DNA of 42,300 bases, taken from the IMG/VR virus record IMGVR_UViG_2778261297_000006, positions 1 through 42,300 of that record; one strand, given 5' to 3'. The position numbers were made by a program, and so were the translations under genes. The DNA comes from a virus (lineage: Duplodnaviria > Heunggongvirae > Uroviricota > Caudoviricetes). Of the stretch, positions 1 to 42,300 are shown piece by piece; position 1 is the stretch's first letter, and each line of letters begins with the position of its first letter. Under the pieces are notes generated by a model that was not told the origin of the DNA, did no database searches, and was given only the letters and a program-made list of their open reading frames with translations.

Positions 1-1284
1 TTACTTCTTCGCCTCTGCAACCACTTTACTACCCACGCCGCGGTTATTGTATTCCCACATGCGGTTGTAGTTAGTGTCATTCAGATTGCGCTGTATTTCG
101 TCGTTATCATCTACGCTGCCGGTATTACCCGCAAACGGACGATTAGAGATCACCGCATCGGCCCACGGTTTAGCCGTGTTAAAACCTTCGTTGATGGCGC
201 TATCACGGATCACCACCTGACCGTTGGTATTGGCATCAACATCCAGCGAGCGGCCCAGTTGCGCCACACCATCACCGAAAGCATTGAAACGGCTGTTTAC
301 GGCGAGGAAACCGTAGTAAATGTTGGACAGCGTAGCCGGTGCAAACACATACGCTTCTTGCTGAGTACGTGAGTTCACCACGCGGAATTCGGTGTTATCG
401 AACACCACTGCGCCGCGACCAGAAACGATATCCACATCCCCTTCAATGTAGCTGTTGGTCACCAGCGTACGCGGCTGACGATTCGTTTCCAGACGGTTCT
501 GCACACCGCTGTTGGTGACAAAGAAGGTGTTCTGACGACCGAGAATGTTAACGTTGTTAATCTGTACCTGGTCACCATCAGTACGCAGTGCCACCGCCGG
601 ATGGTTACCTGCATCTACGCTATCGCCCAGCGTGTTTTCGATGGTCAGATTTTGCAGTTGCAGGCCATTGTTTTGTGACCAGAAGACCGCAGAGCAGAGA
701 ACACCGATACTGTCGCTACGTTTGCTCTGGCAGCTATCGTACATATACCACGCTGGTTTACCTGGCATATATTTGCCGCGCGGGTTGACGTCGTGACGCC
801 AGTCGGCAGGGCTCATGCCACCATCAAGGGAAAGCCCAATCTTCACATCAATCGGTTTTTCACCTGTACCGTACAGAGTAATTCCACCCGGAGCGGCAGG
901 GACATATACCGTTCCCTGATACTCACCAGGCATCACGGCAATATACTGGCGCTTGTTGGTACGCTTGATAATTGCCGCATCTACCGCCGCCTGAATCGTG
1001 GTATGCGTTACACCTTGAGTGCCCGCCGGGCCGACAACAAATTCAGGTTGCGCAGGCAGGGTAATCGGGGAAGGATTCCACGCTGCAGCACCTGGTGTCA
1101 GGGATGCAAAATAGTGTTGAGCATCGAAATTCTGCGCTTCTTTTGCCGACAGAATCGGGCGAGAAGAGGTACCAGGCGCGGTTTGATCAGAAGGACGTTG
1201 ATCGGGCGGGGTTGAGCTACAGGCGGTCAGCGTCACGCCAAAAGCCAATGCCAGCGCCAGACGGGAAACTGAAAATGTGTTCAC
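1..1284 (-). CDS. ybhC: Host lipoprotein YbhC (pectinesterase-like / acyl-CoA thioesterase family), complete 427 aa
   Basis: Full-length minus-strand ORF with an N-terminal lipoprotein signal (lipobox LTAC) and beta-helix-like NxG-rich body. Recognised from memory as the gene flanking the lambda attB site in E. coli-type chromosomes; not searched. Confidence 0.8.
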   Translation of the reverse strand: MNTFSVSRLALALAFGVTLTACSSTPPDQRPSDQTAPGTSSRPILSAKEAQNFDAQHYFASLTPGAAAWNPSPITLPAQPEFVVGPAGTQGVTHTTIQAAVDAAIIKRTNKRQYIAVMPGEYQGTVYVPAAPGGITLYGTGEKPIDVKIGLSLDGGMSPADWRHDVNPRGKYMPGKPAWYMYDSCQSKRSDSIGVLCSAVFWSQNNGLQLQNLTIENTLGDSVDAGNHPAVALRTDGDQVQINNVNILGRQNTFFVTNSGVQNRLETNRQPRTLVTNSYIEGDVDIVSGRGAVVFDNTEFRVVNSRTQQEAYVFAPATLSNIYYGFLAVNSRFNAFGDGVAQLGRSLDVDANTNGQVVIRDSAINEGFNTAKPWADAVISNRPFAGNTGSVDDNDEIQRNLNDTNYNRMWEYNNRGVGSKVVAEAKK

Positions 1285-1330
1285 AGGTTGCTCCGGGCTA
1301 TGAAATAGAAAAATGAATCCGTTGAAGCCT

Positions 1331-1345
1331 GCTTTTTTATACTAA
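1331..1345. other. attL: attL core (lambda O sequence GCTTTTTTATACTAA); P'-arm Int/IHF site region extends to about 1420
   Basis: Exact 15-bp lambda core read at 1331..1345, followed by lambda-like P'-arm sequence (cagtcactatcagtcaaaataaaatcattatttg) directly upstream of the int stop. Confidence 0.85.
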
Positions 1346-1418
1346 GTTGTCATTATAAAAAAGCATTGCTTATCAATTTGTTGCAACGAACAGGTCACTA
1401 TCAGTCAAAATAAAATCA

Positions 1419-2489
1419 TTATTTGATTTCAATTTTGTCCCACTCCCTGCCTCTGTCATCACGATACTGTGATGCCATGGTGTCCGACTTATGCCCGAGA
1501 AGATGTTGAGCAAACTTATCGCTTATCTGCTTCTCATAGAGTCTTGCAGACAAACTGCGCAACTCGTGAAAGGTAGGCGGATCCCCTTCGAAGGAAAGAC
1601 CTGATGCTTTTCGTGCGCGCATAAAATACCTTGATACTGTGCCGGATGAAAGCGGTTCACGACGAGTAGATGCAATTATGGTTTCTCCGCCAAGAATCTC
1701 TTTGCATTTATCAAGTGTTTCCTTCATTGATATCCCGAGAGCATCAACATGCAATGTTGTAGGGATGGCAATTTTTACGCCTGTTTTGCTTTGCTCGACA
1801 TAAAGATATCCATCTACGATATCAGACCATTTCATTTCGCATAAATCCCCAACTCGCTGCCCGGTAACAACAGCCAGTTCCATTGCAAGTCTGAGCCAAC
1901 ATGGTGATGATTCTGCTGCTTGATAAATTTTCAGGTATTCGTCAGCCGTAAGTCTTGATCTCCTTACCTCTGATTTTGCTGCGCGAGTGGCAGCGACCGG
2001 GTTTGTTGTTATATGGCCTTCAGCTATTGCCTCTCGGAATGCATCGCTCAGTGTTGATCTGATTAACTTGGCTGACGCCGCTTTGCCCTCGTCTATGTAT
2101 CCATTGAGCATTGCCGCAATTTCTTTTGTGGTGATGTTTTCAAGTGGAGCATCAGGCAGACCCCTCCTTATTGCTTTAATTTTGCTCATGTAATTTATGA
2201 GTGTCTTCTGCTTGATTCCTCTGCTGGCGAGGATTTTTTCGTAGCGATCAAGCCATGAATGTAACGTAACAGAATTATCACTGTTGATTCTTGCTGTCAG
2301 AGGCTTGTGTTTGTGTCCTGAAAATAACTCAATGTTTGCCTGTATTGCTTCAGTAATTGCTATCCTCCTGTCTCTGCCTAATCCGAACTCTTTACCCGTC
2401 CTTGGGTCCCTGTAGCAGTAATATCCATTGTTTCTTATATAAAGGTTAGGGGGTAAATCCCGGCGCTCATGATTTCGCCTTCTTCCCAT
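1419..2489 (-). CDS. int: Tyrosine integrase, lambda Int type (356 aa)
   Basis: 356-aa ORF beginning MGRRRNHERRDLPPNLYIRNNGYYCYRDPRTGKEFGLG, ending next to the att core; matches lambda Int by recall. Confidence 0.95.
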   Translation of the reverse strand: MGRRRNHERRDLPPNLYIRNNGYYCYRDPRTGKEFGLGRDRRIAITEAIQANIELFSGHKHKPLTARINSDNSVTLHSWLDRYEKILASRGIKQKTLINYMSKIKAIRRGLPDAPLENITTKEIAAMLNGYIDEGKAASAKLIRSTLSDAFREAIAEGHITTNPVAATRAAKSEVRRSRLTADEYLKIYQAAESSPCWLRLAMELAVVTGQRVGDLCEMKWSDIVDGYLYVEQSKTGVKIAIPTTLHVDALGISMKETLDKCKEILGGETIIASTRREPLSSGTVSRYFMRARKASGLSFEGDPPTFHELRSLSARLYEKQISDKFAQHLLGHKSDTMASQYRDDRGREWDKIEIK

Positions 2490-2685
2490 TTCTGATCCTC
2501 TTCAAAAGGCTACCTGTTACTGGTCGATTTAAGTCAACCTTTACCGCTGATTCGTGGAACAGATACTCTCTTCCATCCTTAACCGGAGGTGGGAATATCC
2601 TGCATTCCCGAACCCATCGACGAACTGTTTCAAGGCTTCTTGGGCGTCGCTGGCGAGCGTTCCACTCCTGAAGTGTCAAGTACAT
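2467..2685 (-). CDS. xis: Excisionase Xis (72 aa)
   Basis: 72-aa ORF MYLTLQEWNARQRRPRSLETVRRW..., overlapping the int start as in lambda. Confidence 0.9.
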   Translation of the reverse strand: MYLTLQEWNARQRRPRSLETVRRWVRECRIFPPPVKDGREYLFHESAVKVDLNRPVTGSLLKRIRNGKKAKS

Positions 2686-2713
2686 CGCAAAGTCTCCGCA
2701 ATTACACGCAAGA

Positions 2714-2736
2714 AAAAACCGCCATCAGGCGGTTTG
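2714..2736 (-). terminator. Intrinsic terminator-like hairpin plus U-tract upstream of xis (minus strand)
   Basis: Stem aaaccgcc/ggcggttt with a 4-nt loop; the minus-strand transcript continues with a run of six U. The stop codon of the 55-aa ORF lies in the loop. Confidence 0.5.
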
Positions 2737-2892
2737 GTGTTCTTTCAGTTCTTCAATTCGAATATTGGTTACGTCTGCATGTGCTATCTGCGCCCATATC
2801 ATCCAGTGGTCATAGCAGTCGTTGAAGTCCTCTGCTTCGATAACCCTGTTGAATGGTTCTCCATTCCATTCACCTGTGACTCGGAAGTGCAT
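2725..2892 (-). CDS. Small hypothetical protein (55 aa), below the ORF-track size cutoff
   Basis: Hand-translated as MHFRVTGEWNGEPFNRVIEAEDFNDCYDHWMIWAQIAHADVTNIRIEELKEHQTA; GGAG Shine-Dalgarno 7 nt upstream of the ATG. Confidence 0.45.
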   Translation of the reverse strand: MHFRVTGEWNGEPFNRVIEAEDFNDCYDHWMIWAQIAHADVTNIRIEELKEHQTA

Positions 2893-3050
2893 TTATCATC
2901 TCCATAAAGCAAAACTCGCCGTAGCGAGTTCAGATAAAAGAAATCCCCGCGAGTGCGAGGATTGTTATTGTCTTTTCTTCGTGCATTTGTCGCACTTTCG
3001 GCACCATCCAGATAGGCACATCCGTCCGCAATTAACACATATAGGCCACA

Positions 3051-3332
3051 TCATTTTTCCTCTTTTGGTTTATGAATCTGAATGGTCATGCCGCTTTGAG
3101 TGGTGACTACAATGACAGAACCAGGCTGAAGACTGTTAAGATTGAATGCTTCGTAAAACGAATCCAAGGCCAGCGTTTTTTTATTCTTTCGGTTCCACCA
3201 ACGCCATCCCTTGCTACAGGCTACACTGACAATCCACTGCCCACTCCTGTAAGCCATATAAAACCAGATGAGCAAAACCTGAAGGAATGCTATCCAGTCA
3301 ATAATCGTATATTTCGCGAAGGAGTCCATCAC
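3051..3332 (-). CDS. Hypothetical small membrane protein (93 aa, one predicted TM helix)
   Basis: Hydrophobic segment IIDWIAFLQVLLIWFYMAY; its start overlaps the stop of the upstream gene (operon coupling). Confidence 0.5.
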   Translation of the reverse strand: MMDSFAKYTIIDWIAFLQVLLIWFYMAYRSGQWIVSVACSKGWRWWNRKNKKTLALDSFYEAFNLNSLQPGSVIVVTTQSGMTIQIHKPKEEK

Positions 3333-4564
3333 TTCACCTCCTGCTGCGGTGCTGCTGGCATTTCACGCCAGTGCGTAACTGAGTGCGGATCCGGATATTC
3401 GGTGCCATCATCCCAGCGATTGCCATTCCACATTGCAGACCACATCTCACCGTCTTCATACATGACCATTACCGGAATTAACTTATCCGGCATTCGCTCA
3501 CTACAGCTTATCCAAGCATCCGGAGTTACCGGAGAATTGCCACCCTGAACAGTAGGCATATCCGGACCTTTGCGAATCGCCCTGGCAAGATCGATTGGGT
3601 CGTCGTACAACCAGTCACCTGTTTGCGGATGATTGGCTTCTGCCAATTGTGCAGCCCACTCCAGGCCGTCTTTGTGTCCTTGCAGATAGTCCAGCGGCAA
3701 CTCATCACGATTACTTACGGGTTCGATTTGTTCGGAATTACCGGACAACTGCATGGTACCTTCATTGGTGAGGGTACCATCTGCACCCTGAAGCATGGCG
3801 GCGCGGCAGGCATACTCAACGCCCTTAACTGCATCTGCGCAGTAGTTATAGCGATTGCATTCCACTAATTTCCGTTTGAGTTTTTCAATTGCCTGCGCGA
3901 CATCAGCCTGTATTACAGGAACTGGCGGAACGGCTGTTTGCTCTCGAACGTCATTAGTCGCTATCGGTTCTGCTGCCAACTGACTGGCATATTTGTTAAT
4001 GGTAACGATAAGCTCTTGCTCAGCCTCATCCAGACAATCACCGATACCTCGCCTGTCACCGTCAAAATCATCGAAATCGGCACGAATCTTGGCAACCTTC
4101 AGGATTGCGGACAACACCTCACTAGGAATTACCGGATAGTTGGTTGACGTTTCCGCGATTTCCCGAAAATTATTGGTTGACGAATTCTTGTTTTCCCGAA
4201 AGTTTCCGGACTGAAGCATGGCGGCGCGGCAGGCGTTCCAGCCTCTCACCTCTGCAATAGCGGCAACAGCATCAACCGTGTACATGCTAAGAGGATTAGG
4301 CATTGGTTTTTCTTCCGGTACTACTGGAACGGGGGGAGCGGCGTAGACCTCAATAATTCCATTATCAATAGGCCATTCTCCATCCTTGAGGTAGTCACTT
4401 GTGCCGTCAACTTGCTGTTCTGCAATGTGGAATGCACCTATTGGTTTTGCTTCGAGCGATGCCAGCGCAATCCGTGCCAGTTCCATTTGTTCACCACGGG
4501 TAAGCCCGTTTTCAAGCGGATTTTTAATGAACAATTCAATACGTTCTTTGGTAATAGTGCTCAT
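3329..4564 (-). CDS. DUF551-type C-terminal domain protein (411 aa), ea-region hypothetical
   Basis: C-terminal block WISCSERMPDK...VTHWREMP resembles the DUF551 domain common in enterobacterial prophages (recall); contains an internal duplicated ACRAAMLQ module. Confidence 0.65.
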   Translation of the reverse strand: MSTITKERIELFIKNPLENGLTRGEQMELARIALASLEAKPIGAFHIAEQQVDGTSDYLKDGEWPIDNGIIEVYAAPPVPVVPEEKPMPNPLSMYTVDAVAAIAEVRGWNACRAAMLQSGNFRENKNSSTNNFREIAETSTNYPVIPSEVLSAILKVAKIRADFDDFDGDRRGIGDCLDEAEQELIVTINKYASQLAAEPIATNDVREQTAVPPVPVIQADVAQAIEKLKRKLVECNRYNYCADAVKGVEYACRAAMLQGADGTLTNEGTMQLSGNSEQIEPVSNRDELPLDYLQGHKDGLEWAAQLAEANHPQTGDWLYDDPIDLARAIRKGPDMPTVQGGNSPVTPDAWISCSERMPDKLIPVMVMYEDGEMWSAMWNGNRWDDGTEYPDPHSVTHWREMPAAPQQEVK

Positions 4565-4567
4565 GGG

Positions 4568-5002
4568 TTAGTCCTCACCTTTCTGTTGCACTACCGGAAC
4601 CGATAAATCGACGCACCAGGAGATAACGCCGAATTGATCATCGTTCTGCGCTTCACCCCAAACGTAATATTTTGATCCTGGCCGACCCATTGCCGGGTCA
4701 AATACTTCTATGCCGCGTTCTGCCGTTAACGACATCAGAATCTGATGCAGGCCGCCTTTGATGTTCAGTGACGGAACGGTCAGGAAGTAAATAAACCCGT
4801 AAAGCAATTCGGCCTTGCGCTGGCTTCCGTAAAAATACGGGATTTTGTAATAATCCAGCGCGTCGTCGAGCCAGTCTGTTTTGTCGTGGAATTTCTGATG
4901 CCAGCGTTCCACTACCTCATCGACAGGTTGACCGGCAACCATTGCAACGCAGGTAGCCATGCAGGTGTTAAATGTTGGCTGCATTTGATGTTGAAGCATC
5001 AC
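4568..5002 (-). CDS. Hypothetical protein (144 aa) with conserved Cys and His that could form a papain-like dyad
   Basis: Motifs FNTCMATCVAMVAG and GGLHQILM; assignment to a peptidase fold is speculative. Confidence 0.55.
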   Translation of the reverse strand: MMLQHQMQPTFNTCMATCVAMVAGQPVDEVVERWHQKFHDKTDWLDDALDYYKIPYFYGSQRKAELLYGFIYFLTVPSLNIKGGLHQILMSLTAERGIEVFDPAMGRPGSKYYVWGEAQNDDQFGVISWCVDLSVPVVQQKGED

Positions 5003-5373
5003 TCCCCCTTACCGATGCCAGCGGCGCTAAGCTTGGTATTCACATCACCTTCAAAAATAGGCAGTACACCAATTGCAGCGGCCCAGTTTTTAGCTAACTC
5101 AGGGTCAGATGTCTCGTCGGTGTAGTCTGATGCCCGCCACCCAATCAGTCGTTTCTGACCAGGAATGTCAGAGTTTCGCTTCTCCGTTGCTTGCTCTAGA
5201 GCATTAAGAAGTGTACGTATTTCATGCTGCTGAGTAGAGATGCTTGAGTCTTTGGCTTCCAGCTCATCAAGCAGCGCCAGCACATCCCGAGTGGGGACCA
5301 TAAAGTTCGGCATGAAGTTATCTTTTGCCTTTTCTGCTGTTAGGCGCAGCGCCTGTTTGTCGATGTTTCTCAT
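4999..5373 (-). CDS. Hypothetical protein (124 aa)
   Basis: ORF with ATGA start/stop overlap to both neighbours in the early-left operon. Confidence 0.55.
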   Translation of the reverse strand: MRNIDKQALRLTAEKAKDNFMPNFMVPTRDVLALLDELEAKDSSISTQQHEIRTLLNALEQATEKRNSDIPGQKRLIGWRASDYTDETSDPELAKNWAAAIGVLPIFEGDVNTKLSAAGIGKGE

Positions 5374-6107
5374 TGGGCGGCCTCCTGGCGGTCTATGCGT
5401 TCAATTTCAGCCAGAATAAGTGCGCCAGCTTTCACCAGGTCACGGCGTGGATTTGTCGGCTTCCACCATTCTGGTGTCCACGGCCAGCCAAATGGAATGC
5501 GGTTAAATGGATGGATGGCATTCAGTACGTAGCATGAGGATGCCCACAGTAACTGCGATTTGCTGTACTGGTCATCATGCTCAGGCGTCCATCCCTCAAC
5601 TGATTGATGGCGTTGACGCTCTGCAATTACTGACTGAACGGCATTGGATAGCGATTTCACACCCTGCGCACGCACTTCAGCCAGGAAAGCATCGGTGGCT
5701 GGGGTTTCTGGAATGGCGTCTGGAATAACCTCTGAGTAGACGCGTTCCATTGCCGACTCCCATCCGTAGTAACAAGCCGAATAGCCGTCGCGCTGGTAGC
5801 CGTGGTCTTCAACTCCACATCCCATGCCCTGGTCATGGTATTCAGGCTGATTGTCGGGATTAATGCAGTATTCAATGACCGACTTCATCCCCGCATTCTC
5901 CGCTGCCAGCGCAGTGCACTTGGCCTCAAGGTTATCAATCGTGATTCCAGCAGAACGACACTCCCGCAACGCCGTTTCCAGTTTTGATTCAAGTTCACCG
6001 AACTTACGGACAAGGTATTCAGCGTTTGTTTCGTTAACCTTTAAATCTCGTGGGATGCATTTACCTTTCAGAAAACCATCCATCTCAATTAGTGACATTT
6101 GTTTCAT
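5370..6107 (-). CDS. Hypothetical early-region protein (245 aa)
   Basis: Long ORF in the operon, start coupled to the upstream stop; no recognised domain. Confidence 0.6.
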
Positions 6108-6286
6108 TTTTTCCCACTCCGAAACATCGCATTCAGATATTTGTTTTGATTCACTGACGGAAAAGCATTTCTCTTAAGCAATTCCTCTCTCGATGGCATT
6201 GGCTTTACGCGCTGGCGAATAATCATTTCTGCCGGAAGAATGCCGGGATTGTATGCAAGTCCTCTCATGGTAAATTCCTCAGTCAT
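6104..6286 (-). CDS. Small hypothetical protein (about 60 aa); the track ORF 6104..6418 trimmed to an internal start
   Basis: The ATG at 6286 overlaps the stop of the upstream ORF (ATGACTGA); the longer N-terminal extension would overlap the neighbour out of frame. Confidence 0.4.
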
Positions 6287-6572
6287 TACTGATAGCGCCA
6301 TAGCGTGAGCGGTAATTACGCAGGCGCGGGTCAATTTCAGGGAAGTGGGTATATGTGGCTTTGCGGAATGGTCGGATTGATGTCTGGTAAATTCGCTCGC
6401 GTTCTTCTTTCTCTGCAAGCCATATACAGTGACGAAATTCCTTTTCCTCTTTCGTTTCCTGCGGTAGCGACATTATCCGATCGTAGTTTTTTCTGAATTT
6501 ATCCAGCACCTCCGATACGGAATTGCCGGAACAGCGGCGCGCGTCGTCCGCACCATACAGAGGCGCTGGCAT
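6279..6572 (-). CDS. Hypothetical protein (97 aa)
   Basis: ORF in the early-left operon directly downstream of the HNH gene. Confidence 0.5.
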
Positions 6573-6585
6573 GATTTTCTCCTGA

Positions 6586-7065
6586 TTAAATTGCGTGAAT
6601 AGCGTGACGAGGGAAGGGGAGAGTTACTGGTTCCTCGTCTGGGTAGATAGGTTTGTTATGTTTGTGCCACTCGACATGACATGACTTGCAGAGCCACATC
6701 ACATCGGTTGGTTTGCTGTAGTCGCAGTGGTGCGCCTGTGGTTTACATTCTGATCCGCAGCACTCACATTGTGGTGGTCGGATTAGCTTACCGTCGCGCA
6801 AAAAATTACCCACAATGATGTGGGCTTTTCTTTTCCATGGGTTGCTCTGAATGAACCGCTTTTTGGCTGCGTTACACCGTTCTCTTCCGCGTTCCGATGA
6901 TTGATATTCTCTCCTTGCTGATACTCGATGTGGCAATCCAGCGCGTTCTTTGTCGTATTCAGCCAGGCAAGCCCGGCAAGCGGCAGTTAATCCATCTCTG
7001 GATGCTCTTCTGATTTGAAAGTCCCTTTCTTCCTTCTGTTGATGGCATCTTGAGCAGACTTTCAT
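6586..7065 (-). CDS. HNH endonuclease (159 aa)
   Basis: Cys-rich zinc-binding motifs CSRCH, CECCG and CKSCH plus the HHCDY core typical of HNH nucleases; GGAG ribosome-binding site. Confidence 0.8.
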   Translation of the reverse strand: MKVCSRCHQQKEERDFQIRRASRDGLTAACRACLAEYDKERAGLPHRVSARREYQSSERGRERCNAAKKRFIQSNPWKRKAHIIVGNFLRDGKLIRPPQCECCGSECKPQAHHCDYSKPTDVMWLCKSCHVEWHKHNKPIYPDEEPVTLPFPRHAIHAI

Positions 7066-7074
7066 ATTCAGCTC

Positions 7075-7548
7075 CTAGAACGGAATATCCGAATCGTCGA
7101 AGTTCATAGGTGGTTCGCTGTGATTCCCATGCTGCTGAGATTGCTGTCTTTGTTGCTGGCCGTTATTTCGCTGAGGTGAAGACTGTTCATTGCCTCCTTG
7201 CTTGCCACCAAGCATTTGCATGGTTCCACCAACGCCCACGATGACTTCGGTAGTGAACCGATCCTGTCCGCTTTGATCCTGCCATTTTCTTGTCCGCAAT
7301 TTGCCTTCAAGATAAACCTCAGAGCCTTTTCGCAGATATTCGCTGGCAATTTCTGCCAGTTTCCCGTTCATTACCACGCGGTGCCACTCCGTCTGCTCCT
7401 TTTGCTCTCCAGTTTGCTTATCACGCCATTGTTCTGACGTAGCAACTGTAAGGTTTGCAAATGCCGTTCCTGATGGTGAATATCTGATTTCTGGATCATG
7501 CCCAAGGCGACCAATAATGATCACCTTATTTACGCCTCTGCTTGCCAT
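7075..7548 (-). CDS. ssb: Single-stranded DNA-binding protein (157 aa)
   Basis: N-terminus [23 protein letters not shown], Gln/Gly-rich linker and acidic C-terminal tail DSDIPF. Confidence 0.9.
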
Positions 7549-8256
7549 TTATGCCGCCTGTTTTAGCTCGTTAACTCTGATGTTCATTACCTGAACGCAT
7601 TTAGCCTGCGCATCCTCATTGCCAGCCATTAATTGCCAGTCATGCTGATAACGCTCGATGAGTTTTTTCTTGTCAGTTTCTGTTGATGCATAATCGCTGA
7701 AGTCTTTCAGGATTTGTTCGCAGTCAACCGATGGAGATGTCTGGTTGGTATTTTCTGGTGATGGTTTGTTATCTGATGCTGGGATTGCCCATCCCGGCAG
7801 CGATGGAGGGAGCCAGTAAAATCCTGTTCCATCCTTCAGTTTTGCCCTGTGCCACCCCTGTTTTTTATCAAGAGATGTTTGTGCGAAACCTTCCTCAAGG
7901 TTATACAGATACCGACCGATTCCCCACTGTACGGCAGCGCGCTTCATTGCACCGGAACGACCACCTTTGACGGCTTCTACCTGCGTGTTTTCAGCAGCAT
8001 CCCATTTGGTTACCCATTCGGAATCAATCCTGATTGATATGCCGCATTCAACGCCGCCGTTGTTAGGAATATCGCGGTATTCATTGCGCCATCCTGCTTT
8101 GCCACAAACATCGTCCAGGCGTTTCATGATTGCCCGGTTCGTGACATAAGCCAGCACCATAGCCCACACTTTGCCATCGCGTGTTTTACCGCTTTGCTGT
8201 ATTCGCCATTCGATATCTTCAGGGCTGAATGGCTCATCGAATTTATTCAAATCCAT
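7549..8256 (-). CDS. erf: Single-strand annealing recombinase, Erf-like (235 aa)
   Basis: Sits immediately upstream of ssb and downstream of the kil/cIII-like genes, as erf does in P22; the C-terminal part resembles Erf by recall only. Confidence 0.6.
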   Translation of the reverse strand: MDLNKFDEPFSPEDIEWRIQQSGKTRDGKVWAMVLAYVTNRAIMKRLDDVCGKAGWRNEYRDIPNNGGVECGISIRIDSEWVTKWDAAENTQVEAVKGGRSGAMKRAAVQWGIGRYLYNLEEGFAQTSLDKKQGWHRAKLKDGTGFYWLPPSLPGWAIPASDNKPSPENTNQTSPSVDCEQILKDFSDYASTETDKKKLIERYQHDWQLMAGNEDAQAKCVQVMNIRVNELKQAA

Positions 8257-8355
8257 AAATCACCTCAGAATGGACATGGCCCAAGAAAATAACGCTGATT
8301 TAATACTTCGACTCGGGACAAATTAAGGCATACCCGCATTCCTTCGCGGTCGCCA

Positions 8356-8514
8356 TTATGTCGATACCAGAGAGCTTTTTGCGTGTACATGCGCCTCTGT
8401 AACTTGCTCTCCTTCACTGTGGTTGCAAGTGACATGAATATCTCCTTCGTTACCGATTAATTCTTTCATCTGACGAATGAATTCTTCGTCTGACCAGTTA
8501 TCTGTAAAACTCAT
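8356..8514 (-). CDS. Small protein (52 aa) at the position of P22 arf; below the track cutoff
   Basis: Hand-translated as MSFTDNWSDEEFIRQMKELIGNEGDIHVTCNHSEGEQVTEAHVHAKSSLVST; ATGA overlap with the kil-like stop. Confidence 0.3.
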   Translation of the reverse strand: MSFTDNWSDEEFIRQMKELIGNEGDIHVTCNHSEGEQVTEAHVHAKSSLVST

Positions 8515-8663
8515 TTCCTGCGATACCACGGAAGGTTGATAGCTGATTTCATTGCTTTATTTGCTTCAAGCCACATTTTGGAATCACCAATAAATCTGGC
8601 TATTACTGCTTTGTTTTGTGCAGCACGAAGCATCTGGTGATTGATGGCTATTTCATTGCGCAT
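8511..8663 (-). CDS. kil: Kil-like small protein (50 aa); below the track cutoff
   Basis: Hand-translated as MRNEIAINHQMLRAAQNKAVIARFIGDSKMW...; position just downstream of cIII and a FIGD-KM block recalled from lambda Kil. Confidence 0.4.
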   Translation of the reverse strand: MRNEIAINHQMLRAAQNKAVIARFIGDSKMWLEANKAMKSAINLPWYRRK

Positions 8664-8779
8664 AATAAGACCTCAACTCTTTTCCATCCGTCACGTAATT
8701 TACGGGTGATTCGTTCAAGTAAAGATTCATTTAGTTGGAAGGCACCCATGCGAGCGCCTCCCGCGATTGCGTAAATCAT
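8648..8779 (-). CDS. cIII: CIII-like protein (43 aa); below the track cutoff
   Basis: Hand-translated as MIYAIAGGARMGAFQLNESLLERITRKLRDGWKRVEVLLCAMK; the ESLLERITRKLRDGWKR core matches the lambda CIII signature by recall. Confidence 0.6.
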   Translation of the reverse strand: MIYAIAGGARMGAFQLNESLLERITRKLRDGWKRVEVLLCAMK

Positions 8780-8803
8780 GGGTGGTTCCTTATGTTGGTT
8801 TTA

Positions 8804-9772
8804 TTAGTAGGTTATTTTTGTTGCGAATACTTCGCCTTTTACGATGGCTGTTATGATATTTTTAGCAACATCTTCTGATGCGCCAACCTTGATAAGGTCA
8901 GCAAGTATTTTGTTATTTACTTCTTTCCGGTGAGCTTTATCCTTTGCTCTACGCTCTTCTTCTTCCTTGATTCTTTTTTCTTCTGCTATTCTGGCTTGCT
9001 CTTTTGCTTCAGCCTCGCGCCGGATTCGTTCAGCCTCCTCCTGTGCTTTTCTGCGTTCTGCTTCAATTGCTGCCTGCTTTTCTCTTTCAGCTCGTTCTGC
9101 TGCCTCTTTTGCTTCGCGCTGTGCTCGTTGCTCGGCTTCAATGCGTTCACGCTCTGCACGTTCCGCTGCGGCCTTAGCTTCTGCTTCTCGCCTTGCTGCT
9201 GCTTCAATTTCGGCTTTTGCCTTTGCTTCGGCTTCAGCTCTGGCTTTCTCTTCAGCTTCTCTTTTTAAGCGTTCTTCATGCTCTCGCTTTTCCTGCTCCG
9301 CTTTGAGTCTTGCCTCTTCTCTTTGGCGGTCAAATTCGCGATCCATCAAAATCGCTATTTCATGGTCAGACTCAATTTGCTTTGCGAGAGCTTCAGCTGC
9401 TGACTTAGCTTCTTCTTCGGCTTTAATCCGTGCCTGTTCCTCCTCATAATCAGTAAGAGGCTGGCGCGCCTTGGCTTTCAGTTCATCAAGGCGATCACGC
9501 ACTGTCTTGCGGTTAGCATCAATTAGCTTTGGAATTTCCTTCAGTTCAGCAACAAGGTCTTTGCCAAGACCATCGAGATATGTTTTCGTCTGCGCAACTT
9601 TATACGCCAGAGAAGCGATCTCCTTTCTGCCCTTTGCCGTTGTGATATCAGGCACAAAGGACATAACTTCACGTTCAACCTTTTGGAGAATTTCTTCAAT
9701 CTGGTCGGCAGACTGAAATACAGTCATTGCATTTGCTTTTTCAATAACAACTAAATCTGTTACTTCACTCAT
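8804..9772 (-). CDS. Highly charged coiled-coil / single-alpha-helix protein (322 aa from the ATG at 9772)
   Basis: About 170 residues of E/R/A/K repeats between a globular N-terminal and a short C-terminal domain; GGAGG sits 4 nt upstream of the ATG at 9772. The track's longer ORF to 9868 would span a terminator. Confidence 0.6.
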   Translation of the reverse strand: MSEVTDLVVIEKANAMTVFQSADQIEEILQKVEREVMSFVPDITTAKGRKEIASLAYKVAQTKTYLDGLGKDLVAELKEIPKLIDANRKTVRDRLDELKAKARQPLTDYEEEQARIKAEEEAKSAAEALAKQIESDHEIAILMDREFDRQREEARLKAEQEKREHEERLKREAEEKARAEAEAKAKAEIEAAARREAEAKAAAERAERERIEAEQRAQREAKEAAERAEREKQAAIEAERRKAQEEAERIRREAEAKEQARIAEEKRIKEEEERRAKDKAHRKEVNNKILADLIKVGASEDVAKNIITAIVKGEVFATKITY

Positions 9773-9784
9773 ATATCCTCCATC

Positions 9785-9814
9785 AAAAAAAATTGCCCTC
9801 ACACTGGAGGGCAA
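9785..9814 (-). terminator. Intrinsic terminator (minus strand) between the AT-rich gene and the coiled-coil gene
   Basis: Stem ttgccctc/gagggcaa with a 6-nt loop, followed on the minus-strand transcript by a run of eight U. Confidence 0.55.
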
Positions 9815-9916
9815 AGAAGATTTCCAATAATCAGAACAAGTCGGCTCCTGTTTAGTTACGAGCGACATTGCTCCGTGTATTCACTCGTTGGAATGAATAC
9901 ACGGTGCTTATTCATA

Positions 9917-10387
9917 CTAATAAAACACCCAATTTTCTGTTTCTTTGTTGTGTCCAAAGTTATATTCAATATCTGGTGTTGATGTATCAATATTCTTCAT
10001 CCCATCAACAAGAGTTGATACAACAGCCAAATCTTGTTTGATTCTCATCAAATGGTATTTCTTCCGGCGCAATAAACTTTCAATGGCAAGTTTCTTCGTC
10101 GGGAACGCAAAAGATCTTTCTGCATTTTTTGCTACTTTCTTAATTGCATATCTATTTCTCCTTTGTTTCCATTCCTGTAACCACTGATTTGGTGCTGGTT
10201 TAAAATTAACAATCCAATGCGCAGGAACCAACCATGCATAATGCTCTGTCTGATGAAAAGCTATATATTGAAGTGCGAATATTTTGATTCCATCTTCTTC
10301 AACTGTCGCTTGGAATCTCCAGAAAACAGGCATTCCATCATGTTCAGTTTCTGATTCAGGAAAAGGTACGCTCCATGATTTTGTCAT
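9917..10387 (-). CDS. Hypothetical protein (156 aa) in an AT-rich island; candidate accessory cargo
   Basis: Markedly lower GC than flanking genes by eye; followed by an 11-bp perfect inverted repeat (9873..9904) and the terminator at 9785..9814. Confidence 0.55.
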   Translation of the reverse strand: MTKSWSVPFPESETEHDGMPVFWRFQATVEEDGIKIFALQYIAFHQTEHYAWLVPAHWIVNFKPAPNQWLQEWKQRRNRYAIKKVAKNAERSFAFPTKKLAIESLLRRKKYHLMRIKQDLAVVSTLVDGMKNIDTSTPDIEYNFGHNKETENWVFY

Positions 10388-10390
10388 ATA

Positions 10391-10642
10391 TTACTCATCT
10401 CCAATGGCTTTGCTGATTGCTGACAGTGCTTTCGATACTTCATCAGGATAATGGTCATCCCAGTTTTGCTTGTATGCCTTGTTTAGCATCGCTTGCAGAG
10501 CTTCGAGCAAATCAGGAGCTGCCTCCATCAATCTCACATCACCTCGATGGATGGTTGTATCGTCAAACGTGAAATAAACCCCATCATCGTTAAATCCAGC
10601 GCCAACAACATTCCATGGCCTTTTCATTCTTCCTACTGTCAT
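10391..10642 (-). CDS. Hypothetical protein (83 aa)
   Basis: ORF in the early-left operon; no recognised domain. Confidence 0.5.
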   Translation of the reverse strand: MTVGRMKRPWNVVGAGFNDDGVYFTFDDTTIHRGDVRLMEAAPDLLEALQAMLNKAYKQNWDDHYPDEVSKALSAISKAIGDE

Positions 10643-10674
10643 TATTCACCTCTGTTGTTTATGCCAAAGCAAAT

Positions 10675-10917
10675 TTAACCATCAACAAACTCTTCTGGTA
10701 ATTTATCAACCAGTTGATGACTTATTATCAGCCATTTGCCATCCTTCGTTTCGTATGCATATTTCTGGTCTTTTATCATCATGTGTTCGGCTACTGCCCT
10801 AACTGCCTGATCGGTGACATCTTCTCTCTTTCCTACCCACATTCCTTTTTCAGTGTTTAATGTTCCTTGAAAAATACGACCACTTAATGGGCTTGCGCCC
10901 ATAGTTTTTACTCTCAT
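10675..10917 (-). CDS. Hypothetical protein (80 aa)
   Basis: ORF in the early-left operon; no recognised domain. Confidence 0.5.
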   Translation of the reverse strand: MRVKTMGASPLSGRIFQGTLNTEKGMWVGKREDVTDQAVRAVAEHMMIKDQKYAYETKDGKWLIISHQLVDKLPEEFVDG

Positions 10918-10981
10918 GTATCAGTCCTCAAATAAGTGGTTTGCTGCCAAAACAATGAACCATCCGGAAATTCCAGATAGT

Positions 10982-11206
10982 TCATAATTCACTCTTCAAT
11001 ACTTCCAGCTTACTAATCGCCGAAAGATATCCGCGCTGATAGGGCATCATCATTCCTTCGAGCTTGCCACTTCTTAACTCCTCCCTGAGCAATTGTATTG
11101 CTTGATCAATAACCTCTGCCTTAGCGTCCTTTATGGCTTGCTTTCGGGGCTTTGCTTTCTGCTTTGGCAGATTTCTCAAGCATGATGGAATGTATGTCTG
11201 ATTCAT
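10982..11206 (-). CDS. Hypothetical protein (about 74 aa) immediately downstream of N
   Basis: The ATG at 11206 lies 4 nt after the N stop codon (reading order on the minus strand); helical, Lys-rich. Confidence 0.45.
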   Translation of the reverse strand: MNQTYIPSCLRNLPKQKAKPRKQAIKDAKAEVIDQAIQLLREELRSGKLEGMMMPYQRGYLSAISKLEVLKSEL

Positions 11207-11209
11207 CAC

Positions 11210-11593
11210 TTACCTCGCCGTCAGTTGTTTTGATTTCCGGTAGCCTGCCGCGTAAATGGCTACGTTTGGAAGACATACACCAGTTTCTGGTTGCTTATGT
11301 CCAAACTCATTCGCGTACACAATGGCCGCTCGCTCCAGATTGCGTCTGTATTCTTTCTGTTGCCAGATCACGTCCTGTGCCATGAACTTAATTGGCTTAG
11401 CGTCTTCTATGCGCTCAGGCGTTTCGTGAGTACCTTTAGCCTGAATCTGCGCTCTGCTTAGAGTAGGGCGGTGTAATACTTCTGAACTTATTGCTTCTTC
11501 GCGGGCCAGTACGCCGTTAGCTAATGCCTTTGCCTTTAAACGCTCACGACGACGAGAACGTGAATTGCCTTTGAACTGAGTTCTGCGTGTCAT
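11210..11593 (-). CDS. N: Antitermination protein N (P22 gp24 type, 127 aa)
   Basis: N-terminal arginine-rich motif SRSRRRERLKAKA; first gene downstream of pL/nutL; AGGAGG ribosome-binding site. Confidence 0.7.
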   Translation of the reverse strand: MTRRTQFKGNSRSRRRERLKAKALANGVLAREEAISSEVLHRPTLSRAQIQAKGTHETPERIEDAKPIKFMAQDVIWQQKEYRRNLERAAIVYANEFGHKQPETGVCLPNVAIYAAGYRKSKQLTAR

Positions 11594-11854
11594 ATAGACC
11601 TCCTGATGAACTTTGGTGGTGTGGTGGCTGGTAGTCTAGCTCCAGCTTGTTGAGTCTCATTCGGAGGGGTATAACCGGCACCCCAGTGATTTTTCCATGC
11701 GACAACGTGCGCGTTATGGCGGCCTTATCGCCCGCGGCTCCCCATCTCGTCCACGCTATTGCTAGCGTTGGGAGCGCTTCACCGCTCAACAGTAGGTAAG
11801 CACTTGCCAGTGACTAGCTGGCTTCACCACACCCCAAAGTTCACTTTGGTTATT

Positions 11855-11869
11855 GCGCTTTGTCAGCGC
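11855..11869 (-). promoter_or_regulatory. nutL boxB hairpin (P22-type GCGCTGACAAAGCGC on the transcript)
   Basis: The plus strand reads gcgctttgtcagcgc, whose reverse complement matches the P22-type boxB; lies between OL and N. Confidence 0.6.
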
Positions 11870-11940
11870 CGTAGATTCATATTCGAATCGTTGTATATTC
11901 ACCGCCCTGGTGAGTAATGCGTCCTGCTGATGGCTTAAAG

Positions 11941-12023
11941 ATAACTTAGGTTATAGGTGTGGTCAATAACCTAATTTATATTTTATGGTAAATAAGTTAT
12001 AAGTGATGGATAACAAAGGTATT
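11941..12023. promoter_or_regulatory. OL operator cluster with pL (leftward promoter)
   Basis: ATAAC-N4-GTTAT type dyads at 11941..11954 (perfect), 11965..11979 and 12010..12023, the same half-site as in OR. Confidence 0.5.
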
Positions 12024-12152
12024 TTATTTTTGTAAATGTTGCTGATTGATTGGTGTTTGAGGGCTTGCGTGCGGGGTGAAGGTGTTACCTTTGGCTTGAT
12101 GCTTGTCTATGATGAGGATGGTTGATTGGGTGGTGAACGGCAGGAAAAGAAA

Positions 12153-12172
12153 ACCCGGCGCTGAGGCCGGGT
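12153..12172 (-). terminator. Intrinsic terminator ending the cI-side transcript (tImm-like); hairpin is symmetric and may act bidirectionally
   Basis: Stem acccggc/gccgggt with a 6-nt loop; U-rich tract follows on the minus strand directly after the stop codon of the 98-aa gene. Confidence 0.6.
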
Positions 12173-12176
12173 GTTT

Positions 12177-12473
12177 TTAGTCTTTTCTTTTGCTTAGCAT
12201 TTCGTCGATTTCTAAGTCAATACGATATTGATCTATTGCTTTTCTCTCGTTTGGGGTTGGTATTTTATACTGTTCAATTAGATCTGTTGTGTATTTTATT
12301 TCATCTAATGTTATTTTTATATCAGAGAGAATCTCTTTTATATCAATTATATGCTCTTCTTCTTTTGCGCGATTAGAGCTATGTTCAATCATTTGAGATA
12401 GCTTTTTGCTAATGCTTAGCAAAACAAAAAGAATGATGACCAAAACAACAACAAAAACTATCAGAAATTCCAT
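12177..12473 (-). CDS. AT-rich single-pass membrane protein (98 aa) in the rex-equivalent slot downstream of cI
   Basis: N-terminal TM helix EFLIVFVVVLVIILFVLLSI followed by a charged helical tail; GGAGG 6 nt upstream of the ATG; very low GC by eye; terminator immediately downstream. Confidence 0.65.
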   Translation of the reverse strand: MEFLIVFVVVLVIILFVLLSISKKLSQMIEHSSNRAKEEEHIIDIKEILSDIKITLDEIKYTTDLIEQYKIPTPNERKAIDQYRIDLEIDEMLSKRKD

Positions 12474-12513
12474 TATCCCTCCGCACTTCCGTAAGTCTTC
12501 TTCTGATTATCGG

Positions 12514-13221
12514 TTACCAACTATGAGACGACCAGAATACTCTGCCAATAATCCTTACGGTTTCATGAAATTCATCTCTATCCATTACTTCATCCGGGTA
12601 CTCTTCGCGATTTATTGATCTGATTATCACCGATGTAGGGGTGGCGATTAATGTTTTTACTCGTAACAAATCAGACTGGCAAATAGCGTAGGTTTTACCA
12701 TCTCTGATTGTGGTATCTTGCGTGTTAACACCAACAACATCGCCATCGTGAAGGGTTGGTTCCATGCTTTGCCCTACAACCCTAACTAGCTTGGCTGATC
12801 TTTCAGATACTCCCATCTTTTTCAGATAGTGCTTTCTGAAAACCAAAGAGAACTCCGATGATTCCTCTAGCTCGCAGCTACCGCTTCCAGCTGAAAGCGA
12901 AACGTTAAGAAGAGGCAACGCAACAAACTCGTCATCGTTTCTTTTAATGTCTTCCCATACCACAGCTTTTAAAGATGACTCACGGACATTGGATGGTTCT
13001 TCATGTGCACCATCCCTCATTTCACCAATACCAGAACTAAGCCATTCAGGACGCACTTTTAAAGCATTGGCTAATTCAACCATCTTGCGAGATCCGTTTG
13101 TTTTACCGGACGACATCTTCTGTATGGCTGGCTGAGATATTCCAACCATGTCAGCAAGCTGTGATTGTGATACCCCTGCTGAGCTCATGGCTGCATTTAG
13201 TCTTTCTGCGAATGTTTTCAT
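12514..13221 (-). CDS. cI: CI-type prophage repressor (HTH plus LexA-like S24 peptidase domain), about 235 aa from the internal ATG
   Basis: HTH segment SQSQLADMVGISQPAIQKM, C-terminal S24-like VGQSMEPTL block; divergent from cro across operators. Start chosen at MKTFAERL (13221), likely near-leaderless. Confidence 0.85.
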   Translation of the reverse strand: MKTFAERLNAAMSSAGVSQSQLADMVGISQPAIQKMSSGKTNGSRKMVELANALKVRPEWLSSGIGEMRDGAHEEPSNVRESSLKAVVWEDIKRNDDEFVALPLLNVSLSAGSGSCELEESSEFSLVFRKHYLKKMGVSERSAKLVRVVGQSMEPTLHDGDVVGVNTQDTTIRDGKTYAICQSDLLRVKTLIATPTSVIIRSINREEYPDEVMDRDEFHETVRIIGRVFWSSHSW

Positions 13222-13233
13222 ACCCACAAATCT

Positions 13234-13296
13234 ATAACTACGGTTATCCAAAGTAAAATAACAAAGGTTATTGCTATTTTTTATAACTTGAGTTAT
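13234..13296. promoter_or_regulatory. OR operator cluster (three dyads) with pR/pRM
   Basis: ATAACtacgGTTAT at 13234..13247, AATAACaaagGTTATT at 13257..13272 and ATAACttgaGTTAT at 13283..13296, about 24 bp centre to centre. Confidence 0.6.
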
Positions 13297-13332
13297 CTTT
13301 GGTTATAACTAATGACCACAAGAGGTATGCTC

Positions 13333-13557
13333 ATGAATTTAGTAATTCAACGAGCCTTGAAAATTGTCGGTAGCCAAAAGCGCCTTGCCGACAAGTGTGG
13401 TGTAACGCAGCCAGCAGTACACAAATGGCTGAAAGGCGGGTTGGTCTCTCCAGAGAAAGTTACCGCCATCGTTAACGCCACTGGAGGGCAGATCAAGGCT
13501 TACGAAATTCGCCCCGATTTGCCACACCTGTTTCCAAAACCGAATCAGGCAGCATAA
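13333..13557 (+). CDS. cro: Cro-like repressor (74 aa from the ATG at 13333)
   Basis: Small HTH protein divergent from cI; AAGAGG 7 nt upstream of the ATG at 13333. Confidence 0.7.
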   Translation: MNLVIQRALKIVGSQKRLADKCGVTQPAVHKWLKGGLVSPEKVTAIVNATGGQIKAYEIRPDLPHLFPKPNQAA

Positions 13558-13564
13558 GTAACAC

Positions 13565-13610
13565 CGCTCTTTTCACAATGGACATTCGTCCTACGTCGCT
13601 GACAAAGCGA
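13565..13610 (+). promoter_or_regulatory. nutR (boxA-like CGCTCTTTT plus boxB hairpin TCGCTGACAAAGCGA)
   Basis: boxA-like at 13565..13573 and boxB at 13596..13610 with the same GACAAAG loop as nutL. Confidence 0.55.
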
Positions 13611-13695
13611 GTCCCAATATATCTGACCAACTAAGGCCATATGCGTTTCCACGCATACCTTTCAGCTAAATATTCACTATTGGAAATATTAAGAA

Positions 13696-13992
13696 ATGAC
13701 ACAAGCAAGTTACAGCAAGCCAACACAGCGAGAAATTGATCGCGCTGAAACTGATTTACTCATCAACCTGTCAACGCTTACCCAGCGCGGTCTGGCAAAG
13801 ATGATTGGCTGTCATGAATCGAAGATAAGCAGAACGGACTGGAGATTTATTGCTTCGGTCTTGTGTGCTTTCGGAATGGCATCAGACATCAGTCCGATTA
13901 GCAGGGCTTTTAAGTATGCGCTTGATGAAATCACAAAGAAAAAATCCCCGGCCGCCACCGAGGATTTTAAGCAAATTGATATGCAATTCTGA
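13696..13992 (+). CDS. cII: CII-like transcriptional activator (98 aa)
   Basis: C-terminal KKKSPAATEDFKQIDMQF resembles lambda CII (KKRPAATE...QIQMEF, by recall); position after cro/nutR. Confidence 0.75.
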   Translation: MTQASYSKPTQREIDRAETDLLINLSTLTQRGLAKMIGCHESKISRTDWRFIASVLCAFGMASDISPISRAFKYALDEITKKKSPAATEDFKQIDMQF

Positions 13993-14024
13993 GGTCATTA
14001 CTGGATCAATCCACAGGAGTCATT

Positions 14025-14870
14025 ATGACAAATACAGCAAAAATACTCAACTTCGGCAGAGGTAACTTTGCCGAACAGGAGCTAAGAGTGGCTGATATCG
14101 ATGATGGTTACACCAGATTCGCTAACGAGCTGCTGGAAGCTATCGCAAGTGCCGATTTAACCGCTCGCCAGTTGAAAGTTATGCTGGCCTACGTCCGGAA
14201 AACATATGGCTTCAATAAGAAAACAGATCGAATAGCCGATGAGCAAATTGCTCAGTTAACAGGACTGTCAAGGCAGAATGTTAACAAGGCTAAAAAAGAA
14301 CTGATTTCAATGAATTGCCTGTTTATGGATGGAAATCAAATCGGTGTAAACAGGGAGGTATCTGCGTGGCAATTCAGCAAGTGTCTCCAAGTTAGCAACT
14401 TTGTCTCGAAGTTAGAGACAAAAAATGTCTCCAAATTAGAGACACTCAATGTCTCGAAGTTAGAGACACACAAAAGACATTCTTTAAAGACAAAAGAAAA
14501 TATTAATAAACCCCCTATATCCCCCAAAAAAATTTCTCAGAAGTTCGACCCGCTAGAAACAGAGTTGCCTGATTGGTTATCGGCAGAAACATGGTTGTCG
14601 TGGGTTACCTATCGCAAGGAGATAGGTAAGTCGATCAAGTCTAAGCAAAGCGTCACTCAGGCTATCAACGTTCTAAGCAGAAGTCTGGAGAAGGGATATA
14701 CACCTGAAGAAATTATAAACCAGAGCATCGCCAGTGGTTGGCAGGGGATTTTTGAACCCAAGACTCCAAAGGGGAAATCTCAACCTAGGCCGCAGCAGCG
14801 AGCTATGCAGGAAAACTTTGCCGCCAAAGATTACGGGCAAACTGAAATGCCTTCATGGGCGCAGGAGTGA
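14025..14870 (+). CDS. O: Replication initiator, lambda O type (281 aa) with internal origin
   Basis: Position after cII; four iterons inside the coding region encode the repeated VSKLET peptide; followed by an AT-rich segment. Confidence 0.8.
   Translation: MTNTAKILNFGRGNFAEQELRVADIDDGYTRFANELLEAIASADLTARQLKVMLAYVRKTYGFNKKTDRIADEQIAQLTGLSRQNVNKAKKELISMNCLFMDGNQIGVNREVSAWQFSKCLQVSNFVSKLETKNVSKLETLNVSKLETHKRHSLKTKENINKPPISPKKISQKFDPLETELPDWLSAETWLSWVTYRKEIGKSIKSKQSVTQAINVLSRSLEKGYTPEEIINQSIASGWQGIFEPKTPKGKSQPRPQQRAMQENFAAKDYGQTEMPSWAQE
14382..14468. repeat. Origin iterons (four 19-bp dyad repeats, tgtctc-N7-gagaca) inside the O-like gene
   Basis: Repeats begin at 14382, 14402, 14426 and 14450; AT-rich stretch follows at about 14470..14545. 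Confidence 0.7.
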
Positions 14871-14872
14871 AC

Positions 14873-15718
14873 ATGACGCTGGATGAAAAGATCTCCCAAC
14901 TGGAGAAAAAACTTGCAGAATTGAGTTCTCCGCCAATTGCTATCGAGCATACAGCTGTAGAAATTGGCACTGGCATCTGTGAAAAACACGGTGAGTTTGA
15001 GCAGCGTAACCGTTACTCGACTGGGCCAATTAAGTTTGCCTCAAGACCTAGCGAATGCCCGGAATGCATGGGAGATGAGCTTATTCGGCTACAGGCAGAG
15101 AAGATTAAAATCGACGAGGAATCACGTAAACGAAATGTCGATTTTTTGTTGAATAATCTTGATATTCCTGAACGATTCAAGGGTTGCACACTACAGAACT
15201 ACGAGCCAGTCAACGACGATGCAAAGAGAGTGCTCAGGGTGTGTCAGGCATACGCCAGCAAATGGCCTGAGAGGTTACAGAAAGGCGGTGGGCTGGTTAT
15301 GTGTGGAAAGCCTGGTACTGGAAAGAATCATCTTGCACTGGCTATCGCCCGGCACGCAATTACGGAACATCAAAGCTCAGCTATTTTCACAACGGCGCTG
15401 AAAATTGCCAGAGAATATAAATCAACATGGTCGAAAAACTCCACCCGCACAGAGGATGAAGTGATCCTACAGTTCACTAAACCTGACCTGCTAATTATCG
15501 ATGAGGTTGGTGTGCAGTTTGGAAGCGAGGCGGAAAAGATGATCATGTTCGAAATCATCAACACCCGCTACGAGCGCATGAAGCCAACAATCCTGATTAG
15601 CAACCAGAGCAAAGATGAACTGTCTGCATTCATTGGTGAGCGTGTTATTGACAGAATGAATGATGGCGGCGGATGCACCCTTGCGTTTACATGGGATAGT
15701 TACAGGAGCAGATCGTGA
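14873..15718 (+). CDS. DnaC-type helicase loader (AAA+ ATPase, 282 aa from the ATG at 14873)
   Basis: Walker A motif GKPGTGKNHLA and Walker B LLIIDEVG; AGGAG 6 nt upstream of the ATG. Confidence 0.85.
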   Translation: MTLDEKISQLEKKLAELSSPPIAIEHTAVEIGTGICEKHGEFEQRNRYSTGPIKFASRPSECPECMGDELIRLQAEKIKIDEESRKRNVDFLLNNLDIPERFKGCTLQNYEPVNDDAKRVLRVCQAYASKWPERLQKGGGLVMCGKPGTGKNHLALAIARHAITEHQSSAIFTTALKIAREYKSTWSKNSTRTEDEVILQFTKPDLLIIDEVGVQFGSEAEKMIMFEIINTRYERMKPTILISNQSKDELSAFIGERVIDRMNDGGGCTLAFTWDSYRSRS

Positions 15719-16005
15719 CTGGAAAAGAAATCATCCTGGAATATCTGAAAACTCATGAACAATTCTCCCCACATGAATTAGCACTGATCACCGGAATACC
15801 AAATAACAGAATCGCTCAAGCAGCAAGGCATATGGTGAAACAAGGACATTTGAGTGTTGTTGAGCGTAAGTGGAAGACGGTTATTTATGCAAAACGCAAA
15901 GTGAAGAAGGAGCCAATTAAAAGAAATCCAGATGGTACGGGGTGGGGATGTGCAAATCCAATGACGGCGTTTATTAATAGGGCGCTTATGGAGGTAAGGC
16001 AATGA
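15715..16005 (+). CDS. Hypothetical protein (96 aa), nin-like region
   Basis: GTG start overlapping the upstream stop; AGGAG ribosome-binding site. Confidence 0.5.
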   Translation: MTGKEIILEYLKTHEQFSPHELALITGIPNNRIAQAARHMVKQGHLSVVERKWKTVIYAKRKVKKEPIKRNPDGTGWGCANPMTAFINRALMEVRQ

Positions 16006-16331
16006 CCATCTACATCACTGAGCTAATAACAGGGGCCACTTACACAGTGGCCTTTTTATTTGAGGATAGAGATATGCCAAAGAAATATGACATGTATGAC
16101 TTGAGACAAATTCTTGAAGAAATGCGCGCCTACAACCCAAAGGCAGATGAGTATGGTGGGAAACACATTATACCCGGCTGGGCTGATCGTATCGAAGTTG
16201 CACTGAATCGGATGAATGCTGGCACATGCCAAAGATGCAACGGAACCGGAATGGAAGATAGCGGCGGAGTCCAACCATGGGGCGAGCCAATTCTTATTGA
16301 GTGTCAGTGTTGCGGAGGGAATCAATCGTGA
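16002..16331 (+). CDS. Hypothetical protein with Cys cluster (109 aa)
   Basis: Motifs CQRCNGTG and ECQCCGG; ATGA coupling to the upstream gene. Confidence 0.5.
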   Translation: MTIYITELITGATYTVAFLFEDRDMPKKYDMYDLRQILEEMRAYNPKADEYGGKHIIPGWADRIEVALNRMNAGTCQRCNGTGMEDSGGVQPWGEPILIECQCCGGNQS

Positions 16332-16543
16332 AAGTTAAAACAGCAGAGCTGAGCGAAAAGCAATCAAAACATCTTTTTGAGCAATGGTTTGAAAGAACAT
16401 TTCGTACGCACATTAAAGAAAGAGCGCTACCTGCGATTGAACAACGCAAGCTGATGACCATGGCATGGTTCGGGTGGAGTGAAAGAAGCCTGTTGGGCGA
16501 TGAGGTAGACATTCCCGATGAGCTGATGGAGGTGGGAGAGTGA
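16328..16543 (+). CDS. Hypothetical protein (about 71 aa, GTG start)
   Basis: GTG at 16328 overlaps the upstream stop; the track lists the longer frame from 16301. Confidence 0.4.
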   Translation: MKVKTAELSEKQSKHLFEQWFERTFRTHIKERALPAIEQRKLMTMAWFGWSERSLLGDEVDIPDELMEVGE

Positions 16544-16758
16544 CTTGCATCAGAATACCTGGCGGAATTATTACTCTGAATGATTCCTACCGACTGCGCC
16601 TTGAAGATGGAACTTGTGTCTTTATGAGTTGGCATCATTACTGCGGTCCTGAGTTTTACAGAGACAGAAGCGAGCGCAGATATATCGATGAGTGGTGGGA
16701 AAATCCGCTAATTGTCAAAGCACTCGATTGGTTTGTTGGTCGCGGTGAAAAAGCATAG
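16540..16758 (+). CDS. Hypothetical protein (72 aa, GTG start)
   Basis: Start overlaps the upstream stop. Confidence 0.45.
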   Translation: MTCIRIPGGIITLNDSYRLRLEDGTCVFMSWHHYCGPEFYRDRSERRYIDEWWENPLIVKALDWFVGRGEKA

Positions 16759-16788
16759 CAGCCAGCCTTCTGGCATGTGGAGGGGAAT

Positions 16789-17067
16789 ATGGAAGAGTCA
16801 CGGAAACAGTTTGAGCAGGAGATTAACAAAAAGTTTGGCGACCTTATCGACCAGCGTATCTGCAAAAATAGCGATGGCGATTATATGGCGTGGGATATGC
16901 AGGTAGCATGGTGGGCATGGCAGGCAAGCAGGCGGGCTATTGCGGTAAACCTCGGAAAGCCGATTTATGTGAAGCATAACGGTGACTATATCCATGCATG
17001 GCCAGCTTATAACGTTGATATAGCCATACGCGCCGCTGGTCTTACAGTAAAAGGGGACAGCAAGTGA
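16789..17067 (+). CDS. Hypothetical protein (92 aa from the ATG at 16789)
   Basis: GGAGG 5 nt upstream of the ATG. Confidence 0.5.
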   Translation: MEESRKQFEQEINKKFGDLIDQRICKNSDGDYMAWDMQVAWWAWQASRRAIAVNLGKPIYVKHNGDYIHAWPAYNVDIAIRAAGLTVKGDSK

Positions 17068-17339
17068 GCGAGTTGAAACCTTGTCCGTTTTGTGGGAGCT
17101 CTGTGAAATGGTGTGGTGAGCATGAGCATGACCCATCAGATAATCATCTTTGCGATCATATTCAATGCACAAATGAACATTGCAGGGCTGATTTTAGCTT
17201 TATCTATGGGAATGATCTTCTTCCAGATGACTGCGAAGATATGTCACCAGAAGAGATGATGGATATTTTTCGCAAAAAAGCAGTTGGTTTGTACAACCAA
17301 AGGTCCAGCCATGAAACAAACAATCTTCCTTCGAAGTAA
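17064..17339 (+). CDS. Lar-family restriction-alleviation-like protein (91 aa)
   Basis: N-terminal KPCPFCG zinc-finger signature typical of the Lar family (recall); Cys/His-rich; longer than typical Lar proteins. Confidence 0.45.
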   Translation: MSELKPCPFCGSSVKWCGEHEHDPSDNHLCDHIQCTNEHCRADFSFIYGNDLLPDDCEDMSPEEMMDIFRKKAVGLYNQRSSHETNNLPSK

Positions 17340-17664
17340 GCAGCAACAGCAGTCAGCAATAAACGCCATCCTCGCATCACCCCTCGACACCGACAAACCA
17401 GTAACCATCCGCATCTCCGACTACAAGCGCAACCTTGACCAGAACGCAAAATTTCACGCGATGCTGGCGGATATCGCACGTCAGGTTCAATGGTGCGATA
17501 AATGGTTAAAACCAGAACAATGGAAGGTTTTGTTGATCAGCGGTCATGCAGTGGCAACAAAGCAGGAAGCTGATGTTTTGCCCGGCCTTGAAGGCGAATA
17601 CGTCAACATTCGCGAAAGCAGCGCGCAGATGAGTGTGAAGCGTATGGCAAGTCTGATCGAGTAA
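17311..17664 (+). CDS. ninB: NinB (Orf family recombination protein), about 117 aa from the ATG at 17311
   Basis: Resemblance to lambda NinB by recall (LDQNAKFHAMLADIARQVQW); overlaps the end of the upstream gene. Confidence 0.75.
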   Translation: MKQTIFLRSKQQQQSAINAILASPLDTDKPVTIRISDYKRNLDQNAKFHAMLADIARQVQWCDKWLKPEQWKVLLISGHAVATKQEADVLPGLEGEYVNIRESSAQMSVKRMASLIE

Positions 17665-17955
17665 ATGGCTAATCTACGCAAAGAAGCACGTGGCAGAGAA
17701 TGCCAGGTACGTATTTACGGCATATGCAATGGCAATCCTGAAACTACAGTTCTGGCACATTACCGGATGGCTGGAATTTGCGGAACGGGAATGAAGCCGG
17801 ACGACCTGATCGGCGCATGGGCTTGTAGTGACTGCCACGCGGAGATCGACCGACGCACAAGGATTCTCGACAACAAAGACGCCAGACTTTACCACCTCGA
17901 AGGCGTGATCAGGACGCAGGCGATACTGCTGAAGGAGGGGAAGATTAAGCCATGA
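17665..17955 (+). CDS. YbcO-like DUF1364 protein (96 aa)
   Basis: 96-aa Cys/His-rich protein directly upstream of rusA, as ybcO is in the DLP12 prophage (recall). Confidence 0.55.
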   Translation: MANLRKEARGRECQVRIYGICNGNPETTVLAHYRMAGICGTGMKPDDLIGAWACSDCHAEIDRRTRILDNKDARLYHLEGVIRTQAILLKEGKIKP

Positions 17956-18314
17956 ACGAATATCAGTTTGTGCTTCCATACCCGCCGTCGGTGAACACCT
18001 ACTGGCGAAGACGGGGAAGCCAATACTACATCAGCGATAAAGGCCAGAAATACCGAAAAGACGTTCAGCAAATCATCCGCCAACTCAAGTTAGACATTTT
18101 CACCAAATCACGACTCCGCATCAAAGTCATCGCAGACGTTCCAGACTCCCGCCGCCGCGACCTCGATAACATCCTGAAAGGTTTACTCGACTCACTTATC
18201 CACGCCGGATTTGCGGAAGACGACGAGCAATTCGATGACATTCGCGTAATTCGTGGTGTGAAAGTACCAGGCGGACGGCTTGGAATAAAAATCACCGAAC
18301 TGGAGAACGTATGA
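17952..18314 (+). CDS. rusA: Holliday junction resolvase RusA (120 aa)
   Basis: Characteristic LPYPPSVN, RRRDLDN and GGRL motifs. Confidence 0.9.
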   Translation: MNEYQFVLPYPPSVNTYWRRRGSQYYISDKGQKYRKDVQQIIRQLKLDIFTKSRLRIKVIADVPDSRRRDLDNILKGLLDSLIHAGFAEDDEQFDDIRVIRGVKVPGGRLGIKITELENV

Positions 18315-18499
18315 ACGCCACAATTCAAACGATACCAGAGCTTCTTATCCAGACACGAGGCAATCAGACCGAAGTGGCGAGGATGCTTTCCTGCGCAAGA
18401 GGAACAGTGCTCAAGTACAACCGAGACAGCAAAGGCGAGCGTCACGTAATAGTTAACAGCGTCCTGATGGTCAAACAGGGCAAGAGGGGAAGACGATGA
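18311..18499 (+). CDS. ninH: NinH-like protein (62 aa)
   Basis: GNQTEVARML.C.RGTV.KY and VLMV blocks resemble lambda NinH (recall). Confidence 0.7.
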   Translation: MNATIQTIPELLIQTRGNQTEVARMLSCARGTVLKYNRDSKGERHVIVNSVLMVKQGKRGRR

Positions 18500-19119
18500 G
18501 ACTCGAAAGCGTAGCTAAATTTCATTCGCCAAAAAGCCCGATGATGAGCGACTCACCACGGGCCACGGCTTCTGACTCTCTTTCCGGTACTGATGTGATG
18601 GCTGCTATGGGGATGGCGCAATCACAAGCCGGATTCGGAATGGCTGCATTCTGCGGTAAGCATGAACTCAGCCAGAACGACAAACAAAAGGCTATCAACT
18701 ATCTGATGCAATATGCACACAAGGTATCGGGGAAATACCGTGGTGTGGCAAAGCTCGAAGGAAATACTAAGGCAAAGGTACTGCAAGTGCTCGCAACATT
18801 CGCTTATGCGGATTATTGCCGTAGTGCCGCGACGCCGGGTGCAAGATGCAGAGATTGCCACGGTACAGGTCGTGCGGTTGATATAGCAAAAACAGAGCAG
18901 TGGGGGAGAGTTGTTGAGAAAGAGTGCGGAAGATGCAAAGGAGTCGGCTATTCAAGAATGCCAGCAAGCGCTGCATATCGCGCTGTAACGATGCTAATCC
19001 CAAACCTTACTCAACCCACCTGGTCACGCACTGTTAAGCCGCTGTATGACGCTCTGGTGGTGCAATGCCACAAGGAAGAGTCAATCGCAGACAACATTTT
19101 GAATGCGGTCACACGTTAG
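18496..19119 (+). CDS. Q: Late antiterminator Q, lambda type (207 aa)
   Basis: 207 aa beginning MRLESVAKFHSPKSPMMSDS, with the Cys-rich zinc-finger region; followed by a lambda-like pR'/qut region. Confidence 0.9.
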   Translation: MRLESVAKFHSPKSPMMSDSPRATASDSLSGTDVMAAMGMAQSQAGFGMAAFCGKHELSQNDKQKAINYLMQYAHKVSGKYRGVAKLEGNTKAKVLQVLATFAYADYCRSAATPGARCRDCHGTGRAVDIAKTEQWGRVVEKECGRCKGVGYSRMPASAAYRAVTMLIPNLTQPTWSRTVKPLYDALVVQCHKEESIADNILNAVTR

Positions 19120-19161
19120 CAGCATGATTGCCACGGATGGCAACATATTAACGGCATGATA

Positions 19162-19190
19162 TTGACTTTTTGAATAAAGTTGGGTAAATT
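19162..19190 (+). promoter_or_regulatory. Late promoter pR' (-35 TTGACT, -10 TAAATT, 17-bp spacer) with overlapping qut region
   Basis: Hexamers at 19162..19167 and 19185..19190; lambda-like context immediately after Q. Confidence 0.6.
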
Positions 19191-19196
19191 TGACCA

Positions 19197-19389
19197 AACG
19201 ATGGGTTAATTCGCTCGTTGTGGTAGTGAGATAAAAAGAGGCGGCGCTTACTACCGATTCCGCCTAGTTGGTCACTTCGACGCATCGTCTGGAACTCCAA
19301 CCATCGCAGGCTGAGAGGTCTGTAAAATGCAATCCCGAAACAGTTCGCAGGTAATAGTTAGAGCCTGCATAACGGTTTCGGGATTTTTT
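19197..19389 (+). ncRNA. 6S-like short pR' transcript ending at tR'
   Basis: Interval from the predicted pR' start to the tR' hairpin, about 190 nt as in lambda; ends approximate. Confidence 0.5.
19332..19389 (+). terminator. tR' intrinsic terminator
   Basis: Arms atcccgaaac (19332..19341) and gtttcgggat (19375..19384) followed by a T-run to 19389. Confidence 0.6.
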
Positions 19390-19928
19390 ATGTCTGTGCA
19401 ACAGGTAAGAGCATTGAGCCGATAATCGTGAAGAGTCGGCGAGCCTGGTTAGCCAGTGCTCTTTCCGTTGTGGTGAATACGCAGGCTGATGCGTTAATCA
19501 GGTGAACGAGACACCCGCCGGTCCGTGATATGGCACACTGTGCCGGTCATATCTGCCGCGGTTAGGTTTACGAGGATTTCGTAAAGCTGGTCTAGGGTGA
19601 AGCCGTGAAAGCGGAGGAAGTAAAACGAGGCGTCGGTACACGCCTATCGTCATTAAGTCGGAGTTCAGCACCGACCGCCACAACCCAACCTGAGCCGTAG
19701 CCACTGGCTGTCCTGAATTCATCAGTGATAGTTATGCTGCGTCCTTCTACACATGACCTTCGTGAAAGCGGGTGGCAAGAGGTTGCGCTAACAACCTCCT
19801 GCCGTTTTGCCCGTGCATATCGTTCACGAACAAATCTGATTACTAAACACAGTAGCCTGGATTTGTTCTATCAGTAATCGACCTTATTCCTAATTAAATA
19901 GAGCAAATCCCCTTATTGGGGGTAAGAC

Positions 19929-20252
19929 ATGAAGATGCCAGAAAAACATGACCTGTTAGCCGCCATTCTCGCGGCAAAGGAACAAGGCATCGGGGCAATC
20001 CTTGCGTTTGCAATGGCGTACCTTCGCGGCAGATATAATGGCGGTGCGTTTACAAAAACAGTAATCGACGCAACGATGTGCGCCATTATCGCCTGGTTCA
20101 TTCGTGACCTTCTCGACTTCGCCGGACTAAGTAGCAATCTCGCTTATATAACGAGCGTGTTCATCGGCTACATCGGTACTGACTCGATTGGTTCGCTTAT
20201 CAAACGCTTCGCTGCTAGAAAAGCCGGAGTAGGAGATGGTGGAAATCAATAA
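19929..20252 (+). CDS. S: Holin S, lambda type (dual start Met1-Lys-Met3; 107 and 105 aa forms)
   Basis: [34 protein letters not shown]... with the dual-start motif. Confidence 0.95.
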
Positions 20253-20712
20253 TCAACGTAAGGCGTTCCTCGATATGCTGGCGTGGTCAGAGGGAACTGA
20301 TAACGGACGTCAAAAAACCAGAAATCATGGTTATGACGTCATTGTTGGCGGAGAGCTATTCACTGATTACTCCGATCACCCTCGCAAACTTGTCACGCTA
20401 AACCCCAAACTCAAATCAACAGCCGCCGGACGTTACCAGCTTCTTTCCCGTTGGTGGGATGCCTATCGTAAGCAGCTTGGCCTGAAAGACTTCTCTCCGA
20501 AAAGTCAGGACGCTGTGGCACTGCAACAGATTAAAGAGCGTGGCGCTTTACCGATGATTGATCGCGGTGATATTCGTCAGGCTATCGACCGTTGCAGCAA
20601 TATCTGGGCTTCACTGCCGGGCGCTGGTTATGGCCAGTTCGAGCATAAGGCTGACAGCCTGATTGCAAAATTCAAAGAGGCTGGCGGAACGGTCAGAGAG
20701 ATTGAGGTATGA
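20236..20712 (+). CDS. R: Endolysin R (lytic transglycosylase, 158 aa)
   Basis: [24 protein letters not shown]... matches the lambda R family; overlaps the S stop. Confidence 0.95.
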
Positions 20713-21146
20713 GCAGAGTCACCGCGATTATCTCCGCTCTGGTTATCTGCATCATCGTCTGCCTGTCATGGGCTGTTAATCATTACCGTGATAACGCCAT
20801 TACCTATAAAGAACAGCGCGATAAAGCCACGTACATCATCGCTGACATGCAGAAGCGTCAACGTGATGTAGCAGAACTCGACGCCAGATACACAAAGGAG
20901 CTTGCTGATGCTAACGCGACTATCGAAAGTCTCCGTGCTGATGTTTCTGCTGGTCGTAAGCGCCTGCAAGTCGCCGCCACCTGTGCAAAGTCAACGACCG
21001 GAGCCAGCAGCATGGGCGATGGAGAAAGCCCAAGACTTACAGCAGATGCTGAACTCAATTATTACCGTCTACGAAGCGGAATCGACAGGATAACCGCGCA
21101 GGTTAACTACTTGCAGGAATACATCAGGACGCAATGCCTTCGATGA
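20709..21146 (+). CDS. Rz: i-spanin Rz (145 aa)
   Basis: N-terminal TM helix then coiled-coil; follows R with an overlapping start. Confidence 0.9.
20902..21093 (+). CDS. Rz1: o-spanin Rz1 lipoprotein, embedded in the +1 frame of Rz
   Basis: Out-of-frame ORF entirely inside Rz, with lipobox VSAC and a Pro-rich mature region. Confidence 0.7.
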
Positions 21147-21319
21147 TAGCGATAATTTTACTCATCATCCTTCACATCTGGCTCTGTAGACAGGGTGGTG
21201 ATCACTTCTGGAGTGAATCCAGATTAAACATCTCATTGCTGATGCTTGATATTGAGCATCTGGCGCGCGGTAAGGGGCTGCGTTGAGATAAGAGCCAGTC
21301 ATTACAAATACCAGGGTTT

Positions 21320-21345
21320 AGCCTCGCATTCGCGGGGCTTTTTTA
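21320..21345 (+). terminator. Intrinsic terminator downstream of the lysis cassette
   Basis: Stem agcctcgc/gcggggct (one G-U pair) with a 4-nt loop, followed by TTTTTT. Confidence 0.55.
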
Positions 21346-21491
21346 TATCTGCAACAAACGCGCTTCACACGCGCGACTTCTGAACACAGAACCTTTCAGG
21401 ATGACCCTTGAGGATGCCGGTTTGGTGATCGGTGCCTTTCTGTGGGCCGGAATCCTGTGTGACAAGGTTCATCACTAAAAGGTAATCACTG

Positions 21492-22022
21492 ATGAAGTAC
21501 CCAACAGTTATTGTCAATGGTGTGTCCGTTCGTGTTGATGAGGATGGACGCTACAACTTAAACGATCTCCATGCAGCAGCAGTTGCAAATGGAGAGGCTA
21601 CAGAGCAACAGCGCCCAAGCCAGTTTTTGCGTAGCGCGCAGATAAAACGCTTCATAAAAGCACTGGAGGCCAAAGTGCAAAAAAGCACTTTGGAACAAAT
21701 TCAACCACTTAAAATAATCAAAGGTGGTGCAGAACCAGGTGTGTGGGGTGTTGAACTTCTGGCAATCAGATATGCAGCATGGATTAAGCCGGAATTTGAA
21801 ATCGAAGTTTATGAAGTTTTCAAAACGGTTGTCCGTCTCGGCGTTGGCGCAATGTCCCGTCTGAATAGAATCGATCACATCATCAATACTGAAACCAAAG
21901 CGATAAGCCAGTGCGCAAGCCAAATGGCTAAGTGGGGCGTTGGTGGGCGAAAAAGATTGCTTCATGTTGCACGCGAGAGAGCGGCAAATGAAGTGCAAAT
22001 GTATTTGCCCGGGATGGTGTGA
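21492..22022 (+). CDS. KilA-N domain protein (176 aa)
   Basis: N-terminal pattern (VNGVSVRVDEDGRYNLNDLH) typical of KilA-N domains (recall); lies between the lysis cassette and the packaging genes. Confidence 0.65.
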   Translation: MKYPTVIVNGVSVRVDEDGRYNLNDLHAAAVANGEATEQQRPSQFLRSAQIKRFIKALEAKVQKSTLEQIQPLKIIKGGAEPGVWGVELLAIRYAAWIKPEFEIEVYEVFKTVVRLGVGAMSRLNRIDHIINTETKAISQCASQMAKWGVGGRKRLLHVARERAANEVQMYLPGMV

Positions 22023-22278
22023 TTTCGCAGGTTAATCCAGTTTTTGCATTACGGCAGCACCGCGAAACAACCCAAGCCAGAAAGTGGGGAAATAACACTG
22101 GCAGCCACTGAAAGATGAACCTCCAGCCTTATGGCAAAAAAGATTCTTTGTGGTGGCGGACTGATGGAAAGACATCGGTTATTGCAGAGGCCATTCAATG
22201 AGTGGTCTCGACAATGGCTTATACCCTATACGGGATAACTTAATTGATATCCCTTTTAACGGATAAACGGAGCCAACA

Positions 22279-22521
22279 ATGGCAGAGATTATTCCCATGA
22301 CTGAAGAACAGAAATTCCAGTTAGAGATTTACAAACTGGTCATGAACCAGAACGCAGCAGCAGAAGAAGCATTTCAGTTCATTGGCACTGACGAACTGAA
22401 GCTTGAGCTATTCAAAATTCACTTCCAGTCAGGCGGCGCTAATTCAGATATCACGACCCGTACTATCGAAGCGGTGCGTAAATCGAAGGAAGCGTTAGAC
22501 CTGTTCACCGCTGGAGTGTGA
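22279..22521 (+). CDS. Hypothetical helical protein (80 aa)
   Basis: ORF immediately upstream of zincin-like gene A, 1 nt apart. Confidence 0.5.
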   Translation: MAEIIPMTEEQKFQLEIYKLVMNQNAAAEEAFQFIGTDELKLELFKIHFQSGGANSDITTRTIEAVRKSKEALDLFTAGV

Positions 22522-22522
22522 T

Positions 22523-22912
22523 ATGGCTAAGGCCAAATGGCACAAACTCCCGGCGTTCACCATTCCGCTGTTTCAAAGTGCACACGTCTACCTCGCAACA
22601 ACCAGAGAACAGTTTCAGCACGCTGATAAATTCCTTGGCGGCAGCGGGGATGAGAAGCCATTCAATCTTGGGCTTGCAAGCAACTATGAAAACACTGATA
22701 CGGGTGAGAGATGCTATCTGATTGGAGTATTCGATCAGCAGATCGCTACGCTCGTTCATGAGTGCGCCCACGTCTGCTTTTACGTTTGCTCTGATGTCGG
22801 CGTGACGACAAGGCCTGAAGATGCCAACGAGACGTACTGTTACATGCTGGACAGGATGGTTAATCACTTCCTGCCATTCATTCAGGAGAAACAAGATGTA
22901 TCACTGGAATAA
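22523..22912 (+). CDS. Minimal zincin-like protein A (HExxH...E, 129 aa); paralog of 37813..38178
   Basis: HECAH motif with a Glu about 20 residues downstream in ANETYCY; roughly 45% identity by eye to the second copy. Confidence 0.6.
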   Translation: MAKAKWHKLPAFTIPLFQSAHVYLATTREQFQHADKFLGGSGDEKPFNLGLASNYENTDTGERCYLIGVFDQQIATLVHECAHVCFYVCSDVGVTTRPEDANETYCYMLDRMVNHFLPFIQEKQDVSLE

Positions 22913-23090
22913 TCAATCCCCTTATTGCCAATGCCAACGCTGCCCGTGCTGCGGGAAGATTGTTAACCAATTTACTGGCAACAATTTCTTCAAGACTGGT
23001 TATGGATATGGTGTTGCGGGTAGCGTTAATTGCTCTGGGGCTGCTGCTGAAACGACATCAAACACAGGCAAGCAGGAAGGAGCTAAGTAA
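22896..23090 (+). CDS. Small Cys-rich protein (64 aa), possible zinc ribbon; overlaps the end of zincin-like gene A
   Basis: Hand-translated from the ATG at 22896 (in frame with the track ORF 22821..23090): MYHWNNQSPYCQCQRCPCCGK...; coding status uncertain. Confidence 0.3.
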   Translation: MYHWNNQSPYCQCQRCPCCGKIVNQFTGNNFFKTGYGYGVAGSVNCSGAAAETTSNTGKQEGAK

Positions 23091-23184
23091 TGGTAATCAA
23101 AGTTTGTTCATGCTCTCAGGGCTTCGACAACCCATCCAAATTCCGCGAAGAGTGGGATAAGCAAACAGAAGGGAAATAATCAAT

Positions 23185-23673
23185 ATGGCAGCACCAAAGG
23201 GCAACCGATTTTGGGAGGCCCGCAGCAGTCACGGGCGCAACCCGAAATTCGAATCGCCTGAGGTGCTGTGGGAAGCATGCTGCGAATATTTCACATGGGT
23301 GGAAGAGCATCCACTGTGGGAAATGAAAGCATTCTCGTATCAGGGTGAAGTGACGCAAGAGCCTATCGCCAAGATGCGTGCAATGACGCTCACCGGCCTA
23401 TGCCTGTTCCTCGATATAGCCGATGAAACATGGCGAAGATTTCGCGCTGACGAAGATTTTTGTGGGGTCACCACGCGAGCAGAGAAAGTCATCTACGACC
23501 AGAAATTCTCCGGCGCAGCTGCTGACCTTCTCAACGCTAATATCATCGCCCGTGATTTGGGCCTCAAAGAGCAGTCGCAAGTTGAAGACGTGACACCTGA
23601 TAAGGGAGATCGCGATAAGCGACGCTCTCGTATCAAGGAGCTATTCAACCGTGGAACTGGACGCGATTCTTGA
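23185..23673 (+). CDS. Terminase small subunit, P22 gp3 type (162 aa)
   Basis: [26 protein letters not shown]... and matching length. Confidence 0.85.
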
Positions 23674-25150
23674 TAACCTGAGCGACGAAGAGCAAATCGA
23701 ATTGCTCGAGCTACTCGAAGAAGAAGAGAACTACCGGAACACACACCTGCTATATGAATTTACGCCATACAGCAAACAGCGTGAGTTCATCGACGCCGGA
23801 CATGACTATCCAGAGCGATGTTTTATGGCTGGTAACCAGCTTGGTAAGTCATTTACTGGTGCTGCTGAAGTCGCGTTTCACCTTACCGGGCGTTATCCTG
23901 GCACAAAAGGCTATCCTGCTGATGGTAAATATGGTGGGGAGTGGAAAGGTAAGCGTTTCTATGAGCCTGTTGTCTTCTGGATTGGCGGCGAGACAAACGA
24001 GACTGTAACCAAAACGACTCAACGCATCCTGTGCGGTCGTATCGAAGAGAATGATGAGCCAGGCTACGGTTCCATACCTAAAGAAGACATCATTAGCTGG
24101 AAGAAGTCTCCTTTCTTTCCGAACCTTGTTGATCATCTTCTGGTTAAGCATCACACAGCTGATGGCGTTGAAGATGGCATTTCAATCTGCTACTTCAAAC
24201 CATACTCGCAAGGCCGTGCTCGCTGGCAGGGTGACACAATCCACGGCGTGTGGTTTGACGAAGAGCCACCATACAGCATTTATGGCGAAGGGCTTACCCG
24301 TACCAACAAATACGGGCAATTCTCAATTCTGACGTTTACCCCGCTGATGGGGATGTCTGACGTTGTTACCAAGTTCCTGAAGAATCCCAGCAAGTCGCAG
24401 AAAGTGGTCAACATGACCATCTATGACGCTGAGCACTACACAGACGAACAGAAAGAGCAAATCATCGCATCCTATCCCGAGCATGAGAGAGAGGCGCGTG
24501 CTCGCGGTATTCCTACGATGGGTAGCGGGCGAATCTTCCAGATACCGGAAGAGACGATTAAGTGTCAGCCGTTCGAGTGTCCTGATCACTTCTACGTAAT
24601 TGGCGGGATGGATTTCGGATGGGATCACCCGCAGGCGCAGGTTCAGCTTTGGTGGGATAAGGATGCAGACACAATCTACGTTTCACGCGTGTGGAAGGCG
24701 AAAGAAAAGACAGCCGTTCAGGCGTGGGGAGCCGTTAAACCATGGGCGCATAAAGTGCCAACCGCATGGCCCCATGACGGAAACCAGCACGAGAAGGGCG
24801 GCGGTGAGCAGCTCAAAGGGCAGTATGCGGACGCTGGATTTATGATGTTGCAGGAGCATGCGACATGGCCTGATGGCGGTAATGCTGTTGAGCCTGGAAT
24901 CACTGAATTGCGCGACATGATGCTAGATGGTCGCTTCAAGGTATTCAACACCTGTGAACCATTCTTTGAGGAGTTCCGCCTCTATCACCGTGATGAAAAC
25001 GGGAAAATCGTCAAGCTTAACGACGACGTGCTATCAGCCGTTCGCTATGCATACATGATGCGCCGCTTCGCCAAAATGATGCGCGACATCAAAAAACCAA
25101 AAGAGAAAAAGATACCAGCCCCAATCAGGCCCATCGCACGGAGAACTTAA
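23651..25150 (+). CDS. Terminase large subunit, P22 gp2 type (499 aa)
   Basis: Size and position match P22 gp2; GTG start overlapping the small-subunit gene. Confidence 0.9.
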
Positions 25151-27316
25151 ATGGCCGACGAAAACAGACTCAATTCCATTCTGTGTAAGTTTGACGCAGA
25201 CTGGATGGCGAGCGATGAAGCCAGAACCGAGGCGACAAATGACCTGTATTTTAGCCGAGTGTCGCAATGGGATGACTGGCTATCAAACTACACCACCCTG
25301 CAATATCGCGGACAATTCGATGTTGTCCGCCCGGTGGTCAGGAAGCTGGTCGCAGAGATGCGCCGGAACCCTATCGACGTTCTCTTCCGACCAAAAGACG
25401 GTGCTAATCCTGATGCAGCCGATGTGTTGATGGGGATGTATCGTACTGATATGCGCCATAACACGGCAAAAATTGCCGTTAACGTTGGCGTTCGTGAGCA
25501 GATAGAGTCCGGCGTTGGTGCATGGCGTCTGGTCACGCAGTACGAAGACAACGATCCAACAAGCAACAATCAGGTAATTCGACGCCTGCCAATTCATGAA
25601 GCCTGCTCACACGTCATATGGGACGCCAACAGCAAGCAGATGGATAAGAGCGACGCTAAGCACTGCACGGTGATTAACGCCTTGTCGCGCAATGGCTGGA
25701 AAGAGTTCGCAGAGGATTACGGTATTGATCCGGACACCTTGCCATCTTTCCAGAATCCGAACGATACATGGCTGTTTCCGTGGGTATCGAATGATGTCGT
25801 CTACGTCGCTGAGTATTACGAGGTCGAAGAGAAGAAAGAGAAAGTCTTCATCTACCGCGACCCGCTGACAGGTGAGCCGGTCAGCTATTACCAGCAGGAT
25901 ATCAAAGACGTCATCGACGACCTGGCTAATCGTGGATTCATTAAGGTAGCAGAGCGCAAGGTGAAGCGTCGGCGTGTGTATAAGTCGATCATCACCTGCA
26001 CGCAGATACTGAAAGACCGCGAGAAGATAGCCGGAGAGCATATTCCAATCGTTCCAGTGTATGGCGAATGGTCATTCGCTGGTGACAAGGAGTGCTACGA
26101 AGGAGTGGTAAGGCTGACGAAAGACGGTCAACGCCTTCGTAACATGATCATGTCGTTCAACGCCGATATTGTTGCTCGTTCACCGAAGAAGAAACCGACC
26201 TTCTTCCCTGAGCAAATCGAAGGCTACGAATACATGTACGGTGGAAATGATGACTATCCGTACTATCTGCAGAACAGGACCGATGAAAACGGTAACGACC
26301 TGCCGATTGGTCCAATCTCCTACATGGAAAACCCTGAAGTGCCGCAAGCCAACGCTTACATGCTTGAGGCTGCCACCAACGCAGTGAAAGAGGTGGCTAG
26401 TCTTGGTGTGGATGCGCAGGCAGCAAACTCTCAGGTCGCTTTCGATACCGTCAATCAACTGAACATGCGGGCAGACCTTGAGACATACGTGTTTCAGGAT
26501 AACCTGGCTACCGCAATGCGACGTGATGGCGAGATTTATGCCTCAATGGTCAACGATATTTATGACGTTCCTCGCCATGTAACGCTGACACTTGAAGATG
26601 GTAGCGAGAAAGACGTTCAACTCTACGCGCAAGTTGTCGATTACCAGTCCGGCAATGTGGTCACACTCAACGACATTCGCGGTCGCTATGAGTGCTATAC
26701 AGACGTTGGGCCATCCTTCCAGAGCATGAAGGAACAGAATCGCGCAGAGATTCAGGAGTTGCTAACCAAGGTTCCGCAAGGTACTCCAGAGTTCCAGATG
26801 CTGATGCTGCAATACTTCACGTTGCTTGACGGTAAAGGCGTCGAGATGATGCGAGAGTACGCGAACAAGCAACTGGTGATGATGGGGCTGAAGAAACCAG
26901 AAACACCTGAAGAGATGGAGATGGTGCAGCAGGCACAACAACAGCCGCAGCAGCCATCAGCAGAGCAAATTCAGGCGCAAGGTATCCTTCTGCAAGGTCA
27001 GGCTGAATTGCTCAAGGCAGAGAACCAACAGGCGCAGATTCAGGTTGAAGCCGCCAAGGTTGAAGCCCAAAACCAACTCAACGCCGCGAAGATTGCAGAA
27101 ATCTTCAACAATATGGACCTCGACAAGCAGGCAGAACTGCGTGAGTACCTCAAGCTCGTAGGTCAATTACAGCAACAGCGCAGCAAAGATGCTCGTGCTA
27201 ACGCTGAGCTGCTTCTTAAAGATGCAGACCAGACTCATTCACAACGCATGGATTTCGCGAATCTTATGCGTCAAGTTCAAATCCCCTCCGGCGGAGTAGC
27301 CGAGACACCTCAATAA
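25151..27316 (+). CDS. Portal protein, P22 gp1 type (721 aa)
   Basis: Size and position; Gln-rich C-terminal helical region. Confidence 0.9.
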
Positions 27317-27329
27317 GAGAGAGTTAATC

Positions 27330-28241
27330 ATGGACCAAACCACCGACATTCAGGCTTCTGAAGAATTAACCCTGCCCGGCAATCATGCAGCGGCATCTGC
27401 TGATGGCTTAGTTGTCGATAATGCCAACGACAACGCAGGTCAGGAAGAAGGCTTCGAGATTGTCCTGAAAGACGATGAGAAACCAAAACAAGACCCGGCA
27501 ACTAATGCTGAATTTGCCCGTCGCCGCATCGAACGCAAACGCCAGCGTGAGCTTGAGCAGCAGATGGAAGCGGTTAAGCGTGGAGAGTTGCCGGAGCACC
27601 TGCGGGTGAACCCTGAGTTACCAAAACAACCAGACCCTAACGATTATCTTTCCGAAGATGCACTGGCTAAGTTCGACTATGACCAGAGCCGCGCACTGGC
27701 TGCCTTCCAGCAGGCAAACAGTGAATGGCAGATCAAGGCTATGGACGCACGAAGCCAGGCTGTCGCCGAGCAGGGTCGCAAAACTCAGGAGTTCACCCAG
27801 CAATCAGCGCAATACGTCGAGGCAGCCCGTAAGCACTACGACGCAGCGGAAAAGCTCAATATCCCTGACTATCAGGAGAAAGAGGACGTATTCATGCAAC
27901 TGGTGCCGCCAGCAGTCGGTGCCGACATCATGCGCCTCTTCCCGGAGAAATCCGCCGCTCTCATGTATCACCTTGGTGCTAATCCTGAGAAAACACGCCA
28001 GTTGATGGCGATGGACGGGCAATCCGCGCTGATTGAACTCACTCGACTGTCAGAACGTTTAACTCTCAAGCCTCGAGCCAAGCCTGTTTCAGAAGCCCCG
28101 TTACCTGATGAACCCATTCAGGGACACGCTGTTGCTGCAAATATCTCTGCGATTGAAAAGCAGATGGAAGCGGCAGCAAACAAAGGGGATGTAGAGACGT
28201 ACCGCAAGCTCAAGGCGCAACTGAATAAAGGAATTCGATAA
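27330..28241 (+). CDS. Scaffolding protein, P22 gp8 type (303 aa)
   Basis: 303 aa, acidic and helical, between portal and coat. Confidence 0.85.
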
Positions 28242-29536
28242 TGGCATTAAATGAAGGTCAACTGGTCACGTATGCTCTGGATGAAATCATCGAAACCGTC
28301 CAGAACCTGACGCCAATGGCGTCAAAAGTGACAAAATACACCCCTCCGGCAGAATCCATGCAGCGTTCAAGCAACACCGTGTGGATGCCTGTTGAGCAGG
28401 AAGCGCCAACCCAGACTGGCTGGGATTTAACTGGCAACGCAACCGGGATTCTGGAACTCTCCGTGAAATGCAACATGGGCGATCCGGATAACGATTTCTT
28501 CGAGCTTCGTGCAGATGACCTGCGTGATGAGCGTTCTTACCGTCGCCGCATCCAGGCATCCGCCAAAAAACTGGCGAATAACATTGAGTCAGCGATTGCC
28601 AAACAGGCAACTGAAATGGGCTCGCTTGTTGTTCACGATACCCGCGCAATTGGTCCATCTACTGGCCTGTCTGGCTGGGATTTTGTGTCTGATGCAGAGC
28701 GCCTGATGTTCTCCCGTGAGCTAAACCGCGATATGGGCATCAGTTACTTCCTGAACCCTGACGATTACCGCAAAGCAGGCCGCAACCTGGTAGATGGTGA
28801 CATCTTCGGGCGCGTTCCTGAAGAAGCGTATCGCAACGGTACTATTCAGCGTCAGATTGCTGGCTTTGATGAAATTCTTCGCTCACCGAAACTTCCGGCA
28901 GTTACCAAGTCAACCGCTACTGGTGTAACTGTGTCTGGTGCGCAGAAGTTTAAGCCGCAGGCATACACCCTTGATACCGATGGTAACAAAGAGAACGTCG
29001 ACAACCGTGTTGCAACGGTGACCGTATCCTCCACCACCGGATTTAAGCGCGGCGACAAAATCAGCTTCACTGGTGTGAAATTCCTGTCTCAGATGGCGAA
29101 GAACGTGCTGACTGATGATGCGACTTTCTCAATCACCCGTGTGATCGATGGTACTCACATCGAAATCACGCCGAAACCGATTGCACTGGATGACGCGTCA
29201 CTGACAAAAGAAGAGAAGGCTTACGCTAACGTAAACACCTCTCTTGCTGATACCACTCCGGTAAACGTTCTGAACGTGGCAACAACCACCGCTAACGTGT
29301 TCTGGGCTGATGACTCAATCCGACTGCTGTCTCAGCCTATCCCGGTAACCCATGAGCTGTTTGCTGGCATGAAAACGTCTTCCTTCAGCATTCCTGGTAT
29401 TGGTGTTAACGGCATCTTCGCAACGCAGGGTGATATCAACACTCTGTCTGGTAAGTGCCGTATTGCTGTGTGGTATTCAGCATGTGCTGTACGACCAGAG
29501 GCAATTGGTGTTGGTCTGCCTAACCAGACCGCGTGA
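28241..29536 (+). CDS. Major coat protein, P22 gp5 type (431 aa)
   Basis: Size and position; TAATG coupling to the scaffold gene; hairpin attenuator downstream. Confidence 0.9.
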
Positions 29537-29544
29537 TAACCAGA

Positions 29545-29566
29545 GGGAGCTTCGGCTCCCTTTTCT
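29545..29566 (+). terminator. Hairpin plus T-tract attenuator after the coat gene
   Basis: gggagc-ttcg-gctccc followed by ttttct, 9 nt after the coat stop. Confidence 0.5.
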
Positions 29567-29579
29567 ATTGGAGATACCA

Positions 29580-30173
29580 ATGAGCGTAATGATTTTTCAG
29601 GCTGGCGGAGATACCAAAATCTGGGGGCGCAAGCTGAAAACGAAAACCGTTGATCCTGATGATGTAGCTGTGCACTTAGCAAATGGCTGGTATAAGCACC
29701 CTGACGATGTTCCTGATGATCCTCTTGTTGGTGATCAAATTGGGAGTGTTGGCGGAGGTGAAACTTCCCCAGTTGATATGGGCGAAGTGTCCGACGGTTA
29801 TCACACTTTTAACGAGCTTTACGCTCACCGAGTGCGCCTCTTCTCATCGCTGATGCATGCTTACGCTGAGCTTTCGTGGTGGTCTCGCAAACACAGTGAC
29901 GGTGAAGAGTGGGATGGCTGGATCATTGCTGGTATCACCACTCCAGAAGGCGAAATCACTTATCACCTACCTGTTGAAGAAATCGAGTTCCTTCCTGAAG
30001 GTACTGAGCTTGAGTTCGGGAAAGAGTGGGATGGTCATGAAGCAAATGATGTTCTTGGACGACTCCTGAGTTTGCGTCCGGCTATTGCAGAGCCAGAGCC
30101 AGAAGAAAAACAGCGTAAAAAGCCTGGTCGAAAACCTAAGGCGGCAGCAGATGAACCTGACAACGAAGGGTGA
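29580..30173 (+). CDS. Hypothetical acidic protein (about 197 aa) between coat and the gp4 homolog
   Basis: ATG at 29580 with GGAG 6 nt upstream; Lys/Pro-rich basic tail; no corresponding gene in the P22 order as I recall it. Confidence 0.5.
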
Positions 30174-30651
30174 TTTAGTCCTTGCAGCATTACGTAAGCT
30201 CGGTGTTGCATCAAATGCCACGTTAACCGATGTCGAACCGCAGTCTATGGAAGACGGCGTCAACGACCTTGAAATGATGATGGCTGAATGGCTTGGCGGT
30301 GATGTGTCACCTGGTATCAACGTTGGCTACATTTTTGCTGATGCAGATGTCGCTCCGGATCCGGGCGATGAGCACGGTTTATCAAATAACGCTATCAATG
30401 CCGTCATTTTCAACCTTGCCTGCCGCATTGCTCCGGATTATGCGCTGGAATCGTCAGCAAAACTTATAACCACTGCCAGATACGGGAAAGAGCGACTCGT
30501 CAAACTGTCTGCAATGGACAGAGCAAAAGCCGCTAAATGTAAGTCCGGTTATCCAAACCGTATGCCTGTTGGTAGCGGTAACCAGTTGGCGAAGTGGAAC
30601 GGTTGGAATTACTTCCACCGGAAGGAACCTTGCGATAACGGGAGCGAATAA
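30148..30651 (+). CDS. Head-completion / tail accessory protein, P22 gp4 type (167 aa)
   Basis: [27 protein letters not shown] pattern, size and position; start at the internal ATG at 30148. Confidence 0.7.
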
Positions 30652-32070
30652 ATGCCGATTCAGCAACTTCCGCTTATGAAAGGTGTCGGCAAAGACTTTC
30701 GAAACGCTGACTATATCGACTATCTGCCAGTGAATATGCTGGCTACACCCAAAGAAATACTCAACAGCAGCGGATATCTTCGCTCATTCCCGGGCATTGC
30801 CAAACGTTCTGATGTGAATGGTGTATCGCGCGGTGTCGAGTACAACATGGCGCAGAATGCTGTTTATCGCGTGTGTGGTGGCAAGTTGTATAATGGCGAA
30901 AGCGAGGTCGGTGATGTTGCCGGAAGTGGTCGCGTATCAATGGCGCATGGGCGAACATCTCAGGCGGTAGGCGTTAATGGTCAACTGGTCGAGTATCGCT
31001 ATGATGGCACGGTTAAAACAGTCTCAAACTGGCCTACAGACAGCGGATTCACTCAGTATGAGTTAGGTTCGGTTCGCGACATTACGCGCTTACGTGGGCG
31101 TTATGCGTGGTCAAAAGACGGAACTGATTCATGGTTTATCACTGACCTTGAAGACGAATCGCACCCTGACCGATACAGTGCGCAATATCGCGCAGAATCG
31201 CAGCCTGACGGCATCATCGGCATAGGTACATGGCGAGACTTCATCGTCTGCTTTGGTTCATCGACGATTGAATATTTTTCCCTGACAGGTGCAACCACCG
31301 TTGGTGCCGCTTTGTATGTCGCACAGCCATCGCTGATGGTGCAGAAAGGTATTGCCGGGACTTACTGCAAAACGCCGTTTGCTGATTCGTATGCGTTCAT
31401 CAGCAATCCGGCAACTGGTGCGCCGTCTGTATACATCATTGGCTCCGGTCAGGTGTCACCAATCGCCAGCGCGAGCATTGAGAAAATTCTCCGCTCCTAC
31501 ACTGCTGATGAACTGGCTGATGGTGTGATGGAGTCTCTGCGATTTGATGCGCATGAGCTGCTGATTATCCATCTTCCGCGCCATGTTCTGGTGTACGACG
31601 CATCTTCAAGCGCCAATGGTCCGCAATGGTGTGTGCTGAAAACAGGCCTGTATGACGATGTGTACCGCGCTATCGACTTCATTTACGAAGGCAATCAGAT
31701 AACGTGCGGCGATAAGCTGGAATCGGTTACTGGCAAATTGCAGTTCGATATCAGCAGCCAGTATGGGCTTCAACAGGAACACCTGCTGTTTACTCCACTG
31801 TTCAAAGCGGATAACGCCAGAGTGTTCGACCTTGAGATTGAATCGTCAACTGGCGTTGCGCAGTATGCTGACCGCCTTTTTCTCTCTGCAACCACTGACG
31901 GCATCAATTACGGGCGTGAGCAGATGATTGAGCAGAATGAACCGTTCGTTTACGACAAACGCGTTTTGTGGAAGCGAGTAGGGCGCATCAGGAAAAATGT
32001 CGGCTTCAAATTGCGCGTTATCACGAAGTCACCTGTCACTCTGTCTGGCTGCCAGATAAGGATTGAGTAA
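30652..32070 (+). CDS. Tail accessory protein, P22 gp10 type (472 aa)
   Basis: Exact size match and position. Confidence 0.8.
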
Positions 32071-32918
32071 TGGCTGATTCGAATCTCAACACCCCTGTTA
32101 TTGTGCAGGCGACGCGGCTCGATACATCAATCCTTCCACGCAATATCTTCTCGCAGTCGTATCTGCTGTACGTTATCGCACAGGGTACTGATGTTGGTAA
32201 CGTGGCGAACAAGGCCAACGAGGCCGGACAGGGCGCTTATGACGCACAAGTCAGGAACGATGAGCAGGATGTGATTCTCGCTGACCATGAGCAGCGAATT
32301 TCTGCTGCGGAAGCAACGCTTGTTAATCATGAGGAGCGAATCAGCCAGGCAGAATCAACTCTTCAGGAACATGAAACACGAATAGCGCAGAATGAAAGCG
32401 ATATTGCGTCGCTTGATACCAGAGTTCAGTCGCTGGAATCGCAGGTTTCAGACCATGAAACGCGCATCGATGCTCTGGAGTATGCCACTACTCGAAAGAA
32501 GTCAGAGGTTGTTTACTCTGGCGTATCAGTAACCATCCCGACAGCGCCGACCAACCTTGTTAGCCTGCTGAAAACGCTCACGCCGTCATCCGGGACGTTG
32601 GCACCATTCTTCGACACTGTTAACAACAAGATGGTTGTGTTCAACGAGAACAAAACCTTGTTCTTCAAGCTGTCGATCGTCGGGACGTGGCCCAGCGGAA
32701 CCGCCAACAGGTCAATGCAGCTAACCTTTTCCGGCTCTGTTCCTGACACACTGGTAAGCAGTCGTAATGCGGCGACAACAACCGACAACATCCTGTTAGC
32801 TACGTTCTTCAGCGTGGATAAAGACGGCTTTCTTGCCACAAATGGCAGCACGTTAACCATTCAGTCTAATGGTGCGGCGTTTACTGCCACAACCATCAAA
32901 ATCATTGCGGAGCAGTGA
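32070..32918 (+). CDS. Tail needle, P22 gp26 type with C-terminal knob (282 aa)
   Basis: N-terminal heptad repeats ([37 protein letters not shown]) and an extra C-terminal globular domain, as in Sf6-type needles. Confidence 0.75.
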
Positions 32919-33397
32919 TGGAAATAAAGCTCATCGATAATCCGGTGAAGCTTGCAGAATTCCTCAACAACCCGGCAAACACGGGAAATATCGTAGACAG
33001 GGGAGATAAATACTACATCAAGCCTGATGCGGTATACCTCGGCATCTACGAAGGATTAGTGCTGGCTGGCGTTCATGAAGTGCGTAACTTCTGGCATAGC
33101 GTTGTTGAATGCCATGCGGTGTACGACCCCGGATTCCGTGGTGAATATGCACTGCAAGGGCATCGATTATTCTGCAAATGGCTTCTCGAAAACTCACCAT
33201 TCCTTAACAGCATCACTATGGTTCCTGACACCACGAAATACGGACGGGCAATTATCCGTTTGCTTGGCGCTACCCGTGTTGGTCACCTTGATGATGCTTA
33301 TACCAGCAATGGAAATCCTGTAGGCATCACGATTTATCAGTTACCGCGCTCAAAATACGAGGAGCTAAAGAATGTTAATTTTCCAGATTGCCAATAA
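32918..33397 (+). CDS. Protein at the P22 gp14 position (159 aa)
   Basis: Assigned by position and size only. Confidence 0.45.
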   Translation: MEIKLIDNPVKLAEFLNNPANTGNIVDRGDKYYIKPDAVYLGIYEGLVLAGVHEVRNFWHSVVECHAVYDPGFRGEYALQGHRLFCKWLLENSPFLNSITMVPDTTKYGRAIIRLLGATRVGHLDDAYTSNGNPVGITIYQLPRSKYEELKNVNFPDCQ

Positions 33398-34025
33398 GCA
33401 CCTCAGCAAAGTTGTTTACTGCAAAGGTGGCAGTGATGGCGGTTCAAAAGCCCAGGCACGCGCAACTGAAAAAGGTATCGAATTGCAGCGTGAAATGTGG
33501 CAAACGAACATGCAAAACCTTGCACCGTTTACGCCACTCGCTCAGCAGTATGTATCACAGTTGCAGAATCTTTCCTCACTTCAGGGGCAAGGGCAGGCAC
33601 TTAACCAGTATTACAACTCCCAGCAGTACAAAGACCTTGCAGGGCAGGCTCGTTACCAGAGTCTGGCGGCAGCAGAGGCAACGGGTGGATTAGGCTCTAC
33701 AGCAACAGGAAACCAGTTAGCAGCAATCGCACCTACACTCGGTCAAAACTGGCTGTCAGGTCAGATGAACAACTACAACAATCTGGCAAATATCGGCCTT
33801 GGTGCTCTTACAGGTCAGGCAAACGCCGGACAGAACTACGCTAACAATGTCAGCCAATTGTATCAACAGCAGGCGGCAGCATCTGCGGCTAATGCGAATA
33901 AACCATCAGGATTTCAGAGTGCCTTGGGTGGAGCGGCGGCAGGTGCAGCTGCAGGTACTGCAATCATGCCTGGTTGGGGTACAGCAATTGGTGCTGGCGT
34001 CGGTCTTCTTGGTTCACTTTTTTAA
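33372..34025 (+). CDS. Ejection protein, P22 gp7 type (217 aa)
   Basis: Position; Gln/Ala/Gly-rich low-complexity body and hydrophobic C-terminus. Confidence 0.65.
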   Translation: MLIFQIANKHLSKVVYCKGGSDGGSKAQARATEKGIELQREMWQTNMQNLAPFTPLAQQYVSQLQNLSSLQGQGQALNQYYNSQQYKDLAGQARYQSLAAAEATGGLGSTATGNQLAAIAPTLGQNWLSGQMNNYNNLANIGLGALTGQANAGQNYANNVSQLYQQQAAASAANANKPSGFQSALGGAAAGAAAGTAIMPGWGTAIGAGVGLLGSLF

Positions 34026-34037
34026 TGGAGGTGTCTC

Positions 34038-35450
34038 TTGGCTACATGGCAACAGGCTGGTAATTCAGGCGCGCTTCTTGCCGGGTTAGGCGGCATGAAC
34101 TCCAACGCTCCAAGAGCAAGTGATGCAGACGCCACGCTTGCATACATTCGACAGAATAATGAGATGGAGCGTTCAGGACGTAATAACGTTGGCTTGCAGG
34201 CTTTGCAGGGCATTTCATCTGTCATGGATATGTATAAGCAGATGGATCAGCAGAAGCGGCAGCAAGAGTTTCAGCAGGCTTATGCTGATGCATATACATC
34301 TGGTGACCGCGATGCAATGCGAAAGCTGGCATCACAGTATCCTGAGCAATTTGACGCTGTAAGAAACGGCATGAAATTTGTCGATGAAGACCAGCGTTCC
34401 ACTGTCGGTACACTGGCAGCAAGTGCCAGGCTCGCAGCTTCATCTCCAGAAGCCATGATGTCATGGTTGCAGAACAACTCATCTGAGCTTACTCGTGCCG
34501 GAGTAGACCCTCTGGATGTGGCGAAAATGTATCAGCAAAATCCACAAGGTTTCACAGAGTTTGTTGATCACCTTGGAATGGCTGCACTTGGTCCAGAACA
34601 ATATTTTCAGGCGCAAGACAGAATCGTTGGGCGTGAGATTGATCGCGGAAAACTTGCAGAGACAATCCGCAGCAATCAGGCTGGTGAAGCACTTCAGGCG
34701 AGAGGGCAAAACCTTTCCTATCAGTCAGCAATGACTGGGCACAATATCGCAGCACAACGCTTGGCTCTGGATCAGCAAGAGTTCGGGTTTAAAATGCAGC
34801 AAGCGCAGGAAAAGGCTCAGCAGTTGATTAGCGAAGCACCTAAGCTGTCAGTAAACATGGAAAAAGGCATCGAGACGGCTGTAAACAATGCTACAGCATC
34901 ATCAAACTCAGCCAATTCTATGAGTGCGCTTGCTCAACAGTTCAGAGCAGAAAAACCAACGACAGGTTTGTTCGGTAACGCACAGAACATGTTCGCAAAA
35001 CTTACCGGAAGCGATACAACATTGCGTGATTTGCGCATTCGCCAAAATGCCCTTGTTAACAGTCAGGTTCTTAAATTCCTACCTCCCGGCCCAGCAACGG
35101 ATAAAGACGTTGAGATCGTTCGACAGGGTGCTCCAACTGACATGGATAACCCTGAGACGGTCGCAAGATGGCTTGATGCAATGGCAAACCTTGAGCGACG
35201 AAACGCGCAGTTTAATGAGTTTAAAGCCGAGTGGATGAGCGCGAATGGCAACCCTGGACAATCGCGTAATGGCGGTCAGATATTGGGGTTGGATGTTAAA
35301 AAAGGTGAATCATTGGGGAGTGCCGTTAAGCGGTATATGTCAATGAATACTGACGCAGCGCCAGCACAAGATTCGACACCTTCAGGAGAACCACGGAATA
35401 AGGTTGGATCATATACCTCAAAATCAGGCATTCAATTTACGGTGGAATGA
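34038..35450 (+). CDS. Ejection protein, P22 gp20 type (470 aa)
   Basis: Size and position; TTG start with GGAGG upstream. Confidence 0.7.
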   Translation: MATWQQAGNSGALLAGLGGMNSNAPRASDADATLAYIRQNNEMERSGRNNVGLQALQGISSVMDMYKQMDQQKRQQEFQQAYADAYTSGDRDAMRKLASQYPEQFDAVRNGMKFVDEDQRSTVGTLAASARLAASSPEAMMSWLQNNSSELTRAGVDPLDVAKMYQQNPQGFTEFVDHLGMAALGPEQYFQAQDRIVGREIDRGKLAETIRSNQAGEALQARGQNLSYQSAMTGHNIAAQRLALDQQEFGFKMQQAQEKAQQLISEAPKLSVNMEKGIETAVNNATASSNSANSMSALAQQFRAEKPTTGLFGNAQNMFAKLTGSDTTLRDLRIRQNALVNSQVLKFLPPGPATDKDVEIVRQGAPTDMDNPETVARWLDAMANLERRNAQFNEFKAEWMSANGNPGQSRNGGQILGLDVKKGESLGSAVKRYMSMNTDAAPAQDSTPSGEPRNKVGSYTSKSGIQFTVE

Positions 35451-37453
35451 TGAAAGTAACTGCAAACGGTAAGACATTTACCTTTCCTGATGGTACGAGC
35501 ACCGAAGATATTGGCACCGCCATTGATGAGTATTTTGCTGGTCAGTCAGCACCAACACAACAAGGTGTTCAGCAATCGCCAGCAGACAACTCACTTGCAT
35601 CAGGATATGCACAGATTGCCACTCAGCAGAAGGAAGGACTAGATCGCTCTGCTGAGCAAGGGGCTGTTTTAGGTGCTGCAATGCGCGATGCCGTTACCGG
35701 TGAAAGCCGAATGACACCAGAAATGGAGAGACTGCAAAATGTTGGGTCTGCTCCAGAGCTTAATAGCTTAAGCACTGATGCGCTGCGTGCTGGATTGGGG
35801 CAGCTATTTGGTTCAGACGCTTCACAGGAGAAAATACTGCAAAGTATTGGCGGGAAAATCCGGAAGGATGAGAAGGGAAATTCCATAGTCACCCTTCCTT
35901 CAGGGGAATATGCACTTAACAAGCCTGGTTTGTCACCGCAGGATATAACGTCATTCTTGGCAAATGCTCTTGCATTCACTCCAGCAGGTAGAGCTGCGTC
36001 TGTTGTAGGTGCAACACTAAAATCAGGCGCTACTGATTTAGCTTTACAGGGTGCCACTAAGATCGCTGGCGGTGAGAATGTTAATCCAGTTCAAACTGCA
36101 ATTTCTGCTGGTCTTGGTGGGGTACTGAAGGGTGTAGAAAACACCGCAAGCGCAGTGTCTCGTTCTGCTATGGGTAAGATTGCTCCTGAAAAACAAGCTC
36201 AGATTGACTTTGCCAAGCAGAACAACTTGCCACTGATGACAACAGATCTTGTGGAACCGGGAACAAATATTGGTAAGCAAGCACGAGCTATGGCTGAGCG
36301 AATCCCAATAGCCGGAACAGGTGGGATAAGAAATGCACAGCAAAAGGCCAGGGAAGATTTAGTTAGAACATTTAGCGATAATGTTGGTGGAATATCTGAC
36401 GCACAACTTTACCAATCAGCTACTCGTGGTCAGCAGCAATTTATTCAGGCTGCTGGCAAGCGGTACGACAGGATCATCAGTTTGATGGGGGATACTCCTG
36501 TTGACATCACTGGAACAGTGAAAGCAATTGATGAGCAGATTTCCAAGTTAACTCGCCCAGGAGTATCGCAAGACCGCTCAGCTGTTTCTGTCCTTCAACA
36601 GTTTAGAAATGACATCACCAGTGGTCCAAATAACCTGCAATTAGCTAGAGAAAACCGTACAAACTTACGTAAGCGCTTTATGGCAGCACCTGACGAGGTC
36701 GATAGAGATACGCTGGAGAAAGCTGCGCAGTCTGTTTATAACGCATACACAACAGACATGAAAAAAGCGGTTGGCGCAAAACTAGGTGCGAAGGAAGCGC
36801 AAAACATGTCGCGTGTTGATCGTTCTTGGGCAAAGTTCAACGACATGATGAGCAATACACGTGTCCAAAAAGCTATTCAGAGTGGTAAAACAACGCCAGA
36901 AGATGTCACTAAACTAGTATTCAGCCAAAGCCCAGCGGAAAGGGCGCAACTTTATCGATTGCTTGATGATAGTGGGCGTCAAAATGCTAGAGCAGCACTT
37001 GTTCAGCGTGCAATGGATAAGGCGACAAGCGATTCAGGAAAGCTTAGCGTTGAGAAGTTTATTAATGAAATGAAAAGGAATCGGAAGCAGGCTGAGACGT
37101 TCTTCAGAGGAGAGCATGGGAAACAGCTTGATGGGATAATGAAATATCTTGATTCCACTAGACAGGCAGCTACAGCTGCCGCAAGCCCACTAACAGGGCA
37201 AATGGTAGCTGGTCCAGCAGCGATGATAACAGCTCTTGCGTCTGTTACAAATCCAATGTTTGCAAAAGTTGCGGCAGTTGGAGCTGGTATCGGTATGGCT
37301 GGCAGGGGCTATGAGTCACGCGCGATGAGGAACGCATTACTAAAGTTAGCAAACACGCCAAAAGGAAGTACTGCTTATGATAGAGCGATCAGACGGGTAT
37401 CTGAAACTCTTACACCTCTAATTCAGGCTTCAAGTGAGAAAGCCCAGCAGTAA
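35447..37453 (+). CDS. Ejection protein, P22 gp16 type (668 aa)
   Basis: Position; last gene of the late block before the immI-like region. Confidence 0.7.
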   Translation: MMKVTANGKTFTFPDGTSTEDIGTAIDEYFAGQSAPTQQGVQQSPADNSLASGYAQIATQQKEGLDRSAEQGAVLGAAMRDAVTGESRMTPEMERLQNVGSAPELNSLSTDALRAGLGQLFGSDASQEKILQSIGGKIRKDEKGNSIVTLPSGEYALNKPGLSPQDITSFLANALAFTPAGRAASVVGATLKSGATDLALQGATKIAGGENVNPVQTAISAGLGGVLKGVENTASAVSRSAMGKIAPEKQAQIDFAKQNNLPLMTTDLVEPGTNIGKQARAMAERIPIAGTGGIRNAQQKAREDLVRTFSDNVGGISDAQLYQSATRGQQQFIQAAGKRYDRIISLMGDTPVDITGTVKAIDEQISKLTRPGVSQDRSAVSVLQQFRNDITSGPNNLQLARENRTNLRKRFMAAPDEVDRDTLEKAAQSVYNAYTTDMKKAVGAKLGAKEAQNMSRVDRSWAKFNDMMSNTRVQKAIQSGKTTPEDVTKLVFSQSPAERAQLYRLLDDSGRQNARAALVQRAMDKATSDSGKLSVEKFINEMKRNRKQAETFFRGEHGKQLDGIMKYLDSTRQAATAAASPLTGQMVAGPAAMITALASVTNPMFAKVAAVGAGIGMAGRGYESRAMRNALLKLANTPKGSTAYDRAIRRVSETLTPLIQASSEKAQQ

Positions 37454-37461
37454 AAAGTTGG

Positions 37462-37782
37462 TTAGCGGTTGATGGTTGCTTTTTTCGGGTCATACCATCT
37501 CGGCCATTCTTTCAGGAATGGGAATGAGTCGGGTGCGTGGTTCTTTTTGTACGATTTAAGCAGCCTTAACCGCTCAATCGCACACTCATAAACCTCTTGT
37601 TGCCCTGTAGTCATCTCGGTCCATGAAAGGTGATCCATTGATAAGACAACGTTTTCAGCTTCTTTTATGAGGGCGTTTTTATTTCTCACCGCAGCAGCAT
37701 GGCTGACAGAGCAATCCTGCCATATTCTTAAAATCCAAATAGCTAAGCAGATGAAAAAAATGGTAGATAGCGATATATACAC
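37462..37782 (-). CDS. Membrane-anchored hypothetical protein (about 106 aa from the GTG at 37782)
   Basis: AAGGAGG 5 nt upstream of the GTG; N-terminal TM helix YISLSTIFFICLAIWILRIW. The track's longer ORF to 37998 would overlap zincin-like gene B on the other strand. Confidence 0.45.
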   Translation of the reverse strand: MYISLSTIFFICLAIWILRIWQDCSVSHAAAVRNKNALIKEAENVVLSMDHLSWTEMTTGQQEVYECAIERLRLLKSYKKNHAPDSFPFLKEWPRWYDPKKATINR

Positions 37783-37812
37783 ACCAACCTCCTTAGTTTT
37801 TCGCAGGATACC

Positions 37813-38178
37813 ATGAAAAAAGTAAACATTGGAAACGTACCAAAGATGCTCGTACCGCTCTTTGAGAGCGGTACGATTGTGTTTTGCAGAGACTTTCCAG
37901 AATGGCAACGCCTGCATCAAAAACTTGGCGTGGACGTGCAGGACTCGGATGCCAACGGAGCGTCTCATACAATGAGCAGCGAGAATGGTGTTTTGCATGT
38001 GATAGGCGTGTTCAATGGCAAACTATCTACCATTGCCCATGAGTGCGCTCACATGGCATTCGATATCTGCTCAAGGGTCGGTGTTGATGTTGAACCAGGA
38101 AGAGCCAACGAGACTTACTGCTACTTAATGAGCAGGCTTGTTGAGTTCTGCGAGCGACATATCAAAAAGCCGGAGTGA
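37813..38178 (+). CDS. Minimal zincin-like protein B (HExxH...E, 121 aa); paralog of 22523..22912
   Basis: HECAHMAF and ANETYCY motifs shared with copy A; on the late-operon strand directly after the gp16 homolog. Confidence 0.6.
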   Translation: MKKVNIGNVPKMLVPLFESGTIVFCRDFPEWQRLHQKLGVDVQDSDANGASHTMSSENGVLHVIGVFNGKLSTIAHECAHMAFDICSRVGVDVEPGRANETYCYLMSRLVEFCERHIKKPE

Positions 38179-38202
38179 CCCGGCTTGATTATTACTTTTT
38201 TT
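38164..38202. terminator. Bidirectional hairpin terminator between zincin-like gene B and the convergent membrane gene
   Basis: Stem aagccgg/ccggctt flanked by an A-run on one side and a T-run on the other. Confidence 0.5.
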
Positions 38203-38416
38203 GGTATGTTAAGAATGGCAAGTCGCCAGTGTACCCCAAGCGGAAAAGCTCCAATTGCTTATCTCTTATGGATAAAAAATAATCGTTTCTTGCCTTTTTA
38301 AGCCACAACCAGCCGATCATCAAGATGAATAATATTGATATTATTGGCATCGGGGAGATCAACACCACTCCGATGAATAATGACGCTAGCAGCACCGATA
38401 AAATAGCAGAAACCAT
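38192..38416 (-). CDS. Small two-helix membrane protein (74 aa), AT-rich
   Basis: Two hydrophobic segments (SAILSVLLASLFIGVVLI and IISILFILMIGWLWL) and a basic C-terminal tail; GGGAG ribosome-binding site. Confidence 0.5.
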   Translation of the reverse strand: MVSAILSVLLASLFIGVVLISPMPIISILFILMIGWLWLKKARNDYFLSIRDKQLELFRLGYTGDLPFLTYQKK

Positions 38417-38441
38417 ACTAATCTCCCACTAAGGTAACAAT

Positions 38442-38627
38442 ATGACCATAGAAGAACGCCTGAACAACATCGAGTTGAATCAAACCCTGCTTGACCAGCG
38501 ACTTTCAGATCTTGAACTTAAAGATCTGGATGCGCAAATATCGGAAGCAGAAGCCAAGCTCTCCAGCCTAAACCACCGCAAGAAGCAAATCCGCAACAGA
38601 ATTACTCAGGGACGCGGAAGCTGTTGA
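38442..38627 (+). CDS. Possible small coiled-coil protein (61 aa); coding status uncertain
   Basis: ATG with an AAGG-type site upstream; overlaps the 3' end of the convergent 69-aa gene by 26 nt. Confidence 0.3.
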   Translation: MTIEERLNNIELNQTLLDQRLSDLELKDLDAQISEAEAKLSSLNHRKKQIRNRITQGRGSC

Positions 38628-38811
38628 GGTGGGATGCTAGGTCTCTATCGTTAAAATCAAGGCTGCTAATCATTTCATTGTAAATAGCGTTTTTATCTTC
38701 CATTGGCAGTCTTGAGTAAACCAGACACAGAGCATATTTCAGGGAGTTTAGCTCTTTCTCTAGCTCTTCCTTGCTTGATGTTTTTGACTTAATAAACTGT
38801 TTTTTATTCAT
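38602..38811 (-). CDS. Hypothetical protein (69 aa), translationally coupled downstream of mnt
   Basis: Its ATG overlaps the mnt stop codon (ATGA). Confidence 0.5.
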   Translation of the reverse strand: MNKKQFIKSKTSSKEELEKELNSLKYALCLVYSRLPMEDKNAIYNEMISSLDFNDRDLASHLNSFRVPE

Positions 38812-39044
38812 TTTGCATCCTTACCATACATGGTTTTCAGTGTTTCAATCAGCGCATCCCTGAATTTGTCAGCCTCTTTCTGAGCAAATTCATTGCTATT
38901 AAGCGATCTACCACAAACAGCATCTTCGATAATCTGTATTATTTCAGCATTCATGGAACGCTTGTTATGTTGCGCCCTGGCTTTAACCTTTGCCTTTAAC
39001 TCTTTGGAAATCCTGATATTTATTTGCGGCTCTTCGCGTGACAT
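38808..39044 (-). CDS. mnt: Mnt-like ribbon-helix-helix repressor (78 aa)
   Basis: INIRISKELKAKVKARAQHNKRSMNAEIIQIIEDAV resembles the P22 Mnt N-terminal domain (recall); divergent from arc/ant. Confidence 0.75.
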   Translation of the reverse strand: MSREEPQINIRISKELKAKVKARAQHNKRSMNAEIIQIIEDAVCGRSLNSNEFAQKEADKFRDALIETLKTMYGKDAK

Positions 39045-39097
39045 ACCACCTCCATAGCATTTTGGTGATATTACTATTGCATCACTGCGATCACAAT

Positions 39098-39114
39098 GGT
39101 ATAACGGTTATACC
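39098..39114. promoter_or_regulatory. 17-bp perfect palindrome GGTATAACGGTTATACC in the mnt/arc divergent promoter region (candidate operator)
   Basis: Perfect dyad the same length as the P22 mnt operator, immediately upstream of the arc ribosome-binding site. Confidence 0.45.
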
Positions 39115-39132
39115 AAATTGATTGGAGGTAAT

Positions 39133-39306
39133 ATGATAGTCAAGTCAGACGCACCAAAGTACCCTTTGCGCATCCCATTAGAGGTTAAGTTAGCAATCGA
39201 GAAGTCAGCGAAAGAAAATGGTCGCTCAATAAATACCGAGATGGTAATGCGGTTAGTGGATAGTTTAAGGCGGGATAGTTCTAAAGGTAATCTAGCAAAA
39301 AGTTGA
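39133..39306 (+). CDS. arc: Arc-like ribbon-helix-helix repressor (57 aa)
   Basis: [32 protein letters not shown] resembles P22 Arc (recall); GGAGG 4 nt upstream of the ATG at 39133. Confidence 0.7.
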
Positions 39307-39380
39307 AGCCCCAACTGCGGGAACAGTCAGGGCTTCGGTATCAACAAATCGGATTAGGAAATATTGACATGAAAAGTATA
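39296..39380 (-). ncRNA. Possible sar-like antisense RNA across the ant start (about 70 nt)
   Basis: Minus-strand -10 candidate TATACT (plus 39375..39380) and a minus-strand hairpin (39305..39336) plus U-run in the arc-ant spacer; boundaries approximate and the -35 is weak. Confidence 0.3.
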
Positions 39381-40247
39381 GCAAAGGCACAAAACGATTT
39401 CACCATCTTCAAATTCGGCGACAGTGAAATCCGCGTCATCAACAAATGCGGTGAGCCGTGGTTTGTAGCAAAAGATGTTTGTGATGCTTTAACCCTGACT
39501 AACTCACGCAAGGCGCTTACTGCACTTGATGACGATGAAAAGGGAGTAACTTTAAGTTACACCCTTGGTGGTGAGCAGAATCTAAGCATTGTTAGCGAAT
39601 CAGGTATGTATACATTGGTTCTGCGCTGCCGCGATGCTGTCAATAAAGGTTCGGTCCCGCACAAATTCCGCAAGTGGGTAACAGCAGAAGTTCTACCTTC
39701 AATTCGCAAACATGGCGAGTATGTGAAAGGCAAGAAAACCACTGTTGAGGAAAGAACGCCGCTACGCGATGCAGTAAACATGCTGGTAGGAAAGAAAGGA
39801 CTTCGCTATGACGATGCATACAATATGGTTCATCAGCGTTTTGGTATTGACAGCATTGATGAACTTTCAATTGAACAAATCCCGCTGGCCGTAGAGTACA
39901 TCCACAGGGTAGTGCTTGAAGGCGAGTTTATCGGCAAACAAGAGAAGAAAGCAAACGAGCTTTCTGCAAAAGAAGCAAACAGCCTTGTATGGCTATGGGA
40001 TTATGCTAACCGTTCACAGGCATTATTCCGCGAACTGTATCCGGCATTAAAACAAATTCAATCGAACTATTCCGGCAGATGCTACGACTACGGTCATGAA
40101 TTCTCGTATGTTATCGGAATGGCGAGAGACGTTTTAATAAATCACACACGAGATGTTGATATCAATGAGCCAGACGGACCAACGAATCTTTCCGCATGGA
40201 TGAGACTTAAGAATAAAGAATTGCCTCCTTCAGTACATAACTACTGA
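39369..40247 (+). CDS. ant: Antirepressor Ant (Bro-N/AntA-type N-terminal domain), 292 aa from the ATG at 39369
   Basis: N-terminal [28 protein letters not shown] motif; position after arc; terminator downstream. Confidence 0.8.
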
Positions 40248-40266
40248 CAGATAACCAACGCAACGA

Positions 40267-40289
40267 CCCAGCTTCGGCTGGGTTTTTTT
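40267..40289 (+). terminator. Intrinsic terminator after ant
   Basis: cccagc-ttcg-gctggg followed by TTTTTTT. Confidence 0.7.
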
Positions 40290-40347
40290 ATGCCCAAAAT
40301 TCACCGTAGCCATGCTGCGGCGATTCCTTGTATCTGGAGCAAATTAA

Positions 40348-42300
40348 ATGACAGACATTACAGCCAATGTTGTGGTCAGCATGCCTTCGCAACTCTTCAC
40401 TATGGCTCGTTCTTTTAAAGCCGTAGCCAATGGAAAAATTTATATCGGTAAAATTGACACTGACCCGGTAAATCCTGAAAACCAGATTCAGGTTTATGTA
40501 GAGAACGAAGATGGCTCTCACATTCCTGTTTCGCAACCAATCATCATTAACGCTGCCGGATATCCGGTATACAACGGACAGATTGCCAAGTTTGTGACTG
40601 TGCAAGGCCATTCCATGGCTGTATATGATGCGTACGGTGCGCAGCAGTTCTATTTTCCTAATGTGCGGAAGTATGACCCTGATCAATTTTCTGTATGGGC
40701 AAAAAATCATTTCAGACTTAACTTCTATTTTAAGTCTGATATTAGTTTTTCATCAGGTGGACATATTGATGATGAGCGCTATGCTGTTCTTTATGATAAC
40801 GATCCTGATGGAAACATGTATTTTTATGCCAGGAAATATATAGCAGAAGGCGGTTATGATGTTGATGCTGGAAGCCATCCAGATGATAATTGGATATGCG
40901 TTGGACTACTTAATGGCTTTAACTTAAACACCCCAGAGAACTTCGGCGCCAAACCTTATTCTGAAAGTGATTGTTTAAATGCAATTAACATGGCAATTAA
41001 AACAGGGTTTATTGAGTTAACGCCTGGTTGTACATATTTTGTTAGCGATGAAGTTGTTATCCCATCGTATTTAGTGATGGAAACAAACGGCGCAACTATT
41101 AAAGCGATGAGTGGCTATTCATGGGGTGGAAAGGCTGTAGTTCGCGCCAGCAAAAAACCAGTAGGAACATCCCCGGATCTTTCATTGCCTGAACAACAAG
41201 TTCGTGGAATTAGACACATTGGTACATTAAATATTGATGCTAACAATGTTGCGCCTTACGGTTTTTATGGTTTTGGTGTAGTTGCAGAATCTGCCACAGA
41301 CATTATATATGCTTATAATGCCACAGAAGTTGGAATTGTACTTCTTGGGAGTTGGTATCATAAAGTAAATCAATATATGGGAATTGATTGTGCAAGAGGT
41401 GTATCTTTGGCGCATGGTTTCTCCGGTGAAACCGGAGATGTAAACGTTAATGGTGTTGAATTTGGTGTCGTCGCCGCGTATAACACATCAAAATCTTTGT
41501 CCTATGGGTATGATCCGTATTCATCATCTTTAACCCCACAACTCATAGGTGCCGGTGTCACCCTCGGGCAAGGATTGGCATCAAGAATAGGAACATTAAT
41601 AGCTGAAACCACAGCAGGCGCTGGTTTAGCTACTGTTAACGCTGTTAGTTGGTCTGTTGGTTCTATGTACTTCGAAAAATGCAGTGAAGCGCTTGAAGAT
41701 AGTGCAGAGCCTGATATTGCGATATTATCAACTACAGGAAATGTCGAGGACCACGTATTTGACGTCGGTAATATCCATTTTGGCATAGGGACTGGTATAC
41801 TGCAAAGAGCGACGGCAAGTGAGTTTCTCAACATCCAATCCATATACCGTATAGACAATAAAAAAACATGGCATAGTTCTTCAAAGGCGTCTTCAAGTTT
41901 TGTAAATTTCGTAAACTATTACGTTCTCAACCCTTATGATTACGTTAAACCGGTTCAACTGACTAATGACGTAGGCAAGGATGTTATAAGTTCATCGGCA
42001 ATGCTTAACTTTAAGGATTTTTCAAATACGCCAAATATCCCATTTTTTTATACTGGCGGTGATCTTGATATTAATATAAGCATATCAGAGGGTTCGATTA
42101 TTGGGCTTGGTATTCAGGTTCAGTCTGAAGATGGAATTGAATATATAACATGCACATCATCACCGTTTTCAGCAAAGCTAACAAAAAGGAGAAATGCTTA
42201 TTCTGTTTATTGGGTATCAATGGGAACTCCAGTTCAAGCAGCTACTGGCATGGGGGCGATTATAATAACAAAACAAAAAACTTCTCAATGGCTTCGTTAG
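40348..42300 (+). CDS. Tailspike (650 aa): P22-type N-terminal head-binding domain fused to a divergent AT-rich receptor-binding domain
   Basis: N-terminal [11 protein letters not shown]...[19 protein letters not shown]...VTVQGHSMA matches the P22 gp9 head-binding domain by recall; the remainder is unrecognised; stop codon at the last 3 nt of the window. Confidence 0.85.

What the first reader, a model, noticed from the sequence alone, without database searches (positions are those of the whole stretch)
37454..38811. Cargo cluster in the sieA-equivalent slot between the ejection genes and mnt
In P22 the interval between gene 16 and mnt holds the superinfection-exclusion gene sieA. Here the interval holds unrecognised genes instead. 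On the minus strand there is a 69-aa ORF translationally coupled to mnt (ATGA overlap at 38808..38811), a 74-aa two-helix membrane protein (38192..38416) and a membrane-anchored protein of about 106 aa (37462..37782). Interleaved on the plus strand are a zincin-like protein (37813..38178) and a possible 61-aa coiled-coil ORF. The minus-strand genes share orientation with mnt, a lysogeny-expressed repressor, and the small membrane proteins are AT-rich. Start codons of divergent neighbours are only 25-30 bp apart, which is unusually tight and suggests overlapping promoters or a miscalled ORF.
Basis: partly seen in the sequence, partly recalled or inferred. Interest (0 to 1): 0.65.

Follow-up and report, generated by a model that had tools for sequence, protein, structure and literature searches.

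The report
Variable cargo genes beside phage mnt

Summary
All five ORFs exist at the stated coordinates, and substitution patterns show that all five are real coding genes. They are not one cargo cluster. They are at least four modules that assort independently, inside the known "ant moron" between ejection gene 16 and the tailspike gene of P22-like phages.

- **Conserved core.** Window 37779..38200 is 98% identical to P22 and HK620. It holds the ribosome site and GTG start of the sieA-slot gene, the putative PsieA promoter, hkcC and a bidirectional terminator.
- **The sieA slot.** To the left of that shared GTG, 80 related phages carry at least 10 unrelated genes. Every one starts with a membrane or signal segment. 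Here the gene is ORF106, which is not a SieA homologue.
- **ORF106 relatives.** Distant relatives sit directly after the cI repressor (the lambda rex position) or at the end of the mnt operon. This argues for prophage expression and a protective role at the membrane, which is inferred, not shown.
- **Plus-strand genes.** hkcC (a small HExxH zincin with an SprT-like fold) and ORF61 lie on the late-operon strand. They are probably not lysogenic cargo.

The miscalled ORF is a 178-aa RefSeq call antisense to hkcC. Verdict: a new member of a known kind, of moderate interest.

The parts
35447..37453 (+). Gene 16 homologue (ejection protein). It forms the left border of the variable region. This allele is always linked to ORF106.
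   Evidence: One search lists the ORF. RefSeq names it an injection protein. Its C-terminal type occurs with ORF106 in 30 of 30 loci. All 57 E. coli genomes matched over at least 80% of the query, which spans the 3' end of this gene 16 allele and ORF106, carry both; no match held the gene 16 end alone.
37462..37782 (-). ORF106: a 106-aa protein with one N-terminal membrane helix and a helical soluble domain. It occupies the exact position of P22 sieA and HK620 hkcB but is unrelated to both.
   Evidence: It starts with GTG and has an AAGGAGG site at 37788..37794. phrog_10450 matches from residue 1. 15 of 19 variable sites fall at codon position 3. The family reaches down to 28% identity and always has an N-terminal hydrophobic segment. 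The structure model has pLDDT 87.5. It has no similarity to SieA.
37779..38200 (.). Conserved 422-bp block shared with P22, HK620 and many prophages at 97-99% identity. It holds the start codon and ribosome site of the slot gene, the putative PsieA promoter, hkcC, the bidirectional terminator and the last codons of the next minus-strand gene. Unrelated sequence flanks it on both sides.
   Evidence: 58 phage records, query 480..901. One search shows that similarity begins exactly at the GTG and ends within the final KK-stop codons of orf59a/ORF74.
37805..37843 (-). Equivalent of the putative PsieA promoter, lying inside the 5' end of hkcC. It is the proposed source of ORF106 transcription.
   Evidence: The P22 annotation of PsieA maps to 37813..37843. 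An extended -10-like TGgTATCCT lies at 37813..37805. In P22, 85 bp upstream of sieA suffice for exclusion (PMC10883804). No transcript has been mapped here.
37813..38178 (+). hkcC: a 121-aa small zincin-like protein with an invariant HExxH motif and a Glu 20 residues further on. It lies on the late-operon strand.
   Evidence: The protein is identical to HK620 HkcC and matches phrog_1365. Homologues reach down to 43% identity, with H76, E77, H80 and E100 invariant. pN/pS is 0.02. The model has pLDDT 90. Its fold matches many small phage proteins, some named SprT-like or metalloprotease.
38167..38186 (.). Bidirectional intrinsic terminator. It overlaps the hkcC stop codon and lies just after ORF74 on the minus strand.
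   Evidence: One search found it on both strands. P22 annotates it as t_mnt and HK620 as bidirectional tORF59A.
38192..38416 (-). ORF74: a 74-aa protein with two predicted membrane helices and a charged tail. It replaces P22 orf59a and is always paired with a divergent ORF61.
   Evidence: It has no family match. Only homologues of 92% identity or more exist in 5.8 billion proteins. An 85%-identical copy differs by 22 synonymous and 8 conservative codon changes. ORF61 follows it in every architecture seen.
38442..38627 (+). ORF61: a 61-aa charged protein, presumably coiled coil, with a basic tail. It lies on the late-operon strand and its 3' end overlaps ORF69 by 26 nt.
   Evidence: phrog_7586 matches full length. 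36 sites vary, 21 of them at position 3, and pN/pS is 0.06. The Pfam XhlA match scores only 14 bits against a cut-off of 34.7. It occurs with different neighbours on both sides.
38602..38811 (-). ORF69: a 69-aa soluble protein, translationally coupled to the gene upstream (here mnt).
   Evidence: phrog_16466 matches. The ATGA overlap is kept in 37 of 37 loci. The upstream partner is one of four Mnt-type proteins or a 77-aa membrane protein. 13 of 18 variable sites fall at position 3.
38808..39044 (-). mnt homologue (Arc/MetJ-type ribbon-helix-helix repressor). It is the first gene of the minus-strand operon.
   Evidence: Pfam Arc, E 5.7e-13. It has a divergent arc gene and sar RNA beside it.
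39068..39105 (.). Overlapping divergent promoter candidates that correspond to P22 Pmnt (minus strand) and Pant (plus strand).
   Evidence: PWM scan. The best minus-strand site in the region is TTGTGA-17-TAATAT at 39096..39068. On the plus strand, TTGCAT-17-TATAAC at 39077..39105 has a TG extension. These are consensus matches only.
39301..39367 (-). sar antisense RNA of the immI region (context).
   Evidence: Rfam RF00262, 71.6 bits, E 3.5e-14.

Best explanation
The interval is the left half of the "ant moron" of a P22-like E. coli prophage. It is a patchwork of small modules, and its two strands are used at different times.

**Minus strand.** I propose that this strand is read in the lysogen. 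A Pmnt-like promoter would drive mnt, the coupled ORF69, and then ORF74, stopping at the bidirectional terminator at 38167..38186. Beyond that terminator, a promoter equivalent to P22 PsieA lies inside the start of hkcC. It would drive ORF106 through a ribosome site and GTG start that P22 sieA, HK620 hkcB and at least eight other unrelated envelope proteins also use.

**ORF106.** It is held in the inner membrane by one N-terminal helix. Its roughly 80-residue helical domain probably faces the cytoplasm. I think its most likely role is to protect the lysogen at the membrane, by blocking or aborting infection by incoming phages. This would be analogous to SieA but not homologous to it.

**Plus strand.** hkcC (a small SprT-like zincin) and ORF61 lie on the strand of the late operon. 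They are most likely expressed when antiterminated late transcription runs from gene 16 through this region to the tailspike gene.

**Shown:** the gene structures, their coding status, the mosaic boundaries, and the positions occupied by relatives.

**Inferred:** the transcription pattern, the topology of ORF106, and every function.

**Confidence.** The figure of 0.6 is for the whole picture. It is about 0.85 for the organisation and about 0.45 for a protective role of ORF106.
For: **Coordinates and signals:**

**Coding status of all five ORFs:**

**Conserved block.** Window 37779..38200 is 98% identical to P22 and HK620. The block starts at the GTG of the slot gene.

**Slot content.** In 80 IMG/VR loci the slot behind that GTG holds at least 10 unrelated families, or nothing. 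All 10 families have an N-terminal hydrophobic segment.

**PsieA.** In P22, sieA with 85 bp of upstream sequence is sufficient for exclusion (PMC10883804).

**Positions of ORF106 relatives.**
- The relatives in phage mEp043 and in an Enterobacter-type prophage lie 14 and 4 nt after the cI/S24 repressor gene and before N. This is the lambda rex position. The hhalign probability is 98.7%.
- The Providencia-type relative is the last gene of a tightly packed mnt operon.

**Plus-strand genes.**
- Published work states that PLate transcription passes through the ant moron into gene 9 (PMC2629481).
- hkcC homologues in siphovirus prophages lie in the late-gene orientation between tail genes. One has a terminator directly upstream and no room for a promoter.
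- Minus-strand genes are G+C-poor, while hkcC and ORF61 match the late genes.
Against: - No transcript or phenotype data exist for this prophage.
- In a Kapi1 lysogen, whose mnt-ORF69-ORF61 block is 98% identical, mnt RNA was not detected above threshold (PMC12922286). The minus-strand operon may therefore be weakly expressed or conditional.
- The PsieA-equivalent here is only a weak consensus match.
- ORF106 has no similarity to any known exclusion or defence protein.
- ORF106 relatives occur in long-tailed phages that lack gene 16. A mechanism aimed specifically at the P22 ejection proteins is therefore unlikely.
- HkcC matches solved zincin structures only weakly.
Confidence: 0.6

Rival explanations
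1. The minus-strand genes are lysogenic-conversion or housekeeping morons that alter host envelope physiology (stress tolerance, colonisation, membrane homeostasis). They would not protect against phages.
For: No gene matches any defence model. One alternative occupant of the slot is a YobH-like protein, which belongs to a host-type family. The literature says that ant morons probably have non-identical functions. Expression in a related lysogen is low.
Against: The only characterised occupant of the slot is an exclusion protein (PMC10883804). ORF106 relatives also sit in the rex position next to cI, which is a classic place for prophage protection genes. All ten families in the slot are targeted to the envelope, the place where incoming phages are met.
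Confidence: 0.25
2. The five genes form one cooperating system. For example, the HkcC protease could act together with the membrane proteins as a sensor-effector or toxin-antitoxin type of abortive-infection module.
For: The genes are tightly packed, with overlaps and convergent pairs. mnt has weak matches to RHH antitoxin families and overlaps ORF69 in the ATGA manner typical of toxin-antitoxin pairs. ORF69 and ORF61 are always found together.
Against: The modules assort independently. ORF106 occurs without hkcC, ORF74, ORF61 or ORF69. hkcC occurs with ten different left neighbours and with orf59a in place of ORF74. ORF61 occurs without ORF69. hkcC with orf59a also occurs in siphovirus late operons that lack the other genes. 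The genes lie on opposite strands and differ in base composition. ORF69 matches no toxin family.
Confidence: 0.07
3. Some of the small ORFs are not genes, and the region is largely non-coding recombination debris. On this view the 178-aa RefSeq ORF (37462..37998) is the true gene and hkcC is spurious.
For: RefSeq annotates the 178-aa ORF and omits hkcC in the identical prophage. ORF74 has no family match and no distant homologue.
Against: 26 of 31 variable sites in hkcC fall at its own third codon position. That position is the first codon position of the antisense 178-aa frame. phrog_10450 and every ORF106 homologue begin at the GTG at 37782. hkcC homologues reach down to 43% identity with an invariant motif. 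ORF74 shows 22 synonymous against 8 conservative changes. ORF61 and ORF69 also show third-position bias.
Confidence: 0.03

Closest known systems
The "ant moron" of P22-like phages (Villafane, Casjens et al. 2008, PMC2629481), including the P22 immI region
   Same: The location is the same, between the homologues of genes 16 and 9. The region contains mnt, arc, sar RNA and ant. It also contains hkcC, as P22 does. Its other content varies between phages, as published (ten types in sixteen genomes).
   Different: This version carries ORF106, ORF74, ORF61 and ORF69 in place of sieA and orf59a. The exact combination covers at least 80% of the query in only 7 of 5,426 complete E. coli genomes.
P22 SieA (inner-membrane superinfection-exclusion protein; Leavitt et al. 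2024, PMC10883804)
   Same: ORF106 has the same genomic position, strand, start codon, ribosome site and upstream promoter block. Like SieA, it is a membrane protein encoded by a P22-like prophage.
   Different: There is no sequence similarity. ORF106 has one membrane helix where SieA has several. It lacks the FxRYPxEAxxFNK motif. Its relatives occur in long-tailed lambdoid phages, whereas SieA is reported only from P22-like prophages.
Genes downstream of cI in lambdoid prophages (lambda rexAB position); mEp043 gp49
   Same: mEp043 gp49 and an Enterobacter-type homologue belong to the ORF106 family (hhalign probability 98.7%). They lie directly after the repressor gene, where lambda keeps rexAB.
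   Different: ORF106 is not similar to RexA or RexB. In the window the gene lies in the ant moron, not beside cI. No function is known for gp49.
HK620 HkcC / phrog_1365 and small SprT-like zincins of phages
   Same: The protein is identical to HK620 HkcC. HExxH plus a downstream Glu are invariant. The predicted fold matches phage proteins named SprT-like or metalloprotease at E around 1e-4 and TM around 0.64. The best hit among solved structures is SPRTN.
Small membrane-anchored Sie proteins of other temperate phages (lactococcal Sie2009, HK97 gp15, T4 Imm); recalled from my own knowledge, not tested here
   Same: These are short, prophage-encoded or early-expressed inner-membrane proteins that block DNA entry. 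Like ORF106, they are encoded as single small genes at moron positions.
   Different: No sequence or fold relationship was tested or found. The resemblance is only in size, membrane anchoring and genomic logic.

Membership tests
Ant moron of P22-like phages | Lies between the homologues of P22 gene 16 and tailspike gene 9, and interrupts the late operon | tested here: met
   Gene 16 homologue at 35447..37453 and head-binding tailspike from 40348. The layout matches P22 and HK620.
Ant moron of P22-like phages | Often contains the immI genes (mnt, arc, sar, ant) plus variable non-morphogenetic genes | tested here: met
   Arc-domain proteins on both strands. sar RNA at 71.6 bits. An antirepressor is annotated. 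The variable content is shown.
SieA superinfection-exclusion proteins (types A-C) | Detectable sequence similarity to SieA, including the conserved FxRYPxEAxxFNK motif | tested here: not met
   BLASTP of ORF106 against P22 SieA gives no alignment. The motif is absent from the ORF106 sequence.
SieA superinfection-exclusion proteins (types A-C) | Multi-pass inner-membrane topology | tested here: not met
   ORF106 has one hydrophobic segment (residues 1-26). P22 SieA has three segments by the same measure.
SieA superinfection-exclusion proteins (types A-C) | Blocks DNA injection by P22-like phages | not testable with these tools
   This needs plating, potassium-efflux and DNA-entry assays.
Zincin metallopeptidases (gluzincin or SprT-like), for HkcC | HExxH motif on a helix, conserved across the family | tested here: met
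   H76, E77 and H80 are invariant in 19 sequences down to 43% identity. The motif lies in helix 71-88 of the model.
Zincin metallopeptidases (gluzincin or SprT-like), for HkcC | Third metal ligand on the following helix | tested here: inconclusive
   The invariant N99-E100-T101 lies at the start of helix 100-116, 20 residues after H80.
Zincin metallopeptidases (gluzincin or SprT-like), for HkcC | Fold similarity to solved zincin structures | tested here: inconclusive
XhlA haemolysin family, for ORF61 | Pfam XhlA match above the gathering score, and a C-terminal membrane segment | tested here: not met
   The score is 14.1 bits against a cut-off of 34.7. ORF61 has no hydrophobic segment. The 92-aa form that databases name XhlA is an upstream extension into unrelated sequence.
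Type II toxin-antitoxin pair, for mnt-ORF69 | The downstream partner belongs to a toxin family, and the pair is inherited as a unit | tested here: not met
   ORF69 matches no toxin or defence family. Its upstream partner changes between four Mnt types and a membrane protein.

The most novel reading that the evidence does not exclude
The conserved promoter, ribosome site and GTG next to hkcC act as a plug-in socket. P22-like phages would use it to swap at least ten unrelated envelope proteins, each a separate way of protecting the lysogen. On this reading, ORF106 and mEp043 gp49 define a new class of membrane-tethered, cytoplasm-facing protection proteins. Long-tailed lambdoid phages would use this class in the rex position, and short-tailed P22-like phages in the sieA position.
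Probability: 0.3. Interest if true: 0.6.

Novelty: new member of a known kind. Interest (0 to 1): 0.38.

Why it matters
Only about a third of sequenced P22-like phages carry sieA (PMC10883804), and nobody knows what the others keep in its place. This analysis gives a concrete list of replacements, all targeted to the cell envelope and all placed behind the same expression signals. ORF106 stands out because it is present in about 1% of complete E. coli genomes and has relatives in the rex position of lambdoid phages. Each replacement can be tested with a single short clone for a new exclusion or defence activity.

The analysis also has two practical results:

- It corrects a recurrent RefSeq miscall that hides hkcC.
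- It identifies hkcC as a member of a widespread, unstudied group of small zincin-like phage proteins.

Tried and rejected
- **Family searches.** Pfam, NCBIfam, PADLOC and PDB-sequence searches gave no significant match for any of the five ORFs.
- **XhlA for ORF61.** Rejected: the score is below threshold, there is no membrane segment, and the database name rests on an over-extended start.
- **mnt-ORF69 as a toxin-antitoxin pair.** Rejected: ORF69 matches no toxin family, and its upstream partner is swapped between loci.
- **ORF106 matched functionally to its gene 16 allele.** The linkage is absolute in the data. However, ORF106 relatives occur in phages without gene 16, and the P22-type gene 16 accepts at least four different slot genes. 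Plain physical linkage is therefore the simpler reading.
- **Plus-strand hairpin at 37850..37876.** I checked whether it is under compensatory selection. The two stem-improving changes do not covary consistently.
- **Known RNA families.** None lies within 37454..38811.
- **Supplementary expression tables of the Kapi1 RNA-seq paper.** Not held.
Full report
**What the window is.** The window is a complete P22-like (Lederbergvirus-type) prophage of E. coli with some flanking host DNA. The region 37300..39100 is 99.9% identical to prophages in E. coli strains 0H15 to 0H26 and 99.6% identical to one in strain K71-77. Gene 16 (ejection protein) ends at 37453. The immI genes follow: mnt at 38808..39044 (-), arc at 39133..39306 (+), sar RNA at 39301..39367 (-) and ant. 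The tailspike gene then starts at 40348. Villafane, Casjens and co-workers named the stretch between genes 16 and 9 the "ant moron". They found ten types in sixteen genomes and described it as being in rapid flux. They listed sieA, hkcC and orf59a as its extra genes in P22 (PMC2629481). The finding is a further version of that known region.

**Check of the observation.**
- ORF106 starts with GTG at 37782, behind AAGGAGG. ORF74, ORF61 and ORF69 each have a plausible ribosome site.
- ORF106 has one N-terminal hydrophobic segment. ORF74 has a hydrophobic stretch long enough for two membrane helices.
- The minus-strand genes are G+C-poor (0.39 to 0.43). hkcC (0.48) and ORF61 (0.47) match the window average of 0.474.

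**Are the ORFs genes?** I collected related copies from public phage and prophage sequences and counted where they differ.
- hkcC: 26 of 31 variable sites fall at the third codon position, and pN/pS is 0.02.
- ORF106: 15 of 19.
- ORF61: 21 of 36.
- ORF69: 13 of 18 across 37 loci.
- ORF74 had too little variation at first and has no distant homologue among 5.8 billion proteins. One metagenomic copy at 85% nucleotide identity settles it. That copy differs by 22 synonymous and only 8 conservative codon changes.

All five ORFs are therefore under purifying selection as proteins. RefSeq annotates the identical prophage with a 178-aa ORF at 37462..37998 and omits hkcC. That call is the wrong one. 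The third codon positions of hkcC are the first positions of the antisense frame. In addition, the PHROG family and every ORF106 homologue begin at the GTG at 37782.

**The conserved core and its boundaries.** Window 37779..38200 is 98% identical to P22, HK620 and more than 50 other phage records, while both flanks are unrelated. An alignment shows where the similarity starts and stops. It starts exactly at the complement of the start codon of the minus-strand gene. It ends within the last codons (KK-stop) of the next minus-strand gene. Between those points lie:
- the ribosome site of the slot gene;
- the putative PsieA promoter as annotated in P22, which maps to 37813..37843;
- hkcC;
- a hairpin at 38167..38186 that reads as a terminator on both strands and is annotated as one in P22 and HK620.

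**What sits in the sieA slot elsewhere.** I examined 80 IMG/VR loci that carry this core. The gene beginning at the shared GTG belongs to at least 10 unrelated families, and 19 loci have no gene there. The families are:
- SieA;
- two HkcB types;
- a 129-aa protein with a signal peptide;
- proteins of 62, 75, 68, 99 and 149 aa;
- ORF106.

All ten families begin with a membrane or signal segment. Only the 68-aa protein has a Pfam match above the family cut-off (YobH-like). The P22-type gene 16 is found with four different slot genes or with none, so the slot does exchange independently of gene 16. The gene 16 allele of this window behaves differently. It is always linked to ORF106, in 30 of 30 loci. 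In 5,426 complete E. coli genomes, 57 matched at least 80% of a query spanning the 3' end of this allele and ORF106, and no match held the gene 16 end alone.

**ORF106.** It is not a SieA homologue.
- An exhaustive profile search of 1.8 billion representative proteins found only about a dozen relatives. All are about 100 residues long, all have an N-terminal hydrophobic segment, and they share conserved KN-LI-EA and SYKKNHAP...WP motifs.
- The relatives come from E. coli, Salmonella, Morganella, Providencia and Enterobacter.
- The structure model (pLDDT 87.5) is one long helix covering the membrane segment and a stalk, then a second helix and an extended tail.
- No charged residue precedes the membrane segment and basic residues follow it. 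By the positive-inside rule, the soluble domain probably faces the cytoplasm. This is an inference.

The informative evidence is where the relatives sit:
- In lambdoid phage mEp043, the homologue gp49 lies 14 nt after cI and before PL and N (hhalign probability 98.7%).
- In an Enterobacter-type prophage, the homologue lies 4 nt after the S24 repressor gene. Both positions are where lambda keeps rexAB.
- In a Providencia-type P22-like prophage, the homologue is the last gene of a tightly packed mnt operon, convergent with gene 16.

In three different arrangements, then, the family is attached to a lysogeny repressor gene or to PsieA. In P22, sieA plus 85 bp of upstream sequence is enough for exclusion (PMC10883804). 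The same 85 bp are about 95% identical here. I therefore think ORF106 is expressed from the prophage and acts at the inner membrane to protect the lysogen. Because relatives occur in long-tailed phages, a mechanism aimed only at the P22 ejection proteins is unlikely. Whether ORF106 blocks entry or aborts infection cannot be decided here.

**hkcC.** The protein is identical to HK620 HkcC.
- Homologues down to 43% identity keep S72, T73, H76, E77, C78, H80 and N99-E100-T101. That is an HExxH motif with a Glu 20 residues further on.
- The model (pLDDT 90) has the order strand-strand-helix-strand-strand-helix-helix, with the motif on helix 71-88.
- Against predicted viral structures there are 24 hits at E 1e-3 or better, with TM scores up to 0.82. 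They come from many temperate and virulent phages, and the few that are named are called SprT-like or metalloprotease.
- Homologues of 57-60% identity in Klebsiella oxytoca and Rosenbergiella lie in siphovirus prophages, between tail genes and the tape-measure gene, in the late orientation. Each is followed by a convergent homologue of P22 orf59a.

So hkcC with orf59a is a mobile convergent cassette of late operons, and hkcC is not lysogenic cargo. Published work states that PLate transcription runs through the ant moron into gene 9. That gives hkcC and ORF61 a source of transcription without promoters of their own.

**ORF74, ORF61 and ORF69.**
- ORF74 takes the place of orf59a. In every architecture seen, including the 85%-identical copy, it is paired with a divergent ORF61.
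- ORF61 also occurs with other left neighbours (a 60-aa signal-peptide protein, or orf59a). Its right neighbours also vary (ORF69, a Clp-protease-like gene, or mnt directly).
- ORF69 always keeps the ATGA overlap with its upstream gene and always has ORF61 antisense at its 3' end (37 of 37 loci). The upstream gene varies, however. It is one of four different Mnt-type repressors or a 77-aa membrane protein, all ending in KDAK.
- No terminator separates ORF69 from ORF74 on the minus strand. One transcript running from a Pmnt-like promoter (39096..39068) to the terminator at 38167..38186 is therefore plausible.
- ORF61 and ORF69 are rare. They occur in 4 and 3 of 50,697 phage records.

**Evidence that cuts the other way.** RNA-seq of a lysogen of phage Kapi1 did not detect mnt above threshold. 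Its mnt-ORF69-ORF61 block is 98% identical to the one here. The neighbouring genes were not listed among the undetected ones (PMC12922286). [quoted passage not shown] Expression of the minus strand may therefore be low or conditional.

**Verdict.** This is the sieA-equivalent region, and it carries different, mostly membrane-targeted genes. It is a mosaic of independent modules within a known hypervariable moron, and its two plus-strand genes belong to the late strand. It is a new member of a known kind. What is new:
- the shared start-codon socket, with ten envelope-protein families behind it;
- the ORF106 family and its rex-position relatives;
- the hkcC-orf59a cassette in siphoviruses;
- the fold assignment of HkcC.

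Every function remains to be tested.

Noticed in passing
window 37462..37998 (-): RefSeq (PGAP) annotates a 178-aa ORF antisense to hkcC in the identical prophage and omits hkcC and ORF74. Substitution patterns and family alignments show that the real gene is the 106-aa form starting at the GTG at 37782.
   Followed up: yes
window 37850..37876 (+), inside hkcC codons 13-22: This is a 12-bp hairpin followed by TTGTGTTTTG, which looks like a terminator on the late strand. Two synonymous changes make the stem perfect in this window (fold energy -20.8 against -12.5 kcal/mol in P22). The two changes do not covary consistently across 82 copies.
   Followed up: partly
L112 6001..6563 and L114 6001..6556: hkcC homologues with a convergent orf59a homologue (about 75-80% identical to P22 orf59a) lie between the tail-tube/chaperone genes and the tape-measure gene of siphovirus prophages in Klebsiella oxytoca and Rosenbergiella. 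The pair is therefore a mobile cassette shared across tail types. orf59a has a weak YjzC-like Pfam match.
   Followed up: partly
NZ_CP081786.1 and NZ_CP081778.1 (39,448 bp each): Strains 0H26 and 0H24 have a separate 39,448-bp replicon record that carries the same sequence as the chromosomal prophage. This suggests an excised circular phage genome, which would mean an active prophage.
   Followed up: no
L004 2409..2687 (Kapi1_061) and L005 2158..2436: The 92-aa protein annotated as XhlA family is ORF61 with a 31-codon upstream extension into unrelated sequence, antisense to the neighbouring gene. The similarity to the window starts 1 nt before the ORF61 ATG, so the database name is probably an artefact.
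   Followed up: partly
L118-L154, upstream of the ORF69 homologue: In 9 of 37 loci the gene coupled to ORF69 is not mnt. It is a 77-aa membrane protein that ends with the same KDAK residues. This places a mosaic junction inside the last codons of the upstream gene.
   Followed up: no
L006 2426..2962; also several IMG/VR loci: Other prophages carry a 178-aa protein resembling the ClpP proteolytic subunit directly after mnt, in the position of ORF69.
   Followed up: no
L007 3564..4404 (phage N7 ORF15, ORF16): In phage N7 and related loci, ORF106 is preceded on the same strand by a 115-aa protein with two Cys pairs (zinc-ribbon-like) and a 169-aa membrane protein. Together they form an mnt-led operon without hkcC.
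   Followed up: no
H41, E. coli CAVP773: An IS3-family element (ISSen4) is inserted in this region of a related prophage, as in one of the ant morons drawn in the 2008 paper.
   Followed up: no
L115 3501..3797 (mEp043 gp49) and L116 5001..5294: The rex-position relatives of ORF106 form a large E. coli cluster (135 member sequences, some seen on hundreds of contigs). That branch appears to be much more common than the ORF106 branch itself.
   Followed up: partly
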